64,000 bases of DNA from an uncultured Lachnospiraceae bacterium (GTDB taxonomy: Bacteria > Bacillota > Clostridia > Lachnospirales > Lachnospiraceae), in NCBI GenBank assembly GCA_944377405.1, contig CALWES010000005.1, forward strand, positions 78,901 through 142,900, in the 5' to 3' direction. Below are positions 1 through 64,000 of this stretch, one piece after another; the first letter of the stretch is position 1, and every line of letters begins with the position of its first letter. The position numbers and the translations under genes are program-made. Below the pieces are notes generated by a model. It saw only the letters and a list, made by a program, of their open reading frames with translations, did not search any database and was not told the DNA's origin.

Positions 1-96
1 GAGGCGGCAGAGCACCTTCGGGAGCTGGAAAAGGAAATGCAGGAGATCGGTTTCCAGGTGGTCTGCGACCGGGGTGACTACCCGGGCAGGGCCTGA
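1..96 (+). CDS. 3' end of an unidentified CDS entering from upstream (...EIGFQVVCDRGDYPGRA*)
   Basis: Frame 1 is open from the window edge to TGA at 94-96. Too short to assign a family. Confidence 0.3.
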   Translation, partial: EAAEHLRELEKEMQEIGFQVVCDRGDYPGRA

Positions 97-129
97 CAGG
101 AAGATCCTGCAGTGGATTGGAGGTGTGAA

Positions 130-1389
130 ATGGGATTGAATCAGACTCCTTCGGGAGAACGGATACATATCGGCTTTTTCGGCAGGCGGAATGCGGGAAA
201 GTCCAGCGTAATGAATGCAGTGACGGGCCAGAGCCTGGCGGTGGTCTCCGAGGTGAAGGGCACCACCACGGATCCGGTGTATAAGTCCATGGAGCTTCTG
301 CCCCTGGGTCCTGTCATGATGATCGATACGGCAGGAATCGACGATGAGGGGGAGCTTGGACAGCAGCGGGTCGGAAAGAGTATCTCCGTTCTGAACAAAA
401 CGGACATCGCAGTTCTGGTGGCAGACGGCTGCGAGGGCCTTCAGGAGGAGGACCTCCGGCTTCTGGAGCGTTTCGAGGAGCGGGGGATCCCCTATCTGGT
501 GGTGCTGAACAAAGCGGACCTGTGGGGCGGAACAGACCTTCTGGAAAAGGGCGGCTTCGGCCTTTCCGATGAGCAGTTTCAGAAGCTCCGTTCGGAGGAC
601 CGGATCCTTTCCGTAAGTGCCATGGACCGGAGCGGCATCGAAGCCCTGAAGGAACGTATGGCAGGGATCTACCGTACAGAGGACCGGCAGCGGCAGCTGG
701 TGGGAGACCTGATCGCTCCCCTGGACCTGGTGGTGCTGGTGATCCCCATCGACAAGGCAGCCCCCAAGGGCAGGCTGATCCTGCCCCAGCAGCAGACCAT
801 CCGGGGGATCCTGGAGGCCGGGGCCACGGCCCTTGTGGTGCGGGATACGGAGCTGGAAGAGACCCTTCGGAGGCTTCCGGAAAAACCGGCCCTTGTGATC
901 ACGGACAGCCAGGTCTTCGAGTCCGTTTCCAAGGTGGTTCCGGAGGATGTGCTCCTCACCTCCTTCTCTATCCTCTTTGCCCGTTATAAGGGTGACCTGG
1001 AGGGACAGGCGCGGGGAGCTGCGTCCCTGTCGGAGATCCGGGACGGAGACCGGATCCTCATCAGTGAGGGCTGTACCCATCACAGACAGTGCAACGACAT
1101 CGGTACCGTGAAGCTGCCGGGCTGGATCCGGGCCTATACCGGGAAGGAACCGGAGTTCTGCTTCACCTCCGGAACGGAATTTCCGGAGGATCTAAGCCCC
1201 TATAAGCTTGTGGTCCACTGCGGAGGCTGCATGCTGAACGAACGGGAGATGCAGCACCGGCTTGCGCAGGCGGCAAGGCAGCAGGTACCCATGACCAACT
1301 ATGGGATCCTCATCGCCATGATGAAGGGCATCCTCAGACGGAGCGTCCGGGTATTTCCGGAGCTTTCGGACTCCCTGGGGGACTTATAA
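130..1389 (+). CDS. hydF: [FeFe]-hydrogenase H-cluster maturation GTPase HydF
   Basis: N-terminal GTPase P-loop GRRNAGKSS, DTAG and NKAD motifs. C-terminal CTHHRQC...HCGGC FeS-cluster motif typical of HydF. ATG 130 lies 5 nt after GGAGGTG; the ORF track starts at GTG 112. Confidence 0.85.
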   Translation: MGLNQTPSGERIHIGFFGRRNAGKSSVMNAVTGQSLAVVSEVKGTTTDPVYKSMELLPLGPVMMIDTAGIDDEGELGQQRVGKSISVLNKTDIAVLVADGCEGLQEEDLRLLERFEERGIPYLVVLNKADLWGGTDLLEKGGFGLSDEQFQKLRSEDRILSVSAMDRSGIEALKERMAGIYRTEDRQRQLVGDLIAPLDLVVLVIPIDKAAPKGRLILPQQQTIRGILEAGATALVVRDTELEETLRRLPEKPALVITDSQVFESVSKVVPEDVLLTSFSILFARYKGDLEGQARGAASLSEIRDGDRILISEGCTHHRQCNDIGTVKLPGWIRAYTGKEPEFCFTSGTEFPEDLSPYKLVVHCGGCMLNEREMQHRLAQAARQQVPMTNYGILIAMMKGILRRSVRVFPELSDSLGDL

Positions 1390-1439
1390 GGACCTTCGTG
1401 GAGAAACTGTGAACTTTCTAAAACTTTTCTAAAGAATGG

Positions 1440-1478
1440 GACCCGCCGCTTGCGGAAAAAAGCGGCGGGTCTTATAAT
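1440..1478 (+). terminator. 11-bp GC-rich hairpin after hydF, overlapping a promoter-like TTGCGG-17-TATAAT for ftsH
   Basis: GACCCGCCGCT / AGCGGCGGGTC stem at 1440-1471. The T-tract is weak (TT). TTGCGG at 1450-1455 and TATAAT at 1473-1478. Confidence 0.45.
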
Positions 1479-1561
1479 CTATGACAGGATGTCATCCGGC
1501 CCTTTAAAAGCTTTTACAGGAAAGGGATGACAAATCACAGAAAAGGGAGAACAGAACCTTT

Positions 1562-3562
1562 ATGCCTAATCTAGGAAACATTTTTGACTACCGGGAGGAC
1601 CCCGATCATTCCAGATACGACGGAAGCCACGGGAATGGCAAGCCCCCAATCAAGAAGCCTGCCACCCCCATGATCATCTATGCGGTGGTGGCCCTTGTGG
1701 TCATGATCCTCCTGAATTCCCTGATGCTTCCCGCCATCGGGAAGATGAGTATCGTCCAGGCCAGCTATGACGAATTCCTGACGGAGCTGGACGAGAAGAA
1801 TGTGGATCAGGTGGATCTGTCCCAGACCACCATCGAGTACACCCTGAAGGATACCCCGGGGAAGGTCTACCAGACGGGCCGCATCAGCTACTTCGGCGAG
1901 GTGGACCGGATGTACCGGGCGGGAGCCCACTTTACCCAGGACATCCCCACGGAGGTGCCCACTCTTGTGGTGCTCCTGATCAACATGCTGCCCCTGATCC
2001 TGATCTTCTGGTTCGGATCCAGGCTTTCCAAGCGGCTGACCCAGTCCATGCAGAACGGGGGAGGCGGAGGCCTTTTCGGGGGCATGGGCAAGTCCAACGC
2101 AAAGCTTTATGAGAAGGACACCACCGGTGTGAAGTTCAAGGACGTGGCCGGAGAGGACGAGGCCAAGGAGCTTCTGACGGAGATGGTGGACTTCCTGCAT
2201 AACCCCGGCAAATATAAGAGCATCGGCGCGAAGATCCCCAGAGGCGCCCTGCTGGTGGGCCCTCCGGGAACCGGTAAGACCCTTCTGGCAAAGGCCGTGG
2301 CCGGAGAAGCGGACGTACCCTTCTTCTCCATTTCCGGTTCGGAATTCGTGGAGATGTTCGTGGGCATGGGTGCCGCCAAGGTAAGGGACCTCTTTAAGGA
2401 GGCGGAGAAAAAAGCCCCCTGTATCATCTTCATCGACGAGATCGACGCCATCGGCAAGAAGAGAGGCCGGGGCGGCTACGGCGGAAACGACGAACGGGAG
2501 CAGACTCTGAATCAGCTCCTGACGGAGATGGACGGCTTTGACAGTACAAAGGGCATCATCGTGCTGGCAGCCACCAACCAGCCCGACGAGCTGGATCCCG
2601 CCCTCCTGCGGCCGGGACGTTTTGACCGGAGAGTTCCGGTGGAGCTTCCGGACATGCAGGGCCGTGTGGACATCCTGAAGGTACATGCAAAGGATGTGAA
2701 GATGGCGGGGAACATCAACTTTGAAGCCATTGCAAAGGCCTGCCCCGGAGCTTCCGGCGCAGAGCTTGCCAACATCATCAACGAGGCGGCCCTCCGGGCG
2801 GTTAAGGCCGGCAGGGAACGGGTGAACCAGCAGGATCTTGAGGAAAGCATCGAGGTAGTCATGGCGGGCTACAAGAAAAAGAACAAGGTGCTGACGGACA
2901 AGGAGAAACTCATCGTGGCCTATCATGAGGTGGGACATGCCATGGTGGCAGCCAAGCAGACCAACAGCGCTCCTGTCCATAAGATCACCATCATCCCCAG
3001 GACCTCCGGGGCTCTGGGATACACCATGCAGGTGGATGAGGACGGAAACCACTACCTCATGAGCAAGGAGGAGCTGGAGAACAAGATCGCCACCCTCTGC
3101 GGCGGACGGGCAGCGGAGGAGCTGATCTTCAAGAGCATTACCACGGGAGCCTCCAACGACATCGAACAGGCCACGAAGCTGGCCCGGGGCATGATCTCCG
3201 TATACGGCATGAGCGGGGAGTTCGACATGGTGGCCCTCCAGTCCAGAGGCAATCAGTATCTGGGCGGAGACGCAGCCATTGCCTGCTCCGACGAGACCCT
3301 TACCAGGGTGGACCAGGCGGTGATGGAGCTTGTGAAACAGCAGCATCGGAAGGCCTACCAGATCCTTGAAGATAACATCATGAAGCTCCATGAGATCGTC
3401 AAGTATCTCTATGAGAAGGAGACCATCTCGGGAGAGGAGTTCATGCAGATCCTGGAGAGCAAGGAAAACGAGATCCAGAAGCAGGCGGAGCTTAACAGCA
3501 GGCTGGAAGCTTCTGCTTCAGACGGACCGGAGACTCCTGCCGGGAATGAAGAGGCTCACTAA
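1562..3562 (+). CDS. ftsH: ATP-dependent zinc metalloprotease FtsH
   Basis: N-terminal TM segment, AAA+ Walker A GPPGTGKT, Walker B IIFIDEID, zinc motif HEVGHA. Confidence 0.95.
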
Positions 3563-3585
3563 GGGCCGGTGGAAGAAGAGAGAAA

Positions 3586-3610
3586 GGGACTGCAAATGCA
3601 GTCCCTTTTA
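3586..3610 (+). terminator. Rho-independent terminator after ftsH
   Basis: GGGACTGCA-AA-TGCAGTCCC hairpin followed by TTTT. Confidence 0.8.
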
Positions 3611-3626
3611 TGTTATACTGTAGGGC

Positions 3627-6029
3627 ATGGAAGAAAAAGCATTAAAAATACTGGAATTTGATAAAGTGATCGAACAGCTTGCCGCCTTTGCCACCTCGGA
3701 GGCAGGACGGGGGCTGTGCAGGAAGATAAAGCCGGATACGGACCCGAAACGGATCCGCACCTGGCAGCAGAACACCTCGGATGCAAAGGACCGGATCCGC
3801 CTGAAGGGATCCTCCCTGTCCTTCCGGGGCGTAAAGGAGATCGGTGACTCCCTGAAGCGGCTGGAGATCGGCTCCGCTCTCTCCATTCCGGAGCTTCTGG
3901 CAGTCAGCTCCGTCCTGACGGTGGCCGCCAGGGCGAAGGCCTACGACCGCAGCCAGGGAGGCGAGGAGGAAGAGGAGCGCAGGGACAGCCTGTCGGAGTA
4001 TTTTTCCTTTCTGGAGCCCCTGACTCCGGTGAACAACGAGATCCGGCGCTGCATTATTTCCGAAGAGGAGGTGGCGGACGATGCCTCTCCGGGACTTTCC
4101 CGGGTGAGACGGCGCATGAAGCAGACGGCGGACCAGATCCACAGCGGCATGGCGGGGCTTCTGAACAGCTATCGGGATTACCTGACGGATGCGGTGATCA
4201 CCCAGAGGGACGGCCGCTACTGTCTCCCCGTAAAGGCGGAGTATAAGTCCCGGGTCCCGGGCATGGTACACGACTCCTCCTCCACGGGCCTGACCCTTTT
4301 CATCGAGCCCATGGCCATCGTGAAGCTGAACAACGATCTTAGAGAGCTCCTTGTGGAGGAGAAAAAGGAGATCGAGGCGGTGCTTTCCGCCTTAAGTGCT
4401 TCCCTGGCGGAGCATGTCTATGAGATCTCCGAAAATATCCGATATCTGAAGAAGCTGGATATGATCTTTGCAAAGGCCCTCTTTTCCGGCGAGATGGAGG
4501 GAACGGAACCGGTCTTCAGCCGGGACCGCCGCATCAATATCCGCAGGGCCAGACATCCCCTGATCCCAAAGGACCGGGTGGTACCCATCGATCTGCGGCT
4601 GGGGGAGGACTTTGATCTCCTGGTGATCACCGGACCCAACACCGGCGGAAAGACGGTCTCCTTAAAGACGGCGGGCCTTCTGACCCTCATGGGCCAGGCG
4701 GGGCTTCACATCCCCGCAGAGGAGGGCTCCGTCCTGGGGATCTTCCAGGACGTCTATGCGGACATTGGAGATGAGCAGAGCATCGAGCAGAGCCTCTCCA
4801 CCTTCTCCGCCCATATGAAGAATATCGTTCACATCCTGGATAAGGCGGATTCCAATTCCCTCTGCCTCTTTGACGAGCTGGGAGCCGGAACGGATCCCAC
4901 GGAGGGTGCGGCCCTTGCCATGGCCATCCTGGGATTTTTACACAATATGCAGACCAGGACCATCGCCACCACCCATTACAGCGAGCTGAAGGTCTATGCC
5001 CTTCAGACGGAGGGGGTGGAGAACGCCTGCTGCGAGTTTGACCTGGAGACCCTGCGTCCCACCTACCGGCTTCTGATCGGTATCCCGGGAAAGTCAAATG
5101 CCTTTGCCATCTCCCGGAAGCTGGGACTTCCCCAGTACATCATCGATGAGGCGAAAAAGCATATCGAGGCAGAGGATGAGAGCTTTGAGGATCTGATCCA
5201 GAAGCTGAACGATGACCGGGTCCAGGCGGAAAAGAGCCGCCGGGAGACCGAGAGCTACCAGAAGGAGATCGACGAGCTGCGGCAGCGGATCCGGAAAAAG
5301 GAAAGCCGGCTGGATGAGAGCCGGGAGAAGATCCTGCGGGAGGCAAGGAATGAGGCCGCCCGGATCCTGAAGGAGGCCAAGGACACGGCGGATTCCACCA
5401 TCCGCAGCCTGAACCGCCTCTCCGCTGCAGGAGGCGGAAACATCAATGCGGAGGCCGAGGCTCAGCGGGAGAAGCTCCGGAAGGAGCTGAAGAAGAATGA
5501 AAGCGGCACCGCCTCCAGACAGAAGGGACCGGCTCAGCCCGTATCTCCCAAGAAGCTGAAGCTGGGGGACGGAGTCAGAGTCCTTACCATGGGAGGCATG
5601 ACGGGTACCGTATCCAGTCTGCCGGACCGGGACGGAAATATTTTCGTGCAGCTTGGCATCATGAAATCAAAGGTCAATGTCCGGGACATCGAGCTTCTGA
5701 AGGAAGCCTCCGTTACGGGGCCCGGCTATGAGACAAAGCAGAAGGCCGGAAGGAGCAGGACGGCATTTTCACCCAAGTCCTTCTCCGTAAGCCCCGAGGT
5801 CAACCTCATCGGCATGACCACGGACGAGGCCATCCCCGTGATGGACAAATATCTGGATGACGCCTACCTGGCTCACCTGGAGCAGGTGCGGGTGGTCCAC
5901 GGACGGGGCACCGGCGCCCTGAAGAAGGCGGTCCACGCCCACCTGAAGCGGCTGGGCTATGTGAAGGACTTCCGCCTGGGAGAGTACGGCGAGGGAGATA
6001 CCGGCGTCACCATCGTGACCTTCAAATAA
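3627..6029 (+). CDS. mutS2: Endonuclease MutS2 (MutS domain plus C-terminal Smr domain)
   Basis: 800 aa. P-loop GPNTGGKT, MutS ATPase core (STFSAHM, DELGAGTDP). C-terminal Smr region (LIGMTTDEA...VRVVHGRGTGALK). Confidence 0.92.
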   Translation: MEEKALKILEFDKVIEQLAAFATSEAGRGLCRKIKPDTDPKRIRTWQQNTSDAKDRIRLKGSSLSFRGVKEIGDSLKRLEIGSALSIPELLAVSSVLTVAARAKAYDRSQGGEEEEERRDSLSEYFSFLEPLTPVNNEIRRCIISEEEVADDASPGLSRVRRRMKQTADQIHSGMAGLLNSYRDYLTDAVITQRDGRYCLPVKAEYKSRVPGMVHDSSSTGLTLFIEPMAIVKLNNDLRELLVEEKKEIEAVLSALSASLAEHVYEISENIRYLKKLDMIFAKALFSGEMEGTEPVFSRDRRINIRRARHPLIPKDRVVPIDLRLGEDFDLLVITGPNTGGKTVSLKTAGLLTLMGQAGLHIPAEEGSVLGIFQDVYADIGDEQSIEQSLSTFSAHMKNIVHILDKADSNSLCLFDELGAGTDPTEGAALAMAILGFLHNMQTRTIATTHYSELKVYALQTEGVENACCEFDLETLRPTYRLLIGIPGKSNAFAISRKLGLPQYIIDEAKKHIEAEDESFEDLIQKLNDDRVQAEKSRRETESYQKEIDELRQRIRKKESRLDESREKILREARNEAARILKEAKDTADSTIRSLNRLSAAGGGNINAEAEAQREKLRKELKKNESGTASRQKGPAQPVSPKKLKLGDGVRVLTMGGMTGTVSSLPDRDGNIFVQLGIMKSKVNVRDIELLKEASVTGPGYETKQKAGRSRTAFSPKSFSVSPEVNLIGMTTDEAIPVMDKYLDDAYLAHLEQVRVVHGRGTGALKKAVHAHLKRLGYVKDFRLGEYGEGDTGVTIVTFK

Positions 6030-6053
6030 CCGAAAAGCAGAACGGAGAAAATC

Positions 6054-6761
6054 ATGGCAGAACGACAGAAAATACTGATCGTGGACGATGACGCTTCCAT
6101 TGCGGAGCTTATCGCCCTGTATCTGAATAAGGAATGCTACGATACCAAGATCGTGGGCGACGGGGAGGAGGCCCTGCGGGAGTTCCCCCTGTATAAGCCG
6201 GATCTGGTACTTCTGGACCTCATGCTTCCCGGCATGGACGGCTATCAGGTATGCCGGGAGATGCGGATGCTCTCCGACACTCCGGTGATCATGCTCTCCG
6301 CAAAGGGCGAGGTCTTCGACAAGGTGCTGGGCCTGGAGCTTGGAGCGGATGACTACATGATCAAGCCCTTCGATTCCAAGGAGCTGGTGGCCAGGGTGAA
6401 GGCGGTGCTCAGGCGCTACCACGGCAAGAGCTCCCGGCAGGATCCGGGAAGCCAGGTGGGAGACTATGTGGAGTATCCGGACCTGATCGTGAACCTTACC
6501 AATTATTCCGTCCTGTATAAGGGGCACACGGTGGAGATGCCTCCTAAGGAGCTGGAGCTTCTTTATTTCCTGGCATCCTCTCCGAACCAGGTATTTACCA
6601 GGGAACAGCTCCTGGACCATATCTGGGGCTATGAGTACCTGGGAGACACCAGGACCGTGGACGTACACATCAAGCGCCTCCGGGAGAAGCTGGACAACAA
6701 CGAGCACTGGTCCATCTCCACGGTCTGGGGCATCGGATACAAATTTGAGGTAAAAAAATAA
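6054..6761 (+). CDS. OmpR/PhoB-family response regulator (no cognate kinase adjacent)
   Basis: Receiver domain (ILIVDDD ... LVLLDLMLPGMDG ... KPF) and winged-helix C-terminus (TVDVHIKRLREKL ... VWGIGYKF). Confidence 0.9.
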   Translation: MAERQKILIVDDDASIAELIALYLNKECYDTKIVGDGEEALREFPLYKPDLVLLDLMLPGMDGYQVCREMRMLSDTPVIMLSAKGEVFDKVLGLELGADDYMIKPFDSKELVARVKAVLRRYHGKSSRQDPGSQVGDYVEYPDLIVNLTNYSVLYKGHTVEMPPKELELLYFLASSPNQVFTREQLLDHIWGYEYLGDTRTVDVHIKRLREKLDNNEHWSISTVWGIGYKFEVKK

Positions 6762-7574
6762 ATGCAGGAAAAAGAACGTTTAAAAGAGATCCCCTTTGAC
6801 CTGCAGGGGAAGGAGCGCGTCTGCTATATCTTCGGAGCAGGCGCGTTCTTCGGATTAAAAACAAGGCCCCGGCCGGGGGATCTTGTGATCGCCGCAGACG
6901 GGGGCCTCAGACACCTGAAGGCCCTGGGCTTAAGACCGGACATCCTCATAGGGGATCTGGACTCCCTGAGCGAAGAGGAGGGAAGAAACTGGGGCGCGAA
7001 AGGACCGAAGGAGCCGGAAAGGAAGGCTCCCCTTTCCAAAGAGCAGGAACAACACCCCCAGGGACCGGAGCCGGGAGGCAGGATCCCCCTGACCTTCCGG
7101 AGGGAGGGGGATCTGATCCGGATCCCGGTGATCAAAGATCTGAGCGATTCTGCGGCGGCCTTAAGGATCGGAAGGGAACGGGGATACCGGAGGTTCTATC
7201 TTTACGGCTGTACCGGAGGCCGCATGGCCCACACCATGGCCAGCCTTCAGGACCTTGTCGCCCTGTCCAGGGAGGGCCTTACGGGCTATCTTTTCGGGGA
7301 ACGGGAGGTCATTACCGCCATTACGGACAGCTGCATCTCCTTTCCGGCGGGCATGGAGGGCTTTCTTTCCGTGTTTTCCGTAAACGACAGAAGCGGAGGC
7401 GTCCTGGAGGAGGGACTTAAGTATACGGTGGCGGATGGGAGCCTGGAAAACAGCTTTCCCCTGGGCCTCAGCAATGAATTTACGGGGCAGGCCGCCAGGG
7501 TGGCCGTGGAGCAGGGTACCCTTCTGATCTTTATCGATATCCGCAGCATCGAAGGAGCCGGGGTACGGGTTTGA
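6762..7574 (+). CDS. Thiamine pyrophosphokinase-like protein with a ~55-aa charged/Pro-rich insertion
   Basis: GDLDS, KDLSD and GGRMAH align with the TPK motifs GDxDS, KDxTD and GGRxDH. C-terminal beta domain present. The start ATG abuts the upstream TAA. Confidence 0.6.
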   Translation: MQEKERLKEIPFDLQGKERVCYIFGAGAFFGLKTRPRPGDLVIAADGGLRHLKALGLRPDILIGDLDSLSEEEGRNWGAKGPKEPERKAPLSKEQEQHPQGPEPGGRIPLTFRREGDLIRIPVIKDLSDSAAALRIGRERGYRRFYLYGCTGGRMAHTMASLQDLVALSREGLTGYLFGEREVITAITDSCISFPAGMEGFLSVFSVNDRSGGVLEEGLKYTVADGSLENSFPLGLSNEFTGQAARVAVEQGTLLIFIDIRSIEGAGVRV

Positions 7575-7575
7575 C

Positions 7576-7604
7576 TTGCAAAATCGGCTGAATTTTTGTA
7601 TAGT
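7576..7604 (+). promoter_or_regulatory. Sigma-A-like promoter for proS
   Basis: TTGCAA (7576-7581), 17 nt spacer, TATAGT (7599-7604). Confidence 0.5.
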
Positions 7605-7681
7605 AATAAGCACGCAAAAGCTAATGATGATGCCCCGAAGGGGCTGTCCATAAGTACTGAGAAGAATGGAAAGGTGAGATT

Positions 7682-9124
7682 ATGGCAAACGAGACAAAAA
7701 AACTTGTGGAAGATATCACTCCTATGGAGGTGGACTTTGCCCAGTGGTATACGGATATCGTCCGTAAGGCGGAGCTTTCCGACTACAGCTGTGTAAAGGG
7801 CTGCATGGTGATCCAGCCTGCAGGCTATGCCCTCTGGGAGAACATCCAGAGAGAACTGGACCGCCGTTTCAAGGAAACCGGCGTGGAGAACTGCTACATG
7901 CCCGTATTCATTCCGGAGAGCCTTCTGCAGAAGGAAAAGGACCATGTGGAGGGCTTTGCTCCCGAGGTAGCCTGGGTCACGGAGGGCGGCATGGAGCCCC
8001 TTACGGAGAAGATCTGTGTAAGGCCTACCTCAGAGACTTTGTTCTGCGATTATTACAGCCGGGCGATCCACTCCTACAGGGATCTGCCGAAGCTTTATAA
8101 CCAGTGGTGTTCCGTTGTGCGCTGGGAGAAGACCACCCGTCCCTTCCTGCGTTCCAGAGAGTTCCTGTGGCAGGAGGGCCACACGGCCCACGCCACCGCA
8201 GAGGAGGCCAGGGAGCGCACGGAGCAGATGCTGAACCTCTATGCGGACTTCTGCGAGGAAGTGCTGGCCATTCCGGTAGTCCGGGGAAGAAAGACGGAGA
8301 AGGAACAGTTTGCCGGAGCCATCGCCACCTATACCATCGAGGCCCTGATGCATGACGGAAAGGCCCTGCAGTCAGGAACCTCCCACAACTTCGGTGACGG
8401 TTTTGCCAAGGCCTTCAATATCCAGTACAGCGATAAGAACAACCAGCTGCAGTACGTTCACCAGACCTCCTGGGGCGTATCCACCCGTATCATCGGCGCC
8501 ATCATTATGGTGCACGGAGATGACGACGGTCTGCGTCTGCCCCCTCGGATCGCACCTACCCAGGTGATCATCATCCCGGTACAGCAGAAGAAGGAGGGTG
8601 TCCTGGAGAAGGCTGCAGAGCTTAAGGCAGAGCTTCTGGAGAAAGGCTTCAGAGTCAAGGTGGACGACTGCGACAAGAGCCCGGGCTGGAAGTTTGCCGA
8701 CTGCGAGATGAGGGGAATCCCCCTTCGGGTGGAGATCGGACCCAGAGACATTGAAAACAACCAGGCAGTCCTAGTAAGACGTGATACCCGGGAGAAGATC
8801 ACCGTATCCCTGGATCAGCTTTCCGAAAAGGTGGCAGAGCTCCTGGAGGCCATCCAGAAGAACATGTACGACATGGCAAAGGCCCATCTGGAGGCCCATA
8901 CCTTCTCAGCCACCACCATCGACGAGATGGAGAAGATCCTGGACGAGAAGACGGGATTCGTTAAGGCCATGTGGTGCGGATGCCGGGAGTGCGAGGACGC
9001 TATCAAGGAGAAGACCGGCGCCACCTCCCGCTGCATGCCCTTTCAGCAGGAGCATATTTCCGACGTGTGCGTAAACTGCGGAAAGCCCGCCACAAAGATG
9101 GTTTACTGGGGAAGAGCATATTAA
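7682..9124 (+). CDS. proS: Proline--tRNA ligase (archaeal/eukaryote-like short form)
   Basis: 480 aa. The N-terminus [14 protein letters not shown]...[14 protein letters not shown] and the C-terminal ...YWGRAY are typical of this ProRS type. Class II aaRS core. Confidence 0.9.
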
Positions 9125-9171
9125 GGCCTTCCCGCAAGGGGCTTTTCCATAAGAAACGTATCATAAAAAAG

Positions 9172-9209
9172 AAACGCTGCCCGGCGAAGCTGCCGGACAG
9201 CGTTTTTTT
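9172..9209. terminator. Bidirectional terminator between convergent proS and fbp
   Basis: AAACGCTGCCCGGC...GCCGGACAGCGTTT hairpin flanked by an A-run upstream and a T-run downstream. Confidence 0.8.
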
Positions 9210-9216
9210 CAGGGAA

Positions 9217-11178
9217 TCAGCTTTCAGGAAGCTGGCCCTCCTGGTAGGCCTGCAGCAGATCCTGCAGGTCCTCGATCTGGGATTTCAGCAGGGCGCCGGT
9301 ATCCGTATCCGCCACCCGGATCCGGGGCTCGAAGTGCTCGATCACCTCTACCTTGGGGGAACTCTCATGGCCCTCTGCAAAGGGCTTGTGGGAAGCAATG
9401 GCGATGCTGCGGGAGTTGAAGATCATAGTGTAGCCCGCAATGCCGGTTTTCTGATGATAGGACCGGGCCAGGCCTCCGTCAATGACAAAGAGTCTGCCGC
9501 CGGCCCGGTAGGGAAGCTCTCCCTCCTTTTCCCGGACAGGGACATGGCCGTTTACGATATGCCCCAGTTTGGGGGAGATCCCGAATTCCGAAAGGATCTG
9601 CTCCACGATCTCCGGCTGATTGCTGAGCTCATAATAGGGGTTCATGTCCTCCTGCTTAAGCTGGGGATCATCCGTGAAGTACCGCTCGAAGGTGGTGATC
9701 CTGGATTTTCCGAAGAGGGGGGAACGCTTTCCGCACCAGAGGTACCACAGCAGATCCACCGCCTCTGCCCGGGCTGCCGCCTCCCCCGGATCGTCTCCAT
9801 GGAGGAAATAGGCGTCCCGGATCTTCTGGTCGAAGTAATCCATAAGGGCCCTGCCTGCATAGGTTTTTCCCTGGACGTAGATCTCATCGAAGCTGCCGTC
9901 TCTGCGCAGAGGGATACAGCCGTGGAACAGGAGGTTCCGGTTGACGATCTTGTAGAGCTGTCCGTGGGCAAAGAGGAAGCGCAGATGCTTTTTCAGCAGC
10001 TGGCTGTGCCGGAAGGAGGAGGTGAGGGTGTCCACCAGCTTCTCCTCGGCAGGGGTCAGACGGTAGGGATCCTTTGGGTCCACCGTGGGGAAGTTCCGGT
10101 CCGAAAGAGGGATACAGCGGCCTCCCATGGAGATGGTGCCGGCGGTATAGTCGATGCGCTGCAGCAAAAGCCGGTCCTCCATGTCGTATTCCGGGTGCCG
10201 CATGATCAGCTGCCCCTCCAGCTTGAACTGGATGATGGCGATGGCCTTGTGCATGCGGGCTGCCAGCTCCGGAGACACGGCGTCATATTCATTCTGATCC
10301 AGCAGATGGGGCTGGAAGCGGCTGCAGGGATCCGTGCCGTAGGCCTCCTGGGCAAACATGGACAGGGGGCGCAGGTTGATGCCGTAGCTGTCCTCAAGAA
10401 GATCGAAGTGATTGTAGCTCAGGGCGATGCGCACCACATTGCAGACGCAGGCCTGGTTGCCGCAGAAGGCTCCGATCCAGCTTACGTCATGATTGCCCCA
10501 TTCCACATCCACGTCCTTGTATTTCCGCAGCTCCTCCATTACCAGGTCCGGATGGGGACCCCGGTCGAAGATGTCTCCGATGATATGGAGGGAATCGATG
10601 GAAAGGCTGTGGATCAGGTCGCAGAGGGTCGTGATGAGGCTTTTTCCGGAGCCGATCCCTACGATGGCGTTTACGATGGAACGGTAATAGGTCTGCTTGT
10701 CGTCCTCCGTCTCATCCACCTGGAGAAGCTCCTCTATGATGTAGACATAGGACTTGGGGATCTTCTTGCGGACCTTGGAGCGGGTATATTTGGAGGATAC
10801 ATAACGGCAAAGACAGATAAGCCGGTAGATGGAGAGCCTCTGCCACTCCGCAAAGCCCTCCGGGTCCTCCCGTTCCAGAAATTCCCGCTCCGTCTTTTTC
10901 AGCTTCCGCTTGGGGTAGTAGATAAGGGCGGCCAGTTCGGACTGCTCCTTTTCCGTCATGGACTTGGCAAACAGCTCCCGGATCTTGGAGCGGATGATAC
11001 CGGAGGAGGAGCGGAGCAGATGAATAAAGGCCTTGTCTTCTCCGTGGATGTCACTGAAAAAATACTCCGTCCCCTTTGGCAGCTCCAGGATCGCGCTGAG
11101 ATTGATGATCTCCGTAATGGCGGACTGCCGGTTGGGAAATTCTCTGGAAAGCAGTCTGAGATAGGCGGCGTCTTTCAT
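9217..11178 (-). CDS. fbp: Fructose-1,6-bisphosphatase class 3 (Firmicute type)
   Basis: 653 aa. N-terminus YLRLLSREFPN...ELPKGTEYFFSDIHGE and the metallophosphoesterase motifs GDIFDRG and GNHD. Confidence 0.92.
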   Translation of the reverse strand: MKDAAYLRLLSREFPNRQSAITEIINLSAILELPKGTEYFFSDIHGEDKAFIHLLRSSSGIIRSKIRELFAKSMTEKEQSELAALIYYPKRKLKKTEREFLEREDPEGFAEWQRLSIYRLICLCRYVSSKYTRSKVRKKIPKSYVYIIEELLQVDETEDDKQTYYRSIVNAIVGIGSGKSLITTLCDLIHSLSIDSLHIIGDIFDRGPHPDLVMEELRKYKDVDVEWGNHDVSWIGAFCGNQACVCNVVRIALSYNHFDLLEDSYGINLRPLSMFAQEAYGTDPCSRFQPHLLDQNEYDAVSPELAARMHKAIAIIQFKLEGQLIMRHPEYDMEDRLLLQRIDYTAGTISMGGRCIPLSDRNFPTVDPKDPYRLTPAEEKLVDTLTSSFRHSQLLKKHLRFLFAHGQLYKIVNRNLLFHGCIPLRRDGSFDEIYVQGKTYAGRALMDYFDQKIRDAYFLHGDDPGEAAARAEAVDLLWYLWCGKRSPLFGKSRITTFERYFTDDPQLKQEDMNPYYELSNQPEIVEQILSEFGISPKLGHIVNGHVPVREKEGELPYRAGGRLFVIDGGLARSYHQKTGIAGYTMIFNSRSIAIASHKPFAEGHESSPKVEVIEHFEPRIRVADTDTGALLKSQIEDLQDLLQAYQEGQLPES

Positions 11179-11205
11179 AGAAACTCCTTTCTTTGTAAAA
11201 TGGTT

Positions 11206-11243
11206 CGCCTTCTTTTGCCTCCATCATACAACGAAAGAAGGCG
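11206..11243 (-). promoter_or_regulatory. 10-bp stem-loop in the fbp 5' leader
   Basis: CGCCTTCTTT / AAAGAAGGCG with an 18-nt loop, about 30 nt upstream of the fbp start on the minus strand. No clear U-tract. Confidence 0.3.
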
Positions 11244-11356
11244 TTTGAGAACGGGATCCGGAAAAGCCTCAGAAAAAAATAAGAATTTGTGACAGAAAGG
11301 GATCTTTATTGTATAATATGCTAAAGAAAATGGAAAGAACAGACAGGAATTTGTAT

Positions 11357-12637
11357 ATGAAGATCATTTTGCCCGACAATGTGAAGTATATCATCCGGAA
11401 GCTGGAGCAGGCAGGCCACGAGGCCTACGCCGTGGGAGGCTGCGTCCGGGACAGCATCCTGGGAAGGGAGCCGGAGGACTGGGACGTGACCACCTCCGCC
11501 CATCCGGAGGAGGTGAAGGCGATCTTCCGGAAGACCGTGGATACAGGGATCCAGCATGGCACCGTAACGGTGCTTCTGCGGCAGGAGGAGGAAGGGGAGG
11601 AACCCGTCCTCAGGGGCTATGAGGTCACCACCTATCGGGTGGACGGGGACTACCGGGACGGACGCCATCCCGAATCCGTTTCCTTTACCCCCTCCCTGCG
11701 GGAGGACCTGGCAAGGAGGGACTTCACCATCAACGCCATGGCCTATAACGACCGGGACGGCCTGGTGGACTGCTTCCATGGGATGGAGGACCTTCGGGCA
11801 GGCCTTGTACGCTGCGTAGGGGATCCGGAGGCCCGTTTTTCCGAGGACGCCCTGCGGATTCTGCGGGCAGTCAGATTCGCGGCCCAGCTGGGCTTCGGGA
11901 TCCACGGGGACACGGAGGCGGCCATCCGGAGCCATGTGAAGAACCTGGAGCTTATCAGCCGGGAACGGATCCAGACGGAGCTTTCAAAGCTTTTGTGCTC
12001 CCCCAATCCGGGGCAGGCGGAGAAGCTTTTTGAGCTTGGGATGGATCCCTATCTGGGAGAGGGCTTCTCAGAGGTCCATCCGGAATATCTTCGGGAGGCC
12101 TGGGAGACCGGAAGGGAGGCGGAGCCGGGATTTTCCTTCGGGCAGCTCCCCCTTTCCCGGAAATATCTCCGCTACGGAGCCCTTCTGTGCGGCACCAGGA
12201 AGGAGACGGCGGGGAAGCTGCTCCATTCCTTGAAGCTGGATAACGACACCATCAAAAAGGCGGAGCTCCTTTCCGCCTATCTGCTGTGGTATATCCCCAC
12301 GGACCGCTACGCCTTAAAGAAGGTGATGCAGCAGATGACGCCGGAGCTGATGGGGGAGCTTCTGTGGATGAAGCTGGCCTTTTCCGGGACGTCGGTCTAC
12401 GGTTTAAGCTGCTTCGGAGAGGATCCGAAGGCCCTTCGGGAGCTCTTTGAGGATATCCTCCGGAGGGAGGATCCTGTCTACCTGTCGGACCTGATCATAA
12501 AGGGAGGCGACCTGGTGCGGGCCGGGATCAAGCCGGGTCCCCATATCGGGGAGATCTTAAACGCCATGCTGGAGGATGTGCTTCGGACGCCGGTCCATAA
12601 CTCCATCCTCTATCTCCTTTCCCAGTACCTGAAATAG
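11357..12637 (+). CDS. cca: CCA-adding tRNA nucleotidyltransferase / poly(A) polymerase family
   Basis: GGCVRDSILGREPEDWDVTT and RDFTINAM motifs. I prefer ATG 11357 (MKIILPDNV...) to the track start at 11309, because a TATAAT -10 box overlaps 11309-11317. Confidence 0.85.
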   Translation: MKIILPDNVKYIIRKLEQAGHEAYAVGGCVRDSILGREPEDWDVTTSAHPEEVKAIFRKTVDTGIQHGTVTVLLRQEEEGEEPVLRGYEVTTYRVDGDYRDGRHPESVSFTPSLREDLARRDFTINAMAYNDRDGLVDCFHGMEDLRAGLVRCVGDPEARFSEDALRILRAVRFAAQLGFGIHGDTEAAIRSHVKNLELISRERIQTELSKLLCSPNPGQAEKLFELGMDPYLGEGFSEVHPEYLREAWETGREAEPGFSFGQLPLSRKYLRYGALLCGTRKETAGKLLHSLKLDNDTIKKAELLSAYLLWYIPTDRYALKKVMQQMTPELMGELLWMKLAFSGTSVYGLSCFGEDPKALRELFEDILRREDPVYLSDLIIKGGDLVRAGIKPGPHIGEILNAMLEDVLRTPVHNSILYLLSQYLK

Positions 12638-12659
12638 GCCCTCGGGAGCGAAGTTTGAG

Positions 12660-12688
12660 TTGCAAGCCGGGCGGTAAAAAGATATACT
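12660..12688 (+). promoter_or_regulatory. Sigma-A-like promoter for ridA and the phosphomutase gene
   Basis: TTGCAA, 17 nt spacer, TATACT. Confidence 0.5.
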
Positions 12689-12726
12689 AGACAATGTAAA
12701 ATTTTATTTTGAGGAGGTATTTTAAA

Positions 12727-13095
12727 ATGAAAGTAATCGATACAAAGAATGCACCTGCGGCCATCGGCCCCTATTCTCAGGCTTATGAGGTAAACGGACT
12801 GGTATTCACCTCCGGACAGATCCCTGTAGATCCCGCCACCGGCACCGCTCCGGAAGGCATCGAAGCACAGGCAGAGCAGTCCTGCAAGAACGTACAGGCC
12901 ATCCTTGAGGCAGCCGGCGTAAGCATGGACAAGGTAGTAAAGACCACCTGCTTTATTGCGGACATGGGGGATTTTGCAAAGTTCAATGAAGTATATGCAA
13001 AGTACTTCACCGGAAAGCCCGCAAGAAGCTGTGTTGCAGTAAAGACTCTTCCCAAGAACCTCCTTTGCGAGATCGAGGCCATTGCGGAGAAATAA
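12727..13095 (+). CDS. ridA: RidA/YjgF-family reactive-intermediate deaminase
   Basis: MKVIDTKNAPAAIGPYSQA...SGQIP...ARSCVAV...EIEAIA. GAGGAGG RBS upstream of ATG 12727. Confidence 0.9.
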   Translation: MKVIDTKNAPAAIGPYSQAYEVNGLVFTSGQIPVDPATGTAPEGIEAQAEQSCKNVQAILEAAGVSMDKVVKTTCFIADMGDFAKFNEVYAKYFTGKPARSCVAVKTLPKNLLCEIEAIAEK

Positions 13096-13122
13096 ACCCC
13101 AGAGGAAGTGAAAGGGACGAGC

Positions 13123-14862
13123 ATGAGAGATTATCAGGCAATTTATCGGGAGTGGCTGGAAAACCCCTACTTTGACGAAGAGACAAAGGCGGAGCTCCGG
13201 TCTGTTTCCGGTGATGAAAACGAGATCCGGGAGCGTTTCTATACGGACCTGGAGTTCGGGACTGCAGGCCTTCGGGGCATCATCGGCGCCGGCACCAATC
13301 GTATGAACAAGTACGTGGTGCGGAGAGCGACCCAGGGACTTGCAAATTACATCAAAAAGCAGGGTGGGGAGCAGAAGGGCGTTGCCATCGCCTATGATTC
13401 CCGCCACAGATCCGACGAGTTTTCGGAGGAGGCGGCCCTGTGCCTTGCAGCCAACGGCATCAAAGCCTATCGCTTCGAGAGCCTGAGGCCTACGCCGGAG
13501 CTTTCCTTTGCAGTACGGGAGCTGGGCTGCATCGCGGGCATCAATATCACCGCCAGCCACAACCCCTCCAACTACAACGGTTATAAGGTATACTGGGAGG
13601 ACGGCGCCCAGTTTACGCCGCCCCATGACAAGGGAGTGACAGAGGAGGTCCTGGCCATTACGGATATGTCCGTCTGCAGGACCATGTCCCGGCAGGAGGC
13701 GGAGCAGGCAGGCCTCTACGTGACCATCGGTCAGGAGATCGACGATAAGTACATCGGCCACGTAAAGGATGCCATCGTCAACAAGGAGGTCATCCGGAAG
13801 ATGCAGGACCAGATCCGCATCGTCTACACGCCCCTTCACGGTACGGGACACATCCCCGCCACCAGAGTGATGCGGGAGCTGGGCTTTACCCACGTGTTTG
13901 AAGTGCCGGAGCAGGCCCTTCCCGACGGGGACTTCCCCACCGTATCCTATCCCAATCCGGAGTCTCCGGCAGCCTTTGCCCTGGGCCTTGCCCTGGCGAA
14001 GGAAAAGGACGCAGACCTGGTACTGGCCACGGATCCGGACGCAGACCGCCTTGGAGTCTATGTAAAGGACAGCGCATCCGGGGAGTACATCCCCCTTACG
14101 GGAAATATGTCCGGAGCCCTGCTCTGTGAGTATGTCCTGAGCCAGAAGCAGGCAGCGGGACAGATCCCGCAGGACGGCCAGGTGGTGAAATCCATCGTTA
14201 CCACGAACCTGCTGGATGCAGTGGCAGCCCACTACGGCTGCAGCCTGATCTCCGTGCTGACGGGCTTCAAGTGGATCGGCCGTGTGATCCTGGAGAACGA
14301 GACCAGGGGCCAGGGACACTACCTCTTCGGTATGGAGGAGAGCTATGGCTGCCTTATCGGCACCTATGCCAGGGACAAGGACGCCATCTCTGCGGTGGCT
14401 TCCCTCTGCGAGGCGGCTGCCTACTACAAGGACAAGGGCATGACCCTCTGGGATGCCATGCTGTCCATGTACGAGAGATACGGCTATTATAAGGAATATA
14501 CAAAATCCATCGAGCTTGCGGGCATCGAAGGCCTGGCCCAGATCCAGAAGATCCTGGAGACCTTCCGGAAGGAGCAGCCGAAGCATTTCGGCCCTTATGA
14601 GGTCCAGAGGATCCGGGACTATCAGGCAGACACGGTGGAAGATCTTAAGACCGGGGAAACCGGAAAGACCGGACTTCCGAAGTCAAATGTCCTCTATTAT
14701 GAATTGAATGACAATGCCTGGGTATGCGTAAGACCCTCCGGCACAGAGCCGAAGATCAAATTCTACTGCGGCGTCAAAGGAAAAGACCTGGCGGATGCAG
14801 ACCGGCTCGTAGAGGAGCTGAATGCAGATCTGGAAGAAAAGGTGAATGCCATCATTCATTAA
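13123..14862 (+). CDS. Phospho-sugar mutase (phosphoglucomutase/phosphomannomutase family)
   Basis: Active-site phosphoserine loop TASHNPSNYNGYKV, metal loop DPDADR, and a four-domain length. Confidence 0.9.
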   Translation: MRDYQAIYREWLENPYFDEETKAELRSVSGDENEIRERFYTDLEFGTAGLRGIIGAGTNRMNKYVVRRATQGLANYIKKQGGEQKGVAIAYDSRHRSDEFSEEAALCLAANGIKAYRFESLRPTPELSFAVRELGCIAGINITASHNPSNYNGYKVYWEDGAQFTPPHDKGVTEEVLAITDMSVCRTMSRQEAEQAGLYVTIGQEIDDKYIGHVKDAIVNKEVIRKMQDQIRIVYTPLHGTGHIPATRVMRELGFTHVFEVPEQALPDGDFPTVSYPNPESPAAFALGLALAKEKDADLVLATDPDADRLGVYVKDSASGEYIPLTGNMSGALLCEYVLSQKQAAGQIPQDGQVVKSIVTTNLLDAVAAHYGCSLISVLTGFKWIGRVILENETRGQGHYLFGMEESYGCLIGTYARDKDAISAVASLCEAAAYYKDKGMTLWDAMLSMYERYGYYKEYTKSIELAGIEGLAQIQKILETFRKEQPKHFGPYEVQRIRDYQADTVEDLKTGETGKTGLPKSNVLYYELNDNAWVCVRPSGTEPKIKFYCGVKGKDLADADRLVEELNADLEEKVNAIIH

Positions 14863-14881
14863 GGAATGAGGATACAGTTTT

Positions 14882-16084
14882 ATGGGGCGTGAGGAGGAAG
14901 AGCTTTATCAGCCCCGCAGGCGGCCCGCACAGCGACGGGCACCCAGAAGACAGAGACCCGCCGGCAGTTATGTAAATGCTGCCGGCGTTTCTTCCACCAG
15001 GAAACGAAGGTATAATGTCAACCTGGACTATATACCCCATATCTGGAAAGGTAAGCTTGAACGGGACCTGCGGGTGGATAATGTAAGAGGGATCCTGATA
15101 ATCCTTGTGGTTATCGGGCATTTTCTGTTGCCCCTTTACCAGACCCGTCTCATTACAAATCTCCTGTATCTGATCTACGCCTTCCATATGCCCTGCTTCA
15201 TCATGATCTCCGGCTTCTACGCCAAAAGCGTTTATAAAAACGGATATTTCCGCTGGGGAAAGATCGTACAGTTCCTGTGGCTTTATTTTCTGTATAAGAT
15301 GGTGGTGAACATCACGGAGGGGCTCCTGGCAGGGTACATCCCCCTGTTCCCGGACTTCTTCCACGAAAGCGGAGCACCCTGGTACCTGCTGGCCCTTGCC
15401 ATCTGGTATATGACCCTGCCCTTCTTCAAGAACTTCCGGGAATACCCCCTGAATGCCATTGCCATCTTCCTGATCCTCTTCGGAGTGGTCTTCCTGAAGT
15501 ACGGTGTCAGCTGCGGGGACTTCCTGAGCCTGGACCGGGTCCTTTCCTTTGCCCCCTTTTTCTATATTGGGTATTTTTACAGTCAGGAGAACCTGGACAG
15601 CTATCTGGCTTCCCGGACCAGGGTGGCGGTGGACTGGCTGGCGGCCGGCCTTGCAGTGCTGATCTTCCTGGGGATGTATGACCTGTTCATGCGCTATAAT
15701 CTGGTGGTGTACGGAGCGGAGTACCGGCGCTATGACCCTACCCTTCATCCCTATATCTGGCTCATCAACCTGATCTGGTACGTGGTGGCCTTCATCATGT
15801 CCATGGGCCTCATCGGCATCATGCTGAACCGCCGGATGCTGATCCTGACCAACCTGGGACAGCGGAGCCTGCAGGTCTATATGCTCCATCGGCCCATCCG
15901 GGACCTCTGCCAGTATTACGGGGTCTACGACCTGGTGAATCCCCATTCCAAGCTGAATGTGCTTCTGGTGGTGCTGCTGTCCGCAGGCCTTGCGGTGCTT
16001 CTGGGCTCGGACACCATCTACCGGGGCTTCGACTATGTGCGGACGGCTCCGGACCGGCTTTTAAAAAAGCTTGGGGCCGTGTGA
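14882..16084 (+). CDS. Acyltransferase family 3 integral membrane protein (O-acyltransferase)
   Basis: VRGILIILVVIGHF motif and about 10 TM helices. Arg-rich ~40-aa N-terminal tail, so the start is uncertain. Confidence 0.75.
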   Translation: MGREEEELYQPRRRPAQRRAPRRQRPAGSYVNAAGVSSTRKRRYNVNLDYIPHIWKGKLERDLRVDNVRGILIILVVIGHFLLPLYQTRLITNLLYLIYAFHMPCFIMISGFYAKSVYKNGYFRWGKIVQFLWLYFLYKMVVNITEGLLAGYIPLFPDFFHESGAPWYLLALAIWYMTLPFFKNFREYPLNAIAIFLILFGVVFLKYGVSCGDFLSLDRVLSFAPFFYIGYFYSQENLDSYLASRTRVAVDWLAAGLAVLIFLGMYDLFMRYNLVVYGAEYRRYDPTLHPYIWLINLIWYVVAFIMSMGLIGIMLNRRMLILTNLGQRSLQVYMLHRPIRDLCQYYGVYDLVNPHSKLNVLLVVLLSAGLAVLLGSDTIYRGFDYVRTAPDRLLKKLGAV

Positions 16085-16135
16085 CCTTTTGGGGGAAGCT
16101 TCGGCAGATTTTCCAACAGAAAAGATATCAAAAAA

Positions 16136-16163
16136 GGACGCCCTCCGGCGTCCTGTGCTTTTG
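16136..16163 (+). terminator. Rho-independent terminator after the acyltransferase gene
   Basis: GGACGCC-CTCC-GGCGTCC hairpin followed by TGTGCTTTTG. Confidence 0.75.
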
Positions 16164-16384
16164 TAGGGGGGCCGGGCAGCCAGATGGCTACCCGGTATGA
16201 GTATGAAAAAGCTTTTTAAGTTATCTCCTTGATAACTGTCTTTATTGTATCGGAGAAATATGTCTGGAATATGTCTCCCGTCTCAAAAAAAGATAAAGAA
16301 TCTAAAAAAAGTATAAACTATTTTCGGGAAATGAAAAAATTCTTTAAAATCAGATGAATATGTGCTAACATAATACAGGTAAAA

Positions 16385-16413
16385 TTGCGTGTTTTATCGG
16401 AACGTATTATAAT
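16385..16413 (+). promoter_or_regulatory. Sigma-A-like promoter for mreB
   Basis: TTGCGT, 17 nt spacer, TATAAT. GGAGGA RBS at 16435-16440. Confidence 0.55.
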
Positions 16414-16449
16414 AGATCCGCTTTAGTTCAGTTTGGAGGAATCGTATAG

Positions 16450-17457
16450 ATGGCAATGTTTTCACTTATGTCGAATGATATAGGTATCGACCTGGGAACC
16501 GCCAGCATCCTTGTATATATCAAAGGAAGAGGAGTGGTGCTGAAGGAGCCCTCCGTGGTGGCGATCGACCGGGATACGAATAATGTGGTGGCCTATGGGG
16601 AAGACGCAAGGCTGATGCTGGGAAGGACGCCGGGGAATCTGCTGGCGGTAAGACCCCTCCGGCAGGGCGTGATCTCGGATTATACCCTTACGGAGAAGAT
16701 GCTCAAGCACTTCATCGATAAGGCAGTGGGCAGAAAGACCCTGAGGAAGCCCAGAGTCGCAGTCTGCATCCCCTCCGGAGCAACGGAAGTGGAGAAGAAG
16801 GCCGTAGAGGACGCTACCTATCAGGCAGGGGCCAGAGAAGTGACCATCATCGAGGAGCCGGTGGCAGCGGCCATCGGAGCAGGCATCGATATCTCCAAGG
16901 CCTGCGGCAACATCGTGGTGGACATCGGCGGCGGCACCTCGGATATCGCCGTGATCTCCCTGGGAGGCCCTGTGGTATCGGAATCCGTGAAGGTGGCGGG
17001 GGATGACTTCGATGAGGCCATCATCCGTTTTATGAGAAAGAAGCACAACCTGCTCATCGGCGAGCGTACCGCCGAGGATATCAAGGTGGGTGTGGGCTGT
17101 GTATACAAGAGACCGGAGAACCTCACCATGGAGGTCCGGGGAAGGAACCTGGTAACGGGACTTCCCAAGACGGTGCAGGTGACCTCCGATGAGACCCTGG
17201 AGGCCCTGTCCGAGCCTGCTTCCCAGATCGTGAATGCGGTCCACAACGTACTGGAGCGGACCCCTCCGGAGCTGGCAGCGGATATTTATGACAGAGGCAT
17301 CGTCCTGACCGGCGGCGGTTCCCTGATCTACGGACTGGATCAGCTGATCGAGGAGAAGACCGGTATCAATACAGTTGTGGCAGATGACCCTCTTTCTGCA
17401 GTGGCCATCGGCACGGGAAGGTTTATCGAACTGGCAAACGGCGAGGATGAGGATTAA
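16450..17457 (+). CDS. mreB: Rod-shape-determining actin homologue MreB/Mbl
   Basis: DIGIDLGTASILVY, VVDIGGGTSDIAV and GIVLTGGGSL motifs. Confidence 0.95.
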   Translation: MAMFSLMSNDIGIDLGTASILVYIKGRGVVLKEPSVVAIDRDTNNVVAYGEDARLMLGRTPGNLLAVRPLRQGVISDYTLTEKMLKHFIDKAVGRKTLRKPRVAVCIPSGATEVEKKAVEDATYQAGAREVTIIEEPVAAAIGAGIDISKACGNIVVDIGGGTSDIAVISLGGPVVSESVKVAGDDFDEAIIRFMRKKHNLLIGERTAEDIKVGVGCVYKRPENLTMEVRGRNLVTGLPKTVQVTSDETLEALSEPASQIVNAVHNVLERTPPELAADIYDRGIVLTGGGSLIYGLDQLIEEKTGINTVVADDPLSAVAIGTGRFIELANGEDED

Positions 17458-19849
17458 GGCATTCGTCGAAAACATCATATATCACAATGAACAGAATCAC
17501 TACTCTGTACTCGAACTGAGTCAGGGTAGTGATGTTTTTACTGCGGTAGGGATCCTGCCGGGCATAAGCCCCGGAGAGACCCTGGAGGCAGAGGGGGAAT
17601 ATACCACCCATCCCACCTACGGAAGGCAGTTTGCCATAAGCTCCTTCCAGATCGCAGCCCCGGAGGACGCAGGGGCCATGGAACGCTATCTTGCGGGAGG
17701 CTCCCTCAAGGGGGTGGGGCCGGCCCTGGCCGCCCGTATCGTAAAGCGCTTCGGAGAGGATACCTTCCGGATCATGGAGGAGGAACCGGAGCGGCTTTCG
17801 GAGATCAAGGGCATCAGCGAGAAGATGGCTATGGACATCGCCGGACAGATGGAGGCGAAACGGGGGATGCGGGACGCAGTGATGTTCATGCAGGGCCTTG
17901 GCATCAGCGGAAAGCTGGGGACCAGGATCTATGACCGCTACGGACCGGCCCTCTATACGGTGCTCCGTCAGAACCCCTATCAGCTGGCGGAGGACATCGA
18001 GGGGGTGGGATTCCGGCTGGCGGACAGCATCGCCGTCCGCTCCGGAATCCCCCGGGATTCGGAGTTCCGGATCCGCTGCGGGATCGAATACACCCTTATG
18101 GCAGGGATCGGAGCGGGCCATACCTGGCTGCCCCGCAGGATGCTGCTGGACTCCGCGGCGGAACTTCTGCAGCTATCCCGGAAGGAGGTGGAGGAGCAGC
18201 TTCTGGATCTGCAGATCCGGGACCGGATCCGGATCCTGGGAGACGGAGAGGAGATCTACCTTTCCTCCTATTATTACATGGAGCAGAACTCGGCCCTGAT
18301 GCTGAAGGCCCTCAATATCCGGGGAGAGCGGGAGGAAGCCCATGTGGAACGAAGACTCCGGCAGCTCCAGAAGGAGACGGGGATACAGCTGGATGAGAAG
18401 CAGCAGGAGGCGGTACGGGAGGCGGTGTCCAACGGAGTTCTGATCATCACCGGAGGCCCGGGCACCGGAAAGACCACCACCATCAACGCTCTGATCCGGT
18501 ATTTTTCCCAGGAGGGCCGCAGCATCATGCTGGCAGCCCCCACGGGGCGGGCCGCCAAGCGGATGACGGAGGCCACGGGCTGGGAAGCGAAGACCATTCA
18601 CCGGCTCCTGGAATATACGGGGACCCCCTCCGAGGAGGAGGGAGACCGCAGGTCCGAGGATCCCCGCTTCCTGCGGAACGAATCGGACCCTCTGGAGGCG
18701 GATGTGCTGATCATCGACGAGATGTCCATGGTGGATATCTGGCTGATGCATGCGCTCCTGAAGGCGGTGACTCCGGGCACCCGGCTGATCCTTGCGGGGG
18801 ACGCCAACCAGCTGCCCAGCGTGGGAGCGGGAAACGTGCTGAAGGATATGATCGCCTCCGGCCATTTCAATGTGGTGGAGCTGACCCATATCTTCCGCCA
18901 GGCGGCCATGTCCGATATCGTGGTGAACGCCCACAGGATCCATAAGGGGGAGCCTGTGGACCTGGGGAAGCCCAGCCGGGACTTCCTGTTTATCCGCGAG
19001 AAGGACCCGGACAGGATCGCAGGGGACATAGAGACTCTCCTTGTGAAAAAGCTTCCGGATTATGTGGGAGCAGCCGTATCGGAGCTTCAGGTCCTGACCC
19101 CCACGAGAAAGGGAGTCCTTGGGGTGGAGAACCTGAACCGGAGGCTCCAGGCCTGCCTGAACCCGCCGAATCCGGAGAAGCCGGAAAAACAGTCCGGAGA
19201 CTTTACCTTCCGTCTGGGAGATAAGGTCATGCAGATCAAAAATGACTACGAGATCCCCTGGGAGGTCCGGAACGGCAGGGGGATCGCGGTGGAGAAGGGG
19301 ACCGGAGTCTTTAACGGAGATATGGGCGTGATCACGGAGATCAACCGGTATACGGACAGCCTTACGGTCCGCTTTGATGAAGACAGATATGTGGAATATG
19401 ACGGCCGCCATCTGCCGGAGCTGGAGCCGGCCTATGCGGTGACCGTACATAAATCCCAGGGCAGTGAGTATCCCGCGGTGATCATCCCCATGTACCCGGG
19501 ACCTCACATGCTGATGAACCGGAACCTGCTGTATACGGCAGTCACCAGGGCAAAAAGCTGTGTCTGCCTGGTGGGACAGCCGGCGGTCTTTGAAGAAATG
19601 GCGGGAAACGAAAGGGAGAACCGCCGGTATTCAGGACTTTGCCAGCGGATCCTGGAAGTATATGAAGGCTTTGTTCCTAAGGAGGGACCGGAGCCTGGAT
19701 GCCGGGAAAGGGACCAGGATGGATCTGAGGAGAGATCTGTGGCAGGGCCGGGGGACGGCCCTCTTTCAGGAGCTCCTGTTTCCCCGCAGGTGCCCAGTGT
19801 GCGGCGGCCTTCCGGAGAAAGCCGGGGAGCTGATCTGCAGGGTCTGTGA
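17447..19849 (+). CDS. recD2: SF1B ATP-dependent RecD2-like DNA helicase
   Basis: Walker A GGPGTGKTT, Walker B LIIDEMSMVD, VHKSQGSEY, LYTAVTRAK. ATG 17447 (MRIKAFVENI...) overlaps the mreB stop. The C-terminal ~65 aa are low complexity and overlap comFC. Confidence 0.88.
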   Translation: MRIKAFVENIIYHNEQNHYSVLELSQGSDVFTAVGILPGISPGETLEAEGEYTTHPTYGRQFAISSFQIAAPEDAGAMERYLAGGSLKGVGPALAARIVKRFGEDTFRIMEEEPERLSEIKGISEKMAMDIAGQMEAKRGMRDAVMFMQGLGISGKLGTRIYDRYGPALYTVLRQNPYQLAEDIEGVGFRLADSIAVRSGIPRDSEFRIRCGIEYTLMAGIGAGHTWLPRRMLLDSAAELLQLSRKEVEEQLLDLQIRDRIRILGDGEEIYLSSYYYMEQNSALMLKALNIRGEREEAHVERRLRQLQKETGIQLDEKQQEAVREAVSNGVLIITGGPGTGKTTTINALIRYFSQEGRSIMLAAPTGRAAKRMTEATGWEAKTIHRLLEYTGTPSEEEGDRRSEDPRFLRNESDPLEADVLIIDEMSMVDIWLMHALLKAVTPGTRLILAGDANQLPSVGAGNVLKDMIASGHFNVVELTHIFRQAAMSDIVVNAHRIHKGEPVDLGKPSRDFLFIREKDPDRIAGDIETLLVKKLPDYVGAAVSELQVLTPTRKGVLGVENLNRRLQACLNPPNPEKPEKQSGDFTFRLGDKVMQIKNDYEIPWEVRNGRGIAVEKGTGVFNGDMGVITEINRYTDSLTVRFDEDRYVEYDGRHLPELEPAYAVTVHKSQGSEYPAVIIPMYPGPHMLMNRNLLYTAVTRAKSCVCLVGQPAVFEEMAGNERENRRYSGLCQRILEVYEGFVPKEGPEPGCRERDQDGSEERSVAGPGDGPLSGAPVSPQVPSVRRPSGESRGADLQGL

Positions 19850-20573
19850 GGAGGGGATTCCCTATATCAAGGGCAGGGCCTGCAGGAAGTGCGGAAAGCA
19901 GCTGGCAGAACAGGAGGAGACCCTTTGTAAAAGCTGCAGGAAGCATGAAAGAAGCTTCCTGGTGAACCTCTGCCTTCTGAATTATGACGGCGTTACGGCG
20001 GAGATGATGGCGGGCCTCAAGTACCATGGGAAAAAGGAGTACGCCGACGGCATTGCCTGGCTTTTGTGGCGGTATCTGGGAACGGAGCTTCGGATCCTGG
20101 CGCCGGAGGCCCTGGTGCCGGTGCCTGTCCACAGGAAACGCCGGAAAAAGAGGGGCTACAATCAGACGGAGGCCATCTGCCGTTCCCTGTCGGCCTTCCT
20201 GTCGGAGGACCGGGCGGTTCTTATGGCCATGGGCCTCTCGGAGGAGATGCTCCGGGAGGTGGCCCGGATCAACCGCCTTCAGAGGCGGCGGGCAGAAGGA
20301 GAGGGCCGGAAAGGGCAGTTTCCGGTGAGAACAGATCTTCTGCTGCGGGTAAAGAACACCGAGGCCCAGAAAAAGCTCTCTGCGCCGGAGCGGCTTCTGA
20401 ACCTCCAGTCCGCCTTCCGGGGAACGGAGGCGGCTTCGGGGGTGGAGACTGTGCTCCTTCTGGATGATATCTATACCACAGGGGCCACCATGGAGGCCTG
20501 TACCAGGGCACTCCTTGCGGCCGGGGTCCGGCAGGTATACGGACTTTGTGTCTGCGCAGGGGCAGATGTATAG
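19719..20573 (+). CDS. comFC: ComF-family phosphoribosyltransferase-fold protein (ComFC)
   Basis: N-terminal zinc ribbon (CPVCGG...CRVC...CRKCG...CKSC) and PRT motif LLLDDIYTTGAT. The start could instead be ATG 19662. Confidence 0.8.
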   Translation: MDLRRDLWQGRGTALFQELLFPRRCPVCGGLPEKAGELICRVCEEGIPYIKGRACRKCGKQLAEQEETLCKSCRKHERSFLVNLCLLNYDGVTAEMMAGLKYHGKKEYADGIAWLLWRYLGTELRILAPEALVPVPVHRKRRKKRGYNQTEAICRSLSAFLSEDRAVLMAMGLSEEMLREVARINRLQRRRAEGEGRKGQFPVRTDLLLRVKNTEAQKKLSAPERLLNLQSAFRGTEAASGVETVLLLDDIYTTGATMEACTRALLAAGVRQVYGLCVCAGADV

Positions 20574-20645
20574 AAGCCCTTTGGAGCGCTCCGGGAAAAA
20601 GAAGGAAAATGCAGAAAAAAAGAGGGATTTTCCCGGAAAAAGCGA

Positions 20646-20674
20646 TTGACGGGAACCGCCGCTTATGGTATGCT
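20646..20674 (+). promoter_or_regulatory. Promoter-like element upstream of rpmG-secE-nusG
   Basis: TTGACG, 17 nt spacer, TATGCT with TGg extended -10. Confidence 0.45.
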
Positions 20675-20684
20675 TATACGGCAT

Positions 20685-20708
20685 GAGAGGGGCGAGCCCC
20701 CTTTTTTC
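20685..20708 (+). terminator. Terminator-like hairpin plus T6 (comFC terminator and/or rpmG leader attenuator)
   Basis: GAGGGG-CGAG-CCCCC stem followed by TTTTTT. Confidence 0.55.
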
Positions 20709-20778
20709 GTGCACGTTTTATCAATCGGATGAGCGGAGACCGCATCATCGCAGAGAAATATTTGGGAGGTGAATAACC

Positions 20779-20937
20779 GTGGCTACAAAGCGTACCAAAA
20801 TCATTCTGGCTTGTACCGAGTGCAAACAGCGTAACTATTTTCTTACAAAGGAGAAGAAGCTTCATCCGGACAGAATGGAAGTAAACAAGTACTGCAGATT
20901 CTGTAAGAAGCACACACCGCACAAGGAGACAAAGTAA
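20779..20937 (+). CDS. rpmG: 50S ribosomal protein L33
   Basis: Not in the ORF track (52 aa). GTG start 7 nt after GGGAGGTG. Translation is [52 protein letters not shown], with the CxxC...CxxC zinc-ribbon form of L33. Confidence 0.9.
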
Positions 20938-21146
20938 TGGCTGATGATGCAAAGAAGCTTTCGCTCTTTGGAAGAATTGGTCACTTCTTTGACGGAGTGA
21001 AGGCGGAGTACTCCAAGATCATTTTCCCCAACAGAGAGACCCTGCAGAAGCAGACGATCGCAGTGGTGATCGTAAGCCTCCTGATCGGAGCGCTGATCTT
21101 TGTGCTGGATTTCATCATGAAGTACTTACTGGGATTTGTGTTATAA
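20937..21146 (+). CDS. secE: Preprotein translocase subunit SecE
   Basis: 69 aa with a single C-terminal TM. The start overlaps the rpmG stop (TAATG). Conserved rpmG-secE-nusG order. Confidence 0.88.
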   Translation: MADDAKKLSLFGRIGHFFDGVKAEYSKIIFPNRETLQKQTIAVVIVSLLIGALIFVLDFIMKYLLGFVL

Positions 21147-21162
21147 GAAACGAGGTTAGAAC

Positions 21163-21690
21163 ATGGCAGATACTAATTCCGAAGCGAAATGGTATGTGGC
21201 TCATACCTATTCCGGCTATGAGAATAAAGTAAAAGTCGACCTTGAAAAGACCATTGAGAACAGAAACCTTCAGGACAAGATTCTCGAAGTTGCCGTACCG
21301 GTCCAGTCCACTGTGGAACTGAAGAACGGCGTCGAGAAGAAGGTCGATAAGAAGATGTTCCCGGGGTATGTGCTTGTTCATATGGTTATGAACGACGAGA
21401 CCTGGTATGTCGTCCGCAACACCAGAGGCGTTACCGGCTTCGTAGGGCCGGGATCAAAGCCCGTGCCCCTGTCTGAGGACGAGATCAAGATGCTGGGAAG
21501 CCATGAGCAGGAGATCGTTATCAACTTCGAGGAAGGCGACACCGTCATTGTGACGCAGGGCGCATGGAAGGATACGGTCGGCGTGATCAAGGCTATCAAC
21601 CCGTCCAAGCATTCCGTTACCATCAACGTGGAGATGTTCGGACGTGAAACACCTGTTGAATTATCATTTGCAGAAGTAAAGAAGCTGTAA
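21163..21690 (+). CDS. nusG: Transcription termination/antitermination factor NusG
   Basis: KWYVAHTYSGYENKV NGN domain and C-terminal KOW (GDTVIVTQGAWKD). Confidence 0.95.
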   Translation: MADTNSEAKWYVAHTYSGYENKVKVDLEKTIENRNLQDKILEVAVPVQSTVELKNGVEKKVDKKMFPGYVLVHMVMNDETWYVVRNTRGVTGFVGPGSKPVPLSEDEIKMLGSHEQEIVINFEEGDTVIVTQGAWKDTVGVIKAINPSKHSVTINVEMFGRETPVELSFAEVKKL

Positions 21691-21756
21691 AGCAGCTTTT
21701 TACGATACAGGTGGGAGGGTGTAAACCCCCGCTATTACCACAAGGAGGTGCCTATT

Positions 21757-22182
21757 ATGGCAAAAAAAGTTACAGGATACATCAAGTTACAGATTCCTGC
21801 CGGCAAAGCTACACCGGCTCCGCCAGTTGGTCCGGCTCTCGGACAGCATGGCGTTAACATCGTTGAATTCACAAAGCAGTTCAACGCAAGGACCGCGGAC
21901 CAGGGAGATCTGATCATCCCGGTTGTGATCACCGTTTATGCGGACAGAAGCTTCAGCTTCATCACAAAGACCCCGCCGGCAGCAGTCCTGATCAAGAAGG
22001 CCTGCAAGCTTAAGAGCGGTTCCGCAGTTCCCAACAAGACCAAGGTCGCAACTATTTCCAAGGCTGACCTTCAGAAGATCGCGGAAACCAAGATGCCTGA
22101 TCTTAACGCAGCAAATGTCGAGGCGGCTATGTCAATGATCGCCGGAACCTGCAGAAGCATGGGCGTTACCGTTGAAGAGTAA
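21757..22182 (+). CDS. rplK: 50S ribosomal protein L11
   Basis: [38 protein letters not shown] 21757 follows GGAGGTG. Confidence 0.95.
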
Positions 22183-22196
22183 GGAGGCAGCTGAGA

Positions 22197-22892
22197 ATGA
22201 AAAGAGGAAAAAGATATCTTGAGGACGTGAAGAAGTTCGATCGCGCCGCTCAGTATGACAAGGAAGAGGCTATCAAGATCGTCAAGGCAAACGCTACCGC
22301 AAAGTTTGACGAGACCATGGAGCTTCACATCAGAACCGGCTGTGACGGAAGACGTGCAGACCAGCAGATCCGCGGAGCTGTTGTTCTCCCCCACGGAACC
22401 GGTAAGACCGTTCGCATCCTGGTATTCGCTAAGGGACCGAAGGCTGACGAGGCCCTGGCAGCAGGTGCAGATCACGTTGGAGCAGAGGAGCTCATCCCGA
22501 AGATCCAGAACGACGGATGGCTTGACTTTGATATCGTTGTTGCAACTCCGGACATGATGGGCGTTGTAGGACGTCTTGGTAAGGTGCTGGGTCCCAAGGG
22601 CCTGATGCCGAACCCGAAGGCCGGAACGGTTACCATGGATGTGACCAAGGCCATCAACGAGATCAAAGCCGGTAAGATCGAGTACAGACTCGACAAGGCA
22701 AACATCGTTCACGTTCCCTTCGGTAAGGCTTCCTTCACCGAGGAGCAGCTGGGAGACAACTTCCAGGCCATCATGGACGCCATCAACAAGGCTAAGCCCC
22801 AGGCTCTTAAGGGTGCTTACTTAAAGAGCGTTACCATGACTTCTACCATGGGCCCGGGCGTTCGCATGAACGTTTCCAAGCTGACGAACTAA
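22197..22892 (+). CDS. rplA: 50S ribosomal protein L1
   Basis: MKRGKRY...[12 protein letters not shown]...VVLPHGTGK. Confidence 0.95.
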
Positions 22893-22898
22893 TTTGCG

Positions 22899-22927
22899 TT
22901 GACATTTCCCACAGGGGATGTTAATAT
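22899..22927 (+). promoter_or_regulatory. Sigma-A promoter for rplJ-rplL
   Basis: TTGACA, 17 nt spacer, TAATAT. Confidence 0.6.
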
Positions 22928-22933
22928 ATAAAA

Positions 22934-23096
22934 GTTATAACTGCCGAAGACAGCAGGTGGCGTAAGCCGTAAGTGGAAACGCCTGCCGAGGACATAACTC
23001 ATACGAGAGATGATGACTGCCCTCCGTGCTTTGGCCCGGAGGGTGTCTTTTGTTAGAACGCAGTTATACTTCTATAATAAAACAGGAGGTATAAAC
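22934..23096 (+). promoter_or_regulatory. rplJ (L10) ribosomal-protein leader with attenuator hairpin
   Basis: ~160-nt structured leader between the promoter and rplJ. Contains a CCCTCCG...CGGAGGG hairpin (23020-23043) followed by TGTCTTTTGTT. Position and layout match the Firmicute L10 leader. Confidence 0.6.
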
Positions 23097-23636
23097 ATGG
23101 CAAAGGTAGAACTGAAGCAGCCTATCATCGATGAGATCAAGGCAATGCTTGACGGCGCACAGTCCGCAGTCGTTGCAGAATATCTTGGCATTACTGTTGA
23201 GCAGGACACAAAGCTTCGTAAAGAGCTTCGTGAGAACGGCGTCCAGTACAAGGTATTCAAGAACACCCTCATCAAGAGAGCAGCAGAAGGAACCGATTTT
23301 GCTCAGCTGGATCCGAACCTCGTTGGACCCACCGCACTTGCAGTATCCAAGACCGATGCAACTGCACCGGCCCGCATCATTGCAAAGTATGCGAAGGACA
23401 TCGAGTGCCTGAACTTAAAGGCCGGTGTCATTGAGGGAACCTACTACGATCAGGCTGGCATCCAGACCATCGCTACCATTCCGGGAAGAGAGGAACTTCT
23501 TTCCAAGCTTCTTGGATCTCTCCAGTCACCCATCACCAATCTGGCACGTGTACTCAACCAGATCGCAGAGAAGGGCGGAGAAGGAGCAGCAGCAGAAGCA
23601 GCTCCGGCAGCAGAGGAAGCACCGGCAGAGGCTTAA
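23097..23636 (+). CDS. rplJ: 50S ribosomal protein L10
   Basis: MAKVELKQPIIDEIK... ATG 23097 follows GGAGGT. Ala/Glu-rich C-terminal tail. Confidence 0.93.
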   Translation: MAKVELKQPIIDEIKAMLDGAQSAVVAEYLGITVEQDTKLRKELRENGVQYKVFKNTLIKRAAEGTDFAQLDPNLVGPTALAVSKTDATAPARIIAKYAKDIECLNLKAGVIEGTYYDQAGIQTIATIPGREELLSKLLGSLQSPITNLARVLNQIAEKGGEGAAAEAAPAAEEAPAEA

Positions 23637-23751
23637 GCCTGAGGGTGCATCCCCAATCATCGTCTTCGGAAGAAGGACGGCGTAAACAGGAAAAGGCCGC
23701 ATAGCGGCAGAGAAAAAGAGTTTAGATCTGAAAAATACGGAGGAAATTATC

Positions 23752-24126
23752 ATGGCAAAGATGACAACAGCTGAGTTTATCGAAGCTATCAAGGAAATGT
23801 CTGTACTTGAGCTGAATGAGCTCGTAAAGGCTTGCGAGGAAGAGTTCGGCGTATCTGCAGCAGCAGGCGTAGTTGTAGCAGCAGCAGGCGCTGGCGCAGC
23901 AGCAGCTGAGGAGAAGACCGAGTTTGACGTAGAGCTGACCGAGGCTGGCGCAAACAAGATCAAGGTTATCAAGGTCGTTCGTGAGATCACCGGACTTGGC
24001 CTGAAGGAAGCTAAGGACCTGGTTGAGGGCGCTCCGAAGAACGTTAAGGAAGGCGCTTCCAAGGAAGAGGCTGAGGACATCAAGACCAAGCTTGAGGCTG
24101 AGGGCGCAAAGGTTACCCTTAAGTAA
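23752..24126 (+). CDS. rplL: 50S ribosomal protein L7/L12
   Basis: N-terminal dimerisation helix, Ala-rich hinge, C-terminal domain [25 protein letters not shown]. Confidence 0.95.
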
Positions 24127-24152
24127 TCGACTTTCTATCAGCATGTTTTTAA

Positions 24153-24190
24153 GCGGTTCAGAGAGATCTGGACCGCTTTTTGCTTTTTAT
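24153..24190 (+). terminator. Rho-independent terminator after rplL
   Basis: GCGGTTC...GGACCGC hairpin followed by a long T-run. Confidence 0.85.
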
Positions 24191-24295
24191 TTTTTTCTTT
24201 AATGTTCCTTTAATTTTCCCCATTTATGATATAGCCATAAGAAAAAGAACTGAGGATCCGGAAGGATCATAAACAGAGAAACGGAGGAAATAGGG

Positions 24296-24874
24296 ATGAA
24301 GAAAAGACTTATCGTAACAGGACTTGTGGCAGGCGCACTGGCGGCAGCGGCAGCCATGACGGCAGTGGCAGCGGAGATCAGCGGGGACCGGGCCATGGAG
24401 ATCGCCCTGCAGCATGCTGAGGTCTCAGAGGAAAAGGTGCTCTTCAGCAAAGTGGAGAAGGACTGGGATGACGGACGGATGAGCTACGAGGTGGAGTTCC
24501 TGACGGAGGAAGGAAAGGAATATGACTATGAGATCGCCGCGGCAGACGGAAGAGTCCTGAGCTATGACTATGACGCAGAAGCCTATGGCGACCGGGACCG
24601 GGAGAGAAATCGGAAGCAGGACCGGAAGGACCGGGGAGCTGTCTCTGTGGCAAAGGAGGATCTGCTCTCAAGGGATGAGGCCCGGAAAAAGATCCTCGAC
24701 CATGCAAAGCTTTCTGCAGATGACGTGGAATTTGTGATGATCGAGTCGGATTGGGACGACGGCAGAGCAGTTTATGAGGGAAAATTCTATTACGACCGTA
24801 TGGAATACGAGTTCGAGATGGACGCCTCCACAGGTAAGATCCTGGAATTTGACGTAGAGAGCATTTACGACTGA
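24296..24874 (+). CDS. Secreted/anchored protein with two PepSY domains
   Basis: Signal/anchor MKKRLIVTGLVAGALAAAAAM. Two repeats of the A..IAL.HA....v.f.k.E.DwDDGr..YEvEF....EYdyEIda.tG.iL pattern. Confidence 0.8.
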   Translation: MKKRLIVTGLVAGALAAAAAMTAVAAEISGDRAMEIALQHAEVSEEKVLFSKVEKDWDDGRMSYEVEFLTEEGKEYDYEIAAADGRVLSYDYDAEAYGDRDRERNRKQDRKDRGAVSVAKEDLLSRDEARKKILDHAKLSADDVEFVMIESDWDDGRAVYEGKFYYDRMEYEFEMDASTGKILEFDVESIYD

Positions 24875-24908
24875 TGGCAATGGACCATTAAAGGATGAAG
24901 GAAAAGAA

Positions 24909-24936
24909 CGCCGGGGCAGCTGCCCCGGCGTTTTGT
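24909..24936 (+). terminator. Rho-independent terminator after the PepSY gene
   Basis: CGCCGGGGC-AGCT-GCCCCGGCG hairpin followed by TTTT. Confidence 0.85.
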
Positions 24937-24937
24937 G

Positions 24938-24966
24938 ATGACTTTTTTCCTGCGGGATGGTATAAT
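24938..24966 (+). promoter_or_regulatory. Promoter-like element for the thioredoxin-fold gene
   Basis: ATGACT, 17 nt spacer, TATAAT preceded by TGg (extended -10). Confidence 0.45.
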
Positions 24967-25020
24967 ATTGCCTCAGTGAGGAGAAAACAAATGTTAATTT
25001 TTTAAAAGGAGTGAAAACTT

Positions 25021-25305
25021 ATGAGAAAAGTCATTTTATACGGTACCGGTACGTGAGGCGGCTGCCCCGCAGTGAAAGAGGTTCTTTCCGAAAACAACAT
25101 CAAGTACATGTACATGGACGTCTGCGAGAGCGTAGGGAAGCTGAAGCAGTTTCTGACCATCCGGGACACGGATCCGGCCTTCGAGGAGGTACGGAAGGAG
25201 CACAGGGTGGGGATCCCCTGTCTTGTGATCGATAATGATGTGATCCTGGTCCAGGGAGCGGATCATGCCCGGGAACTGGTGGAAAAATACCAGTTAAAGG
25301 GTTAA
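25021..25305 (+). CDS. Glutaredoxin/NrdH/thioredoxin-like protein with in-frame UGA (candidate selenoprotein, U-G-G-C motif); alternatively a pseudogene
   Basis: AAGGAG RBS 8 nt before ATG 25021. The frame is continuous with the 25072 ORF through TGA 25054-25056. Sec falls at the first position of the CxxC site. Thioredoxin-fold features KVILYG and GIPCLVID are present. Confidence 0.6.
25070..25090 (+). promoter_or_regulatory. Candidate bacterial SECIS hairpin
   Basis: G25072-C25089, bulged U25073, GAAAGA/UCUUUC stem, GGU apical loop 26-28 nt from the U of UGA. Confidence 0.45.
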
Positions 25306-25344
25306 AAAACCCCAAAAAGTCAGCAAACTGATAGGAATTTAACG

Positions 25345-25373
25345 TTGAAATCAGGGAATCCCTGTGCTAAACT
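25345..25373 (+). promoter_or_regulatory. Promoter-like element for the phnD-like operon
   Basis: TTGAAA, 17 nt spacer, TAAACT with TGc extended -10. Confidence 0.5.
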
Positions 25374-25436
25374 TAAAAGCGGGTGTGGGCGGAGAAAAAG
25401 AAAAAACGCCTGAACAGACACCCGAAGGAGGAAAAT

Positions 25437-26540
25437 ATGAGAAAAGTATTCCAGACAGCACTTTGTGCGGCTGTAGCTGCATCCATGCTTGCAGCATGCG
25501 GCTCCAGCGAGGAAGCAACTACCACTGCGGCAGCGTCAGCTGAGGAGACCGCTGCAGAGGGTGCGGAAGCATCTGCTGAAGGTGAGACCACTGCAGAGCT
25601 GAAGAAGCTGGACAAGCTGATGGTCAGCTTCGTTCCTTCCCGTGAGCCGGAGGAGATCGTTACGGCAACGGAGCCTCTGAAGCAGCTTCTGAAGGATGAA
25701 ATGAAGAACCAGGGCTATGATGTGGGAGAAGTAGAGATCTCCGTCGGCACCAGCTACGAGGCAGTTGGTGAGGCCCTTACTGCAGGTACCACGGATGTGG
25801 GACTGATCCCGGGCGGCACCTATGTGCTCTATCAGGACGGCGCAGATGTTATCCTGACTGCAACCCGTGACGGACTCAGCATCGATTCCGATGATCCGAA
25901 GGTATGGAACGAGAATAAGCCCACCGAGGCTTCCACAGATCAGGTTACCTATTACCGTGCCCTTATGATCGCAGGCCCCTCCGAGAAAGGTCAGGAGCTT
26001 GGCGCCAAGGTCAACGCCGGTGAGGAGCTTACCTGGGATGATCTGAACAGCGCTAACTGGGCAGTTATGAACTCTTCCTCCTCTGCAGGATATATCTATC
26101 CCACCATCTGGCTCCAGGACAACTACGGAAAGTCCATTACGGATCTGGCTCACGCAGTGCAGTCTGATTCCTACGGATCTTCCTTTGCAAGACTTGCATC
26201 CGGACAGATCGACATCCTCTGCGTATATGCAGACGGCAGAAGAGACTATGAGGATCAGTGGACCAGCGAGTTCGGACGTTCTGCAAGCATCTGGGACGAG
26301 ACTAACGTGATCGGCGTAACTCCCGGAATCTACAACGACACTGTTTCTGTAAGAAGTGATATGGATGAGGACCTCAAGGAGGCCATTGCCAATGCATTCA
26401 TCAATATCGCTCAGACCGAGGAGGGCAAGCAGGTCATTGCGATCTACAGCCACCAGGGATATCAGAAAGCAAAGGCTGAAGACTACGAGAACGAGAAGAA
26501 GGCTCAGGACATCATTAAGGAGATGCAGGCCGCTAACTAA
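25437..26540 (+). CDS. phnD: PhnD-family (phosphate/phosphite/phosphonate-type) ABC substrate-binding lipoprotein
   Basis: Lipobox MLAAC at ATG 25437, then a Ser/Ala/Glu linker. Core VSFVPSREPEE...GTSYEAVGEAL..G..DVGLIPGGTY is typical of the phosphonate-bd family. Confidence 0.75.
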   Translation: MRKVFQTALCAAVAASMLAACGSSEEATTTAAASAEETAAEGAEASAEGETTAELKKLDKLMVSFVPSREPEEIVTATEPLKQLLKDEMKNQGYDVGEVEISVGTSYEAVGEALTAGTTDVGLIPGGTYVLYQDGADVILTATRDGLSIDSDDPKVWNENKPTEASTDQVTYYRALMIAGPSEKGQELGAKVNAGEELTWDDLNSANWAVMNSSSSAGYIYPTIWLQDNYGKSITDLAHAVQSDSYGSSFARLASGQIDILCVYADGRRDYEDQWTSEFGRSASIWDETNVIGVTPGIYNDTVSVRSDMDEDLKEAIANAFINIAQTEEGKQVIAIYSHQGYQKAKAEDYENEKKAQDIIKEMQAAN

Positions 26541-26612
26541 TCGTTTTGGCAGAAATGGGCAGCTGCGGCAAATCATGCAGCTGCCCTTCTTTTTGATTTT
26601 GGAGGGTAAAGT

Positions 26613-27395
26613 ATGATAGAGTTTGATCACGTATCCAAGGTATATCCCAATGGAGTCAAAGGACTCGACGACGTGACGCTTAAGATCGATCAGGGAGAAT
26701 TTGTAGGGATCATAGGCCTTTCCGGCGCCGGTAAGTCCACCCTGATCCGCACCATCAACAAGATGCACGATATCACCCAGGGCACCCTGACGGTGAACGG
26801 AAAGAATGTATCAGAGCTCAAGGGTAAGGAGCTCCGGAAGTTCCGCAGGGGCATTGGAATGATCTTCCAGTCCTTCAACCTGGTAAACCGTACCACGGTT
26901 ATCAAGAACGTACTGACCGCAAAGGTTCCGGAGATGCCCTTCTGGAGGACCCTGCTGGGGGTATACACCAGGGACGAGAAGCTGGAAGCCCTGGAGAACC
27001 TGGATAAGGTGGGGATCCTGGATAAGGCCTACACCAGAGCAGACCAGCTTTCCGGCGGCCAGCAGCAGCGTGTGGCTCTGGCCAGGACCCTGGCCCAGAA
27101 TCCCAAGATCATTCTGGCGGACGAGCCGGTGGCAGCCCTTGATCCCGTGACCGCAAAGCAGGTCATGGATGACTTCAAGAAGGTAAACCGGGAGATGAAC
27201 ATCTCCATCCTGATCAATATCCATCATGTGGAGCTTGCCCTGGAATACGCAGACCGCATCATCGGTATCCGGGCAGGAAAGATCGTCTATGACGGTCCCT
27301 CTTCCGCCGTGACCCAGGAGGTGCTTGACGAGATCTATAAGGGCGGACAGGAGGAAGCTGCTCCGGTTCCGGAGAACGGGGAAAAGGAGGCCTGA
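26613..27395 (+). CDS. phnC: PhnC-type ABC transporter ATP-binding protein
   Basis: Walker A GLSGAGKST, signature LSGGQQQR, Walker B ILADEP. The N-terminus (IEFDHVSKVYPNG) resembles PhnC. Confidence 0.85.
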   Translation: MIEFDHVSKVYPNGVKGLDDVTLKIDQGEFVGIIGLSGAGKSTLIRTINKMHDITQGTLTVNGKNVSELKGKELRKFRRGIGMIFQSFNLVNRTTVIKNVLTAKVPEMPFWRTLLGVYTRDEKLEALENLDKVGILDKAYTRADQLSGGQQQRVALARTLAQNPKIILADEPVAALDPVTAKQVMDDFKKVNREMNISILINIHHVELALEYADRIIGIRAGKIVYDGPSSAVTQEVLDEIYKGGQEEAAPVPENGEKEA

Positions 27396-28234
27396 TGATG
27401 AACACATCTGAAATGAGCCTTTTTGATAAGATCTTCAAGCCGAAGCCCTATCAGCTGCCCAACGGGAAGGTGAGCTATGAGAGAGCCTCCAGGACTCCCC
27501 TGATCCTTCTCCTGCTTCTGATCATGACGGTGATCTCCGTCAAGGTCACGGGCTTCAGCTTTGAGACCCTGGTAAAGCGCGGACACGAGTTCTTTACCAT
27601 CCTGTTTGCCATGTTTCCGCCCAAGTGGAGCTATCTGAACAGCGTCTGGGGTCCCCTCTTCGATACCATCAAGATGTCCCTGCTGGGATCCTTCATCGGA
27701 TCCGTTCTCTGTGTTCCCTTTGCGGTACTGGCAGCCAACAACATCGTAAAAAACAAACTGGTGCTGGCTGTCACCAAGGTGTTCCTGAGCATCATGCGTA
27801 CCCTGCCCACACTGGTAACGGCCCTGATCGCAACCTACATCTTCGGTCTCGGTACCCTGGCAGGAACCACCGCCATCGCCGTATTTACCTTTGCCTATGT
27901 GGGAAAACAGCTCTACGAGATCATCGATACCGTAGACATGGGAGCCTATGAGGCCTGCGAAGCCATGGGACTTTCCAAGCCCCAGGCCCTCTGGCGCTCC
28001 GTGATGCCCCAGGTCCTTCCCACCTACCTCAGCACCTCCCTGTACTGCTTTGAGGGAAATGTACGTTATGCGGCGATCCTGGGATACGTAGGTGCCGGCG
28101 GACTGGGCCTGATCCTGAACGAGAAGATCGGCTGGAGAGAGTACAGCTCCGTGGGCATGATCCTGATCGTGCTGTTCTTCACGGTAGTCCTGATCGAATA
28201 CATCAGCCACTACATCAGAAGCAAGCTTACATAA
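27395..28234 (+). CDS. phnE: PhnE-type ABC permease (1 of 2)
   Basis: Polytopic. The MRTLPTLV and AAILGYVGAGGLG motifs are characteristic of PhnE. Confidence 0.8.
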   Translation: MMNTSEMSLFDKIFKPKPYQLPNGKVSYERASRTPLILLLLLIMTVISVKVTGFSFETLVKRGHEFFTILFAMFPPKWSYLNSVWGPLFDTIKMSLLGSFIGSVLCVPFAVLAANNIVKNKLVLAVTKVFLSIMRTLPTLVTALIATYIFGLGTLAGTTAIAVFTFAYVGKQLYEIIDTVDMGAYEACEAMGLSKPQALWRSVMPQVLPTYLSTSLYCFEGNVRYAAILGYVGAGGLGLILNEKIGWREYSSVGMILIVLFFTVVLIEYISHYIRSKLT

Positions 28235-28246
28235 GGAGGAACGGCA

Positions 28247-29071
28247 ATGAACAGAGACAGGATTTCAAAAGAAATAGAAGAAACCTATGCAAAGGAGCCA
28301 AAGACCTTTGCCTTAAAGCTGGGGATCGCATTTATCGTGGTACTGCTTCTGGCCTGGTCCTCCTCCACCATGGAGATCGCGGACTCGGGACTGGACGGCA
28401 TGAAGATCGCAGCCGGTATCGTAAATGGTATCTTCCATCCGGATACGGAGCTGCTTTTTGACCCCACCACCCAGGGCGTTGGATATCTGCTTCTGGAGAC
28501 CGTCTGCATCGCCTTTCTCGGCACCATCGTAGGCGCCATCCTGGCAGTGCCCCTGGCCTTTATCTCTGCCACCAACATCGTTCCGAAGCCGGTGGCTGTG
28601 GTAGGCCGTGTCTTCATCATGGCAGTACGTACCATCCCCGCCTTCGTATACGGACTGATGTTCATCCGTGTAACGGGCCCGGGACCCTTCGCGGGACTTC
28701 TGACCATGTCCCTTTGTTCCATCGGCATGGTCTGCAAGATGTATATCGAATATATCGAGGACATGGACACCCGGATCCTGGAGTCCCTGGATGCAGCAGG
28801 CTGCAACCTGTTCCAGAAGATCCGCTACGGCATCCTGCCCCAGCTTTTCCCGGATTTCGTATCCACCATCATTTACCGTTTCGACATCAACCTGAGAGAC
28901 GCTACGGTGCTGGGACTTGTGGGAGCCGGCGGTATCGGTGCGCCTCTGATCTTCGCCATGAACTCCTACCGGTGGAATGAGGTCGGCGCGATCCTCTGCG
29001 GACTGATCGTACTGATCCTGATCATCGAGGTGCTTTCCACAAAGATCAGAACAAAACTTGCAAGAGGATAA
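28247..29071 (+). CDS. phnE: PhnE-type ABC permease (2 of 2)
   Basis: AVRTIPAFVY and ATVLGLVGAGGIG motifs. Paralogue of the preceding gene. Confidence 0.8.
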   Translation: MNRDRISKEIEETYAKEPKTFALKLGIAFIVVLLLAWSSSTMEIADSGLDGMKIAAGIVNGIFHPDTELLFDPTTQGVGYLLLETVCIAFLGTIVGAILAVPLAFISATNIVPKPVAVVGRVFIMAVRTIPAFVYGLMFIRVTGPGPFAGLLTMSLCSIGMVCKMYIEYIEDMDTRILESLDAAGCNLFQKIRYGILPQLFPDFVSTIIYRFDINLRDATVLGLVGAGGIGAPLIFAMNSYRWNEVGAILCGLIVLILIIEVLSTKIRTKLARG

Positions 29072-29073
29072 AC

Positions 29074-30654
29074 ATGAAACGAAAACTGCAGATCTGCTTT
29101 ACATCGGACATCCACGGCTATCTGTATCCTGAGACCTATGCAGATAAGAGCCGGACGCCCCTGGGACTTCTGGCGGGGATGCGCCGCTATAAGAAGGACG
29201 GGAACACCCTGATCCTGGACGGCGGCGACATGCTGCAGGGCTCGGCCCTTGCCATGTACTGCCAGAAGTTCCAAAAGGACCCTTCTGCCCTGGCGGAGGC
29301 CATGAACCGGGCAGGCTATGACTTCGTCACCATTGGAAATCACGATTTCAACTACGGTTATGAATATCTGACCGCTTATCTGCGGAAGCTCAGGGCACAG
29401 GTCCTCTGTGCCAATGTGAAGCTTATGCGGGAGGCGGACCGGGAACTGATCCGGCCCTATGAGATCGTGACCCTGGAAAACGGCCTCAGAGTCGCCGTGA
29501 TCGGCATCGTAACGGACTATGTGAATGTGTGGGAGCAGCCGGAGAACCTGAGGGAGATCCGGGTGACGGATCCCTTTGAGGCACTGAAGGAGGCCCTTTC
29601 CGAGATCGGAGACCGGGCGGACCTTAAGGTCTGTATCTATCACGGAGGCTATGAGGCGGACCTTGCCACAGGCCGGATCCTGAGCACCACCGGAGAGGAC
29701 GTGGGCTATCGGATCTGCAGGGAGCTTCCTCTGGATATCCTGCTGACGGGACATCAGCACATCCCCTTCCCGGGAAAATGGATCAGCGGTACCTATACTG
29801 CCCAGACCCCGGACAAGCTCAGGAGCTTCCTTTCCCTTGAGGCAGAGGTATCTGAGGGGGAACGGAGGCAGCAGGCGGGTTCGGAGGAGCCCTCCGGGCT
29901 CGCCATAAGGGCTGCCCTGATCTCTCCGGAGGTATCGGAGGAAGGGGTGCTGACAGACCGGGAAATGGAAGCCCGGCTGCAGCCTCTGGAGGACCGGGTC
30001 CAGGAATGGCTGGATCAGCCTCTGGGAAGGCTGGACCGTCCTCTGCCGCCGGATACCAAGATCCGCATGGCGGTACAGGGATCGCCCATTGCAGACTTCG
30101 TAAACCAGATCCAGCTGGACTGCAGCAAGGCCCAGATCGCCTGCTGCGGCCTGGCCAATGAACTGGGGGGCTTTGACCGGGAGGTGACCACCCGCTCCGT
30201 CATCGCTTCCTACCCTTATCCCAACACCCTTCTGGTGCTCAGGATCGACGGAGCCACCCTTCGGAAGGCCCTGGAACGGACGGCGGAATATTTTCAGCCG
30301 GATCCGGAAGCAGAAGGGGGGATCCGGGTGGCGGACAGCTTCCTGAAGCCCAAGGTAGAGCACTATAACTACGACTATTTTGCAGGGATCCATTATGTGA
30401 TCGACGCAAAAAAGCCCCAGGGAGAGCGGATCGTCTCCCTGGAGTATGAGGGACGCCCCATAGGGGATACGGATACCTTTACCCTTTGCATCAACAATTA
30501 CCGGGCCTCCGGAGCCGGCGGCTATGAGATGTACCGGGGCCTTCCGGTGCTGCAGGAGATCAACCGGGAGATGACAGAGATCATCATCGACTATCTGGAA
30601 CAGCATCCGGTGGTGGAGGTACCGGAGCAGAAGGCCTATGAGGTGAGATTTTAA
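29074..30654 (+). CDS. Bifunctional metallophosphatase / 5'-nucleotidase-family protein, no signal peptide
   Basis: TSDIHG, GGDMLQG and GNHDFNYG metallophosphoesterase motifs plus a 5'-nucleotidase C-terminal substrate-binding domain. The N-terminus MKRKLQICFT is not a signal sequence. Confidence 0.8.
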   Translation: MKRKLQICFTSDIHGYLYPETYADKSRTPLGLLAGMRRYKKDGNTLILDGGDMLQGSALAMYCQKFQKDPSALAEAMNRAGYDFVTIGNHDFNYGYEYLTAYLRKLRAQVLCANVKLMREADRELIRPYEIVTLENGLRVAVIGIVTDYVNVWEQPENLREIRVTDPFEALKEALSEIGDRADLKVCIYHGGYEADLATGRILSTTGEDVGYRICRELPLDILLTGHQHIPFPGKWISGTYTAQTPDKLRSFLSLEAEVSEGERRQQAGSEEPSGLAIRAALISPEVSEEGVLTDREMEARLQPLEDRVQEWLDQPLGRLDRPLPPDTKIRMAVQGSPIADFVNQIQLDCSKAQIACCGLANELGGFDREVTTRSVIASYPYPNTLLVLRIDGATLRKALERTAEYFQPDPEAEGGIRVADSFLKPKVEHYNYDYFAGIHYVIDAKKPQGERIVSLEYEGRPIGDTDTFTLCINNYRASGAGGYEMYRGLPVLQEINREMTEIIIDYLEQHPVVEVPEQKAYEVRF

Positions 30655-30673
30655 GGTTTAAAACCTGTTGGGG

Positions 30674-30718
30674 ATAACCCACTCAAACCCTGAGAAAGGG
30701 GGAGAGTGGGTTATTTTT
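30674..30718 (+). terminator. Terminator after the phn-like operon (overlaps the 3' end of the convergent pucR-like gene)
   Basis: ATAACCCACTC / GAGTGGGTTAT 11-bp stem followed by TTTTGTTT. Confidence 0.75.
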
Positions 30719-32012
30719 GTTTGGTCCGGGCCTCCCCGGGCCTGTCCCCCAGGGAAGGATCCAGGGAAAGGAGCTGGGCGCTGCAGAGAAGATTCAGCAT
30801 GGCCTGGGTATTTTCCATGGGAACGGAGAAGAGCTCCTGGATCCGGGTGAGCCGGTACTGCAGGGTGTTCTTATGGATATGGAGGGCTGCGGCCGCCCGG
30901 TCCTTGTCCTTAAGCTGCAGCAGGTAGGTGCAGAGGGTCTTCTCATATTCCGTGCCGAACTGCCGGTCATGGTCCCGGATCTGGAAGATCACGGGATGGA
31001 TGAAGGCATAGCCCAGCCGGGCCTTCAGCAGGGTGCCGAAGACAGGGTAGGGCATCAGATCCAGGAACACCGCCCGCTCCTGAAAATGGATGTCCCGGGC
31101 CAGACGGGCAGAGACCAGTGCCTGATGATAATGGTCCCGGAGCCGGAGCAGGTTCCGGAAGCTGGTGCTTAAGCCTGGGCGGAGGCCCTGGGCCTCAAAG
31201 AATTCGAAGAGCTCCCGGCAGATCCGGTTATTTTCAGGCCGGAGCACCGGCTCCGTGGGGGAATAGCGGACCTCCCCCATAAGCACCACAAAGGCGTGGG
31301 CGTGGTAGAGGAAGACGGCCTTCCGATACCGCTGCTGCAGTTCTGTGATCAGGGAGGAGGCGGCAGCCTGCTGGGCTGCCCTGTGGTCGGCGGGGGCCAC
31401 CAGCATGGCGTAGCGCCCGGGGATCCCTGCGGAGATGGCCTGGGCAGCGGCTCTGGCCACGTGCTCCGGCGTCCCTGAGGTCAGAAGCTCCTGCAGCCTC
31501 TGGGACATGGAGCTGCCCCACAGGTCCCGGACGGAATTGGAAAGGGACAGCTGCAGGCTGATGAAACGGATCACCAGGGAGGTCAGCCGGAGGTCCTCGG
31601 GACAGCAGGACTGTTTTCCAAGGCAGACCATAAGGTGGCCCCGGACCGTATCCTTCTGGATCACCTCTCCCAGGATCAGGGGTTCCCCGGAGCAGATCCC
31701 TTCCCGGGTATAGAAGGGCTCATAAAAATCGCTGTCTCCGGAGGTGTGTTCCTTAAGGACCTGCCAGATGACCCGCTCATTGAGACAGCAGTTTCTCACC
31801 ATACAGCGGAGCTCCGGAATGGCCTCCGGGTCCTTGGGACAGGAATCGATGATCCGGAAATGCTCATCCACCAGGATCAGGGGACAGGAAAAGATCCGGC
31901 CGGCGGTCTCCATGATGCTGCGGAGCCCGCCCCGTTCCATGGCTGCGGATAATTCCCAGTTTGCCTGAAGGAGCCTTTCAGAAGGGGTCTTTGGATAGGA
32001 TACAGGTGGCAT
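30711..32012 (-). CDS. PucR/CdaR-family transcriptional regulator
   Basis: C-terminal PucR-type HTH (AAAALHIHKNTLQYRLTRIQELF). Divergent from the adh gene. Confidence 0.8.
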   Translation of the reverse strand: MPPVSYPKTPSERLLQANWELSAAMERGGLRSIMETAGRIFSCPLILVDEHFRIIDSCPKDPEAIPELRCMVRNCCLNERVIWQVLKEHTSGDSDFYEPFYTREGICSGEPLILGEVIQKDTVRGHLMVCLGKQSCCPEDLRLTSLVIRFISLQLSLSNSVRDLWGSSMSQRLQELLTSGTPEHVARAAAQAISAGIPGRYAMLVAPADHRAAQQAAASSLITELQQRYRKAVFLYHAHAFVVLMGEVRYSPTEPVLRPENNRICRELFEFFEAQGLRPGLSTSFRNLLRLRDHYHQALVSARLARDIHFQERAVFLDLMPYPVFGTLLKARLGYAFIHPVIFQIRDHDRQFGTEYEKTLCTYLLQLKDKDRAAAALHIHKNTLQYRLTRIQELFSVPMENTQAMLNLLCSAQLLSLDPSLGDRPGEARTKQK

Positions 32013-32252
32013 GGTCCGTACCTCCTTTTATAATCTTGCAGCGCCGAAGGGGCTTTTCTCCATTGTACAGGACTCTGTCCGGAAGAACAAGAAGTATTTG
32101 TGAAAATAAACAAAAGCATGCATATATCTTGTTAGATATAACAGGACAACAGGAGCTGCCCTGCCCTATAATGCTGGTAAAGGAAGGGCATGGTCCCTTC
32201 AGAGAAACAGCAAATAATTACAGACAAATATAAGATTATGGAGGGACAAAAC

Positions 32253-33314
32253 ATGAAGGGTTATGCAATGCTGAAGATCGGTGAATCCGGATGGATCGAG
32301 AAGGAAAGGCCTCAGTGCGGGCCCCAGGACGCCATCTGCCGTCCTCTGGCAGTGGCCATCTGTACCTCTGATGTCCATACCCTCTGGGAGGGAGCCATCG
32401 GTGACCGCCACAATATGATCCTGGGCCACGAGTGCTGTGCCGAGGTCGTGGAGGTAGGAGAGCTGGTGAAGGACTTCAAGCCAGGTGACCGGGTCCTGGT
32501 ACCGGCCATTACGCCGGACTGGAATTCCCTGGAGGCTCAGGCAGGCTATGCCATGCACTCCGGCGGTATGCTGGCAGGCTGGAAGTTCTCAAACTTCAAG
32601 GACGGCGTATTCTCCGAGTATTTCCATGTAAATGATGCAGACGGCAACCTGGCTCTCCTGCCGGAAAACATCTCTCCCGTGGACGCCTGCATGCTGTCGG
32701 ATATGGTGCCCACAGGCTTCCATGGCGTGGAGCTGGCGGACGTTCAGTTCGGCGATACGGTGCTGGTGATCGGCATCGGTCCCGTGGGACTTATGGCAGT
32801 GGCAGGGGCAAACTTAAGAGGTGCCTCCAGGATCATTGCAGTAGGTACCAGACCCAAGTGTGTGGAGGCGGCAAAGGGCTACGGAGCAACGGATTTCATC
32901 AGCTATAAGGACGGCCCCATCGAGGAGCAGGTGCTGGCCATGACCGGAGGAAAGGGCGTGGACAAGGTGGTGATCGCCGGCGGAAACGTGGATACCTTTG
33001 AACCGGCAGTCAAGGCCTTAAAGCCCGGCGGAAAGATCGGAAATGTCAACTATCTGGGAAAGGGAACCTATATCTCCATCCCCAGGACGGAATGGGGCGT
33101 AGGCATGGGCCACAAGCAGATCAACGGAGGCCTTATGCCCGGCGGACGCCTTAGAATGGAAAAGCTGGGAGCTCTGGTAGCCTCCGGCAGACTGGATGTC
33201 CATCCTCTGGCAACCCATGTATTTGACGGCTGGGAGCATCTGGAGGAGGCCCTCTTCCTGATGCGGGACAAGCCGGCGGATCTGATCAAGCCCGTGGTAA
33301 AGATCGCAGATTAA
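32253..33314 (+). CDS. adh: NADP-dependent zinc secondary-alcohol dehydrogenase (TbADH/CbADH-like)
   Basis: MKGYAMLKIGESGWIEKERP...PLAVAICTSDVHT...NMILGHE...KDFKPGDRVLVPAITPDW closely parallels Thermoanaerobacter/Clostridium secondary ADHs. Zn ligands Cys37, His59 and Asp150 are conserved. GIGPVG Rossmann motif. Confidence 0.88.
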   Translation: MKGYAMLKIGESGWIEKERPQCGPQDAICRPLAVAICTSDVHTLWEGAIGDRHNMILGHECCAEVVEVGELVKDFKPGDRVLVPAITPDWNSLEAQAGYAMHSGGMLAGWKFSNFKDGVFSEYFHVNDADGNLALLPENISPVDACMLSDMVPTGFHGVELADVQFGDTVLVIGIGPVGLMAVAGANLRGASRIIAVGTRPKCVEAAKGYGATDFISYKDGPIEEQVLAMTGGKGVDKVVIAGGNVDTFEPAVKALKPGGKIGNVNYLGKGTYISIPRTEWGVGMGHKQINGGLMPGGRLRMEKLGALVASGRLDVHPLATHVFDGWEHLEEALFLMRDKPADLIKPVVKIAD

Positions 33315-33356
33315 GCATTTCCTCCGGGAGAATAAAGAAGGCAGGAGAAAACAGGT

Positions 33357-34370
33357 ATGAAGATCCTCATCATCTCCGGCTTCCTGGGAGCCGGGAAAAC
33401 CACTTTCATAAAGGAACTGGCAAAGCGTACCGGCAGGGACTTTGCGATCCTGGAGAACGAATACGGAGCCATCGACATCGATGGCTCCCTTCTGAAACAG
33501 GAGAAGGGAGAAAGGGATCTGCGGATCTGGGAGATGACGGAGGGTTGTATCTGCTGCTCCGTAAAATCTGATTTCGCAGGCTCCGTCCTTACCATTGCCA
33601 ATGCCCTGGACCCGGAATATCTGGTGGTGGAGCCCACGGGAGTCGGCATGCTGAGCCGGATCATCGATAACCTGAGGCAGATCCAGTATGACAGGATCAG
33701 CCTTCTGCAGCCCGTAACCGTGGCAGACGCCAGGCATCTGCAGGAGATGCTCCGGGAATATCCGGAGATCTGCCGTGATCAGCTCTCTGCGGCAGGAACG
33801 GTGGCACTCTCCAAATGCGAGGGCATGGCGGAGGAGTCCCTTCGCCCCCTGCTTGAGGAGATCCGCAGGATCGCTCCGAAGGCCCGTGTTACGGAGGGCC
33901 ATTACAGGGACCAGGGAGAGGATTTCTGGAAAGGGCTTCTGGAGCTGTCTCTTTCCGGAGAGGTTATCCCGGAGGCAAAGGCCGGGGAAGAGGAGATGCC
34001 GGAGCATTTTGGCCTGCAGGGTGTCAGACTTCCCGGAGAAACGGAACTTCTGCTGTTCCTGGAGGGACTGGTATCCGGCGTTTTCGGAAGGGTGGCCAGA
34101 GCAAAGGGCTATTTCCCGGCAGGGGAGACCTGGCTTCGCTTTGACGTGGTGGAGGGCCAGTATTCGATTACAGGCTGTCCGCCCATGGAGGACCGGAGGG
34201 CCATATTTATCGGAAAGGATCTGCGGAAGGATCTTCTGAGAGAGGCGCTTTTGCAGGACTTTTTTGACCTTGCTGGCCCGGAGATCTGGCAGAGAAAAAG
34301 AACCCCCGGAAGGCGGCTGTCCGCAGCATCTTTACAAAATCGTAATAAGTTTGTCAGGAAAATGGCTTGA
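33357..34370 (+). CDS. COG0523/CobW-family G3E GTPase (putative metallochaperone)
   Basis: P-loop GFLGAGKTT, metal motif EGCICCS, CobW C-terminal domain. Confidence 0.85.
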   Translation: MKILIISGFLGAGKTTFIKELAKRTGRDFAILENEYGAIDIDGSLLKQEKGERDLRIWEMTEGCICCSVKSDFAGSVLTIANALDPEYLVVEPTGVGMLSRIIDNLRQIQYDRISLLQPVTVADARHLQEMLREYPEICRDQLSAAGTVALSKCEGMAEESLRPLLEEIRRIAPKARVTEGHYRDQGEDFWKGLLELSLSGEVIPEAKAGEEEMPEHFGLQGVRLPGETELLLFLEGLVSGVFGRVARAKGYFPAGETWLRFDVVEGQYSITGCPPMEDRRAIFIGKDLRKDLLREALLQDFFDLAGPEIWQRKRTPGRRLSAASLQNRNKFVRKMA

Positions 34371-34430
34371 ATTTATTCCCTCTTTTAAGGTATACTTTCT
34401 TCTGTTGTGAAAAGATAAGGGAGAAAGAGA

Positions 34431-35060
34431 TTGAAGGGAAGAAAGAAAGCTTTATTATTCGGAATCAGTATTTTTACACTTACATTTGGCGGGAATGCCC
34501 TGCCGGCCAGAGCGGACGTGGTTTCTGCTCCGGTTTCGGCCCAGAGCTCCGGCATTTACTGCATCGGCGGAGATATCGCCCAGGCCGGTGAGGAGCTGGC
34601 AGTGGAAGCAGCCATGATCACGGAGGCCCCGATACCGGCAGCGGAAGCGGCTGCAGCAGCGGAGACCGCAGTGGTCCTGCAGGCACCTCCGGTGCTTGCA
34701 CAGCAGAGCAGCGGCATGGGACAGCAGGTAGTGGATTTTGCCCTGCAGTTTGTGGGCAACCCCTATGAATACGGCGGAACAAGCCTTACGGATGGAGCGG
34801 ACTGCTCCGGTTTCGTGATGAGCGTTTATGAGCACTTCGGTATATCCCTGCCCCACAGCTCGGCACAGCTTGCCCACGTGGGAACGGATGTGGGCAGGAG
34901 CCTGTCCAACGCACAGCCGGGGGATCTCATCTGCTACAGCGGACATGTGGGGATCTATATCGGGAACGGACAGATCGTCCATGCCAGCACGGAGAGCACG
35001 GGGATCAAGGTATCCAGCGCTTCCTATAAGACCATCAAGGCCATTCGCAGGGTGATCTGA
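34431..35060 (+). CDS. Secreted NlpC/P60 (C40) cell-wall peptidase
   Basis: TTG start after GGGAGAAAGAG. Signal peptide, Ala-rich linker, catalytic DCSGFV...GHVGIYIGNGQIVHA. Confidence 0.85.
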   Translation: MKGRKKALLFGISIFTLTFGGNALPARADVVSAPVSAQSSGIYCIGGDIAQAGEELAVEAAMITEAPIPAAEAAAAAETAVVLQAPPVLAQQSSGMGQQVVDFALQFVGNPYEYGGTSLTDGADCSGFVMSVYEHFGISLPHSSAQLAHVGTDVGRSLSNAQPGDLICYSGHVGIYIGNGQIVHASTESTGIKVSSASYKTIKAIRRVI

Positions 35061-35107
35061 TCGTCTTCGGGCGATCCTGGCCCGGAACATGACAGTGGAT
35101 AAGAACG

Positions 35108-35157
35108 TACAGAGAGGACCTTCTCTTATGGAGAAAGCCTCTCTGTATTTTATTTTC
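35108..35157 (+). terminator. Rho-independent terminator after the NlpC/P60 gene
   Basis: TACAGAGAGG...CCTCTCTGTA hairpin followed by TTTTATTTT. Confidence 0.8.
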
Positions 35158-35255
35158 CATACCTGGAAAATATGATATAATGAGCCTTATAGAGCTCCGT
35201 GCTTGCACAGGGGGCCTTATAAAGCAAGACAGAGAGTCAGAAAAGGAGGAGAGGT

Positions 35256-36107
35256 ATGAATTACGAAGGTCAGATCTGTCGTCCGCCCATGGAGCGGGCG
35301 TCCTTTATGCTGCCGGTGGAAGTGGGCTGCTCCTACAATCGCTGCCGGTTCTGTACATTGTTCAAGCATCTGAAATTCCGGGAGCTCCCCATGTCCGACG
35401 TGGAGGCGGAGCTTCAGCGTGTGAAAAACCTGGGAGGCCATCCAAAGCGGATCTTCCTTGGGGATGGTAATCCCTTCGGGCTCTCCACGGAGCATCTTCT
35501 GGACATCCTGAAGCTGATCCACAGCTATTTTCCGGACTGCCGGGAGATCAACATGGACGCTACGGTTACGAATATTTCGGAGAAAAGTGATGAAGAGCTT
35601 AGAAGGCTCCACGAAGAGGGGATACAGGAGCTTTATCTCGGCATCGAAAGCGGTATGGACGAGCTTCTGCGTTATATGAAGAAGGACCATACGGTGGAGG
35701 AGGCCTATGAGCAGATCGCAAGACTTAAGCAGGCGGGTCTCATTTACAATGCCCATCTGATGCTGGGACTTGCCGGAGCGGGCAGGGGCCTGGAGAATGC
35801 GGAGCGGACGGCGGAGTTCATCAACCGGACGGGACCGAAGCGGATCATCAATTTCACCATTTTCCATCATGAAAGCGCCCCCCTTTACCGGGATGTGGAG
35901 GCGGGGATCTTCGTACCTTCAGGGGAGCTGGAGAACCTTCTGGAGGAACGGAAGCTCCTGCAGCTTCTGCAGGTGCCGATAGAGAGCTATGACGGCTTCC
36001 ATGACCACATTGAGGTGCGGACCAGGGGCAGACTGCCGGAGGACCGCAGCCGGATGCTGGCTCATCTGGAGGATGCCATAGCCAGGGAGGAAAGAAAAGC
36101 CTCCTGA
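35256..36107 (+). CDS. Radical SAM-superfamily protein (Elp3/COG1032-like core), function unknown
   Basis: Cluster motif GCSYNRCRFC (C-x4-C-x2-C), GDGNPF and LGIESG motifs of the radical SAM half-barrel. Confidence 0.7.
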   Translation: MNYEGQICRPPMERASFMLPVEVGCSYNRCRFCTLFKHLKFRELPMSDVEAELQRVKNLGGHPKRIFLGDGNPFGLSTEHLLDILKLIHSYFPDCREINMDATVTNISEKSDEELRRLHEEGIQELYLGIESGMDELLRYMKKDHTVEEAYEQIARLKQAGLIYNAHLMLGLAGAGRGLENAERTAEFINRTGPKRIINFTIFHHESAPLYRDVEAGIFVPSGELENLLEERKLLQLLQVPIESYDGFHDHIEVRTRGRLPEDRSRMLAHLEDAIAREERKAS

Positions 36108-36159
36108 TCGTCCTTCAGGGCTAAAAATAACCATTGAAGAAAACAGGGAGACAGATTGT

Positions 36160-37752
36160 ATGTATACCATCGTAGTTGCAGACGACGAAGAAGAGCTCAG
36201 ACGGGCCATTATCCGGAAGATCGACTGGGAGGCTATCGGATTTCAGGTGGTAGGCGAAGCGGAAAACGGGATCGAAGCCCTGGAGCTTGTGGGGGAGAGG
36301 GAACCGGATCTGCTGCTGACGGATATCCGGATGCCCTTTATCTCGGGGCTGGAGCTGGCAAGGCAGGTGCGGGAGGTACGTCCCTCCACCCAGATCGCCT
36401 TCCTCAGCGGCTACGATGATTTTTCCTATGCCCAGGAGGCCATCCGCTACAATATCATCAGCTATATGCTGAAGCCCATCTCCATGGAGGAGCTGACGGA
36501 GAACCTGCGGCAGATCAAGGAGAAGCTGGACATTCTGTTTACGGAGTTCGCAGAGCGGCAGAAGGCCCAGGTGACGGTGTCGGAGTTCCTGCTTCCCCTG
36601 CTTATGGACAGCTTCCAGACCGACAGCTCCGGGAAACGGGAGGAACGGCTGCGGGAACAGGCGGTGGCCTGCCGGCTCCTGGGGCCGGAAAGCAGCAATA
36701 TCAGATATGTGGTGATGTCCTTTTCCCTCTGGGACCAGGCAGGCCGGAATCTGACGGAATACAACCACCTGCATGCCATCAGCAGTATCCTGAAAAAATA
36801 CACGAAGTCCACGGAGTTTTTTCTGGAGGACAAGATCACGGCGGTGCTGGCGGCGACGCCGGCAGCCTTCGATAAGTACCTCCACATCATTTCCGATGAG
36901 GTGATCCAGAGCATCGGACGTATCCTGGGGCTGCGCTGCTGCATCGGAGCGGGCCGGATCACTCCTGCCCTTACCGGGCTTTCAGAGGCCTACCGGGATT
37001 CCGTAAACGCCCTCCATTATGCGGAGCAGAGCGACGGAAGCGGGATCCGCTACATCTCCGATGAGGAACCCTTTTCCGGAGTGGACATGGACGAGGCCAT
37101 GAAGGCGGCAGCGGGTATTGAAGCCCATATCCGAACCGGCAGCCGGGAGGAACTGGAGGCAGAGCTCAGAAAGGTCTTTTCGGACCTCCGGGAGGAGGGC
37201 TCCCGGGAAGGAGCCAACTTCCTGATGGTGGAGCTTTTTTCAGGTATCTGCCGGGTCCTTTACTCCGTGTCTCCGGAGCCTGCCAGCTCCCTTCTGCGCC
37301 TGGACCCCTATATGCAGCAGATGATGTTCCTGGATGGCAGCCTGCTTGAGGCGGAGGAGCACTTTGTGAGCTTCTGTATGGGGGCCAGGGACGCCATTGA
37401 GGAACAGAAGGCCAGAAGCAGTATGGATATCTGCGAACGGGCTCTGGACTATATCGAGAAAAATTATGCGAAGGCGGACCTTTCCCTGATGTCCGTCAGT
37501 ACGAAGGTGGGAGCAAGCCCCAACTACCTGAGCTCCCTGATCAAAAAAAGGACCGGCCGGAGCTTTGTGGATTATCTGACCGCCCGGCGTATGGAGGAGG
37601 CCAGATCCCTCCTTCTGGGAACGGGCATGAAGATCCGGGAGGTATCGGAGGCCTGCGGCTACAGCGACCAGCATTATTTCAGCTACTGCTTCAAGAAGTT
37701 TGAGGGCGTTTCCCCCAACATGCTCAGACAGCAGGCGGAGGGAAATGCATGA
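36160..37752 (+). CDS. YesN-like response regulator with AraC-type HTH output
   Basis: Receiver domain (IVVADDEE...LLLTDIRMPFISG...KP) and C-terminal AraC HTH (SLIKKRTGRSFVDYL...GYSDQHYFSYCFKK). Confidence 0.9.
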   Translation: MYTIVVADDEEELRRAIIRKIDWEAIGFQVVGEAENGIEALELVGEREPDLLLTDIRMPFISGLELARQVREVRPSTQIAFLSGYDDFSYAQEAIRYNIISYMLKPISMEELTENLRQIKEKLDILFTEFAERQKAQVTVSEFLLPLLMDSFQTDSSGKREERLREQAVACRLLGPESSNIRYVVMSFSLWDQAGRNLTEYNHLHAISSILKKYTKSTEFFLEDKITAVLAATPAAFDKYLHIISDEVIQSIGRILGLRCCIGAGRITPALTGLSEAYRDSVNALHYAEQSDGSGIRYISDEEPFSGVDMDEAMKAAAGIEAHIRTGSREELEAELRKVFSDLREEGSREGANFLMVELFSGICRVLYSVSPEPASSLLRLDPYMQQMMFLDGSLLEAEEHFVSFCMGARDAIEEQKARSSMDICERALDYIEKNYAKADLSLMSVSTKVGASPNYLSSLIKKRTGRSFVDYLTARRMEEARSLLLGTGMKIREVSEACGYSDQHYFSYCFKKFEGVSPNMLRQQAEGNA

Positions 37753-39461
37753 AAAAGAAAAGATGGTCCTTCTCAGCCGTGACCACCGCTCTGGTGGTGG
37801 GCATGGTGGCAGTGTCCCTGCTGATCGGAACCGGCGTGTTTCTGATGATCTACCAGCGGGCCATGATCCAGAGCGTCAGGACCTCCAGCAGTCAGATCAC
37901 GGAGCAGGTATCGGATATCGTGGAAGACTACATGGCGGATATCCGGGATCTGATGAACCAGATCCGCCGTACGGAGCAGATGACGCCGGAGGAACGGGAG
38001 GAGTTCCTGTCCTCCATTGCCATGGTGCGCCCGGACGTAACGGCCATAACGGCATATGACAGGGAAAGCGGGGCACTGCTGGAGGCCTGGACCGGCCAGC
38101 ATGTCCTGAAGGAACAGATCCTGGTGAACCTTTCCTTCGACGAGGAAAGGCTTCCGGAGGAAGGCGAACTGCTTATATCAAAGCCCCACGTGGAGAGCAT
38201 CCTGGTGAACGAATATCCCTGGGTGGTCTCCATTTCGGGGATCGTAAAGGACCCGGAGGGAAGGGAGCAGGTCATCGTGCTGGATACCCGTTTCTCCCAG
38301 ATCGCCTCCTACATCGACAATGTGGGAATCGGAAAGCATGGTTACTGCTTTATCATGGATGAGGAGGGCAATATCGTGTACCATCCCCAGCAGCAGCTGA
38401 TCTTTGCAGGGTTAAAGGGGGAGAACACGGAGCTTCTGGAAAGTTCCTCCGATGGCAGCCTGGAGGAAGGGGACATGATCTATACGATCCGTTCAGAGGA
38501 GGAGAACAACTGGAGGATCGTGGCGGTAAGCTATGTGGACGAGCTCATTGCGGAGGGACTGAGGGACTGCCTTCTGATCCTGGGGGTCCTGCTCCTTCTG
38601 GTGCTGATCGCCACCCTGATCTGCAGCATCGTCCTTTCCAACCAGCTCTCAAAGCCCATCAAGCGCCTGATCAGCGCCATGCGGGACTTTGAGAAGGACG
38701 CAGCCTCCTTCAGCTTTCAGCCGGCAGGGGGCAGCAGGGAGATGACGGCTCTCTCCGACTCCTTCGGCCACATGGTGGTCCGGATCCAGGAGCTGATGGC
38801 CCGGGTAAGGAACGAGGAGATCATCCTCCGGAAAACGGAGCTTCGGGCCCTTCAGGCCCAGATCAATCCCCATTTCCTGTACAATACTCTGGATTCCATT
38901 GCCTGGATGTGTGAAGACGGACGGAACAAGGAAGCGGTGGATATGGTCAACGCTCTGGCCAGGCTCTTCCGGATCAGCATCAGCAAGGGCCATGAGCTGA
39001 TCCCCATTGAAAAAGAGGTGGAGCACGCCAAGAGCTACCTGCAGATCCAGAAATTCCGCTATAAGAATCAGTTCGAGTATTTTTTCGATGTGGAGGAACA
39101 GTGCCTCCACTATTACTGCAATAAGATCACCCTTCAGCCCATCATCGAAAACGCCATCTACCATGGCCTGAACCGGATGATCGAAGAGGGCGTCATCCGG
39201 ATCCGCATCTGGGAAGAGGATGGAGATGTGATCTTCTCCGTCTCGGATAACGGCGTGGGAATGACGAAGGAGCAGTGCGACGCTCTGCTGAAGGAGGACA
39301 GCGGACGGGAGACCGGTATCGGAATGAAGAACGTAAACGACCGGGTCCGGATCTATTTCGGTGAAAAATACGGCATGCGGATCGAAAGCGAGCCCGATGA
39401 GGGAACGACGGTATATATCAGGATGCCGAAGCTGGAGGAGGAACCCCATGAGAGTCGCTAA
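37749..39461 (+). CDS. LytS/YesM-type sensor histidine kinase (two TM helices, extracellular domain, HAMP, His_kinase, HATPase)
   Basis: QINPHFLYNTLDSI H-box of the LytS/YehU family, N-box IIENAIYHG, G-box DNGVGM. The start overlaps the regulator stop (ATGA). Confidence 0.9.
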   Translation: MKKKRWSFSAVTTALVVGMVAVSLLIGTGVFLMIYQRAMIQSVRTSSSQITEQVSDIVEDYMADIRDLMNQIRRTEQMTPEEREEFLSSIAMVRPDVTAITAYDRESGALLEAWTGQHVLKEQILVNLSFDEERLPEEGELLISKPHVESILVNEYPWVVSISGIVKDPEGREQVIVLDTRFSQIASYIDNVGIGKHGYCFIMDEEGNIVYHPQQQLIFAGLKGENTELLESSSDGSLEEGDMIYTIRSEEENNWRIVAVSYVDELIAEGLRDCLLILGVLLLLVLIATLICSIVLSNQLSKPIKRLISAMRDFEKDAASFSFQPAGGSREMTALSDSFGHMVVRIQELMARVRNEEIILRKTELRALQAQINPHFLYNTLDSIAWMCEDGRNKEAVDMVNALARLFRISISKGHELIPIEKEVEHAKSYLQIQKFRYKNQFEYFFDVEEQCLHYYCNKITLQPIIENAIYHGLNRMIEEGVIRIRIWEEDGDVIFSVSDNGVGMTKEQCDALLKEDSGRETGIGMKNVNDRVRIYFGEKYGMRIESEPDEGTTVYIRMPKLEEEPHESR

Positions 39462-40443
39462 ACATAAAAAGCAGCTCCTTTTCGGGGGCCTGCTGCTGGG
39501 ATGCCTCCTTCTGGGAGGCGGGTACCTGATCTACCGGGAGGCCGAGGGAGCTTCTGCTCCCAGGGATCCCTATCGGGTGGCCATGATCGTAAAGTCCACG
39601 GATTCCGCCTTTTGGAAGTCGGTCTTCGCCGGGGCGGCCGTGGCAGCAACGGAATACAATGTGGAGCTTACCACGGAGGGACCGGAAACAGAGGACGACT
39701 ATGAGACCCAGAACCGGCTGGTAAAGACCGCCGTGGAGGAAGGGGCGGACGCCATCATCTTTTCCGCCGTGGATTACAATGCCAACGCGGAGGTCATTAC
39801 GGAGGCGGCGGAAGAGGGACTCCCCATCGTGATCATAGACAGTGATGTGAACAGCAGCCTGGTAAGCCTTCGGATCGGCACCGTCAATGAGGATGCGGGA
39901 AGTATGGCGGCAGAGGCGGTCCTTACCCAGACGGAGGGACCCCTTCGGATCGGCGTGGTCAACTTTGATGAGAACACGGCCAACGGACAGGAACGGGAGC
40001 AGGGCTTCCGGGACCGGATGGCAGAGGAGGATCGGGTGGAAAGCATCGAGACCATCAATGTGCTGTCCACCACGGAGGACGCCAGAAGAGGGACCAAGGA
40101 GCTTTTAAAGCAGCATCCGGATCTGAATGCCATCGTGACCTTCAACGAGTGGACCAGCCTGGGAGTGGGCTGGGCCATCAGCGACCTGGGAAGAAGGGAC
40201 GACATCATGGTAACGGCCTTTGACAGCAACGTTGTTTCCGTAGGTATGCTGGAGACGGGAGAGGTGGACGCCCTGATCGTTCAGAACCCCTATGCCATGG
40301 GCTATCTGGCGGTGGAGAATGCCTGCCAGATCCTGTCGGGGAAGGAACCGGAGGCCCTGCACATCGACACGGAGACCACCCTTGTGACCAGGGACAATAT
40401 GTATCTGCCGGAATACCAGAAGATCCTGTTCATGTACGATTAA
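39448..40443 (+). CDS. Membrane-anchored RbsB/XylF-like periplasmic-binding-protein domain (probable sugar-sensing partner of the kinase)
   Basis: N-terminal TM anchor, type I sugar-binding fold (VAMIVKSTDSAFW...ADAIIFSAVD...PIVIIDSD...VTAFDSN). ATG 39448 overlaps the kinase stop by 14 nt. Confidence 0.8.
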   Translation: MRVAKHKKQLLFGGLLLGCLLLGGGYLIYREAEGASAPRDPYRVAMIVKSTDSAFWKSVFAGAAVAATEYNVELTTEGPETEDDYETQNRLVKTAVEEGADAIIFSAVDYNANAEVITEAAEEGLPIVIIDSDVNSSLVSLRIGTVNEDAGSMAAEAVLTQTEGPLRIGVVNFDENTANGQEREQGFRDRMAEEDRVESIETINVLSTTEDARRGTKELLKQHPDLNAIVTFNEWTSLGVGWAISDLGRRDDIMVTAFDSNVVSVGMLETGEVDALIVQNPYAMGYLAVENACQILSGKEPEALHIDTETTLVTRDNMYLPEYQKILFMYD

Positions 40444-40449
40444 AAAGAA

Positions 40450-40479
40450 GGCGGGCGCCCAGGAGGCACCCGCCTTTTT
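40450..40479. terminator. Bidirectional terminator between the convergent sensor module and the mgl operon
   Basis: GGCGGGCGCC...GGCACCCGCC hairpin with an A-run upstream and TTTTT downstream. Confidence 0.75.
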
Positions 40480-40481
40480 CG

Positions 40482-40503
40482 ATCCCCGACAGGGGATTTT
40501 TTT
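40482..40503 (+). terminator. Second hairpin with a T-run
   Basis: ATCCCC-GACA-GGGGAT followed by TTTTTTTGTTTTT. Confidence 0.55.
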
Positions 40504-40513
40504 GTTTTTCTGA

Positions 40514-42169
40514 TTACTTCTTCTGGATGTACTTCAGGCAGTCCAGGGTTACCGCTACCAGGATGATGATACCGGAGAACACGAACTGCAGGTTCGTATC
40601 GATACCGAGGATGGTAAGAGAATAGGTCAGTGCGGTGAAGATCAGAACACCGACAACCACGCCTGAGATCTTACCGATACCACCGGTGAAGGATACGCCG
40701 CCGACTACGCAGGCAGCGATGGCGTCAGTCTCCCAGCCCTGTCCATAAGCTGCAGAACCGGAGCCCACCATTCTGATACACTCAAGCCAGGAACCGAATC
40801 CGTAAAGGATACCGGCCAGTACGAATGCGCCTACCGTTACCTTGAATACGGAGATACCTGAAACGGCAGCTGCCTCGGGGTTTCCACCGACTGCGTACAG
40901 GTTCTTACCGAAGGTGGTCTTGTTCCAGATGAACCATACGATGGCCACTGCAGCGGCTGCCCAGAGGATGATGGTGGGGAAGCCGTTGATCTTCGGGATG
41001 ATCATACCCGGAATAGAGGACTCGATGGCACCGAAGGATACACCCTTCGTTGCATAGGTTACCAGACCGAAGATGATCAGCATGTTCGCCATGGTGGAGA
41101 TGAAGGGATGCATCTTGAACTTCGCGGTGAAGCAGCCTGCAATGGTAGTGAAGAAGGTGCAGAGCAGGATACACATGATCAGCGCGAAGACGATCTTGAC
41201 AGGTACCGGAAGTCCGGTAAAGTCAAAGATGTGTCCGAATACGGAACCGGTATTGATTCCCTGATGCATGATGATGGTAGCCGTTGTCATACCCATACCT
41301 ACCATACGTCCGATGGAAAGGTCGGTACCGGCAAGGAGGATCAGAGCCGCAACACCGAGAGCCAGGAACATTCTCGGGGAAGCCTGCTGCAGGATGTTCA
41401 GAACGTTGTTATAGGTAAGCAGCGGCACCCCCTTGATGGCCGGGGTCAGGGCGCAGAGGAAAATGAAGATGATGATAATGGCAATGTAAAGACCATTCTT
41501 CAGTAAGAAATCCCTGCGGTTGAAGGTGTACTTGTAATTCTCCCAGCGCTGTGCCATGTTCTCGGCAAAGGTGAACCTTGACATCCGCAGCATATCGATG
41601 AGGTGATATCTGTAATCAAATGCTGCATGCTGACGGTCCTTTGCCTGCTGGATATCCTTCTCCAGCTGCATCTTTGCGTCAAAGAGACGGTTTTTGTGTA
41701 CGTACTTCTCGTCCTTGATCTCGTGCTGGTCAGTCATCTTGGAGACAGTCTCCTGATGCTCCTTCTCCAGCTCCGCGATCCTTTCACGGTAATTGGCCTG
41801 GGCAGCTACCCTCTCCTGCTGGCAGCTTGCTGCTACGGCCTGGAAATAATCCTTGTCAAAATGAGCCTTCAGGTAGCCCTCTGCGTCGGCAATGAGCTTT
41901 GAGACCTCGTTCTTGTTCTGGTTTTCAACAGCTCTGGCCTTTTCCAGCTCTGCCTTCAGCTGATTGATGCGGGTGTCCTTTTCCTCCTGGGAGAAGATGT
42001 GATCCCGCTTAACGCTGTCGATCTCATTCTGGAGCTCCACAACCTTGTTGGTACCGTCTTTCCGGAGCTCGTCGATCTTGCTCTGGATCTTTCCGACATA
42101 CTCTTCGATCGGCTGACGAAGCTTCGCTTCCTGTTCGGCCGTAAGAATATTATTAGTTTCTTTCGCCAT
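40514..42169 (-). CDS. mglC: MglC-like CUT2 sugar ABC permease with a ~220-aa N-terminal coiled-coil extension
   Basis: The C-terminal ~330 aa are collinear with E. coli MglC (GTDLS.GR, FGKN..A.GGNPEAA.VSG, DAIAACVVGGVSF.GG.G). GAGGGAG RBS favours ATG 42169 over 42175. Confidence 0.88.
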   Translation of the reverse strand: MAKETNNILTAEQEAKLRQPIEEYVGKIQSKIDELRKDGTNKVVELQNEIDSVKRDHIFSQEEKDTRINQLKAELEKARAVENQNKNEVSKLIADAEGYLKAHFDKDYFQAVAASCQQERVAAQANYRERIAELEKEHQETVSKMTDQHEIKDEKYVHKNRLFDAKMQLEKDIQQAKDRQHAAFDYRYHLIDMLRMSRFTFAENMAQRWENYKYTFNRRDFLLKNGLYIAIIIIFIFLCALTPAIKGVPLLTYNNVLNILQQASPRMFLALGVAALILLAGTDLSIGRMVGMGMTTATIIMHQGINTGSVFGHIFDFTGLPVPVKIVFALIMCILLCTFFTTIAGCFTAKFKMHPFISTMANMLIIFGLVTYATKGVSFGAIESSIPGMIIPKINGFPTIILWAAAAVAIVWFIWNKTTFGKNLYAVGGNPEAAAVSGISVFKVTVGAFVLAGILYGFGSWLECIRMVGSGSAAYGQGWETDAIAACVVGGVSFTGGIGKISGVVVGVLIFTALTYSLTILGIDTNLQFVFSGIIILVAVTLDCLKYIQKK

Positions 42170-42184
42170 ATCCATACTCCCTCA

Positions 42185-43693
42185 TTAAAGATATTTTGCA
42201 CTGAGCCTTAACAGCTCTTCCTGATTTGTCTCTTTGGTATTAACAATTCCGGAAAGACGTCCGTTTGACATAACACCGATACGGTTCGTGATACCGAGGA
42301 TCTCCGGCATCTCAGAGGAAACAACGATGATGGTCTTTCCCTGTTTTGCCATGTTGATGATCAGCTCGTAGATCTCGTACTTCGCACCGACGTCGATACC
42401 TCTTGTAGGCTCATCCATCATGAATACCTGGGGTTTCCGCTCCAGCCATTTACCGAAGATGACCTTCTGCTGGTTACCGCCGGAGAGGCTGGAGATCATA
42501 TCGTCAGGTCCCATACATTTGGTATGCATGACCTTGATCTCATTTGCAGTGGCCTTTATCATCTTTGCATCAGAAAGAGCGATGCCGGACTTGTACTGAT
42601 TCAGGTTTGCGATGGTGGTGTTGAAGGTCAGGTCTCCCTTCAGGAACAGACCGTTTGCCTTACGTTCCTCCGTAATCATGGCAAACCCGTGCTCGATGGC
42701 TTCCTTGGCACTGCCGAAATTCATCAGCTTACCGTTGAAATAAACACGGCCGGCAGCTCTGGTACGTACGCCGAAGATGGTCTCCAGAAGCTCTGTACGG
42801 CCGGCTCCCACCAGTCCGTAAAGTCCGAAGATCTCGCCCTCCCGGACATCGAAGGTGATATCCTGCAGATGGGGCTCGAACTTGGTGGACAGATGCTGGA
42901 CGGAGAGGATCACGTCCTTCGGTGTATTGTCCACAGGCGGGAAACGGTTCTCAAGAGAACGTCCTACCATGGCTGCGATCAGCTCGTTCATGTTCGTATC
43001 CTTGGAGTCCTTCGTCATGACGAGCTTACCATCACGAAGTACAGAGATCTCATCACAGATCTCGAAAATCTCATCCATCTTATGAGAGATATAGATGAGC
43101 GCGATGCCCTGCTCCTTCAGCATACGCATCATTTCAAAAAGCTTGTCTACCTCCTGGACCGTAAGGGAGGAGGTGGGCTCGTCCAGAACGATCACCTTTG
43201 CGTTGTAGGAGATCGCCTTTGCGATCTCACACATCTGCCGCTGGGAAACGGACATGTTCCGCATGGGCTGGGTGAGGTTTACGGTCATACCGAGCTTTCT
43301 GAAAAGCTCAGAGGCCTTTTTCTTCATTCTGCCTTCATCGACAACGCCCATGGAGTTGACCGGATAACGACCCAGAAACAGGTTGTCGATCACGTTCCGC
43401 TCAAGGCACTGGTTCAGCTCCTGATGGACCATTGCGATACCGTTTTCCAGAGCATCCTTGGGACCTGAGAAGCTGATCTCCTTACCGTTCAGGAAGATCT
43501 TGCCCTCGTCCTTCTGGTAGGTTCCGAAAAGGCATTTCATCATGGTGGACTTACCGGCACCGTTCTCGCCCATCAGTCCCATGACAGTTCCGCGCTTTAC
43601 GTCCAGATTGATGTGATCCAGTACCCGGTTCCGGCCAAAGGATTTACTCATCCCGCGTATCGATAAGACGATATCATCTTTCTTATCTGCCAT
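42185..43693 (-). CDS. mglA: MglA-like sugar ABC ATPase (tandem ABC domains)
   Basis: LMGENGAGKSTMMKCLFGTYQKD.G.I...GKEI.F...K.ALENGIAMVHQELN closely matches MglA. Second ABC domain with LSGGNQQK. Confidence 0.92.
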   Translation of the reverse strand: MADKKDDIVLSIRGMSKSFGRNRVLDHINLDVKRGTVMGLMGENGAGKSTMMKCLFGTYQKDEGKIFLNGKEISFSGPKDALENGIAMVHQELNQCLERNVIDNLFLGRYPVNSMGVVDEGRMKKKASELFRKLGMTVNLTQPMRNMSVSQRQMCEIAKAISYNAKVIVLDEPTSSLTVQEVDKLFEMMRMLKEQGIALIYISHKMDEIFEICDEISVLRDGKLVMTKDSKDTNMNELIAAMVGRSLENRFPPVDNTPKDVILSVQHLSTKFEPHLQDITFDVREGEIFGLYGLVGAGRTELLETIFGVRTRAAGRVYFNGKLMNFGSAKEAIEHGFAMITEERKANGLFLKGDLTFNTTIANLNQYKSGIALSDAKMIKATANEIKVMHTKCMGPDDMISSLSGGNQQKVIFGKWLERKPQVFMMDEPTRGIDVGAKYEIYELIINMAKQGKTIIVVSSEMPEILGITNRIGVMSNGRLSGIVNTKETNQEELLRLSAKYL

Positions 43694-43727
43694 TCTTTTT
43701 ACTCCTGTATGTGTTTTGGAAAAGCTA

Positions 43728-43751
43728 TTAGGGAGAATTGCTTCTCCCTAA
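43728..43751 (-). terminator. Intra-operon hairpin between mglB and mglA (partial terminator or mRNA stabiliser)
   Basis: TTAGGGAGAA-(4 nt)-TTCTCCCTAA, a perfect 10-bp stem. A weak U-tract follows on the minus strand. Confidence 0.5.
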
Positions 43752-43806
43752 TAACAAATCATTTCTTATTTGATATTACTTTTAAGCAATCCGTTGATCC
43801 TGAGCA

Positions 43807-45138
43807 TTACTGGCTAAGCAGTGCAGTGTAGGATGCTGCGTTATCGGTCTTAACCATGTTGATTGCGAAAGCATCGTACTGGCTCGGGTTGCCCAGACGG
43901 TTGGTGATGTTGGACTCGGTCTGTCCGTCACCGCCGATGTACTCAACCTCAAGGTTAAGCAGATCGTCGTAGTTCTGAAGCAGCGGCTGATAGGTTGAGC
44001 TCAGGAAGTTATCAGCTGCATTGTAGATGTCGAGCCATACCTTCTTGGTGGGATGCTCAGCTGCATCAAGCTGATTGGATACCGGCTCGTAAACCTTGGT
44101 GGAGTCGGTGAACTCCTGATAGTTATCAGCGGTAACTGCAACGTTCAGAGCGTAGTAGGAACGCTCGTCAGCATTGTACTCGTATACGTCGGAAGAAAGT
44201 ACGTTGCCTGCCTCATCAGCAGTACCGATACCTGTATCAACGTCTACGCCGTCAAGTGCATTACGCAGAACACGAAGAGTCAAGTAAGCCTGAACGTCAG
44301 CGTGCTGGCTGATGGTTCCGCCGTAGCCCTCTGCGATTGCAGCAACTGCGTCAGCGTTTGCGTCATAACCGAAGGTGGGAACCTTGTTATCCTTGGACCA
44401 TGCGTTGAACATGGACATTCCCATACCGTCGTTGTTGGAAGCGATAACATCGATCTGATCGCCGAAGGAAGCGGACCAGGTGTTGATGGCGTTACCAGCG
44501 GTTGCTGCATCCCATGTAGCACCTGCGGAGTTCTTCATCTCCTGAGAAGCAAGCTCACGGATGGTGTAGGTCTTGCCGTTTACTTCGATGGTTCCGTCCT
44601 GAACAGCGGTTGCAGAACCGTCAGTGTTGGTTCCGATGGGATCACTGTTAACGTTTCCGTTGTTGTCAACAGCGGTTCCGAGAGCGGAACGAACGCCTCT
44701 GGTACGAGCGATGGAGTCGTTGTGTCCGATATCACCGATTGCCAGAACGTATCCGATGATTCCGTCGCCGTTACGGTCGATGGTGTCGATGTTGGCCTCG
44801 ATGTAGTCTCTGATCATCTGACCCTGGAGCTCAGCACCCTGGTTAGCGTTGAATCCTACATAGTAGGTGTCCTCGTTGAAGGAAAGAGCAGCCATGTCAA
44901 GCTCACCGGTGGAGCTGTTGGAGGGCTGACGGTTGAACCATACGAGGGGCTTATCCTTGTTGGCAACCTCTTCAGCGGGAGCGGCTTCAGCTTCCTCAGC
45001 AGGAGCAGCCTCTTCAGCGCCGGCAGCCTCAGTGGCAGCTTCGGTAGCAGCAGAAGTCTCACCTGAATTGGATGAGCAGCCTGCAAGGCTTACAGCCATA
45101 AGAGAAGCTGCAGCCAGTGCAAAAATTTTCTTCTTCAT
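43807..45138 (-). CDS. mglB: MglB/GGBP-like galactose/glucose-binding lipoprotein with apparently circularly permuted domain order
   Basis: Lipobox LAGC after ATG 45138 (AAGGAGG RBS), then an Ala/Glu/Pro linker. GGBP motifs are present, including the Ca-loop DRNGDGIIG and ASNNDGMGM, but the GGBP N-terminal ~100 residues are found at the C-terminus. Confidence 0.85.
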   Translation of the reverse strand: MKKKIFALAAASLMAVSLAGCSSNSGETSAATEAATEAAGAEEAAPAEEAEAAPAEEVANKDKPLVWFNRQPSNSSTGELDMAALSFNEDTYYVGFNANQGAELQGQMIRDYIEANIDTIDRNGDGIIGYVLAIGDIGHNDSIARTRGVRSALGTAVDNNGNVNSDPIGTNTDGSATAVQDGTIEVNGKTYTIRELASQEMKNSAGATWDAATAGNAINTWSASFGDQIDVIASNNDGMGMSMFNAWSKDNKVPTFGYDANADAVAAIAEGYGGTISQHADVQAYLTLRVLRNALDGVDVDTGIGTADEAGNVLSSDVYEYNADERSYYALNVAVTADNYQEFTDSTKVYEPVSNQLDAAEHPTKKVWLDIYNAADNFLSSTYQPLLQNYDDLLNLEVEYIGGDGQTESNITNRLGNPSQYDAFAINMVKTDNAASYTALLSQ

Positions 45139-45310
45139 AATTACATCATCCTCCTTTGTTTTAAGAACAAAACGGTGTGCATTCAGCATCACCTTCTGAC
45201 GCAATTATAGTATATTTTTTATAAAATGTATATATGATATTCCACGTTGCTTGTTAAAAATTCAATACTGTGTGTAAAAATCTACGATAGCTTTGTGCAC
45301 ATTGTGTAAA

Positions 45311-45342
45311 GAAGGTGCCGCATCCATGGATACGGCACCCTC
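45311..45342 (-). terminator. Terminator after the ferritin gene
   Basis: On the minus strand, GAGGGTGCCG...CGGCACCTTC hairpin followed by TTT. Confidence 0.55.
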
Positions 45343-45400
45343 ATAAAGAACTGTCCTGTGGGGTTCTCGGATCCTGCCGGAGTCCGGCCGAACGGCCCTT

Positions 45401-45913
45401 TTAAAGCACCAGAGAAGGCGCGCTGTAGACCCTTCCCTGCATCTCCTGGTCCAGCATGTAAAGTCCCTTGGGATCGGAACCGAAGAGCTGGGTACGCTGG
45501 ATGTTGGTACGGGCGTTGTCCTCCTCTTCGCCCTGCTCCTTGATGAACCAGTCCAGGAACTGCATGCAGCGGAAATCCCTTGCAGCCTGGGCCTCGGCAT
45601 AGATGTCGTGGATCAGGGAAGTAACATACTGCTCATGGGCCAGTGCCTCCTTCAGGGGATCCAGGATCTCATGAAGCTCCTTGCCTGGCTCCGGGATGGC
45701 CCTGAGGGTGACCTTCATGTCGTTCTGCTGCATGTACTGCATGAAAAGAAGGGCGTGATCCCGCTCCTCCTGGGCCTGGATACGGAACCAGTTGGCATAG
45801 CCCTTAAGGCCCTTTTCCTCATAAAAATTCGCAAAATCCAGATACAGATATGCGCTGTAAAACTCCTTATTGACCTGCTGATCCAAAAGCTCAGCAACAC
45901 GATTCTCAGCCAT
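45401..45913 (-). CDS. ftn: Non-haem bacterial ferritin
   Basis: LNKQVNKEFYSAYLYL....F...GL.G.ANWF..QAQEERDHA pattern with ferroxidase-centre Glu/His residues. 170 aa. Confidence 0.9.
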   Translation of the reverse strand: MAENRVAELLDQQVNKEFYSAYLYLDFANFYEEKGLKGYANWFRIQAQEERDHALLFMQYMQQNDMKVTLRAIPEPGKELHEILDPLKEALAHEQYVTSLIHDIYAEAQAARDFRCMQFLDWFIKEQGEEEDNARTNIQRTQLFGSDPKGLYMLDQEMQGRVYSAPSLVL

Positions 45914-46012
45914 GGTAATGCCTCCGTTTTTGAATGAAAGATGGATTTATTAAGTTACGTATTATATAATAGCAAAATAAATCGGAAAAGGGAAACGGAA
46001 AAAACAGGGTTT

Positions 46013-48052
46013 ATGAAAATAAAGGAACTGAAAGAAAACAAATGCATGCAGGCCGCCCTGGCGGTGCTTTTTTCGGTGCTGCTCTGCCTTCTGGCCTTCC
46101 TTCTGGATAACCGGGGGATCCTGGGCCTTCCCGGGGAGGAACGGGGGATCCGGCAGGTGTCCGGCCAGGTGACGGAGGAGGGGACCCGCATCGATCTTTC
46201 CGGAGGATATGTGGACCGGCTGTCCTTTGCCATCTCCGGTGAGATCCGGGTAAAGCCCTCGGCGGAGGAAGACTGGATCGCCTTCCCCGTGGGCAGCAGG
46301 ACCCTGGATCTTGAGGAGCGGATCTGCCCTGTTTCAGGTCCCGGGGAGGAGGCTGCAGGGGAAGAGGCCTGCTATGTGGTATATGATAAGAATCCCGCGG
46401 CCCTGACCCGGCAGTACCTGTCCCTTGGGGAGCGGGTGGAGTCGGTGACGGTCCGGGCAGTGGAGCCCGGAGACTTTGACGACAGCGCAGGTCCGGCTCC
46501 GGCTCAGGAGGAAGGAAGCGGGGAATGGCCTGCCTATGACCTTTCCGGGGTCTCCTTCTCGGACTTTCAGGTGATCAACAAGCTTCACTTCAATCCCTAT
46601 CTCTGTCTTTTCGTGCTGGCGGTGAGCCTCTGCTTTTCCGGGATCCTGATCTTCGGCAGGACCCTGATCCAAAAGCCGGAGTACGGAGTCCTTCTGATCC
46701 TTCTTACCATAGGCGTTACCATGGCGGTGTGCCTTCCGAAGAACAAGGTGGGAAATGACGAAGAGACCCATCTGCAGGCGGTGATGGACATGGCCGGGAT
46801 CCCCGGAGAGCTCCATATCTCCGACACGATCCTGAACAGCCTCATGGTAACGGAATACAACGATCCGGACTATCAGCCCGGGACCCGGGAGGAGATGGAG
46901 CTTTTCGACAGCTGGCTCTCCGGTACGGGTGACTACAAGGCCGGGGAGAATACGCCGGACTTCTATACCATGCCGGGCCGCATGCCGGCCTACGCCTTCA
47001 TGGCCCTTTTCGTGAAGCTGGCAAAGGGCCTGTCCCTGTCCTGGCCTGCAGTGTTCCTGGCAGGGCGTCTTGGGAACCTGCTTTTATACACGGCCCTCAT
47101 GTTCCTTGCGGTAAGGCGGACTCCCGTGGGAAAGTACCTGCTGCTTCTGATCGCTCTGTTTCCGGAAAATGTCTTTCTGGCCTGTACCTATTCCTATGAT
47201 CCCTTTATCACGGGCTGCCTGTCCCTGGGAACCGCCGCCTTTTTACGGGAGCTCTTCCGCAGGAAGGGGACAGCCGACTGGAAGAATGTCTGCCTGATGC
47301 TTCTCGCATTCTTTCTGGGCTGCCTTCCCAAGGCGGTCTATGCTCCCCTTCTGCTCATGGCCCTGCTGCTTCCCGCCGCAGGCTTCAGAAGGAAGGGCGG
47401 AAGTCTGCTTTACCGGCTGGCGGTGGCAGGGCTCTTCTGCATGCTTCTCGCCACCTTTATACTGCCCACGGTGCTGGCTCCGGCGGAGACCGGTGATCTG
47501 CGGGGCGGAGCCACCTCGGAGGTCTCCCAGGTGGGCTATATCCTGTCAAACCCCGTTGACTATGCCCTGGTGCTCATAAGCCAGATGATCCGCTGGATCC
47601 CCCAGTGCTTCTTCGGGCCGGACTGCACCACCTTTATGGGACATCTGGTGAGCGGATATACGGAATTCAAGGGCTACTGGCCGGTCTACCTGCTGCTTCT
47701 TGCGGCCGTCGTCCTTCTGGGAGGGGACCGGCCGGAAGAGGGGGAGGAAGCCCCCTTCGCAAGGGCCTTCCGCCTTCCGGAGAGGGTATGGATCCTGCTT
47801 ACGGCGGGTGCCTCCGCAGTGCTGATCTGGACCAGTATGTACGTGGCCTTTACGGAGCCGGGAGCCCGGGAGATCGCCGGGGTCCAGGGCAGGTATTTCA
47901 TCCCCCTGATGTACCCCCTTTATCTCCTGCCGGCTCACAGAGGAAAACTTGTCAGGGTCCCGGATATATGCTATCATTTGATAGTGGGTATCCTTGCGGC
48001 AGCCCTGGCTCTGACGGTGTGGACCACAGTGCTTTCGCGCTTTTGCCTGTAA
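46013..48052 (+). CDS. Large polytopic membrane protein, possibly a GT-C-like or DUF2142-like cell-envelope glycosyltransferase
   Basis: N-terminal TM, ~170-aa extracytoplasmic segment, then 10 or more TM helices. Sits next to rfbC and a wzm-like permease. The start is uncertain (45941, 46013 or 46046). Confidence 0.45.
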   Translation: MKIKELKENKCMQAALAVLFSVLLCLLAFLLDNRGILGLPGEERGIRQVSGQVTEEGTRIDLSGGYVDRLSFAISGEIRVKPSAEEDWIAFPVGSRTLDLEERICPVSGPGEEAAGEEACYVVYDKNPAALTRQYLSLGERVESVTVRAVEPGDFDDSAGPAPAQEEGSGEWPAYDLSGVSFSDFQVINKLHFNPYLCLFVLAVSLCFSGILIFGRTLIQKPEYGVLLILLTIGVTMAVCLPKNKVGNDEETHLQAVMDMAGIPGELHISDTILNSLMVTEYNDPDYQPGTREEMELFDSWLSGTGDYKAGENTPDFYTMPGRMPAYAFMALFVKLAKGLSLSWPAVFLAGRLGNLLLYTALMFLAVRRTPVGKYLLLLIALFPENVFLACTYSYDPFITGCLSLGTAAFLRELFRRKGTADWKNVCLMLLAFFLGCLPKAVYAPLLLMALLLPAAGFRRKGGSLLYRLAVAGLFCMLLATFILPTVLAPAETGDLRGGATSEVSQVGYILSNPVDYALVLISQMIRWIPQCFFGPDCTTFMGHLVSGYTEFKGYWPVYLLLLAAVVLLGGDRPEEGEEAPFARAFRLPERVWILLTAGASAVLIWTSMYVAFTEPGAREIAGVQGRYFIPLMYPLYLLPAHRGKLVRVPDICYHLIVGILAAALALTVWTTVLSRFCL

Positions 48053-48084
48053 GGCATACAACAACATGAAAAGAGGCATGATAC

Positions 48085-48660
48085 ATGGGAAAAATAACGG
48101 TAACACCCTGCGTAAAGGACGGAAAGACCATAGAGGGGCTTTATGTGATCGAGCCTGCGGTCTTCCGGGACGAACGGGGATATTTTATGGAGACTTATAA
48201 TCAGAGGGATTTTGCAGAGGCAGGACTTTCCATGACCTTTGTCCAGGACAATCAGTCCTGTTCCCAGAAGGGGGTCCTGAGGGGCCTTCATTATCAGAAG
48301 CAGTATCCCCAGGGGAAGCTCGTACGTGCGGTACGGGGCAGCGTCTTTGACGTGGCGGTGGATCTCCGGGTCCACAGCGACACCTATGGTATGTGGTACG
48401 GCGTGGAGCTTACGGAGGACAACAAAAAACAGTTCTACATCCCGGAGGGCTTTGCCCACGGCTTCCTGGTTCTGTCGGATGTGGCGGAATTCGCCTATAA
48501 ATGTACGGACTTTTATCATCCCGGAGACGAGGGAGGCCTCATCTACAACGATCCGGACATCGGTGTGGCATGGCCGATCCCGGAGGGAATGGAGCTGATC
48601 ATGTCTGAAAAAGACCGGAAGTGGGGCGGCCTTTCCGAGACCTTCCGCTTTGACAGATAA
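48085..48660 (+). CDS. rfbC: dTDP-4-dehydrorhamnose 3,5-epimerase
   Basis: F.DERGYF.E.....F......F.Q.N.S.S.KGVLRGLHYQ...QGKLVR...G.VFDVAVDLR motif set. Confidence 0.92.
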   Translation: MGKITVTPCVKDGKTIEGLYVIEPAVFRDERGYFMETYNQRDFAEAGLSMTFVQDNQSCSQKGVLRGLHYQKQYPQGKLVRAVRGSVFDVAVDLRVHSDTYGMWYGVELTEDNKKQFYIPEGFAHGFLVLSDVAEFAYKCTDFYHPGDEGGLIYNDPDIGVAWPIPEGMELIMSEKDRKWGGLSETFRFDR

Positions 48661-48669
48661 GGATACGGC

Positions 48670-49494
48670 ATGCATATACTGCGAAATTTATTCAGACAGA
48701 TTTTTGAAAAAAAGAAAATGATCGTGGAGCTTGCAAAGGCGGATTTCAGGAAGCGGTTTGTCGGTTCCTATTTTGGCGTAGTCTGGATGTTCGTCCAGCC
48801 CATCGTCACCATCCTGATCTACTTCTGCATCTTCCAGCTGGGCTTCAAGTCCACGCCCCCGGTGCCGGATACCCCCTACGTGCTCTGGCTCGTGCCGGGC
48901 ATCATCCCCTGGTTCTTTTTTCAGGACTCCCTGACGGGGATCACCAACACCCTGCAGGAATATCACTACCTGGTAAAAAAAGTGGTGTTCCCGGTGGAGC
49001 TTCTGCCGGTGATCAAGGCCATTTCGGCGGTCTTCGTCCACGCCTGCTTCCTGGTGATCATGTTCGTGGTCTTCTTCATAGCCGGCTATGCGCCGAAGGT
49101 CACCTGGATCCAGGTGATCTACTACAGCTTCGGAGCCATGGTGCTGTCCATGGGGATCGGATATCTGACCGCCTCCGTGAACGTGTTTTTCAAGGATATG
49201 GCACAGATCGTCAGCATCGCCCTGCAGTTCGGCATGTGGCTGGCTCCCATCATGTACTGGGAGGGCATGTTCCAGGAGCAGTACCCTCAGTACGCTTCCC
49301 TCATCGGTTTCGTGTTCAAGATCAATCCCTTCTATTATATTGTGGCGGGATACAGGGACAGCCTGCTGACGGGGAACTGGTTCTTTGAGAGACCCATGAA
49401 CACCCTTTATTTTTGGGGTGTGACCCTTCTGATATTCTATATCGGCCTGAAGCTCTTTACGAAGCTGCGTCCCCATTTTTCGGACGTGCTCTAA
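48670..49494 (+). CDS. ABC-2-type polysaccharide/teichoic-acid export permease (Wzm/TagG-like)
   Basis: LAKADFRKRFVGSYFGVVWMFVQP N-terminal signature and six TM helices. No cognate ATPase is adjacent. Confidence 0.8.
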   Translation: MHILRNLFRQIFEKKKMIVELAKADFRKRFVGSYFGVVWMFVQPIVTILIYFCIFQLGFKSTPPVPDTPYVLWLVPGIIPWFFFQDSLTGITNTLQEYHYLVKKVVFPVELLPVIKAISAVFVHACFLVIMFVVFFIAGYAPKVTWIQVIYYSFGAMVLSMGIGYLTASVNVFFKDMAQIVSIALQFGMWLAPIMYWEGMFQEQYPQYASLIGFVFKINPFYYIVAGYRDSLLTGNWFFERPMNTLYFWGVTLLIFYIGLKLFTKLRPHFSDVL

Positions 49495-49521
49495 GAGAGG
49501 GCCTGTAAAAAAGGAAAGCTT

Positions 49522-50280
49522 ATGATCAGATTTTTACTTGTGGCCATCGTTTTACTGGGCTTTCTGGTGCTGGGAAGCCCCCTGCTCCTTTTCGAGTGGA
49601 TCCTTGGGAAGGTGGACCCGGAGCGTAAGGACCGGCAATGCCAGTGCATCGTAAGAGGCATGTTCCGTTTTATCCTGTGGCTTTCGGGCACGAAGCTTGT
49701 GGTGGAAGGCAGGGAGAATATCCCAAAGGACCGGGCGGTGCTCTTTGTGGGCAACCACCGCTCCTATTTTGATATCCTCACCACCTACCTGGTGATGGAG
49801 CGGAAGACGGGCTACATCGCAAAGAAGGAGATGGAGCGTTACCCTCTGCTGAAGAACTGGATGCACAACATCGGTTGTCTCTTTCTGAACAGACAGGACA
49901 TCAAGGAAGGCCTGAAGACGATCCTCCAGGCCATTGCGGATATCAAGGGAGGGACCTCTCTGGTGATCTATCCCGAGGGGACCCGGAACCGGGGCGGCGC
50001 CGGGGCCCCGCTTCTGATGGAATATAAGGAGGGCAGCATGAAGATCGCGGAAAAGGCAAAATGCCCCGTGGTCCCCATGGCGGAGCTGGGTACGGCGGAG
50101 ATCTTCGAGAAGCATATGCCCTTTATCCGGCCGGCCAGGGTGGTGCTCCGCTTCGGAAAGCCCTTTTATATAGCGGAGCTTCCGGAGGAATTCCGGAAAA
50201 AGCCCGCAGCCTATGCAAAGGCACGCATCGAAGAGATGCTCATGGAGATGCAGAAGGAATATCCCGACATCAGAATATAA
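49522..50280 (+). CDS. plsC: 1-acyl-sn-glycerol-3-phosphate acyltransferase
   Basis: NHRSYFDI (HxxxxD) and YPEGTR motifs. N-terminal TM. Confidence 0.88.
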   Translation: MIRFLLVAIVLLGFLVLGSPLLLFEWILGKVDPERKDRQCQCIVRGMFRFILWLSGTKLVVEGRENIPKDRAVLFVGNHRSYFDILTTYLVMERKTGYIAKKEMERYPLLKNWMHNIGCLFLNRQDIKEGLKTILQAIADIKGGTSLVIYPEGTRNRGGAGAPLLMEYKEGSMKIAEKAKCPVVPMAELGTAEIFEKHMPFIRPARVVLRFGKPFYIAELPEEFRKKPAAYAKARIEEMLMEMQKEYPDIRI

Positions 50281-50292
50281 GGAGAAAAGGCT

Positions 50293-51825
50293 ATGGCATA
50301 TGAATTATTCGGCGCGATCCGCATTGGTAGCGTCGAGCAGGAACTTTGTATCTATGAGATCGGCCCCTCAAAGGGTGTCCGCCTGATCGACAGGATCTCC
50401 GTTATGGTGCCCCTGGCCCAGGATACGGTCAGACGGGGCTATATTCCCTATGCCAGGGTGGACGAGATCTGCCGCGTGCTGAATGATTTTCAGAATACCA
50501 TGAAGGCCTACCGGGTGAACGCCTACAAGGCCTACGGGACCATGGCTCTGCGGGACGCCTCCAATATGCCCGTGATCCTGGACCAGATCCGGGTACGGAC
50601 CGGCATCACCATCAACGTGATCTCAAACTCGGAGCAGCGCTTTCTCAACTATAAGGCCCTGGCGGTCCAGGACAGCAGCTTTGACGAGACCATCAAGACC
50701 GGGACCGTCATCGTGGACTCCGGCTACGGCTCCGTCCAGTTCTCCATCTTCGACAAGGAGGCTCTGGTATCCACGGAGAATATCCCCCTGGGAGCCGTCA
50801 GGCTCCTCAATATGTTCCGGGACATGCGCTTTACGGAGGAGCAGATGAAGGAGCATATCCGGGAGGTGGCGGATGTGGAGCTGGAGAATTACCGGAAGCT
50901 CTACCTGAAGAACCGGGAGGTGGAGACCCTGGTGGGGATCGGAGAGAATATCCCCCGGGAGCTTCACGGGGAAAACGGCATCAACATCTTCGGAAGGCCC
51001 ATGGCCGCAGAGGAGGTGCTGGCAGCCTGCCGGAAGCTGCGGAAGGGAGGTCTTTCCGCCCTGGAGGAGCTGGTGTCCGGAAGCCGGGAATACACCCAGC
51101 TTCTCTTTGTGACCCTGCTGGTCTATGAGCGCCTCATCGAACAGCTGGGCTGCAGATATGTTTATTTTCCGGGCACGCGTTTCTGTGACGGCGTGGCAAC
51201 GGAGTACGGAGAGAAACAGAAGCTTGTAAAGCTCAGACATAACTTTGAAAACGATATCGTGGCGGAGGTGCGGAATATGGCGAAGCGCTACCGCTGCAAC
51301 ACGGACCATGCCGCCGTGGTGGAAAAATACGCCTTAAGCATCTTCGACGGGACAAAGAAGATCAGCGGCCTGAACAAAAGGGACCGGCTGCTGCTTCAGA
51401 TCGCGGCCATCCTTCACACCTGCGGCAAGTTCATCAGCATCAAGAACAGCGCGGACTGCAGCTATCACGTGATCATGGCCACGGAGCTCATCGGGATCTC
51501 CCACGCGGAGCGGAAGCTGATCGCAGGGGCCATCCGGAGCCATAACCAGGGCTTTGACTATGAGGAAGCGGAAAAAAGCGGAAGCCCGGTACGGATGGCA
51601 AAGCTGACAGCCCTTCTGAGGCTGGCCAATTCCCTTGACCGGAGCCATCGGGGAAGGCTCCAGGACATCCGGGTGAAGGTCAATGAGGCCACAGGGGAGC
51701 TTGTGATCTCCACGGACTACGAAGGAGATCTGACCCTGGAGCGGCTCTCCCTGGACGATCGGGGAGATTTCTTTGAGGATATTTTTGGATTGAAGCCTGT
51801 ACTGAGACAGAAGAGGAAGCTGTAG
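50293..51825 (+). CDS. ppx: Ppx/GppA-family exopolyphosphatase with C-terminal HD domain
   Basis: ASKHA-fold N-terminal half (VIVDSGYGSVQFS) and an HD-like region (LHTCGKFIS...SYHVI). Lies upstream of ppk1. Confidence 0.8.
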   Translation: MAYELFGAIRIGSVEQELCIYEIGPSKGVRLIDRISVMVPLAQDTVRRGYIPYARVDEICRVLNDFQNTMKAYRVNAYKAYGTMALRDASNMPVILDQIRVRTGITINVISNSEQRFLNYKALAVQDSSFDETIKTGTVIVDSGYGSVQFSIFDKEALVSTENIPLGAVRLLNMFRDMRFTEEQMKEHIREVADVELENYRKLYLKNREVETLVGIGENIPRELHGENGINIFGRPMAAEEVLAACRKLRKGGLSALEELVSGSREYTQLLFVTLLVYERLIEQLGCRYVYFPGTRFCDGVATEYGEKQKLVKLRHNFENDIVAEVRNMAKRYRCNTDHAAVVEKYALSIFDGTKKISGLNKRDRLLLQIAAILHTCGKFISIKNSADCSYHVIMATELIGISHAERKLIAGAIRSHNQGFDYEEAEKSGSPVRMAKLTALLRLANSLDRSHRGRLQDIRVKVNEATGELVISTDYEGDLTLERLSLDDRGDFFEDIFGLKPVLRQKRKL

Positions 51826-51845
51826 GAAAAGGAGGAGAGGAGAAC

Positions 51846-54014
51846 ATGACGGATTTTTACGATCCCGCTTATTACTGGAACAGGGAGCTGTCCTGGCTTG
51901 ATTTTAATCAACGGATCCTGGAGGAGGCCCGGGACAAGCGCAATCTGCTGTTTGAACGGCTGAAATTTTTAAGCATCACCTCCTCCAACCTGGACGAGTT
52001 TTTCATGGTACGGGTGGCCTCCATCAAGGACATGATCCACGCGGAATATAAAAAACGGGATATTGCGGGCATGACCCCGGAGGAGCAGCTTGCGGCCATT
52101 CAGAAAAAGACCCATGAGATGGTGAACCAGCAGTATTCCACCTACCAGCGCTCCCTGCTGCGGGAGCTTAGGGACAACGGCCTTCGGGTCATTGCCTCCT
52201 ATGACGAGCTGAAGGAGGGAGAGGCGGAGTTTCTGGACCGGTACTTCAAGGAAAACGTATACCCGGTGCTGACTCCCATGGCCTATGATTCCTCGAGGCC
52301 CTTCCCTCTTGTACTGAATAAGACCCTGAACATCGCTGCCCTGGTGCGGCCCAAAAAGCCCACGAAGGAGCAGGGAAGCAAACCGGACTTTGCCATGGTG
52401 CAGGTACCCTCGGTCCTCTCCAGGATCATCGAGCTGCCTGCCAGGACGGAAGAGGGCAAGGTGACGGAGCGTTCCGTGATCTTACTGGAAACGGTGATCG
52501 AAAAGAACATCCATCAGCTTTTTTCCAACTATGACGTGCTCTGTACTTCCCCCTTCCGGATCATGCGGAATGCGGATTTTACCCTGGATGAGGAAGAGGC
52601 CCAGGACCTTCTGGAGGAGATCAGCAAGCAGCTGAAAAAGCGCCGCAGGGGTGAGGTCATCCGTCTGGAGATCGAGGAGAAGCCGGACAAGAAGCTCCTT
52701 AAGATCCTGAAGGAGGAGCTGGAGGTATCCAATGAGGATATCTATGAGATCGGCGGCCCCCTGGACCTGACCTTCCTGATGAAGATGTACGGCCTTCCGG
52801 TCTTTGAGCACCTGAAGGACCCGAAGTATACGCCCCAGCCGGTGCCGGAGCTGATGAACGACAAGGATATCTTTACCAATATCCGGGAGCGGGACATCTT
52901 CCTGCACCACCCCTACGAGACCTTTGACCCGGTGGTAAACTTCGTCCGCACCGCCGCCAGGGACAGTCAGGTACTGGCCATCAAGCAGACCCTTTACCGG
53001 GTAAGCTCCACCTCCCCCATTATCGCAGCCCTGGAAGAGGCTGCCGGGAACGGCAAGCAGGTAACGGTGCTGGTGGAGCTGAAGGCCCGTTTCGACGAGG
53101 AAAACAATATCATCTGGGCAAAACGCCTTGAGAAGGCGGGCTGCCATGTCATATACGGACTGCTGGGACTGAAGACCCACTCCAAGATCACCCTGGTGGT
53201 GCGCCACGAGGAGGACGGGATCCGCAGATACGTGCATCTGGGAACCGGAAACTACAACGATTCCACCGCAAAGCTCTATACGGACTGCGGTATCTTTACG
53301 GCGGACCCCAGGATCGGAGAGGACGCCACTGCGGTGTTCAACATGCTTTCCGGCTATTCCGAGCCGGCGGGCTGGAACGAGCTCTGGTGTGCGCCTCTGT
53401 GGCTTCGGAAACGGCTTCTCACCAGGATCCGCAGGGAGACGGAGAATGCCCGGGAGGGAAAACCCGCAGGCATCATCGCTAAGATGAACTCCCTCTGTGA
53501 TAAGGAGATCATCGCCGCCCTGTATGAGGCATCTGCCGCCGGGGTACAGATCGATCTGATCGTCCGGGGCATCTGCTGCTTAAAGACCGGGATCCCCGGG
53601 GTCAGTGAAAACATCCGGGTCCGCTCCATCGTTGGAAGAAACCTGGAGCACGCCAGGATCACCCGTTTTGAAAACGGAGGAGAGCCCCTTTATTACATGG
53701 GCTCCGCCGACTGGATGCCCAGGAACCTGGATAAGCGGGTGGAGATCGTCTTTCCTGTGCTTTCTCCGGACATCCAGCGAAAGGTTCAGCATATCCTGGA
53801 CGTACAATTGGCAGACAACCTGAACGCCCATGAGCTCCAGCCGGACGGCAGCTACCAGAAGCCGGACCTGCGGGGCAAACGGAAGATATCTTCCCAGAAT
53901 ACATTTATGCGGGAGGCAGAGGAAGCAGCCAGAGCCGTGGAACGGGAAAAGGATCCCCAGCTGACCCGCACCTTTATCCCCATGGAGGCGAAGGAAGGAG
54001 GAAACGATGTCTGA
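51846..54014 (+). CDS. ppk1: Polyphosphate kinase 1
   Basis: YWNRELSWLDFNQRILEEA...RLKFLSI.SSNLDEFFMVRV N-terminus. PLD-like C domains including HSKITLV. Confidence 0.95.
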   Translation: MTDFYDPAYYWNRELSWLDFNQRILEEARDKRNLLFERLKFLSITSSNLDEFFMVRVASIKDMIHAEYKKRDIAGMTPEEQLAAIQKKTHEMVNQQYSTYQRSLLRELRDNGLRVIASYDELKEGEAEFLDRYFKENVYPVLTPMAYDSSRPFPLVLNKTLNIAALVRPKKPTKEQGSKPDFAMVQVPSVLSRIIELPARTEEGKVTERSVILLETVIEKNIHQLFSNYDVLCTSPFRIMRNADFTLDEEEAQDLLEEISKQLKKRRRGEVIRLEIEEKPDKKLLKILKEELEVSNEDIYEIGGPLDLTFLMKMYGLPVFEHLKDPKYTPQPVPELMNDKDIFTNIRERDIFLHHPYETFDPVVNFVRTAARDSQVLAIKQTLYRVSSTSPIIAALEEAAGNGKQVTVLVELKARFDEENNIIWAKRLEKAGCHVIYGLLGLKTHSKITLVVRHEEDGIRRYVHLGTGNYNDSTAKLYTDCGIFTADPRIGEDATAVFNMLSGYSEPAGWNELWCAPLWLRKRLLTRIRRETENAREGKPAGIIAKMNSLCDKEIIAALYEASAAGVQIDLIVRGICCLKTGIPGVSENIRVRSIVGRNLEHARITRFENGGEPLYYMGSADWMPRNLDKRVEIVFPVLSPDIQRKVQHILDVQLADNLNAHELQPDGSYQKPDLRGKRKISSQNTFMREAEEAARAVEREKDPQLTRTFIPMEAKEGGNDV

Positions 54015-54714
54015 TATCAGTATACTTGTAGTGGATGACGAGCAGGAGATCGCGGATCTGGTGGAGATCTATCTGGTTTCCGACGGTTACCGGGTCTTCA
54101 AGGCCCAGAACGCAGAGGAAGGACTTCGGATCCTGCGGGAGGAGGAGATCCATCTCGTGCTTCTGGATATTATGATGCCCGGTATGGACGGGATCCAGAT
54201 GTGCAAGCGCATCCGGGAGAAAAGCAACATCCCCATCATCATGCTTTCCGCAAAGAGCTCCGATCTGGATAAGATCATGGGCCTTGGCACGGGGGCAGAC
54301 GACTATGTTACGAAGCCCTTCAACCCCCTGGAGCTTACCGCCAGGGTAAAGTCCCAGCTTCGCCGCTATACCCAGCTGAACCCCAACAACAACGGAGGCG
54401 GAGAGCGGGAGGCCAACGAGATCAATATCCGGGGCTTAAGCATCAATAAGGACAATCACAAGGTCACCATCGACGGGGAGGAGATCAAGCTGACTCCCAT
54501 CGAGTTCGATATTCTGTACCTGCTGGCCTCCAATCCCGGAAAGGTATTCTCCACCGACGAGATCTTTGAACGGGTATGGAATGAGAAGGTCTATGAGGCT
54601 AACAACACCGTCATGGTCCACATCCGGAGGCTCAGAGGCAAGATGAAGGAGGACCAGAGACAGGATAAGATCATATCAACGGTATGGGGAGTGGGATATA
54701 AAATTGAAAAATGA
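54007..54714 (+). CDS. OmpR-family response regulator
   Basis: Receiver domain (ILVVDDEQ...LVLLDIMMPGMDG...KPF) plus winged helix (MVHIRRLRGKM...VWGVGYK). Overlaps the ppk1 stop by 8 nt. Confidence 0.9.
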   Translation: MSDISILVVDDEQEIADLVEIYLVSDGYRVFKAQNAEEGLRILREEEIHLVLLDIMMPGMDGIQMCKRIREKSNIPIIMLSAKSSDLDKIMGLGTGADDYVTKPFNPLELTARVKSQLRRYTQLNPNNNGGGEREANEINIRGLSINKDNHKVTIDGEEIKLTPIEFDILYLLASNPGKVFSTDEIFERVWNEKVYEANNTVMVHIRRLRGKMKEDQRQDKIISTVWGVGYKIEK

Positions 54715-55837
54715 TGTAACAAAGCGCTACCGCACCCGCTTTATCGTCAGTATCATAGTGGCTGCTTTCTGCAGCTGTGCCATGGAGGGCCTGCTTATAT
54801 TCAATATGGGCAGGCTTCTTGCCTTTTTTTCGGGTACCGGGACCGGGGCGGATACGGCCCTGATCCACAGCTCCGCAGCCATCCTTCTGTACCTTCTGAG
54901 CGGCATGGCCATCTTCGTCCTGATCTTTTATCTTATGCAGCGGCGTCCCCTGGGGTACATCGGCCAGATCGCAGATGGGATCCGGCGGATCGCAGACGGG
55001 GACCTGGAGACCAGGATCGAGGTCCGGGGAGACGATGAATTTTCCGAGATGGCGGAAAACATCAACAAGATGACGGTGGAGCTTCGGGAGCTTCTGTCCA
55101 TCGAGCGGGAGGCGGAGCAGTCCAAGACGGATCTGATCACCAACATCGCCCACGATCTGAAGACCCCCCTTACCTCCATCATCGGCTATCTGGAACTCCT
55201 TTCCGGGAACAAGGTCCAGCTCTCCCCGGAGATGCAGCAGAAATATCTGGCTATCGCCTATAACAAGTCCCGCAGGCTGGAGCAGCTGATCGCTGACCTC
55301 TTCAGCTTCACCAAGCTGAGCTACGGAAAGATCACCATGCGGGTAAGCTACGTGGATATCGTAAAGCTTCTGTCCCAGCTGCTGGAGGAATCCTACCCCA
55401 GCTTTGTGGAGAAGGGGCTTTCCTACGAGCTGAAGTCCAATGTGCCGGCCCTGGAGATCGCCGCGGACGGAAGCCTCCTGGCCCGACTCTTTGAGAACCT
55501 GATCGGAAACGCCATCAAGTACGGGGCGGACGGAAAACGGGTCACGGTGCGGATCAACGCGGAGGAGGAAAACGACGCGGTGGAGGTCCAGGTCATCAAT
55601 TACGGCTATGTGATCCCGGAGAAGGATCTGCCTCTGATCTTCAACAAGTTCTACCGGGTGGATCAGTCCCGTTCCACCCAGACCGGAGGAACCGGCCTGG
55701 GACTGGCCATTGCAAAGGACATCGCTCAGATGCACGGCGGCAGCATAGCCGTCAGCTCGGACCTGTCCGGCACGGTATTTACGGTGCGGCTGAAGATTCA
55801 TTTTGACAAAAACAAGGAAAATTTTGTGAGGGCTTAA
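54704..55837 (+). CDS. Sensor histidine kinase (two TM helices, short loop, HAMP, HisKA, HATPase)
   Basis: H-box NIAHDLKTPLTSIIGY, N-box NLIGNAIKY, G-boxes GTGLGLAI. TTG start overlaps the regulator stop. Confidence 0.85.
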   Translation: MKNDVTKRYRTRFIVSIIVAAFCSCAMEGLLIFNMGRLLAFFSGTGTGADTALIHSSAAILLYLLSGMAIFVLIFYLMQRRPLGYIGQIADGIRRIADGDLETRIEVRGDDEFSEMAENINKMTVELRELLSIEREAEQSKTDLITNIAHDLKTPLTSIIGYLELLSGNKVQLSPEMQQKYLAIAYNKSRRLEQLIADLFSFTKLSYGKITMRVSYVDIVKLLSQLLEESYPSFVEKGLSYELKSNVPALEIAADGSLLARLFENLIGNAIKYGADGKRVTVRINAEEENDAVEVQVINYGYVIPEKDLPLIFNKFYRVDQSRSTQTGGTGLGLAIAKDIAQMHGGSIAVSSDLSGTVFTVRLKIHFDKNKENFVRA

Positions 55838-55839
55838 GC

Positions 55840-58332
55840 ATGGGTATTTTCCCAAAGGGAAAACTGAAAGTATGTCTGGCACTGGCGTGGACCTGCCTGC
55901 TCCTTTGTCCCTTAAGGACCCCCGGGGCTCCGGAGGAGACCGCCGGGCCAGAGGCGGAGGTGGAGATCGGCACCCTGGAGGAGGAGTCGGATATCGATCT
56001 GTCCCTCTATTACGGATATCAGAATACGGCCAAGTCCGGCAGATATCTGCCGGTGACCATCAGCATCCAAAACGGCAGAGAAAGCGCCATCGAAGGCCGG
56101 GTCCTCCTTTCCGTGGAGGAGCCTGGAAACGGGACCGTAAGCTACGAATATGAGGTGTCCGTGCCGGAGAACTCCGAACAGGAGATCAGGGGCACCATCT
56201 CCGTCTCCAGGGAGGCGGAAAATGCGGACCTGATCCTCACGGATGAGGAGGGCAGGGTCCTAGCGGAAAAGCAGACCTCCATCCGTATCCAGGGCAGTGA
56301 GAACGAGCTCCTCATCGGGATCCTCAGCGACAGCCCCCAGGAGCTCTCCTATTTCCGTGGGGTCAGCATCGCCAATTCTCCCCTCCGGACCAGGACCGTA
56401 TTCCTGAATCCGGCGGACTTTCCGGAGACGAAGGAGGGACTGTCTCAGCTGGATATCCTGCTGATCAGCAACTACAGCATGCGGAAGCTCTCGGAAGAGA
56501 CGGCAGGGGTCATCAGCGAATGGGTCCGGGACGGAGGCGCTCTGCTGATGGGAACGGGAGACAGCCTGAATCCACTGGGCCCCCTGGAGGAATATCTGCC
56601 GGAGGTGGAGATCGGACTTCCGGAGACAAGACAGGTGAACATGGGACTCCAGTACAGCACGGAGGGACCGGACGGAGCCGTGATCGAGCTTTCCGTAAGC
56701 CGGGTCTACGCCCCGGAGGGGACCCAGGTCCTGCAGTCGGATGACCTGGCGATCCTGACGACCCTGCCCATGGGAAACGGGATCCTGGGGATCACGGCCT
56801 ATGATCTCTGCGACATCCGGCAGTTCTGCACGGAGCAGATCGGCTATACGGACGCCCTGCTCCAGGCCTTTCTGGGCAGCGCCCGGCTGCAGCAGCTTTC
56901 CACCCTGCGGGGAGAGGCTGCGGAGGAATACGGGATCCGGGAAGCCCTGGTGGATCTCTGGGATCCGGAGCGGATGCCGAATATCAGCTTTTATTTTGCA
57001 GTGGCCCTGATCTATATCCTGCTGGTGGGGCCCGGGGCCTACCTTCTGCTCAGGCAGAGGGGACTTGCGGTCTACTATCCCCTGTCGGTGCTCTGTGTAT
57101 CGGCAGTGACGGCCCTGATCATCTTCTTTGCGGGACTTGGTACGAATTTCAATGGTCCCTATATCGAGTATGCGGCCATCCGGGAGCACTCCGGAGAGAA
57201 GATCTCGGAGACGGAGATCCTGAGCCTGTCCGTTACGGACCGGTCCACGGTGCGTCTCGACCTGTCGCCGGAGTATTCCGTCCAGCCAGTCTCCCAGGAG
57301 CCCAGGACCCTTTCGGGACCGGAGGCCCTGCTGGGAGATCAGGGAGAGCGGAACATCCTCATTGGTTCCACGGAAGAGGGGCGCTATATCGAAGGCTCTG
57401 GCTTAAAGCCCTTCTCCGGGGAGCTCTTTGAGCTCTACAGCAGCAGGGAGAATCAGGAGGCCCAGGGCTCAGGCCTTAAGGCGGATATCCATTTTTACGA
57501 GGATGCCCTCATCGGCACCATTACAAACGAGGGAACGGAGGATCTGACGGACGCGGCCCTGCTGATGTACGGACGGATCGTCTCCATCGGAGATATCCCG
57601 GCGGGGGAGACCCTGGATCTTTCCGGCCTTCAGGTGGACTACGGCCCCGCAGGCTCCGGAAAGCTCCTGTCGGAGTATATCACGGAGCTTCCCTCCATCA
57701 CGGACCGGAGGGGCAGGGCCTATGTGACAGCCCTGGGAAAGACCAGGCTCCTTTCCTATTACCTGGATGAATCCCTGAACGGCTACTACAGCGGAGCCAG
57801 ACTCCTGGCTTTCCGCAGGGAAGAGTCGGAGCGGCTTCCCTCCGTCCTGACGGAGGGGGTTGAGAGCCACGGCAGGACCCTCTATATTGAGAACTTCCCG
57901 GTGGACAACCGGGAGGGGCAGGAGGTATACAGCTGTGCCCTTTCTCCGGAGCCTAAAGTGGTATCCGGGGAATATGAGGCAGGCAACAACACCACCAGGG
58001 GCACGGCCTCCGTGATCCTGGAGTATTCCCTTGGCAGCGATCTTTCCGTGACGGCCCTTCGCTTCAACAGCCTTTCCGAAGCCTTTGAGGGAAGGACGGA
58101 TGGGGCAGGACACAGGCTTTCGGCCTTCCGGGGCACCCGGGCCCTCTATAATTACACCACCAGCTCCTATGACACCTTAAGCAGCAGCATGACGGAGCTT
58201 TCCGGAGAGGAGATCCTTCCCTATTTGTCCCCCTCCAACACGGTGACGGTACGGTATATCCCGGATGAAAATTCTTCGGAGGATACCCTGATGTTCCTTC
58301 CGGTATTGATGGTTACGGGGGTGGAAAACTGA
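55840..58332 (+). CDS. 830-aa uncharacterised envelope protein (signal peptide, ~350-aa domain, two TM helices, ~390-aa domain), possibly a GldG-like ABC auxiliary component
   Basis: N-terminal hydrophobic leader. TM helices at about residues 382-404 and 411-434. LDILLISN...VISEWVRDGGALLMGTG resembles the GATase1-like fold of ABC_transp_aux/GldG-type proteins. Confidence 0.5.
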   Translation: MGIFPKGKLKVCLALAWTCLLLCPLRTPGAPEETAGPEAEVEIGTLEEESDIDLSLYYGYQNTAKSGRYLPVTISIQNGRESAIEGRVLLSVEEPGNGTVSYEYEVSVPENSEQEIRGTISVSREAENADLILTDEEGRVLAEKQTSIRIQGSENELLIGILSDSPQELSYFRGVSIANSPLRTRTVFLNPADFPETKEGLSQLDILLISNYSMRKLSEETAGVISEWVRDGGALLMGTGDSLNPLGPLEEYLPEVEIGLPETRQVNMGLQYSTEGPDGAVIELSVSRVYAPEGTQVLQSDDLAILTTLPMGNGILGITAYDLCDIRQFCTEQIGYTDALLQAFLGSARLQQLSTLRGEAAEEYGIREALVDLWDPERMPNISFYFAVALIYILLVGPGAYLLLRQRGLAVYYPLSVLCVSAVTALIIFFAGLGTNFNGPYIEYAAIREHSGEKISETEILSLSVTDRSTVRLDLSPEYSVQPVSQEPRTLSGPEALLGDQGERNILIGSTEEGRYIEGSGLKPFSGELFELYSSRENQEAQGSGLKADIHFYEDALIGTITNEGTEDLTDAALLMYGRIVSIGDIPAGETLDLSGLQVDYGPAGSGKLLSEYITELPSITDRRGRAYVTALGKTRLLSYYLDESLNGYYSGARLLAFRREESERLPSVLTEGVESHGRTLYIENFPVDNREGQEVYSCALSPEPKVVSGEYEAGNNTTRGTASVILEYSLGSDLSVTALRFNSLSEAFEGRTDGAGHRLSAFRGTRALYNYTTSSYDTLSSSMTELSGEEILPYLSPSNTVTVRYIPDENSSEDTLMFLPVLMVTGVEN

Positions 58333-59300
58333 TGCTCAGGATGGAAAATGTAAAAAAATTCTACGGCCAGGTCTGTGCTCTGGACGGCCTTACCCTGAGC
58401 ATTGAGGACGGAGCCCTCTACGGCTTCGTAGGGCCCAACGGCGCGGGAAAGACAACGGCCATCAAGATCATGGCAGGGATCCTTTATCCCGACGAGGGAA
58501 CCGTGACCATAGACGATATGGAGGCAGGGGCGGAGAACCGCCGGCTGAAGCGGCGGATCGGCTATGTGCCGGATACCTTCGGGGTATATCACAACCTGAA
58601 GGTGTCGGAATACATGGAGTTCTTTGCCGCCTGCTATCAGATCAACGGACTGACGGCCCGGAAGCGGATCGCAAAGCTTCTGGGGCTTATGAACCTTTCG
58701 GACCGGGAGGATTTCTATGTGGACGCTTTGTCCCGGGGCATGAAGCAGAAGCTCTCCCTGGCCAGGGCTCTGATCCACGATCCAAAGATCCTGATCCTGG
58801 ACGAGCCCACCTCGGGACTTGATCCCGGGACCCGCTTTGAGTTCAAGCAGATCATCGGAGAGCTTTCCGAGCAGGGAAAGACCATCTTTATCAGCTCCCA
58901 TATCCTCAGCGATATCTCGGAGCTCTGTACGGATATCGGCATCATTGACCAGGGACACATCGTCATGTCCGGAAGGCTCAATGAGGTCATGAAGATGGTA
59001 ACGGAGCAGAATCCCATCGTCATCACCATGGCGGCCAGGATCACGGAGGCCATCCGGCTCCTGAAGGCCCAGCCCCAGGTCAGGTCCCTGTCCATCAGAG
59101 GCAACGATATCCGGATCAACTATAACGGAAGTCAGAGGAAGGAAGCAGAGCTTCTGCGGATGCTGGTGGAGGCGGGGCTTCCGGTCCGGAGCTTTTCCAG
59201 GGAGAAGGGATCCCTGGAGGCGATCTTCATGCAGCTGACGGGCCATGGAGAGGAACGGACCATCCTGTCCTGGGAGGAGGGAGAAGAAGATGAATATTAA
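58332..59300 (+). CDS. ABC transporter ATP-binding protein (ABC-2 / DrrA-like subfamily)
   Basis: Walker A GPNGAGKTT, signature LSRGMKQK, Walker B LILDEPTSGLD. The start overlaps the upstream stop (ATGA-type). Confidence 0.9.
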   Translation: MLRMENVKKFYGQVCALDGLTLSIEDGALYGFVGPNGAGKTTAIKIMAGILYPDEGTVTIDDMEAGAENRRLKRRIGYVPDTFGVYHNLKVSEYMEFFAACYQINGLTARKRIAKLLGLMNLSDREDFYVDALSRGMKQKLSLARALIHDPKILILDEPTSGLDPGTRFEFKQIIGELSEQGKTIFISSHILSDISELCTDIGIIDQGHIVMSGRLNEVMKMVTEQNPIVITMAARITEAIRLLKAQPQVRSLSIRGNDIRINYNGSQRKEAELLRMLVEAGLPVRSFSREKGSLEAIFMQLTGHGEERTILSWEEGEEDEY

Positions 59301-60156
59301 CCCGATCCTGAAACGGGAGATCATGGTACAGAGCCGCAGCTTAAGGCTGCCCATGCTGGTGTCCGGCATCAACCTGCTCCTCTTTATGACGGCCCTTCTG
59401 GGCATGTTCGGGATCCTGTCCCGGATGCAGCTTCTGGCGGAACGGGAGTACGGCAGCTTCCTGGCGCTTTACGGGACCGTGGTGTTCCTGGCCTTTATCC
59501 TGCTGCTTTTCGTGACGCCTTCCCTGACGGCGGGAAGCATCAGCATGGAACGGTCCATGGAGACCCTGGATCTGATGCTCACCACCCAGATGTCCCCCTT
59601 AAGGATCATGACGGGAAAGCTCAGCGCTTCCGCCTTTTCCGTGTGCATCCTTCTCTGCTCCTGCATTCCGGTGATGCTTCTGCCCCTGGTTTACGGAGGC
59701 ATCAGTTTTTCGGATGTGGCGGCTCTGGTCCTGGTCTTTGCCCTGGAGGCCCTGGTGCTCCTTTGCATCGGCCTTTTTGCCAGTTCCCTCAGCCGGAACA
59801 CGGTGCGGGCAACGGCAGGGGCCTACGGCCTCACCGCAGCCCTCTGTATCGGCTTTCCGGTGCTGGGCCTTCTGCTAAGCCCCTTCTTCCGGACGGGCGG
59901 GAACTATTTTGCCTGCCTGCTCCTTCTGAATCCTGCGGCCTGCGTGGGAAGCATGGTGGCGGAACAGACAGGCTACGGGGAGCTTCTGTCGGAGATCTTC
60001 CAGCGGATGTCCTTTGTCCCGGGAAATGCCCTGGTGCGCTTCTTCGTACCCGTGAGCCTCCTGTCCCAGCTGGCCCTGGCCTTTATCCTGCTCCTTCTGT
60101 CCGTGGTGGACATCACCCCGAAGCGGGGCGGGAACCGGAGAGAAAGAAAATCCTGA
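59290..60156 (+). CDS. ABC-2 family permease (COG1277 / GldF-NosY-like)
   Basis: Six TM helices and the SISMERSMETLDLMLTTQMSP...GKL motif typical of this family. ATG 59290 overlaps the ATPase stop. Confidence 0.8.
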   Translation: MNINPILKREIMVQSRSLRLPMLVSGINLLLFMTALLGMFGILSRMQLLAEREYGSFLALYGTVVFLAFILLLFVTPSLTAGSISMERSMETLDLMLTTQMSPLRIMTGKLSASAFSVCILLCSCIPVMLLPLVYGGISFSDVAALVLVFALEALVLLCIGLFASSLSRNTVRATAGAYGLTAALCIGFPVLGLLLSPFFRTGGNYFACLLLLNPAACVGSMVAEQTGYGELLSEIFQRMSFVPGNALVRFFVPVSLLSQLALAFILLLLSVVDITPKRGGNRRERKS

Positions 60157-60163
60157 AAAGCCC

Positions 60164-60192
60164 TTGCCAAAACAAATGCGGTATGATATAGT
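60164..60192 (+). promoter_or_regulatory. Sigma-A promoter for the metK leader
   Basis: TTGCCA, 17 nt spacer, TATAGT with TGa extended -10. Confidence 0.6.
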
Positions 60193-60220
60193 ACCATCCG
60201 CAGTCAATCAAATAGGAATT

Positions 60221-60326
60221 CCTTGTTCAGAGTGATGGAGGTACAGAGGACCTGTGAAGTCACGGCAACCCCGCAGCCTGCGGAAGGTGCCCGCCTGAGC
60301 GAAGCAGTATGTTTCGAACAACAAGG
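60221..60326 (+). promoter_or_regulatory. SAM-I (S-box) riboswitch aptamer
   Basis: P1 CCTTGTT/AACAAGG. Conserved CAGAG, GGAGG, GAAG...GGCAACC, P3 hairpin CCGCAG-CC-TGCGG and AAGGTGCC. Lies upstream of metK. Confidence 0.85.
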
Positions 60327-60342
60327 TTGAAGAGAAAGATTC

Positions 60343-60376
60343 AACGCCGTGTTCGATGGAACGCGGCGTTTTTTTG
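60343..60376 (+). terminator. Riboswitch expression-platform terminator
   Basis: AACGCCGTG...CGCGGCGTT hairpin followed by TTTTTT. Confidence 0.85.
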
Positions 60377-60422
60377 GAATTCCGGGCTGGAAACAGCAGT
60401 TACAGATGAAAAAGGAGGCTTT

Positions 60423-61625
60423 ATGAACAAAGAGAGACGTTTGTTTACATCCGAGAGCGTAACGGAAGGACATCCCGACAAGATCTGCGACCAGATCTCA
60501 GACGCGATCCTGGACGCCCTTCTGGCAGAGGATCCCATGAGCCGGGTGGCCTGCGAGACCGCCTGCACCACGGGACTCGTGCTGGTGATGGGAGAGGTGA
60601 CCACCCACGCCTATGCGGATATCCAGAAGATCGTAAGGGAGACGGTCCGGGAGATCGGTTATGACAGAGCAAAGTACGGCTTTGACTGTGATACCTGCGG
60701 CGTGATCGTCAGTCTGGATGAACAGTCCGGAGACATCGCCATGGGAGTGGATCACTCCCTGGAGGCAAAGGAAAACAAGATGACCGAGGAGGAGATCGAC
60801 GATATCGGCGCCGGCGACCAGGGCATGATGTTCGGCTATGCCTGCAATGAGACCCCGGAGCTGATGCCCTATCCCATCATGCTGGCCCACAAGCTCACCA
60901 GACAGCTGTCCAGGGTCCGGAAGGACGGTACCCTGAAGTACCTGCGTCCTGACGGAAAGTCCCAGGTAACGGTGGAGTACGATGAGAACGACAGGCCCAT
61001 CCGCCTGGAGGCAGTGGTGCTGTCCACCCAGCATAACCCGGAGATCACCCACGAGCAGATCGAGGAGGACATCCGGAAATATGTATTCGATCCCATTCTG
61101 CCGAAGGATATGATCGACGAAAATACGAAGTTCTTTATCAACCCCACAGGCCGCTTCGTCATCGGAGGACCCCAGGGCGATTCCGGACTGACAGGCCGGA
61201 AGCTCATCGTGGATACCTACGGCGGATTTGCCCGCCACGGCGGCGGCGCATTCTCCGGAAAGGACCCCACAAAGGTGGACCGTACCGCCTGCTATGCAGC
61301 CCGCTACGCGGCAAAGAACATCGTGGCGGCAGGCCTTGCAGACCGCTGTGAGATCCAGCTGAGCTATGCCATCGGCGTAGCCCACCCCACCTCCATCATG
61401 GTGGACACCTTCGGTACCGGAAAGGTAAGCGACGCAAAGCTGACCCAGGCCCTGCGGAAGGTATTCGACTTCCGCCCGGCAGGCATGATCCGGATGCTGG
61501 ACCTCAGAAGGCCCATCTACAAGCAGACGGCGGCCTATGGCCACTTCGGAAGGACGGACATCGACCTCCCCTGGGAGCGCACGGATAAAACAGAGGAACT
61601 GAAGAAGGCGGTTGCAGAATCATGA
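60423..61625 (+). CDS. metK: S-adenosylmethionine synthetase
   Basis: [38 protein letters not shown] and [15 protein letters not shown] motifs. ATG 60423 follows AAAGGAGG. Confidence 0.97.
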
Positions 61626-62686
61626 AAAAGATCATACTGACAGGGGGAGGTACGGCAGGGCATGTGACCCCAAACCTGGCCCTTGTACCGAAGCTTCAGG
61701 AAGAAGGCTTCGAGATCCTTTACATCGGATCCAAAAAGGGGATCGAAAAGGAGCTTGTGGAAAAGGAGGGGATCCCCTACCGGGGGATCTCCTCAGGAAA
61801 GCTCAGAAGATACTTTGACCTGAAAAACTTCACGGATCCCTTCCGGGTCCTGGCAGGCTATTTTCAGGCAAGAAGGATCATTGGAAAGTACCGGCCGGAC
61901 GTGATATTTTCAAAGGGAGGATTTGTGGCGGTGCCGGTGGTGCTGGCGGCAAGACATAAGCATGTGCCGGTGATCGCCCATGAGTCGGACATGACCCCGG
62001 GCCTTGCCAACAGACTATCCATGTCCTCCTGCACGAAGATCTGCTGCAACTTCCCGGAGACCCTCAGATACCTGCCCAAGGAGAAGGCGGTCCTGACAGG
62101 CTCCCCCATCCGGGAGGAGATCCTTAAGGGATCAAGGGAGGCGGGCCTTGCTTATGCGGGCTTTGACGGAAAAAAGCCGGTGCTCCTTGTGATCGGCGGC
62201 TCCCTGGGCTCCGTAAAGGTGAACCAGGCAGTGCGTTCCGTGCTGCCGAAGCTTCTGGAGCAGTTCGACCTGATCCATATCTGCGGAAAAGGCAACTTGG
62301 ATGAGAGCCTTTCCGGAAGGGCTGGCTATGTGCAGTATGAGTATGTGAGGGAGCCCCTTAAGGACCTCTTTGCGGCGGCGGACCTCATGATCTCAAGGGC
62401 GGGGGCCAACGCCATCTGTGAGCTTCTGGCCCTCAGAAAGCCCAATCTCCTGATCCCCCTGGGATCGGCGGCAAGCCGGGGAGACCAGATCCTGAACGCC
62501 AGATCCTTTGAGAAACAGGGCTTTTCCGAAGTGCTTCCCGAGGATGAGCTTGGGGACGAGACTCTCCTTTCCGCAGTGGAAAAGCTCTGGAAGGGACGGG
62601 AGGGCTACATTGCAGCCATGGAAAAGAGCACCCAGGCCAACGGCGTGGACCGGATCGTGGCCCTCATCAATGAAGCGACGGATTGA
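61622..62686 (+). CDS. murG: UDP-GlcNAc:lipid I N-acetylglucosaminyltransferase MurG
   Basis: [16 protein letters not shown]-loop and a GT28 C-terminal domain (GGSLGS...RAGA....E). Overlaps the metK stop (ATGA). Confidence 0.9.
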
Positions 62687-62751
62687 AATTCCGGTGGCAT
62701 TCTTTCCCATTTCGCGGTAAAATAGGGGAAAAGAAAGCAGGAGGGACGGGT

Positions 62752-63384
62752 ATGGCAGAGAATTATACCATCGTGATACAAAGAGAATTCGGCTCCGACG
62801 GGCGGGCCATCGCCCGGAAGGTGGCAGACACCCTGGGCATCCGCTTCTACGACAGGGATATCGTGGAGCAGGTGGCCAAGACCCTGAATCTTCCGGTATC
62901 CACCATCAGCGACGAGGAAGAAAAGGCGGAAGGGGGAAAGCTCAACTACCTGATGCATAAATTTCCTCTGGGAACGGATAACAGCTATATGCAGGACATG
63001 ATCTTTTCCGTTCAGAAGGACATCATCCTGAAGGTGGCGGAGGAGGAGAACTGCATCATCGTGGGACGCTGTGCGGATTACCTTCTGCGGAACCGGAAGA
63101 ACAACCTGAACATCTATATCTATGCCCCCTATGCCTACCGGCTCAACGTGCTGGTGAACGAGCACGGCATGACCACCGACGAGGCCAAGCACATGATCCT
63201 GTCCGTGGATAAGGCAAGGAACAACTACCACAAGAAGTATGCGGGCTACTATGCCAACGACGAGCACTACCAGGATCTGATGATCAATGCCTCCATGCTT
63301 CCAAAGGATGATATCGCGGACCTGATCGTCAATGTAGCAAAGCGGAAGTTCGGCATTCAGGAGCACCCCCACATCGTGATCTGA
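62752..63384 (+). CDS. Cytidylate kinase-like family protein
   Basis: IVIQREFGSDGRAIARKVADTLGIRFYDRDIV pattern typical of the Clostridial cytidylate-kinase-like (AAA_18-type) family. Confidence 0.7.
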   Translation: MAENYTIVIQREFGSDGRAIARKVADTLGIRFYDRDIVEQVAKTLNLPVSTISDEEEKAEGGKLNYLMHKFPLGTDNSYMQDMIFSVQKDIILKVAEEENCIIVGRCADYLLRNRKNNLNIYIYAPYAYRLNVLVNEHGMTTDEAKHMILSVDKARNNYHKKYAGYYANDEHYQDLMINASMLPKDDIADLIVNVAKRKFGIQEHPHIVI

Positions 63385-63404
63385 CCCGGGATCCGCCGGA
63401 AGAC

Positions 63405-63433
63405 TTGACAAAATCATAAAAATAGTTTATAGT
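63405..63433 (+). promoter_or_regulatory. Near-consensus sigma-A promoter
   Basis: TTGACA, 17 nt spacer, TATAGT. Confidence 0.6.
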
Positions 63434-63466
63434 ATCATGCAATAGCATAAATTTTGGCAATGAGCA

Positions 63467-63503
63467 ACGGAGCTCCCTTCAATGGGGAAGCTCCGTTTTC
63501 TGT
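63467..63503 (+). terminator. Rho-independent terminator about 30 nt downstream of the predicted TSS
   Basis: ACGGAGCTCCC-TTCAAT-GGGGAAGCTCCGT hairpin followed by TTTTCTGTT. Confidence 0.8.
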
Positions 63504-63545
63504 TAGAAAAATTTTTGAACAGCAGCAAAAAAGAGAGGGATTGCT

Positions 63546-64000
63546 ATGGCAGATATGGTAAAGGTGGAAAATCTCTGTAAGAACTTCGGAGACTTTGAAG
63601 CACTGAAGAATATCAACCTGACGGTACGGGAAGGAGAAAAGCTGGTTATCATCGGGCCCTCCGGGTCCGGAAAGTCCACCCTGATCCGCTGTATCAACTA
63701 TCTGGAGGAGCCCACCAGCGGGAAGATCTTCATCGGAGGCCAGGAGGTGACCCGGAAAAACCACCGGGAGATGGCAAAGAAATACTCCGCCATGGTCTTC
63801 CAGCAGTTCAACCTGTATCCCCACCTGACGGTGATGGAGAACCTGACCCTGGCTCCCATGAAGCTTCAGCACGTACCGAAGAAGGAAGCCGAGGAGGAGG
63901 CCATGCGGTGCTTAAAGCGGGTAGGCCTGGAGGAAAAGGCAAAGGTGTACCCCAATCAGCTTTCCGGCGGACAGCAGCAGCGGGTAGCCATCGCCAGGGC
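63546..64000 (+). CDS. Polar amino-acid ABC transporter ATP-binding protein (GlnQ-like), 3'-truncated by the window
   Basis: MADMVKVENLCKNFGDFEALKNINL..., Walker A GPSGSGKST, Q-loop MVFQQFNLYPH, signature LSGGQQQRVAIAR. Runs off the window end. Confidence 0.88.
   Translation, partial: MADMVKVENLCKNFGDFEALKNINLTVREGEKLVIIGPSGSGKSTLIRCINYLEEPTSGKIFIGGQEVTRKNHREMAKKYSAMVFQQFNLYPHLTVMENLTLAPMKLQHVPKKEAEEEAMRCLKRVGLEEKAKVYPNQLSGGQQQRVAIAR

Follow-up and report, generated by a model that had tools for sequence, protein, structure and literature searches.

The closest described counterparts of the locus reported here are selenocysteine (Sec)-containing glutaredoxins (Grx). Among them, cGrx1 from Clostridium (Alkaliphilus) oremlandii OhILAs is reported to be a native selenoprotein with a U(C)PXC active site (PMC7642778), with structures deposited as PDB 7c10, 7c12 and 7c13 (Kim et al. 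2011, via PMC7642778 and PMC4479559). At the RNA level, the published model of the bacterial SECIS (bSECIS) describes a hairpin downstream of the UGA with a loop of 3-9 nt, a stem of 4-16 bp, a spacing of 16-37 nt and a G at loop position 1 or 2, as a rule with G or U after it (PMC13188914).

In the 64-kb stretch of DNA analyzed here (the window), we found a locus at 25021-25305 that, judging from its sequence, is very probably one gene coding for a 94-residue glutaredoxin-fold thiol/selenol-disulfide oxidoreductase with Sec as its attacking residue (U12-G-G-C15). Comparison with homologous loci, a Pfam match and the model of a homologue establish one continuous conserved frame, a column that holds Sec or Cys, a constraint on a downstream hairpin that acts at the level of the RNA, and a glutaredoxin fold. 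The features of the locus are as follows:

24938..24966, + strand: promoter-like site, ATGACT-17 nt-TATAAT with an upstream TG (consensus scan, 10/12 matches)
25006..25011, + strand: ribosome-binding site (RBS) AAGGAG, 9 nt before ATG 25021 (read directly)
25021..25305, + strand: full coding sequence of the predicted 94-aa glutaredoxin-like selenoprotein (translation)
25054..25056, + strand: predicted Sec codon UGA, residue 12, the attacking residue of U-G-G-C (column alignment)
25063..25065, + strand: TGC codon of the resolving Cys15 of UxxC (conserved in the family)
25072..25089, + strand: predicted bSECIS core hairpin, stem 25074-25079 with 25083-25088, loop GGU 25080-25082
25141..25167, + strand: LKxFLxxRD motif (L41-D49), in a two-helix insertion at about residues 38-59
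25210..25221, + strand: G-I-P-C element, residues 64-67, with the cis-Pro position, just before beta3

Reading frame, fold and the UGA/Cys column

The frame is continuous from ATG 25021-23 to TAA 25303-05, running into the ORF that starts at GTG 25072, and its translation from ATG 25021 reads MRKVILYGTGT-TGA(25054-56)-GGCPAVKEV…GIPCLVID…. Start codon, in-frame TGA and continuation can all be read in the DNA as the initial annotation had described them; the AAGGAG ribosome-binding site is present too, but that annotation had placed it at 25007-25012 with an 8-nt spacer, where it actually occupies 25006-25011 with a spacer of 9 nt. An AGGAG- or GGAG-type motif occurs at the equivalent site in nearly all homologous loci, and the ATG is likewise conserved. 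The 94-aa product aligns over its entire length with the full-length Cys homologues P0003 and L001:6449-6736. A scan for TGA-bridged ORFs across the window returned, besides 25021-25305, off-frame artefacts only. On the upstream side, the promoter-like site lies about 55 nt 5′ of the start codon and is a pattern match only, and a G+C-rich hairpin at 24907-24932 is found 3′ of the upstream PepSY-domain gene. We considered and rejected a functional link to the phosphonate-type ABC transporter encoded downstream: the neighborhood is not kept in other genera, and the transporter's match to a 'putative selenate' SBP family is far under the cutoff (36 vs 250 bits).

With Sec replaced by Cys, the 94-aa product matches Pfam PF00462 at 32.9 bits against a cutoff of 22.9, with residues 4-75 spanning the whole 60-position profile, and the search threshold is passed by 46 of the 49 Cys forms. 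An AlphaFold2 (AF2) model of the Cys form P0003, a homologue 64% identical to the window protein and distinct from it, has a pLDDT of 94.4 and displays the elements E4-8, H15-24, E30-33, H38-50, H52-59, E67-70, E73-76 and H80-89, i.e., a beta-alpha-beta … beta-beta-alpha topology in which the C/UxxC is located at the helix 1 N-terminus and the Pro precedes beta3. In a Foldseek search with this model the top PDB matches are all glutaredoxins, including 7c10 'Dithiol cGrx1' (TM 0.79). The thioredoxin-type fold first suggested from the beta1 strand, the UxxC at the CxxC position and the cis-Pro element is thereby borne out by both the Pfam match and the model of the Cys homologue. Within the LKxFLxxRD motif, all 49 Cys forms have R48, and conservation among them is at least 90% for L45 and D49; in 32 diverged truncated forms the L and R of the motif are invariant. 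G64 does not vary across the family, and P66 shows at least 90% conservation; in the P0003 model residue 67 is the first of beta3, and the position of P66 in the G-I-P-C element is probably in the cis conformation.

A family search recovered 399 representatives at 50% identity; among the best 146 of these, at least about 40 look Sec-type, 52 have CxxC and 16 have CxxT. The alignment of full-length homologues proposed by the initial annotation places TGA or TGC/TGT in the UGA column across the family: the column is TGC in the Cys form L007/P0003 and TGT or TGC in the tandem Cys paralogues of L012, L001 and L014. TGA is kept in 12 close lineages, which include Negativibacillus massiliensis (L010) and several Ruminococcaceae, Oscillospiraceae and Clostridiales MAGs, and in eight diverged members whose identity to the window protein is 31-56%; a second copy with TGA is present in L033. 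Overall, at least 20 lineages other than that of the window have TGA, and the TGA lineages span 31-76% identity. All six conspecific contigs checked also have TGA, and their differences are synonymous only. Cys15 is invariant in all Sec forms examined and nearly so in the 49 Cys forms, while its codon displays a TGC/TGT synonymous polymorphism among the conspecific contigs. Upstream of the TGA, codons 2-11 have mean identities of 0.88/0.97/0.60 at positions 1/2/3. This pattern of codon positions and polymorphism points to purifying selection on both sides of the TGA. Gene conversion between the tandem Sec and Cys paralogues was considered and rejected, as their nucleotide identity is even along the gene (67-70%).

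The downstream hairpin as a candidate bSECIS

The candidate element, GAAAGA-GGU-UCUUUC, consists of a 6-bp stem (7 bp in many relatives) and a 3-nt loop, with an optional G25072-C25089 pair that leaves U25073 bulged; 23 nt lie between A25056 and G25080, which puts the start of the loop at 26 nt counted from U25054. The hairpin thus has the form that the initial annotation had given it (stem G25074-A25079/U25083-C25088, GGU loop, bulged U25073, 26 nt from the UGA), and the proposed fit to bacterial SECIS spacing with a G-containing loop holds, with loop, stem, first G and spacing all falling within the published rules. As for the bSECIS energy criterion (MFE <= -7.5 kcal/mol), the hairpin alone has -3.6 kcal/mol, and the value is reached only by counting the whole 42-nt region from the UGA (-9.2), which includes an unrelated 5′ mini-hairpin. 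Compared with shuffled sequences, the contexts are no more stable (z = 0.22 for 42 nt and 0.49 for 57 nt). Since the energy is not exceptional, the significance of the hairpin comes from its conservation. The motif occurs once in the window, and a permissive Rfam scan of the locus returned just a chance-level PhotoRC-I match (E = 2.5).

All 19 aligned Sec forms have the same UGA-to-hairpin spacing, free of indels. In the close lineages, 17 nt of the hairpin are identical at all codon positions, where other conserved residues use two to four codons; codons 18-22 each use a single codon (5/5), against 1/22 of the other amino-acid-invariant degenerate codons (Fisher p = 7.4e-5). The conservation of the encoded VKEVLS peptide could partly reflect a constraint on the protein, but such a constraint would not account for the frozen third positions. 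Across the 19 Sec forms 93% of the cells pair, a level reached by none of 500 shuffles, and the same is true of the covariation score (0/500). Compensatory double changes are seen in two of the six pairs (A-U to C-G in L031 and L033; G-C to A-U in L029), though the covariation amounts to only three double-change cells, and a control slid by -2 gives similar covariation counts in this A/U-rich stem. The seventh pair covaries too (U-A, C-G, U.G). [quoted passage not shown] The diverged L028 and L032 form the hairpin only with a register shift. Among the Cys forms, the orthologue-like L007 is without it and the tandem Cys paralogues retain a weak remnant; hairpin loss in Cys forms is, therefore, not absolute.

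Rival readings of the in-frame UGA

Could the gene be a pseudogene, created by a recent TGC-to-TGA nonsense mutation in an ordinary CxxC glutaredoxin-like gene of this strain? Cys homologues with TGC or TGT, a single base change away from TGA, do exist, and no Sec machinery is visible in the window. However, rather than marking one recent clone, the same TGA recurs in 20 or more independent lineages, with protein identities as low as 31%, and in every conspecific contig examined, its flanks are under purifying selection with synonymous-only polymorphism, and the nucleotide-frozen hairpin goes with the TGA forms. The situation that the initial annotation had named as the mark of a pseudogene, TGC in close relatives with TGA in this strain alone, is contradicted by the 12 close lineages, the eight diverged members and the six conspecific contigs. 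Comparative sequence data effectively refute the pseudogene reading, which we regard as vanishingly improbable. The model given by gene callers instead has the UGA end an 11-residue leader peptide and the functional protein of 77 aa begin at GTG 25072; NCBI lists the N. massiliensis orthologue likewise, and most Sec forms have a V/M codon (GTG or ATG) at this position. The latter is explained by the position lying at the base of the hairpin, and GTG 25072 is without a conserved Shine-Dalgarno (SD) sequence, in line with the original remark that it has no ribosome-binding site of its own. Moreover, the 77-aa piece has neither beta1 nor the redox motif and no precomputed Pfam match, while the full-length protein passes PF00462, and the supposed leader matches the N-terminus of the Cys forms residue for residue. 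Homologues that begin at the downstream start, a further prospect raised at the outset, are not what the alignment offers: the full-length Cys forms span the TGA, the Pfam match needs residues 4-75, and L028 and L029 have Ala codons (GCC and GCA) at the GTG position, so that no start is possible there. Two separate products are accordingly very unlikely.

A UGA decoded as something other than Sec, through a reassigned code (Trp/Gly) or near-cognate Trp/Cys read-through, would agree with database versions that show a W in this column (P0045, P0054 and nine representatives of WxxC type). However, the W in them is an artefact of gene calling on short contigs, where the DNA reads TGA; a Trp in place of the CxxC nucleophile would be catalytically dead, and the column alternates only with Cys. 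Further, TGA is a normal stop in the window, ending 12 of 41 family-supported genes and internal in none, which indicates a standard genetic code, and only Sec decoding calls for a conserved hairpin with a G loop at SECIS spacing. We therefore see little room for decoding as another amino acid. The gene might also be a genuine Sec gene left non-functional by loss of the Sec-insertion machinery from the lineage. The machinery has not been located for this organism, the 64-kb window being what was searched: ARAGORN found no tRNA, and hence no tRNA-Sec, in the window, an Rfam scan of it recovered only a SAM riboswitch and an L10 leader, and no SelA, SelB or SelD turned up when 40 window proteins were scanned against NCBIfam. 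In about 128 kb of related loci, tRNA and Rfam scans returned one tRNA-Leu only and no Sec machinery. Sec utilization in bacteria is, moreover, dynamic according to a review (PMC13188914). Against such a loss, TGA, hairpin and an intact frame are all retained in conspecific contigs from many samples, which differ only synonymously, where decay would be expected once the machinery was gone; we accordingly give this scenario very low probability.

In favor of the reading as a Sec-containing oxidoreductase, other corrected selenoproteins have been reported from N. massiliensis, the host of the L010 orthologue (10.1101/2022.07.06.499078). In this reading, UGA 25054 would be decoded during translation by Sec-tRNA(Sec), delivered by SelB tethered to the mRNA hairpin at 25072-25089, as in the established bacterial Sec pathway. 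By analogy with cGrx1, the U12 selenolate would then attack an oxidized substrate, for instance a disulfide in a protein, a sulfenic acid or a selenenic acid, and Cys15 would resolve the mixed Se-S intermediate into an intramolecular selenenylsulfide, to be recycled by some reductant.

Annotation and comparison with known systems

In the public collection, 129 blocks contain the exact 77-aa product, and the N. massiliensis orthologue stands in NCBI as a hypothetical protein of 78 aa; such 77-78-aa 'hypothetical protein' records arise because gene callers take the UGA for a stop and begin again at GTG 25072. Full-length X-substituted versions were absent from the collection, and we found no correctly annotated full-length record in it. 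The suggestion that a UxxC selenoprotein had been missed by ORF calling is supported by the TGA/Cys column together with the conserved hairpin. No family member passes any NCBIfam cutoff, and a dedicated Sec-aware hidden Markov model (HMM) would mend many records at once, as no NCBIfam model captures the family. The gene adds a predicted selenoprotein to the gut Clostridia, in Negativibacillus and its relatives, and the predicted conserved SECIS core of this group is a hairpin that is very short, A/U-rich and capped by a GGU loop. No concept is changed by it: Sec-glutaredoxins, UxxC motifs and the truncation of selenoproteins by gene callers are all well documented. What is new is another Sec-glutaredoxin, in an already established family, plus an uncurated subfamily.

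Somewhat less probable than not, but worth raising, is the broader proposal that the window gene is part of a Grx-like subfamily that is sizeable, uncurated, defined by the LKxFLxxRD two-helix insertion and marked by frequent Sec/Cys interchange. If true, Sec/Cys exchange and the minimal requirements of a SECIS in gut Clostridia could usefully be studied in this natural system. Sec/Cys isoenzyme pairs are known in methanogens, and the old tandem Sec/Cys paralogue pairs kept by several genomes could, by analogy, constitute a backup system responding to selenium availability.

cGrx1 (7c10) is the closest characterized relative of the window protein. Both are small single-domain proteins of the glutaredoxin fold (Foldseek TM 0.79 for the P0003 model, normalized to 7c10) from Clostridia, with Sec first in a UxxC directly after beta1; cGrx1 is the best PDB sequence match (E = 8.5e-6), although the identity is only about 29%. 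The peptide following the active site is VKEFLSENN in 7c10 and VKEVLSENN in the window protein. The latter stretch is the one that encodes the predicted SECIS hairpin. It may be that the SECIS module, with the peptide VKE(V/F/A)LS that it encodes, is of ancient origin and common to this family and cGrx1. Unlike cGrx1, which is compact (about 84 aa) and without insertions, the window family has an insertion of about 13 residues that adds a second helix between beta2 and beta3 and bears LKxFLxxRD. The active site is U-G-G-C in the window protein, U-P-G/D-C in diverged members and U-P-H-C in cGrx1. The partner of cGrx1 is a selenoprotein MsrA, whereas no msrA was found among the window genes scanned against NCBIfam; and experiments on cGrx1 are reported to have demonstrated its Sec incorporation and its activity, whereas for the window protein both are predicted from sequence. 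The window protein is, in sum, related to cGrx1 but belongs to a distinct subfamily.

Among curated families, the best NCBIfam matches are TIGR02196 and NF041212/NF041114/NF041211, small clostridial-type Grx-like proteins with an N-terminal CxxC or Uxx, all of them far under the cutoffs. For the YruB-family model TIGR02196 the window protein scores 35.4 bits against a cutoff of 88.55 (the family scores 35-42), for NF041212 (Uxx-star) 25.1 against 66, and for NrdH (TIGR02194) 15.2 against 85.75 bits. Uxx-star proteins end right after the Uxx motif, whereas the window protein has an internal UxxC. The E. coli fdhF SECIS has a GGUC loop with a bulged U. The window hairpin resembles the fdhF-type or bSECISearch consensus in being a coding-region hairpin 3′ of the UGA with a GG-U loop and a possible bulged U, but the stem of the window family is short (6-7 bp), A/U-rich and much weaker (-3.6 to -6.9 kcal/mol), and by our own count its loop lies about 5 nt farther from the UGA than that of fdhF. 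Finally, the UxxC selenoprotein family catalogued as Glutaredoxin PF00462 likewise matches this Pfam model, has Sec first and abundant Cys homologues (PMC13188914 Table 1), but the example in that catalogue is a Geobacter-type Grx, whereas the subfamily of the window protein is one that no NCBIfam model recognizes.

Reading frame and predicted product

The initial annotation read an in-frame TGA as the selenocysteine (Sec) codon of a frame that starts at ATG 25021 and runs on through GTG 25072, where gene callers restart; the ATG, the TGA and the continuous frame are all borne out by the sequence, which translates as MRKVILYGTGT*GGCPAVKEVLSENN…VGIPCLVID…KG (ATG 25021 to TAA 25303-05). The AAGGAG ribosome-binding site (RBS) that it placed before this ATG is present, one base off the position first assigned. 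A promoter-like site further upstream suggests that the gene has its own promoter.

Sequence features of the predicted selenoprotein gene
24938-66: promoter-like site
25006-25011, + strand: RBS AAGGAG, read from the sequence, 9-nt spacer to ATG 25021
25021-25305, + strand: ORF by translation, ATG 25021, in-frame TGA 25054-56, via GTG 25072 to TAA 25303-05
25074-79 / 25083-88, + strand: hairpin stem read from the sequence, loop GGU 25080-82, optional G25072-C25089 pair, bulged U25073

When Cys stands in for Sec, the 94-aa product matches the full Pfam Glutaredoxin profile (PF00462; 32.9 bits against a cutoff of 22.9; residues 4-75), in keeping with the thioredoxin fold proposed for it, and the 17 N-terminal residues dropped by gene callers are thus part of the domain. 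NCBIfam models gave only sub-cutoff matches to this product (YruB, 35 against 88.55 bits; Uxx-star, 25 against 66; NrdH, 15 against 86), and likewise to 49 full-length Cys-form relatives. The AlphaFold model of P0003, a Cys form 64% identical to the window protein (pLDDT 94.4), has the topology beta1-alpha1-beta2-[alpha2-alpha2']-beta3-beta4-alpha3, and its top Foldseek matches in the PDB are all glutaredoxins.

The TGA column among relatives

Our homology search recovered 29 proteins, nearly all called at 77-78 aa with the start MKEVLSEN, and one 95-aa Cys form; the exact 77-aa fragment of the window gene is recorded in 129 collection blocks. We read the DNA upstream of the short calls in metagenome contigs (L001-L006) and in 11 genomes from GTDB, Negativibacillus massiliensis and MAGs of Ruminococcaceae, Oscillospiraceae and Clostridiales among them, and extended the comparison by local tblastn over the collected loci. 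Alignment at the UGA column gave, in 12 close lineages, an RBS and ATG, eleven codons for MRK(I/V)(I/V)L(Y/F)GT(G/S)(T/S), the TGA and then G-x-C-P; Cys forms have TGC (L007) or TGT/TGC (tandem paralogues of L012, L001 and L014) there. Identity by codon position 5' of the TGA is 0.88/0.97/0.60, and this region therefore looks translated.

Among 1.84 billion representatives, a profile search identified 399 relatives at E up to 1e-3; the best 146 of these were classified.

Active-site classes among the best 146 of 399 relatives
CxxC: 52
CxxT: 16
WxxC (TGA read as Trp): 9
N-terminally truncated: 52, of which 33 begin exactly at V/M-K-E-x-L-S

For eight of the diverged members, either truncated or with W and sharing 31-56% identity with the window protein, the DNA has TGA at the same column in 8/8 cases, each with an upstream ATG and RBS and the motif U-(P/G/A)-(G/D/N)-C. 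Full-length proteins with W at the Sec column occur in public collections (P0045, P0054, P0086, P0088, P0093, P0103, P0108, P0109, P0113-P0115). We checked the DNA behind such proteins in L028-L030; since it reads TGA, the W versions (P0045, P0054 and the nine WxxC representatives) are gene-caller artefacts, produced, evidently, when callers on short contigs adopted a translation table with TGA=Trp. Missed selenoproteins could be flagged by a W that falls in a redox Cys column.

Taken jointly, the pseudogene, leader-peptide and alternative-code readings are excluded or very unlikely. A TGC-to-TGA nonsense mutation, which the initial annotation kept as its alternative, is contradicted by the same TGA in the 12 close lineages and eight diverged members, and six conspecific contigs retain it with only synonymous differences from the window, including TGC/TGT at Cys15. 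The truncated gene model, in which translation begins downstream, is impossible in L028 and L029, where the supposed start is an Ala codon. A reassigned code is excluded because TGA is an ordinary stop in the window, ending 12/41 family-supported genes and lying inside none (0/41). The Sec reading is therefore upheld by the TGA/Cys column, the conserved TGA and the hairpin described below; judged from these comparisons, the window gene is almost certainly a genuine, mis-annotated selenoprotein gene.

A candidate SECIS hairpin and the decoding machinery

The hairpin proposed at 25072-25089, with its GGU loop, is present. Every position of the 17 nt GTGAAAGAGGTTCTTTC is identical across close lineages, where codons 18-22 are single-codon in 5/5 cases against 1/22 other amino-acid-invariant degenerate codons (Fisher p = 7.4e-5), and an RNA-level constraint is therefore added to the coding one. 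Compensatory changes preserve the stem in diverged members.

Stem changes in diverged members
L031, L033: loop-closing pair A-U to C-G
L029: base pair G-C to A-U
L030: A-U to G.U
Seventh pair: C-G in L029, U.G in L033b, U-A in L025 and many others

Across 19 Sec forms, 93% of cells pair (reached by 0/500 shuffles), slid-register controls pair more poorly, and double changes occur at 2/6 pairs (covariation score 0.142 against 0.069). Register-shifted hairpins replace the standard one in L028 and L032; apical loops are G-first (GGU, GUU, GGC, GGA). No hairpin occurs in L007, the orthologue-like Cys form, and the tandem Cys paralogues have a weak remnant. Under the bacterial SECIS (bSECIS) model (PMC13188914), loop size, stem length, G-first loop and spacing (16-37 nt; 23 nt here) all conform; the -7.5 kcal/mol criterion is reached only by counting the whole region, the hairpin alone being weak at -3.6 kcal/mol (wider context z = 0.2-0.5).

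These data demonstrate one conserved ORF in which a column holds either Sec or Cys, a hairpin that is under RNA-level constraint and lies at SECIS spacing, and a glutaredoxin fold. By the established bacterial pathway, SelB with GTP and Sec-tRNA(Sec) would bind the GGU-loop hairpin and decode UGA 25054; by analogy with that pathway and cGrx1, the Sec-glutaredoxin of Clostridium oremlandii OhILAs, the U12 selenolate would attack an oxidised substrate, C15 would resolve the intermediate to a selenenylsulfide and a reductant would then recycle it. Sec-insertion machinery was found neither within the 64-kb window nor in the flanks of the relatives' loci. Indirect support comes from N. massiliensis, which carries the orthologue (L010) and is reported to have the corrected selenoproteins SaoX and SaoT (10.1101/2022.07.06.499078).

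Gene context, tandem copies and known Sec-glutaredoxins

In the window, the gene is flanked by rplL/PepSY and a phosphonate-type ABC transporter; in other genera its neighbours include RNase Y and a MurD-like gene. As it differs between genera, the neighbourhood gives no clue to substrate. The 192-aa PepSY-domain protein between rplL and our gene (24296-24874), whose N-terminus is signal-like, matches no NCBIfam model and is absent from the gene calls of conspecific contig L023. Immediately downstream are the phosphonate/phosphite-type transporter, made up of an SBP, an ATPase and two permeases, and a 5'-nucleotidase (25383-29071, 29074-30654). The SBP gives a weak match, far below cutoff, to a family named 'putative selenate ABC transporter' (36 against 250 bits), and a CobW-like GTPase (33357-34370), presumably a Cys form, matches the 'CobW-related selenoprotein' family at a sub-cutoff 73 against 180 bits; no selenium link is evident for either. 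Elsewhere, a SAM riboswitch (60220-60327; 73 bits) directly 5' of metK (60309-61625) and a ribosomal L10 leader (22926-23058; 68.5 bits) 5' of rplJ are ordinary.

In several Negativibacillus-like genomes, the Sec form is followed ~200 nt on by a full-length Cys paralogue (TPTCKDCPP…AKAVLEEN); the window has the Sec copy only.

Tandem Sec/Cys pairs
L001: 5950-6237 and 6449-6736
L012: 3011-3298 and 3490-3777
L014: 5699-5986 and 6198-6485

The copies are evenly 67-70% identical in nucleotides, so the duplication is old and retained, and they may be a backup pair. The more distant GCA_002754915.1 (L033) has two tandem Sec forms (1459-1704 and 1716-1976), each with its own TGA and GAAAGC-GGA-GCUUUC hairpin, the second called as a 52-aa fragment. 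P0005, a 78-aa fragment from a 561-nt ENA contig, joins a Sec-type N-terminal part (MKEVLSENNIKYMYVDICESVGKLKQFLKIRDT…) to 48 C-terminal residues that match the Cys paralogue of L012 exactly; it arose either through chimeric assembly or through natural recombination between the tandem copies.

PMC13188914 counts 'Glutaredoxin (Grx), PF00462, UxxC' among the prokaryotic selenoprotein families that have been verified by experiment. The best PDB match, 7c10 (sequence E = 8.5e-6; fold TM 0.79), is labelled 'Dithiol cGrx1'; PMC7642778 and PMC4479559 describe cGrx1 as natively a selenoprotein, one whose site is U(C)PXC and which reduces selenoprotein MsrA. 7c10 reads TCPHCFTVKEFLSENNVEF, the same post-active-site peptide as is encoded by the window hairpin, a likeness that suggests a common UxxC-SECIS module. 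Unlike cGrx1, the window family has a ~13-residue insertion with an LKxFLxxRD motif, its close clade has U-G-G-C rather than U-P-x-C, and it has no curated family model; NCBI enters the N. massiliensis orthologue as a 'hypothetical protein' of 78 aa (CDA78663.1, among others). The window gene, valuable for annotation and as a minimal-SECIS example, is conceptually not new and joins the known Sec-glutaredoxin kind in an uncurated subfamily.
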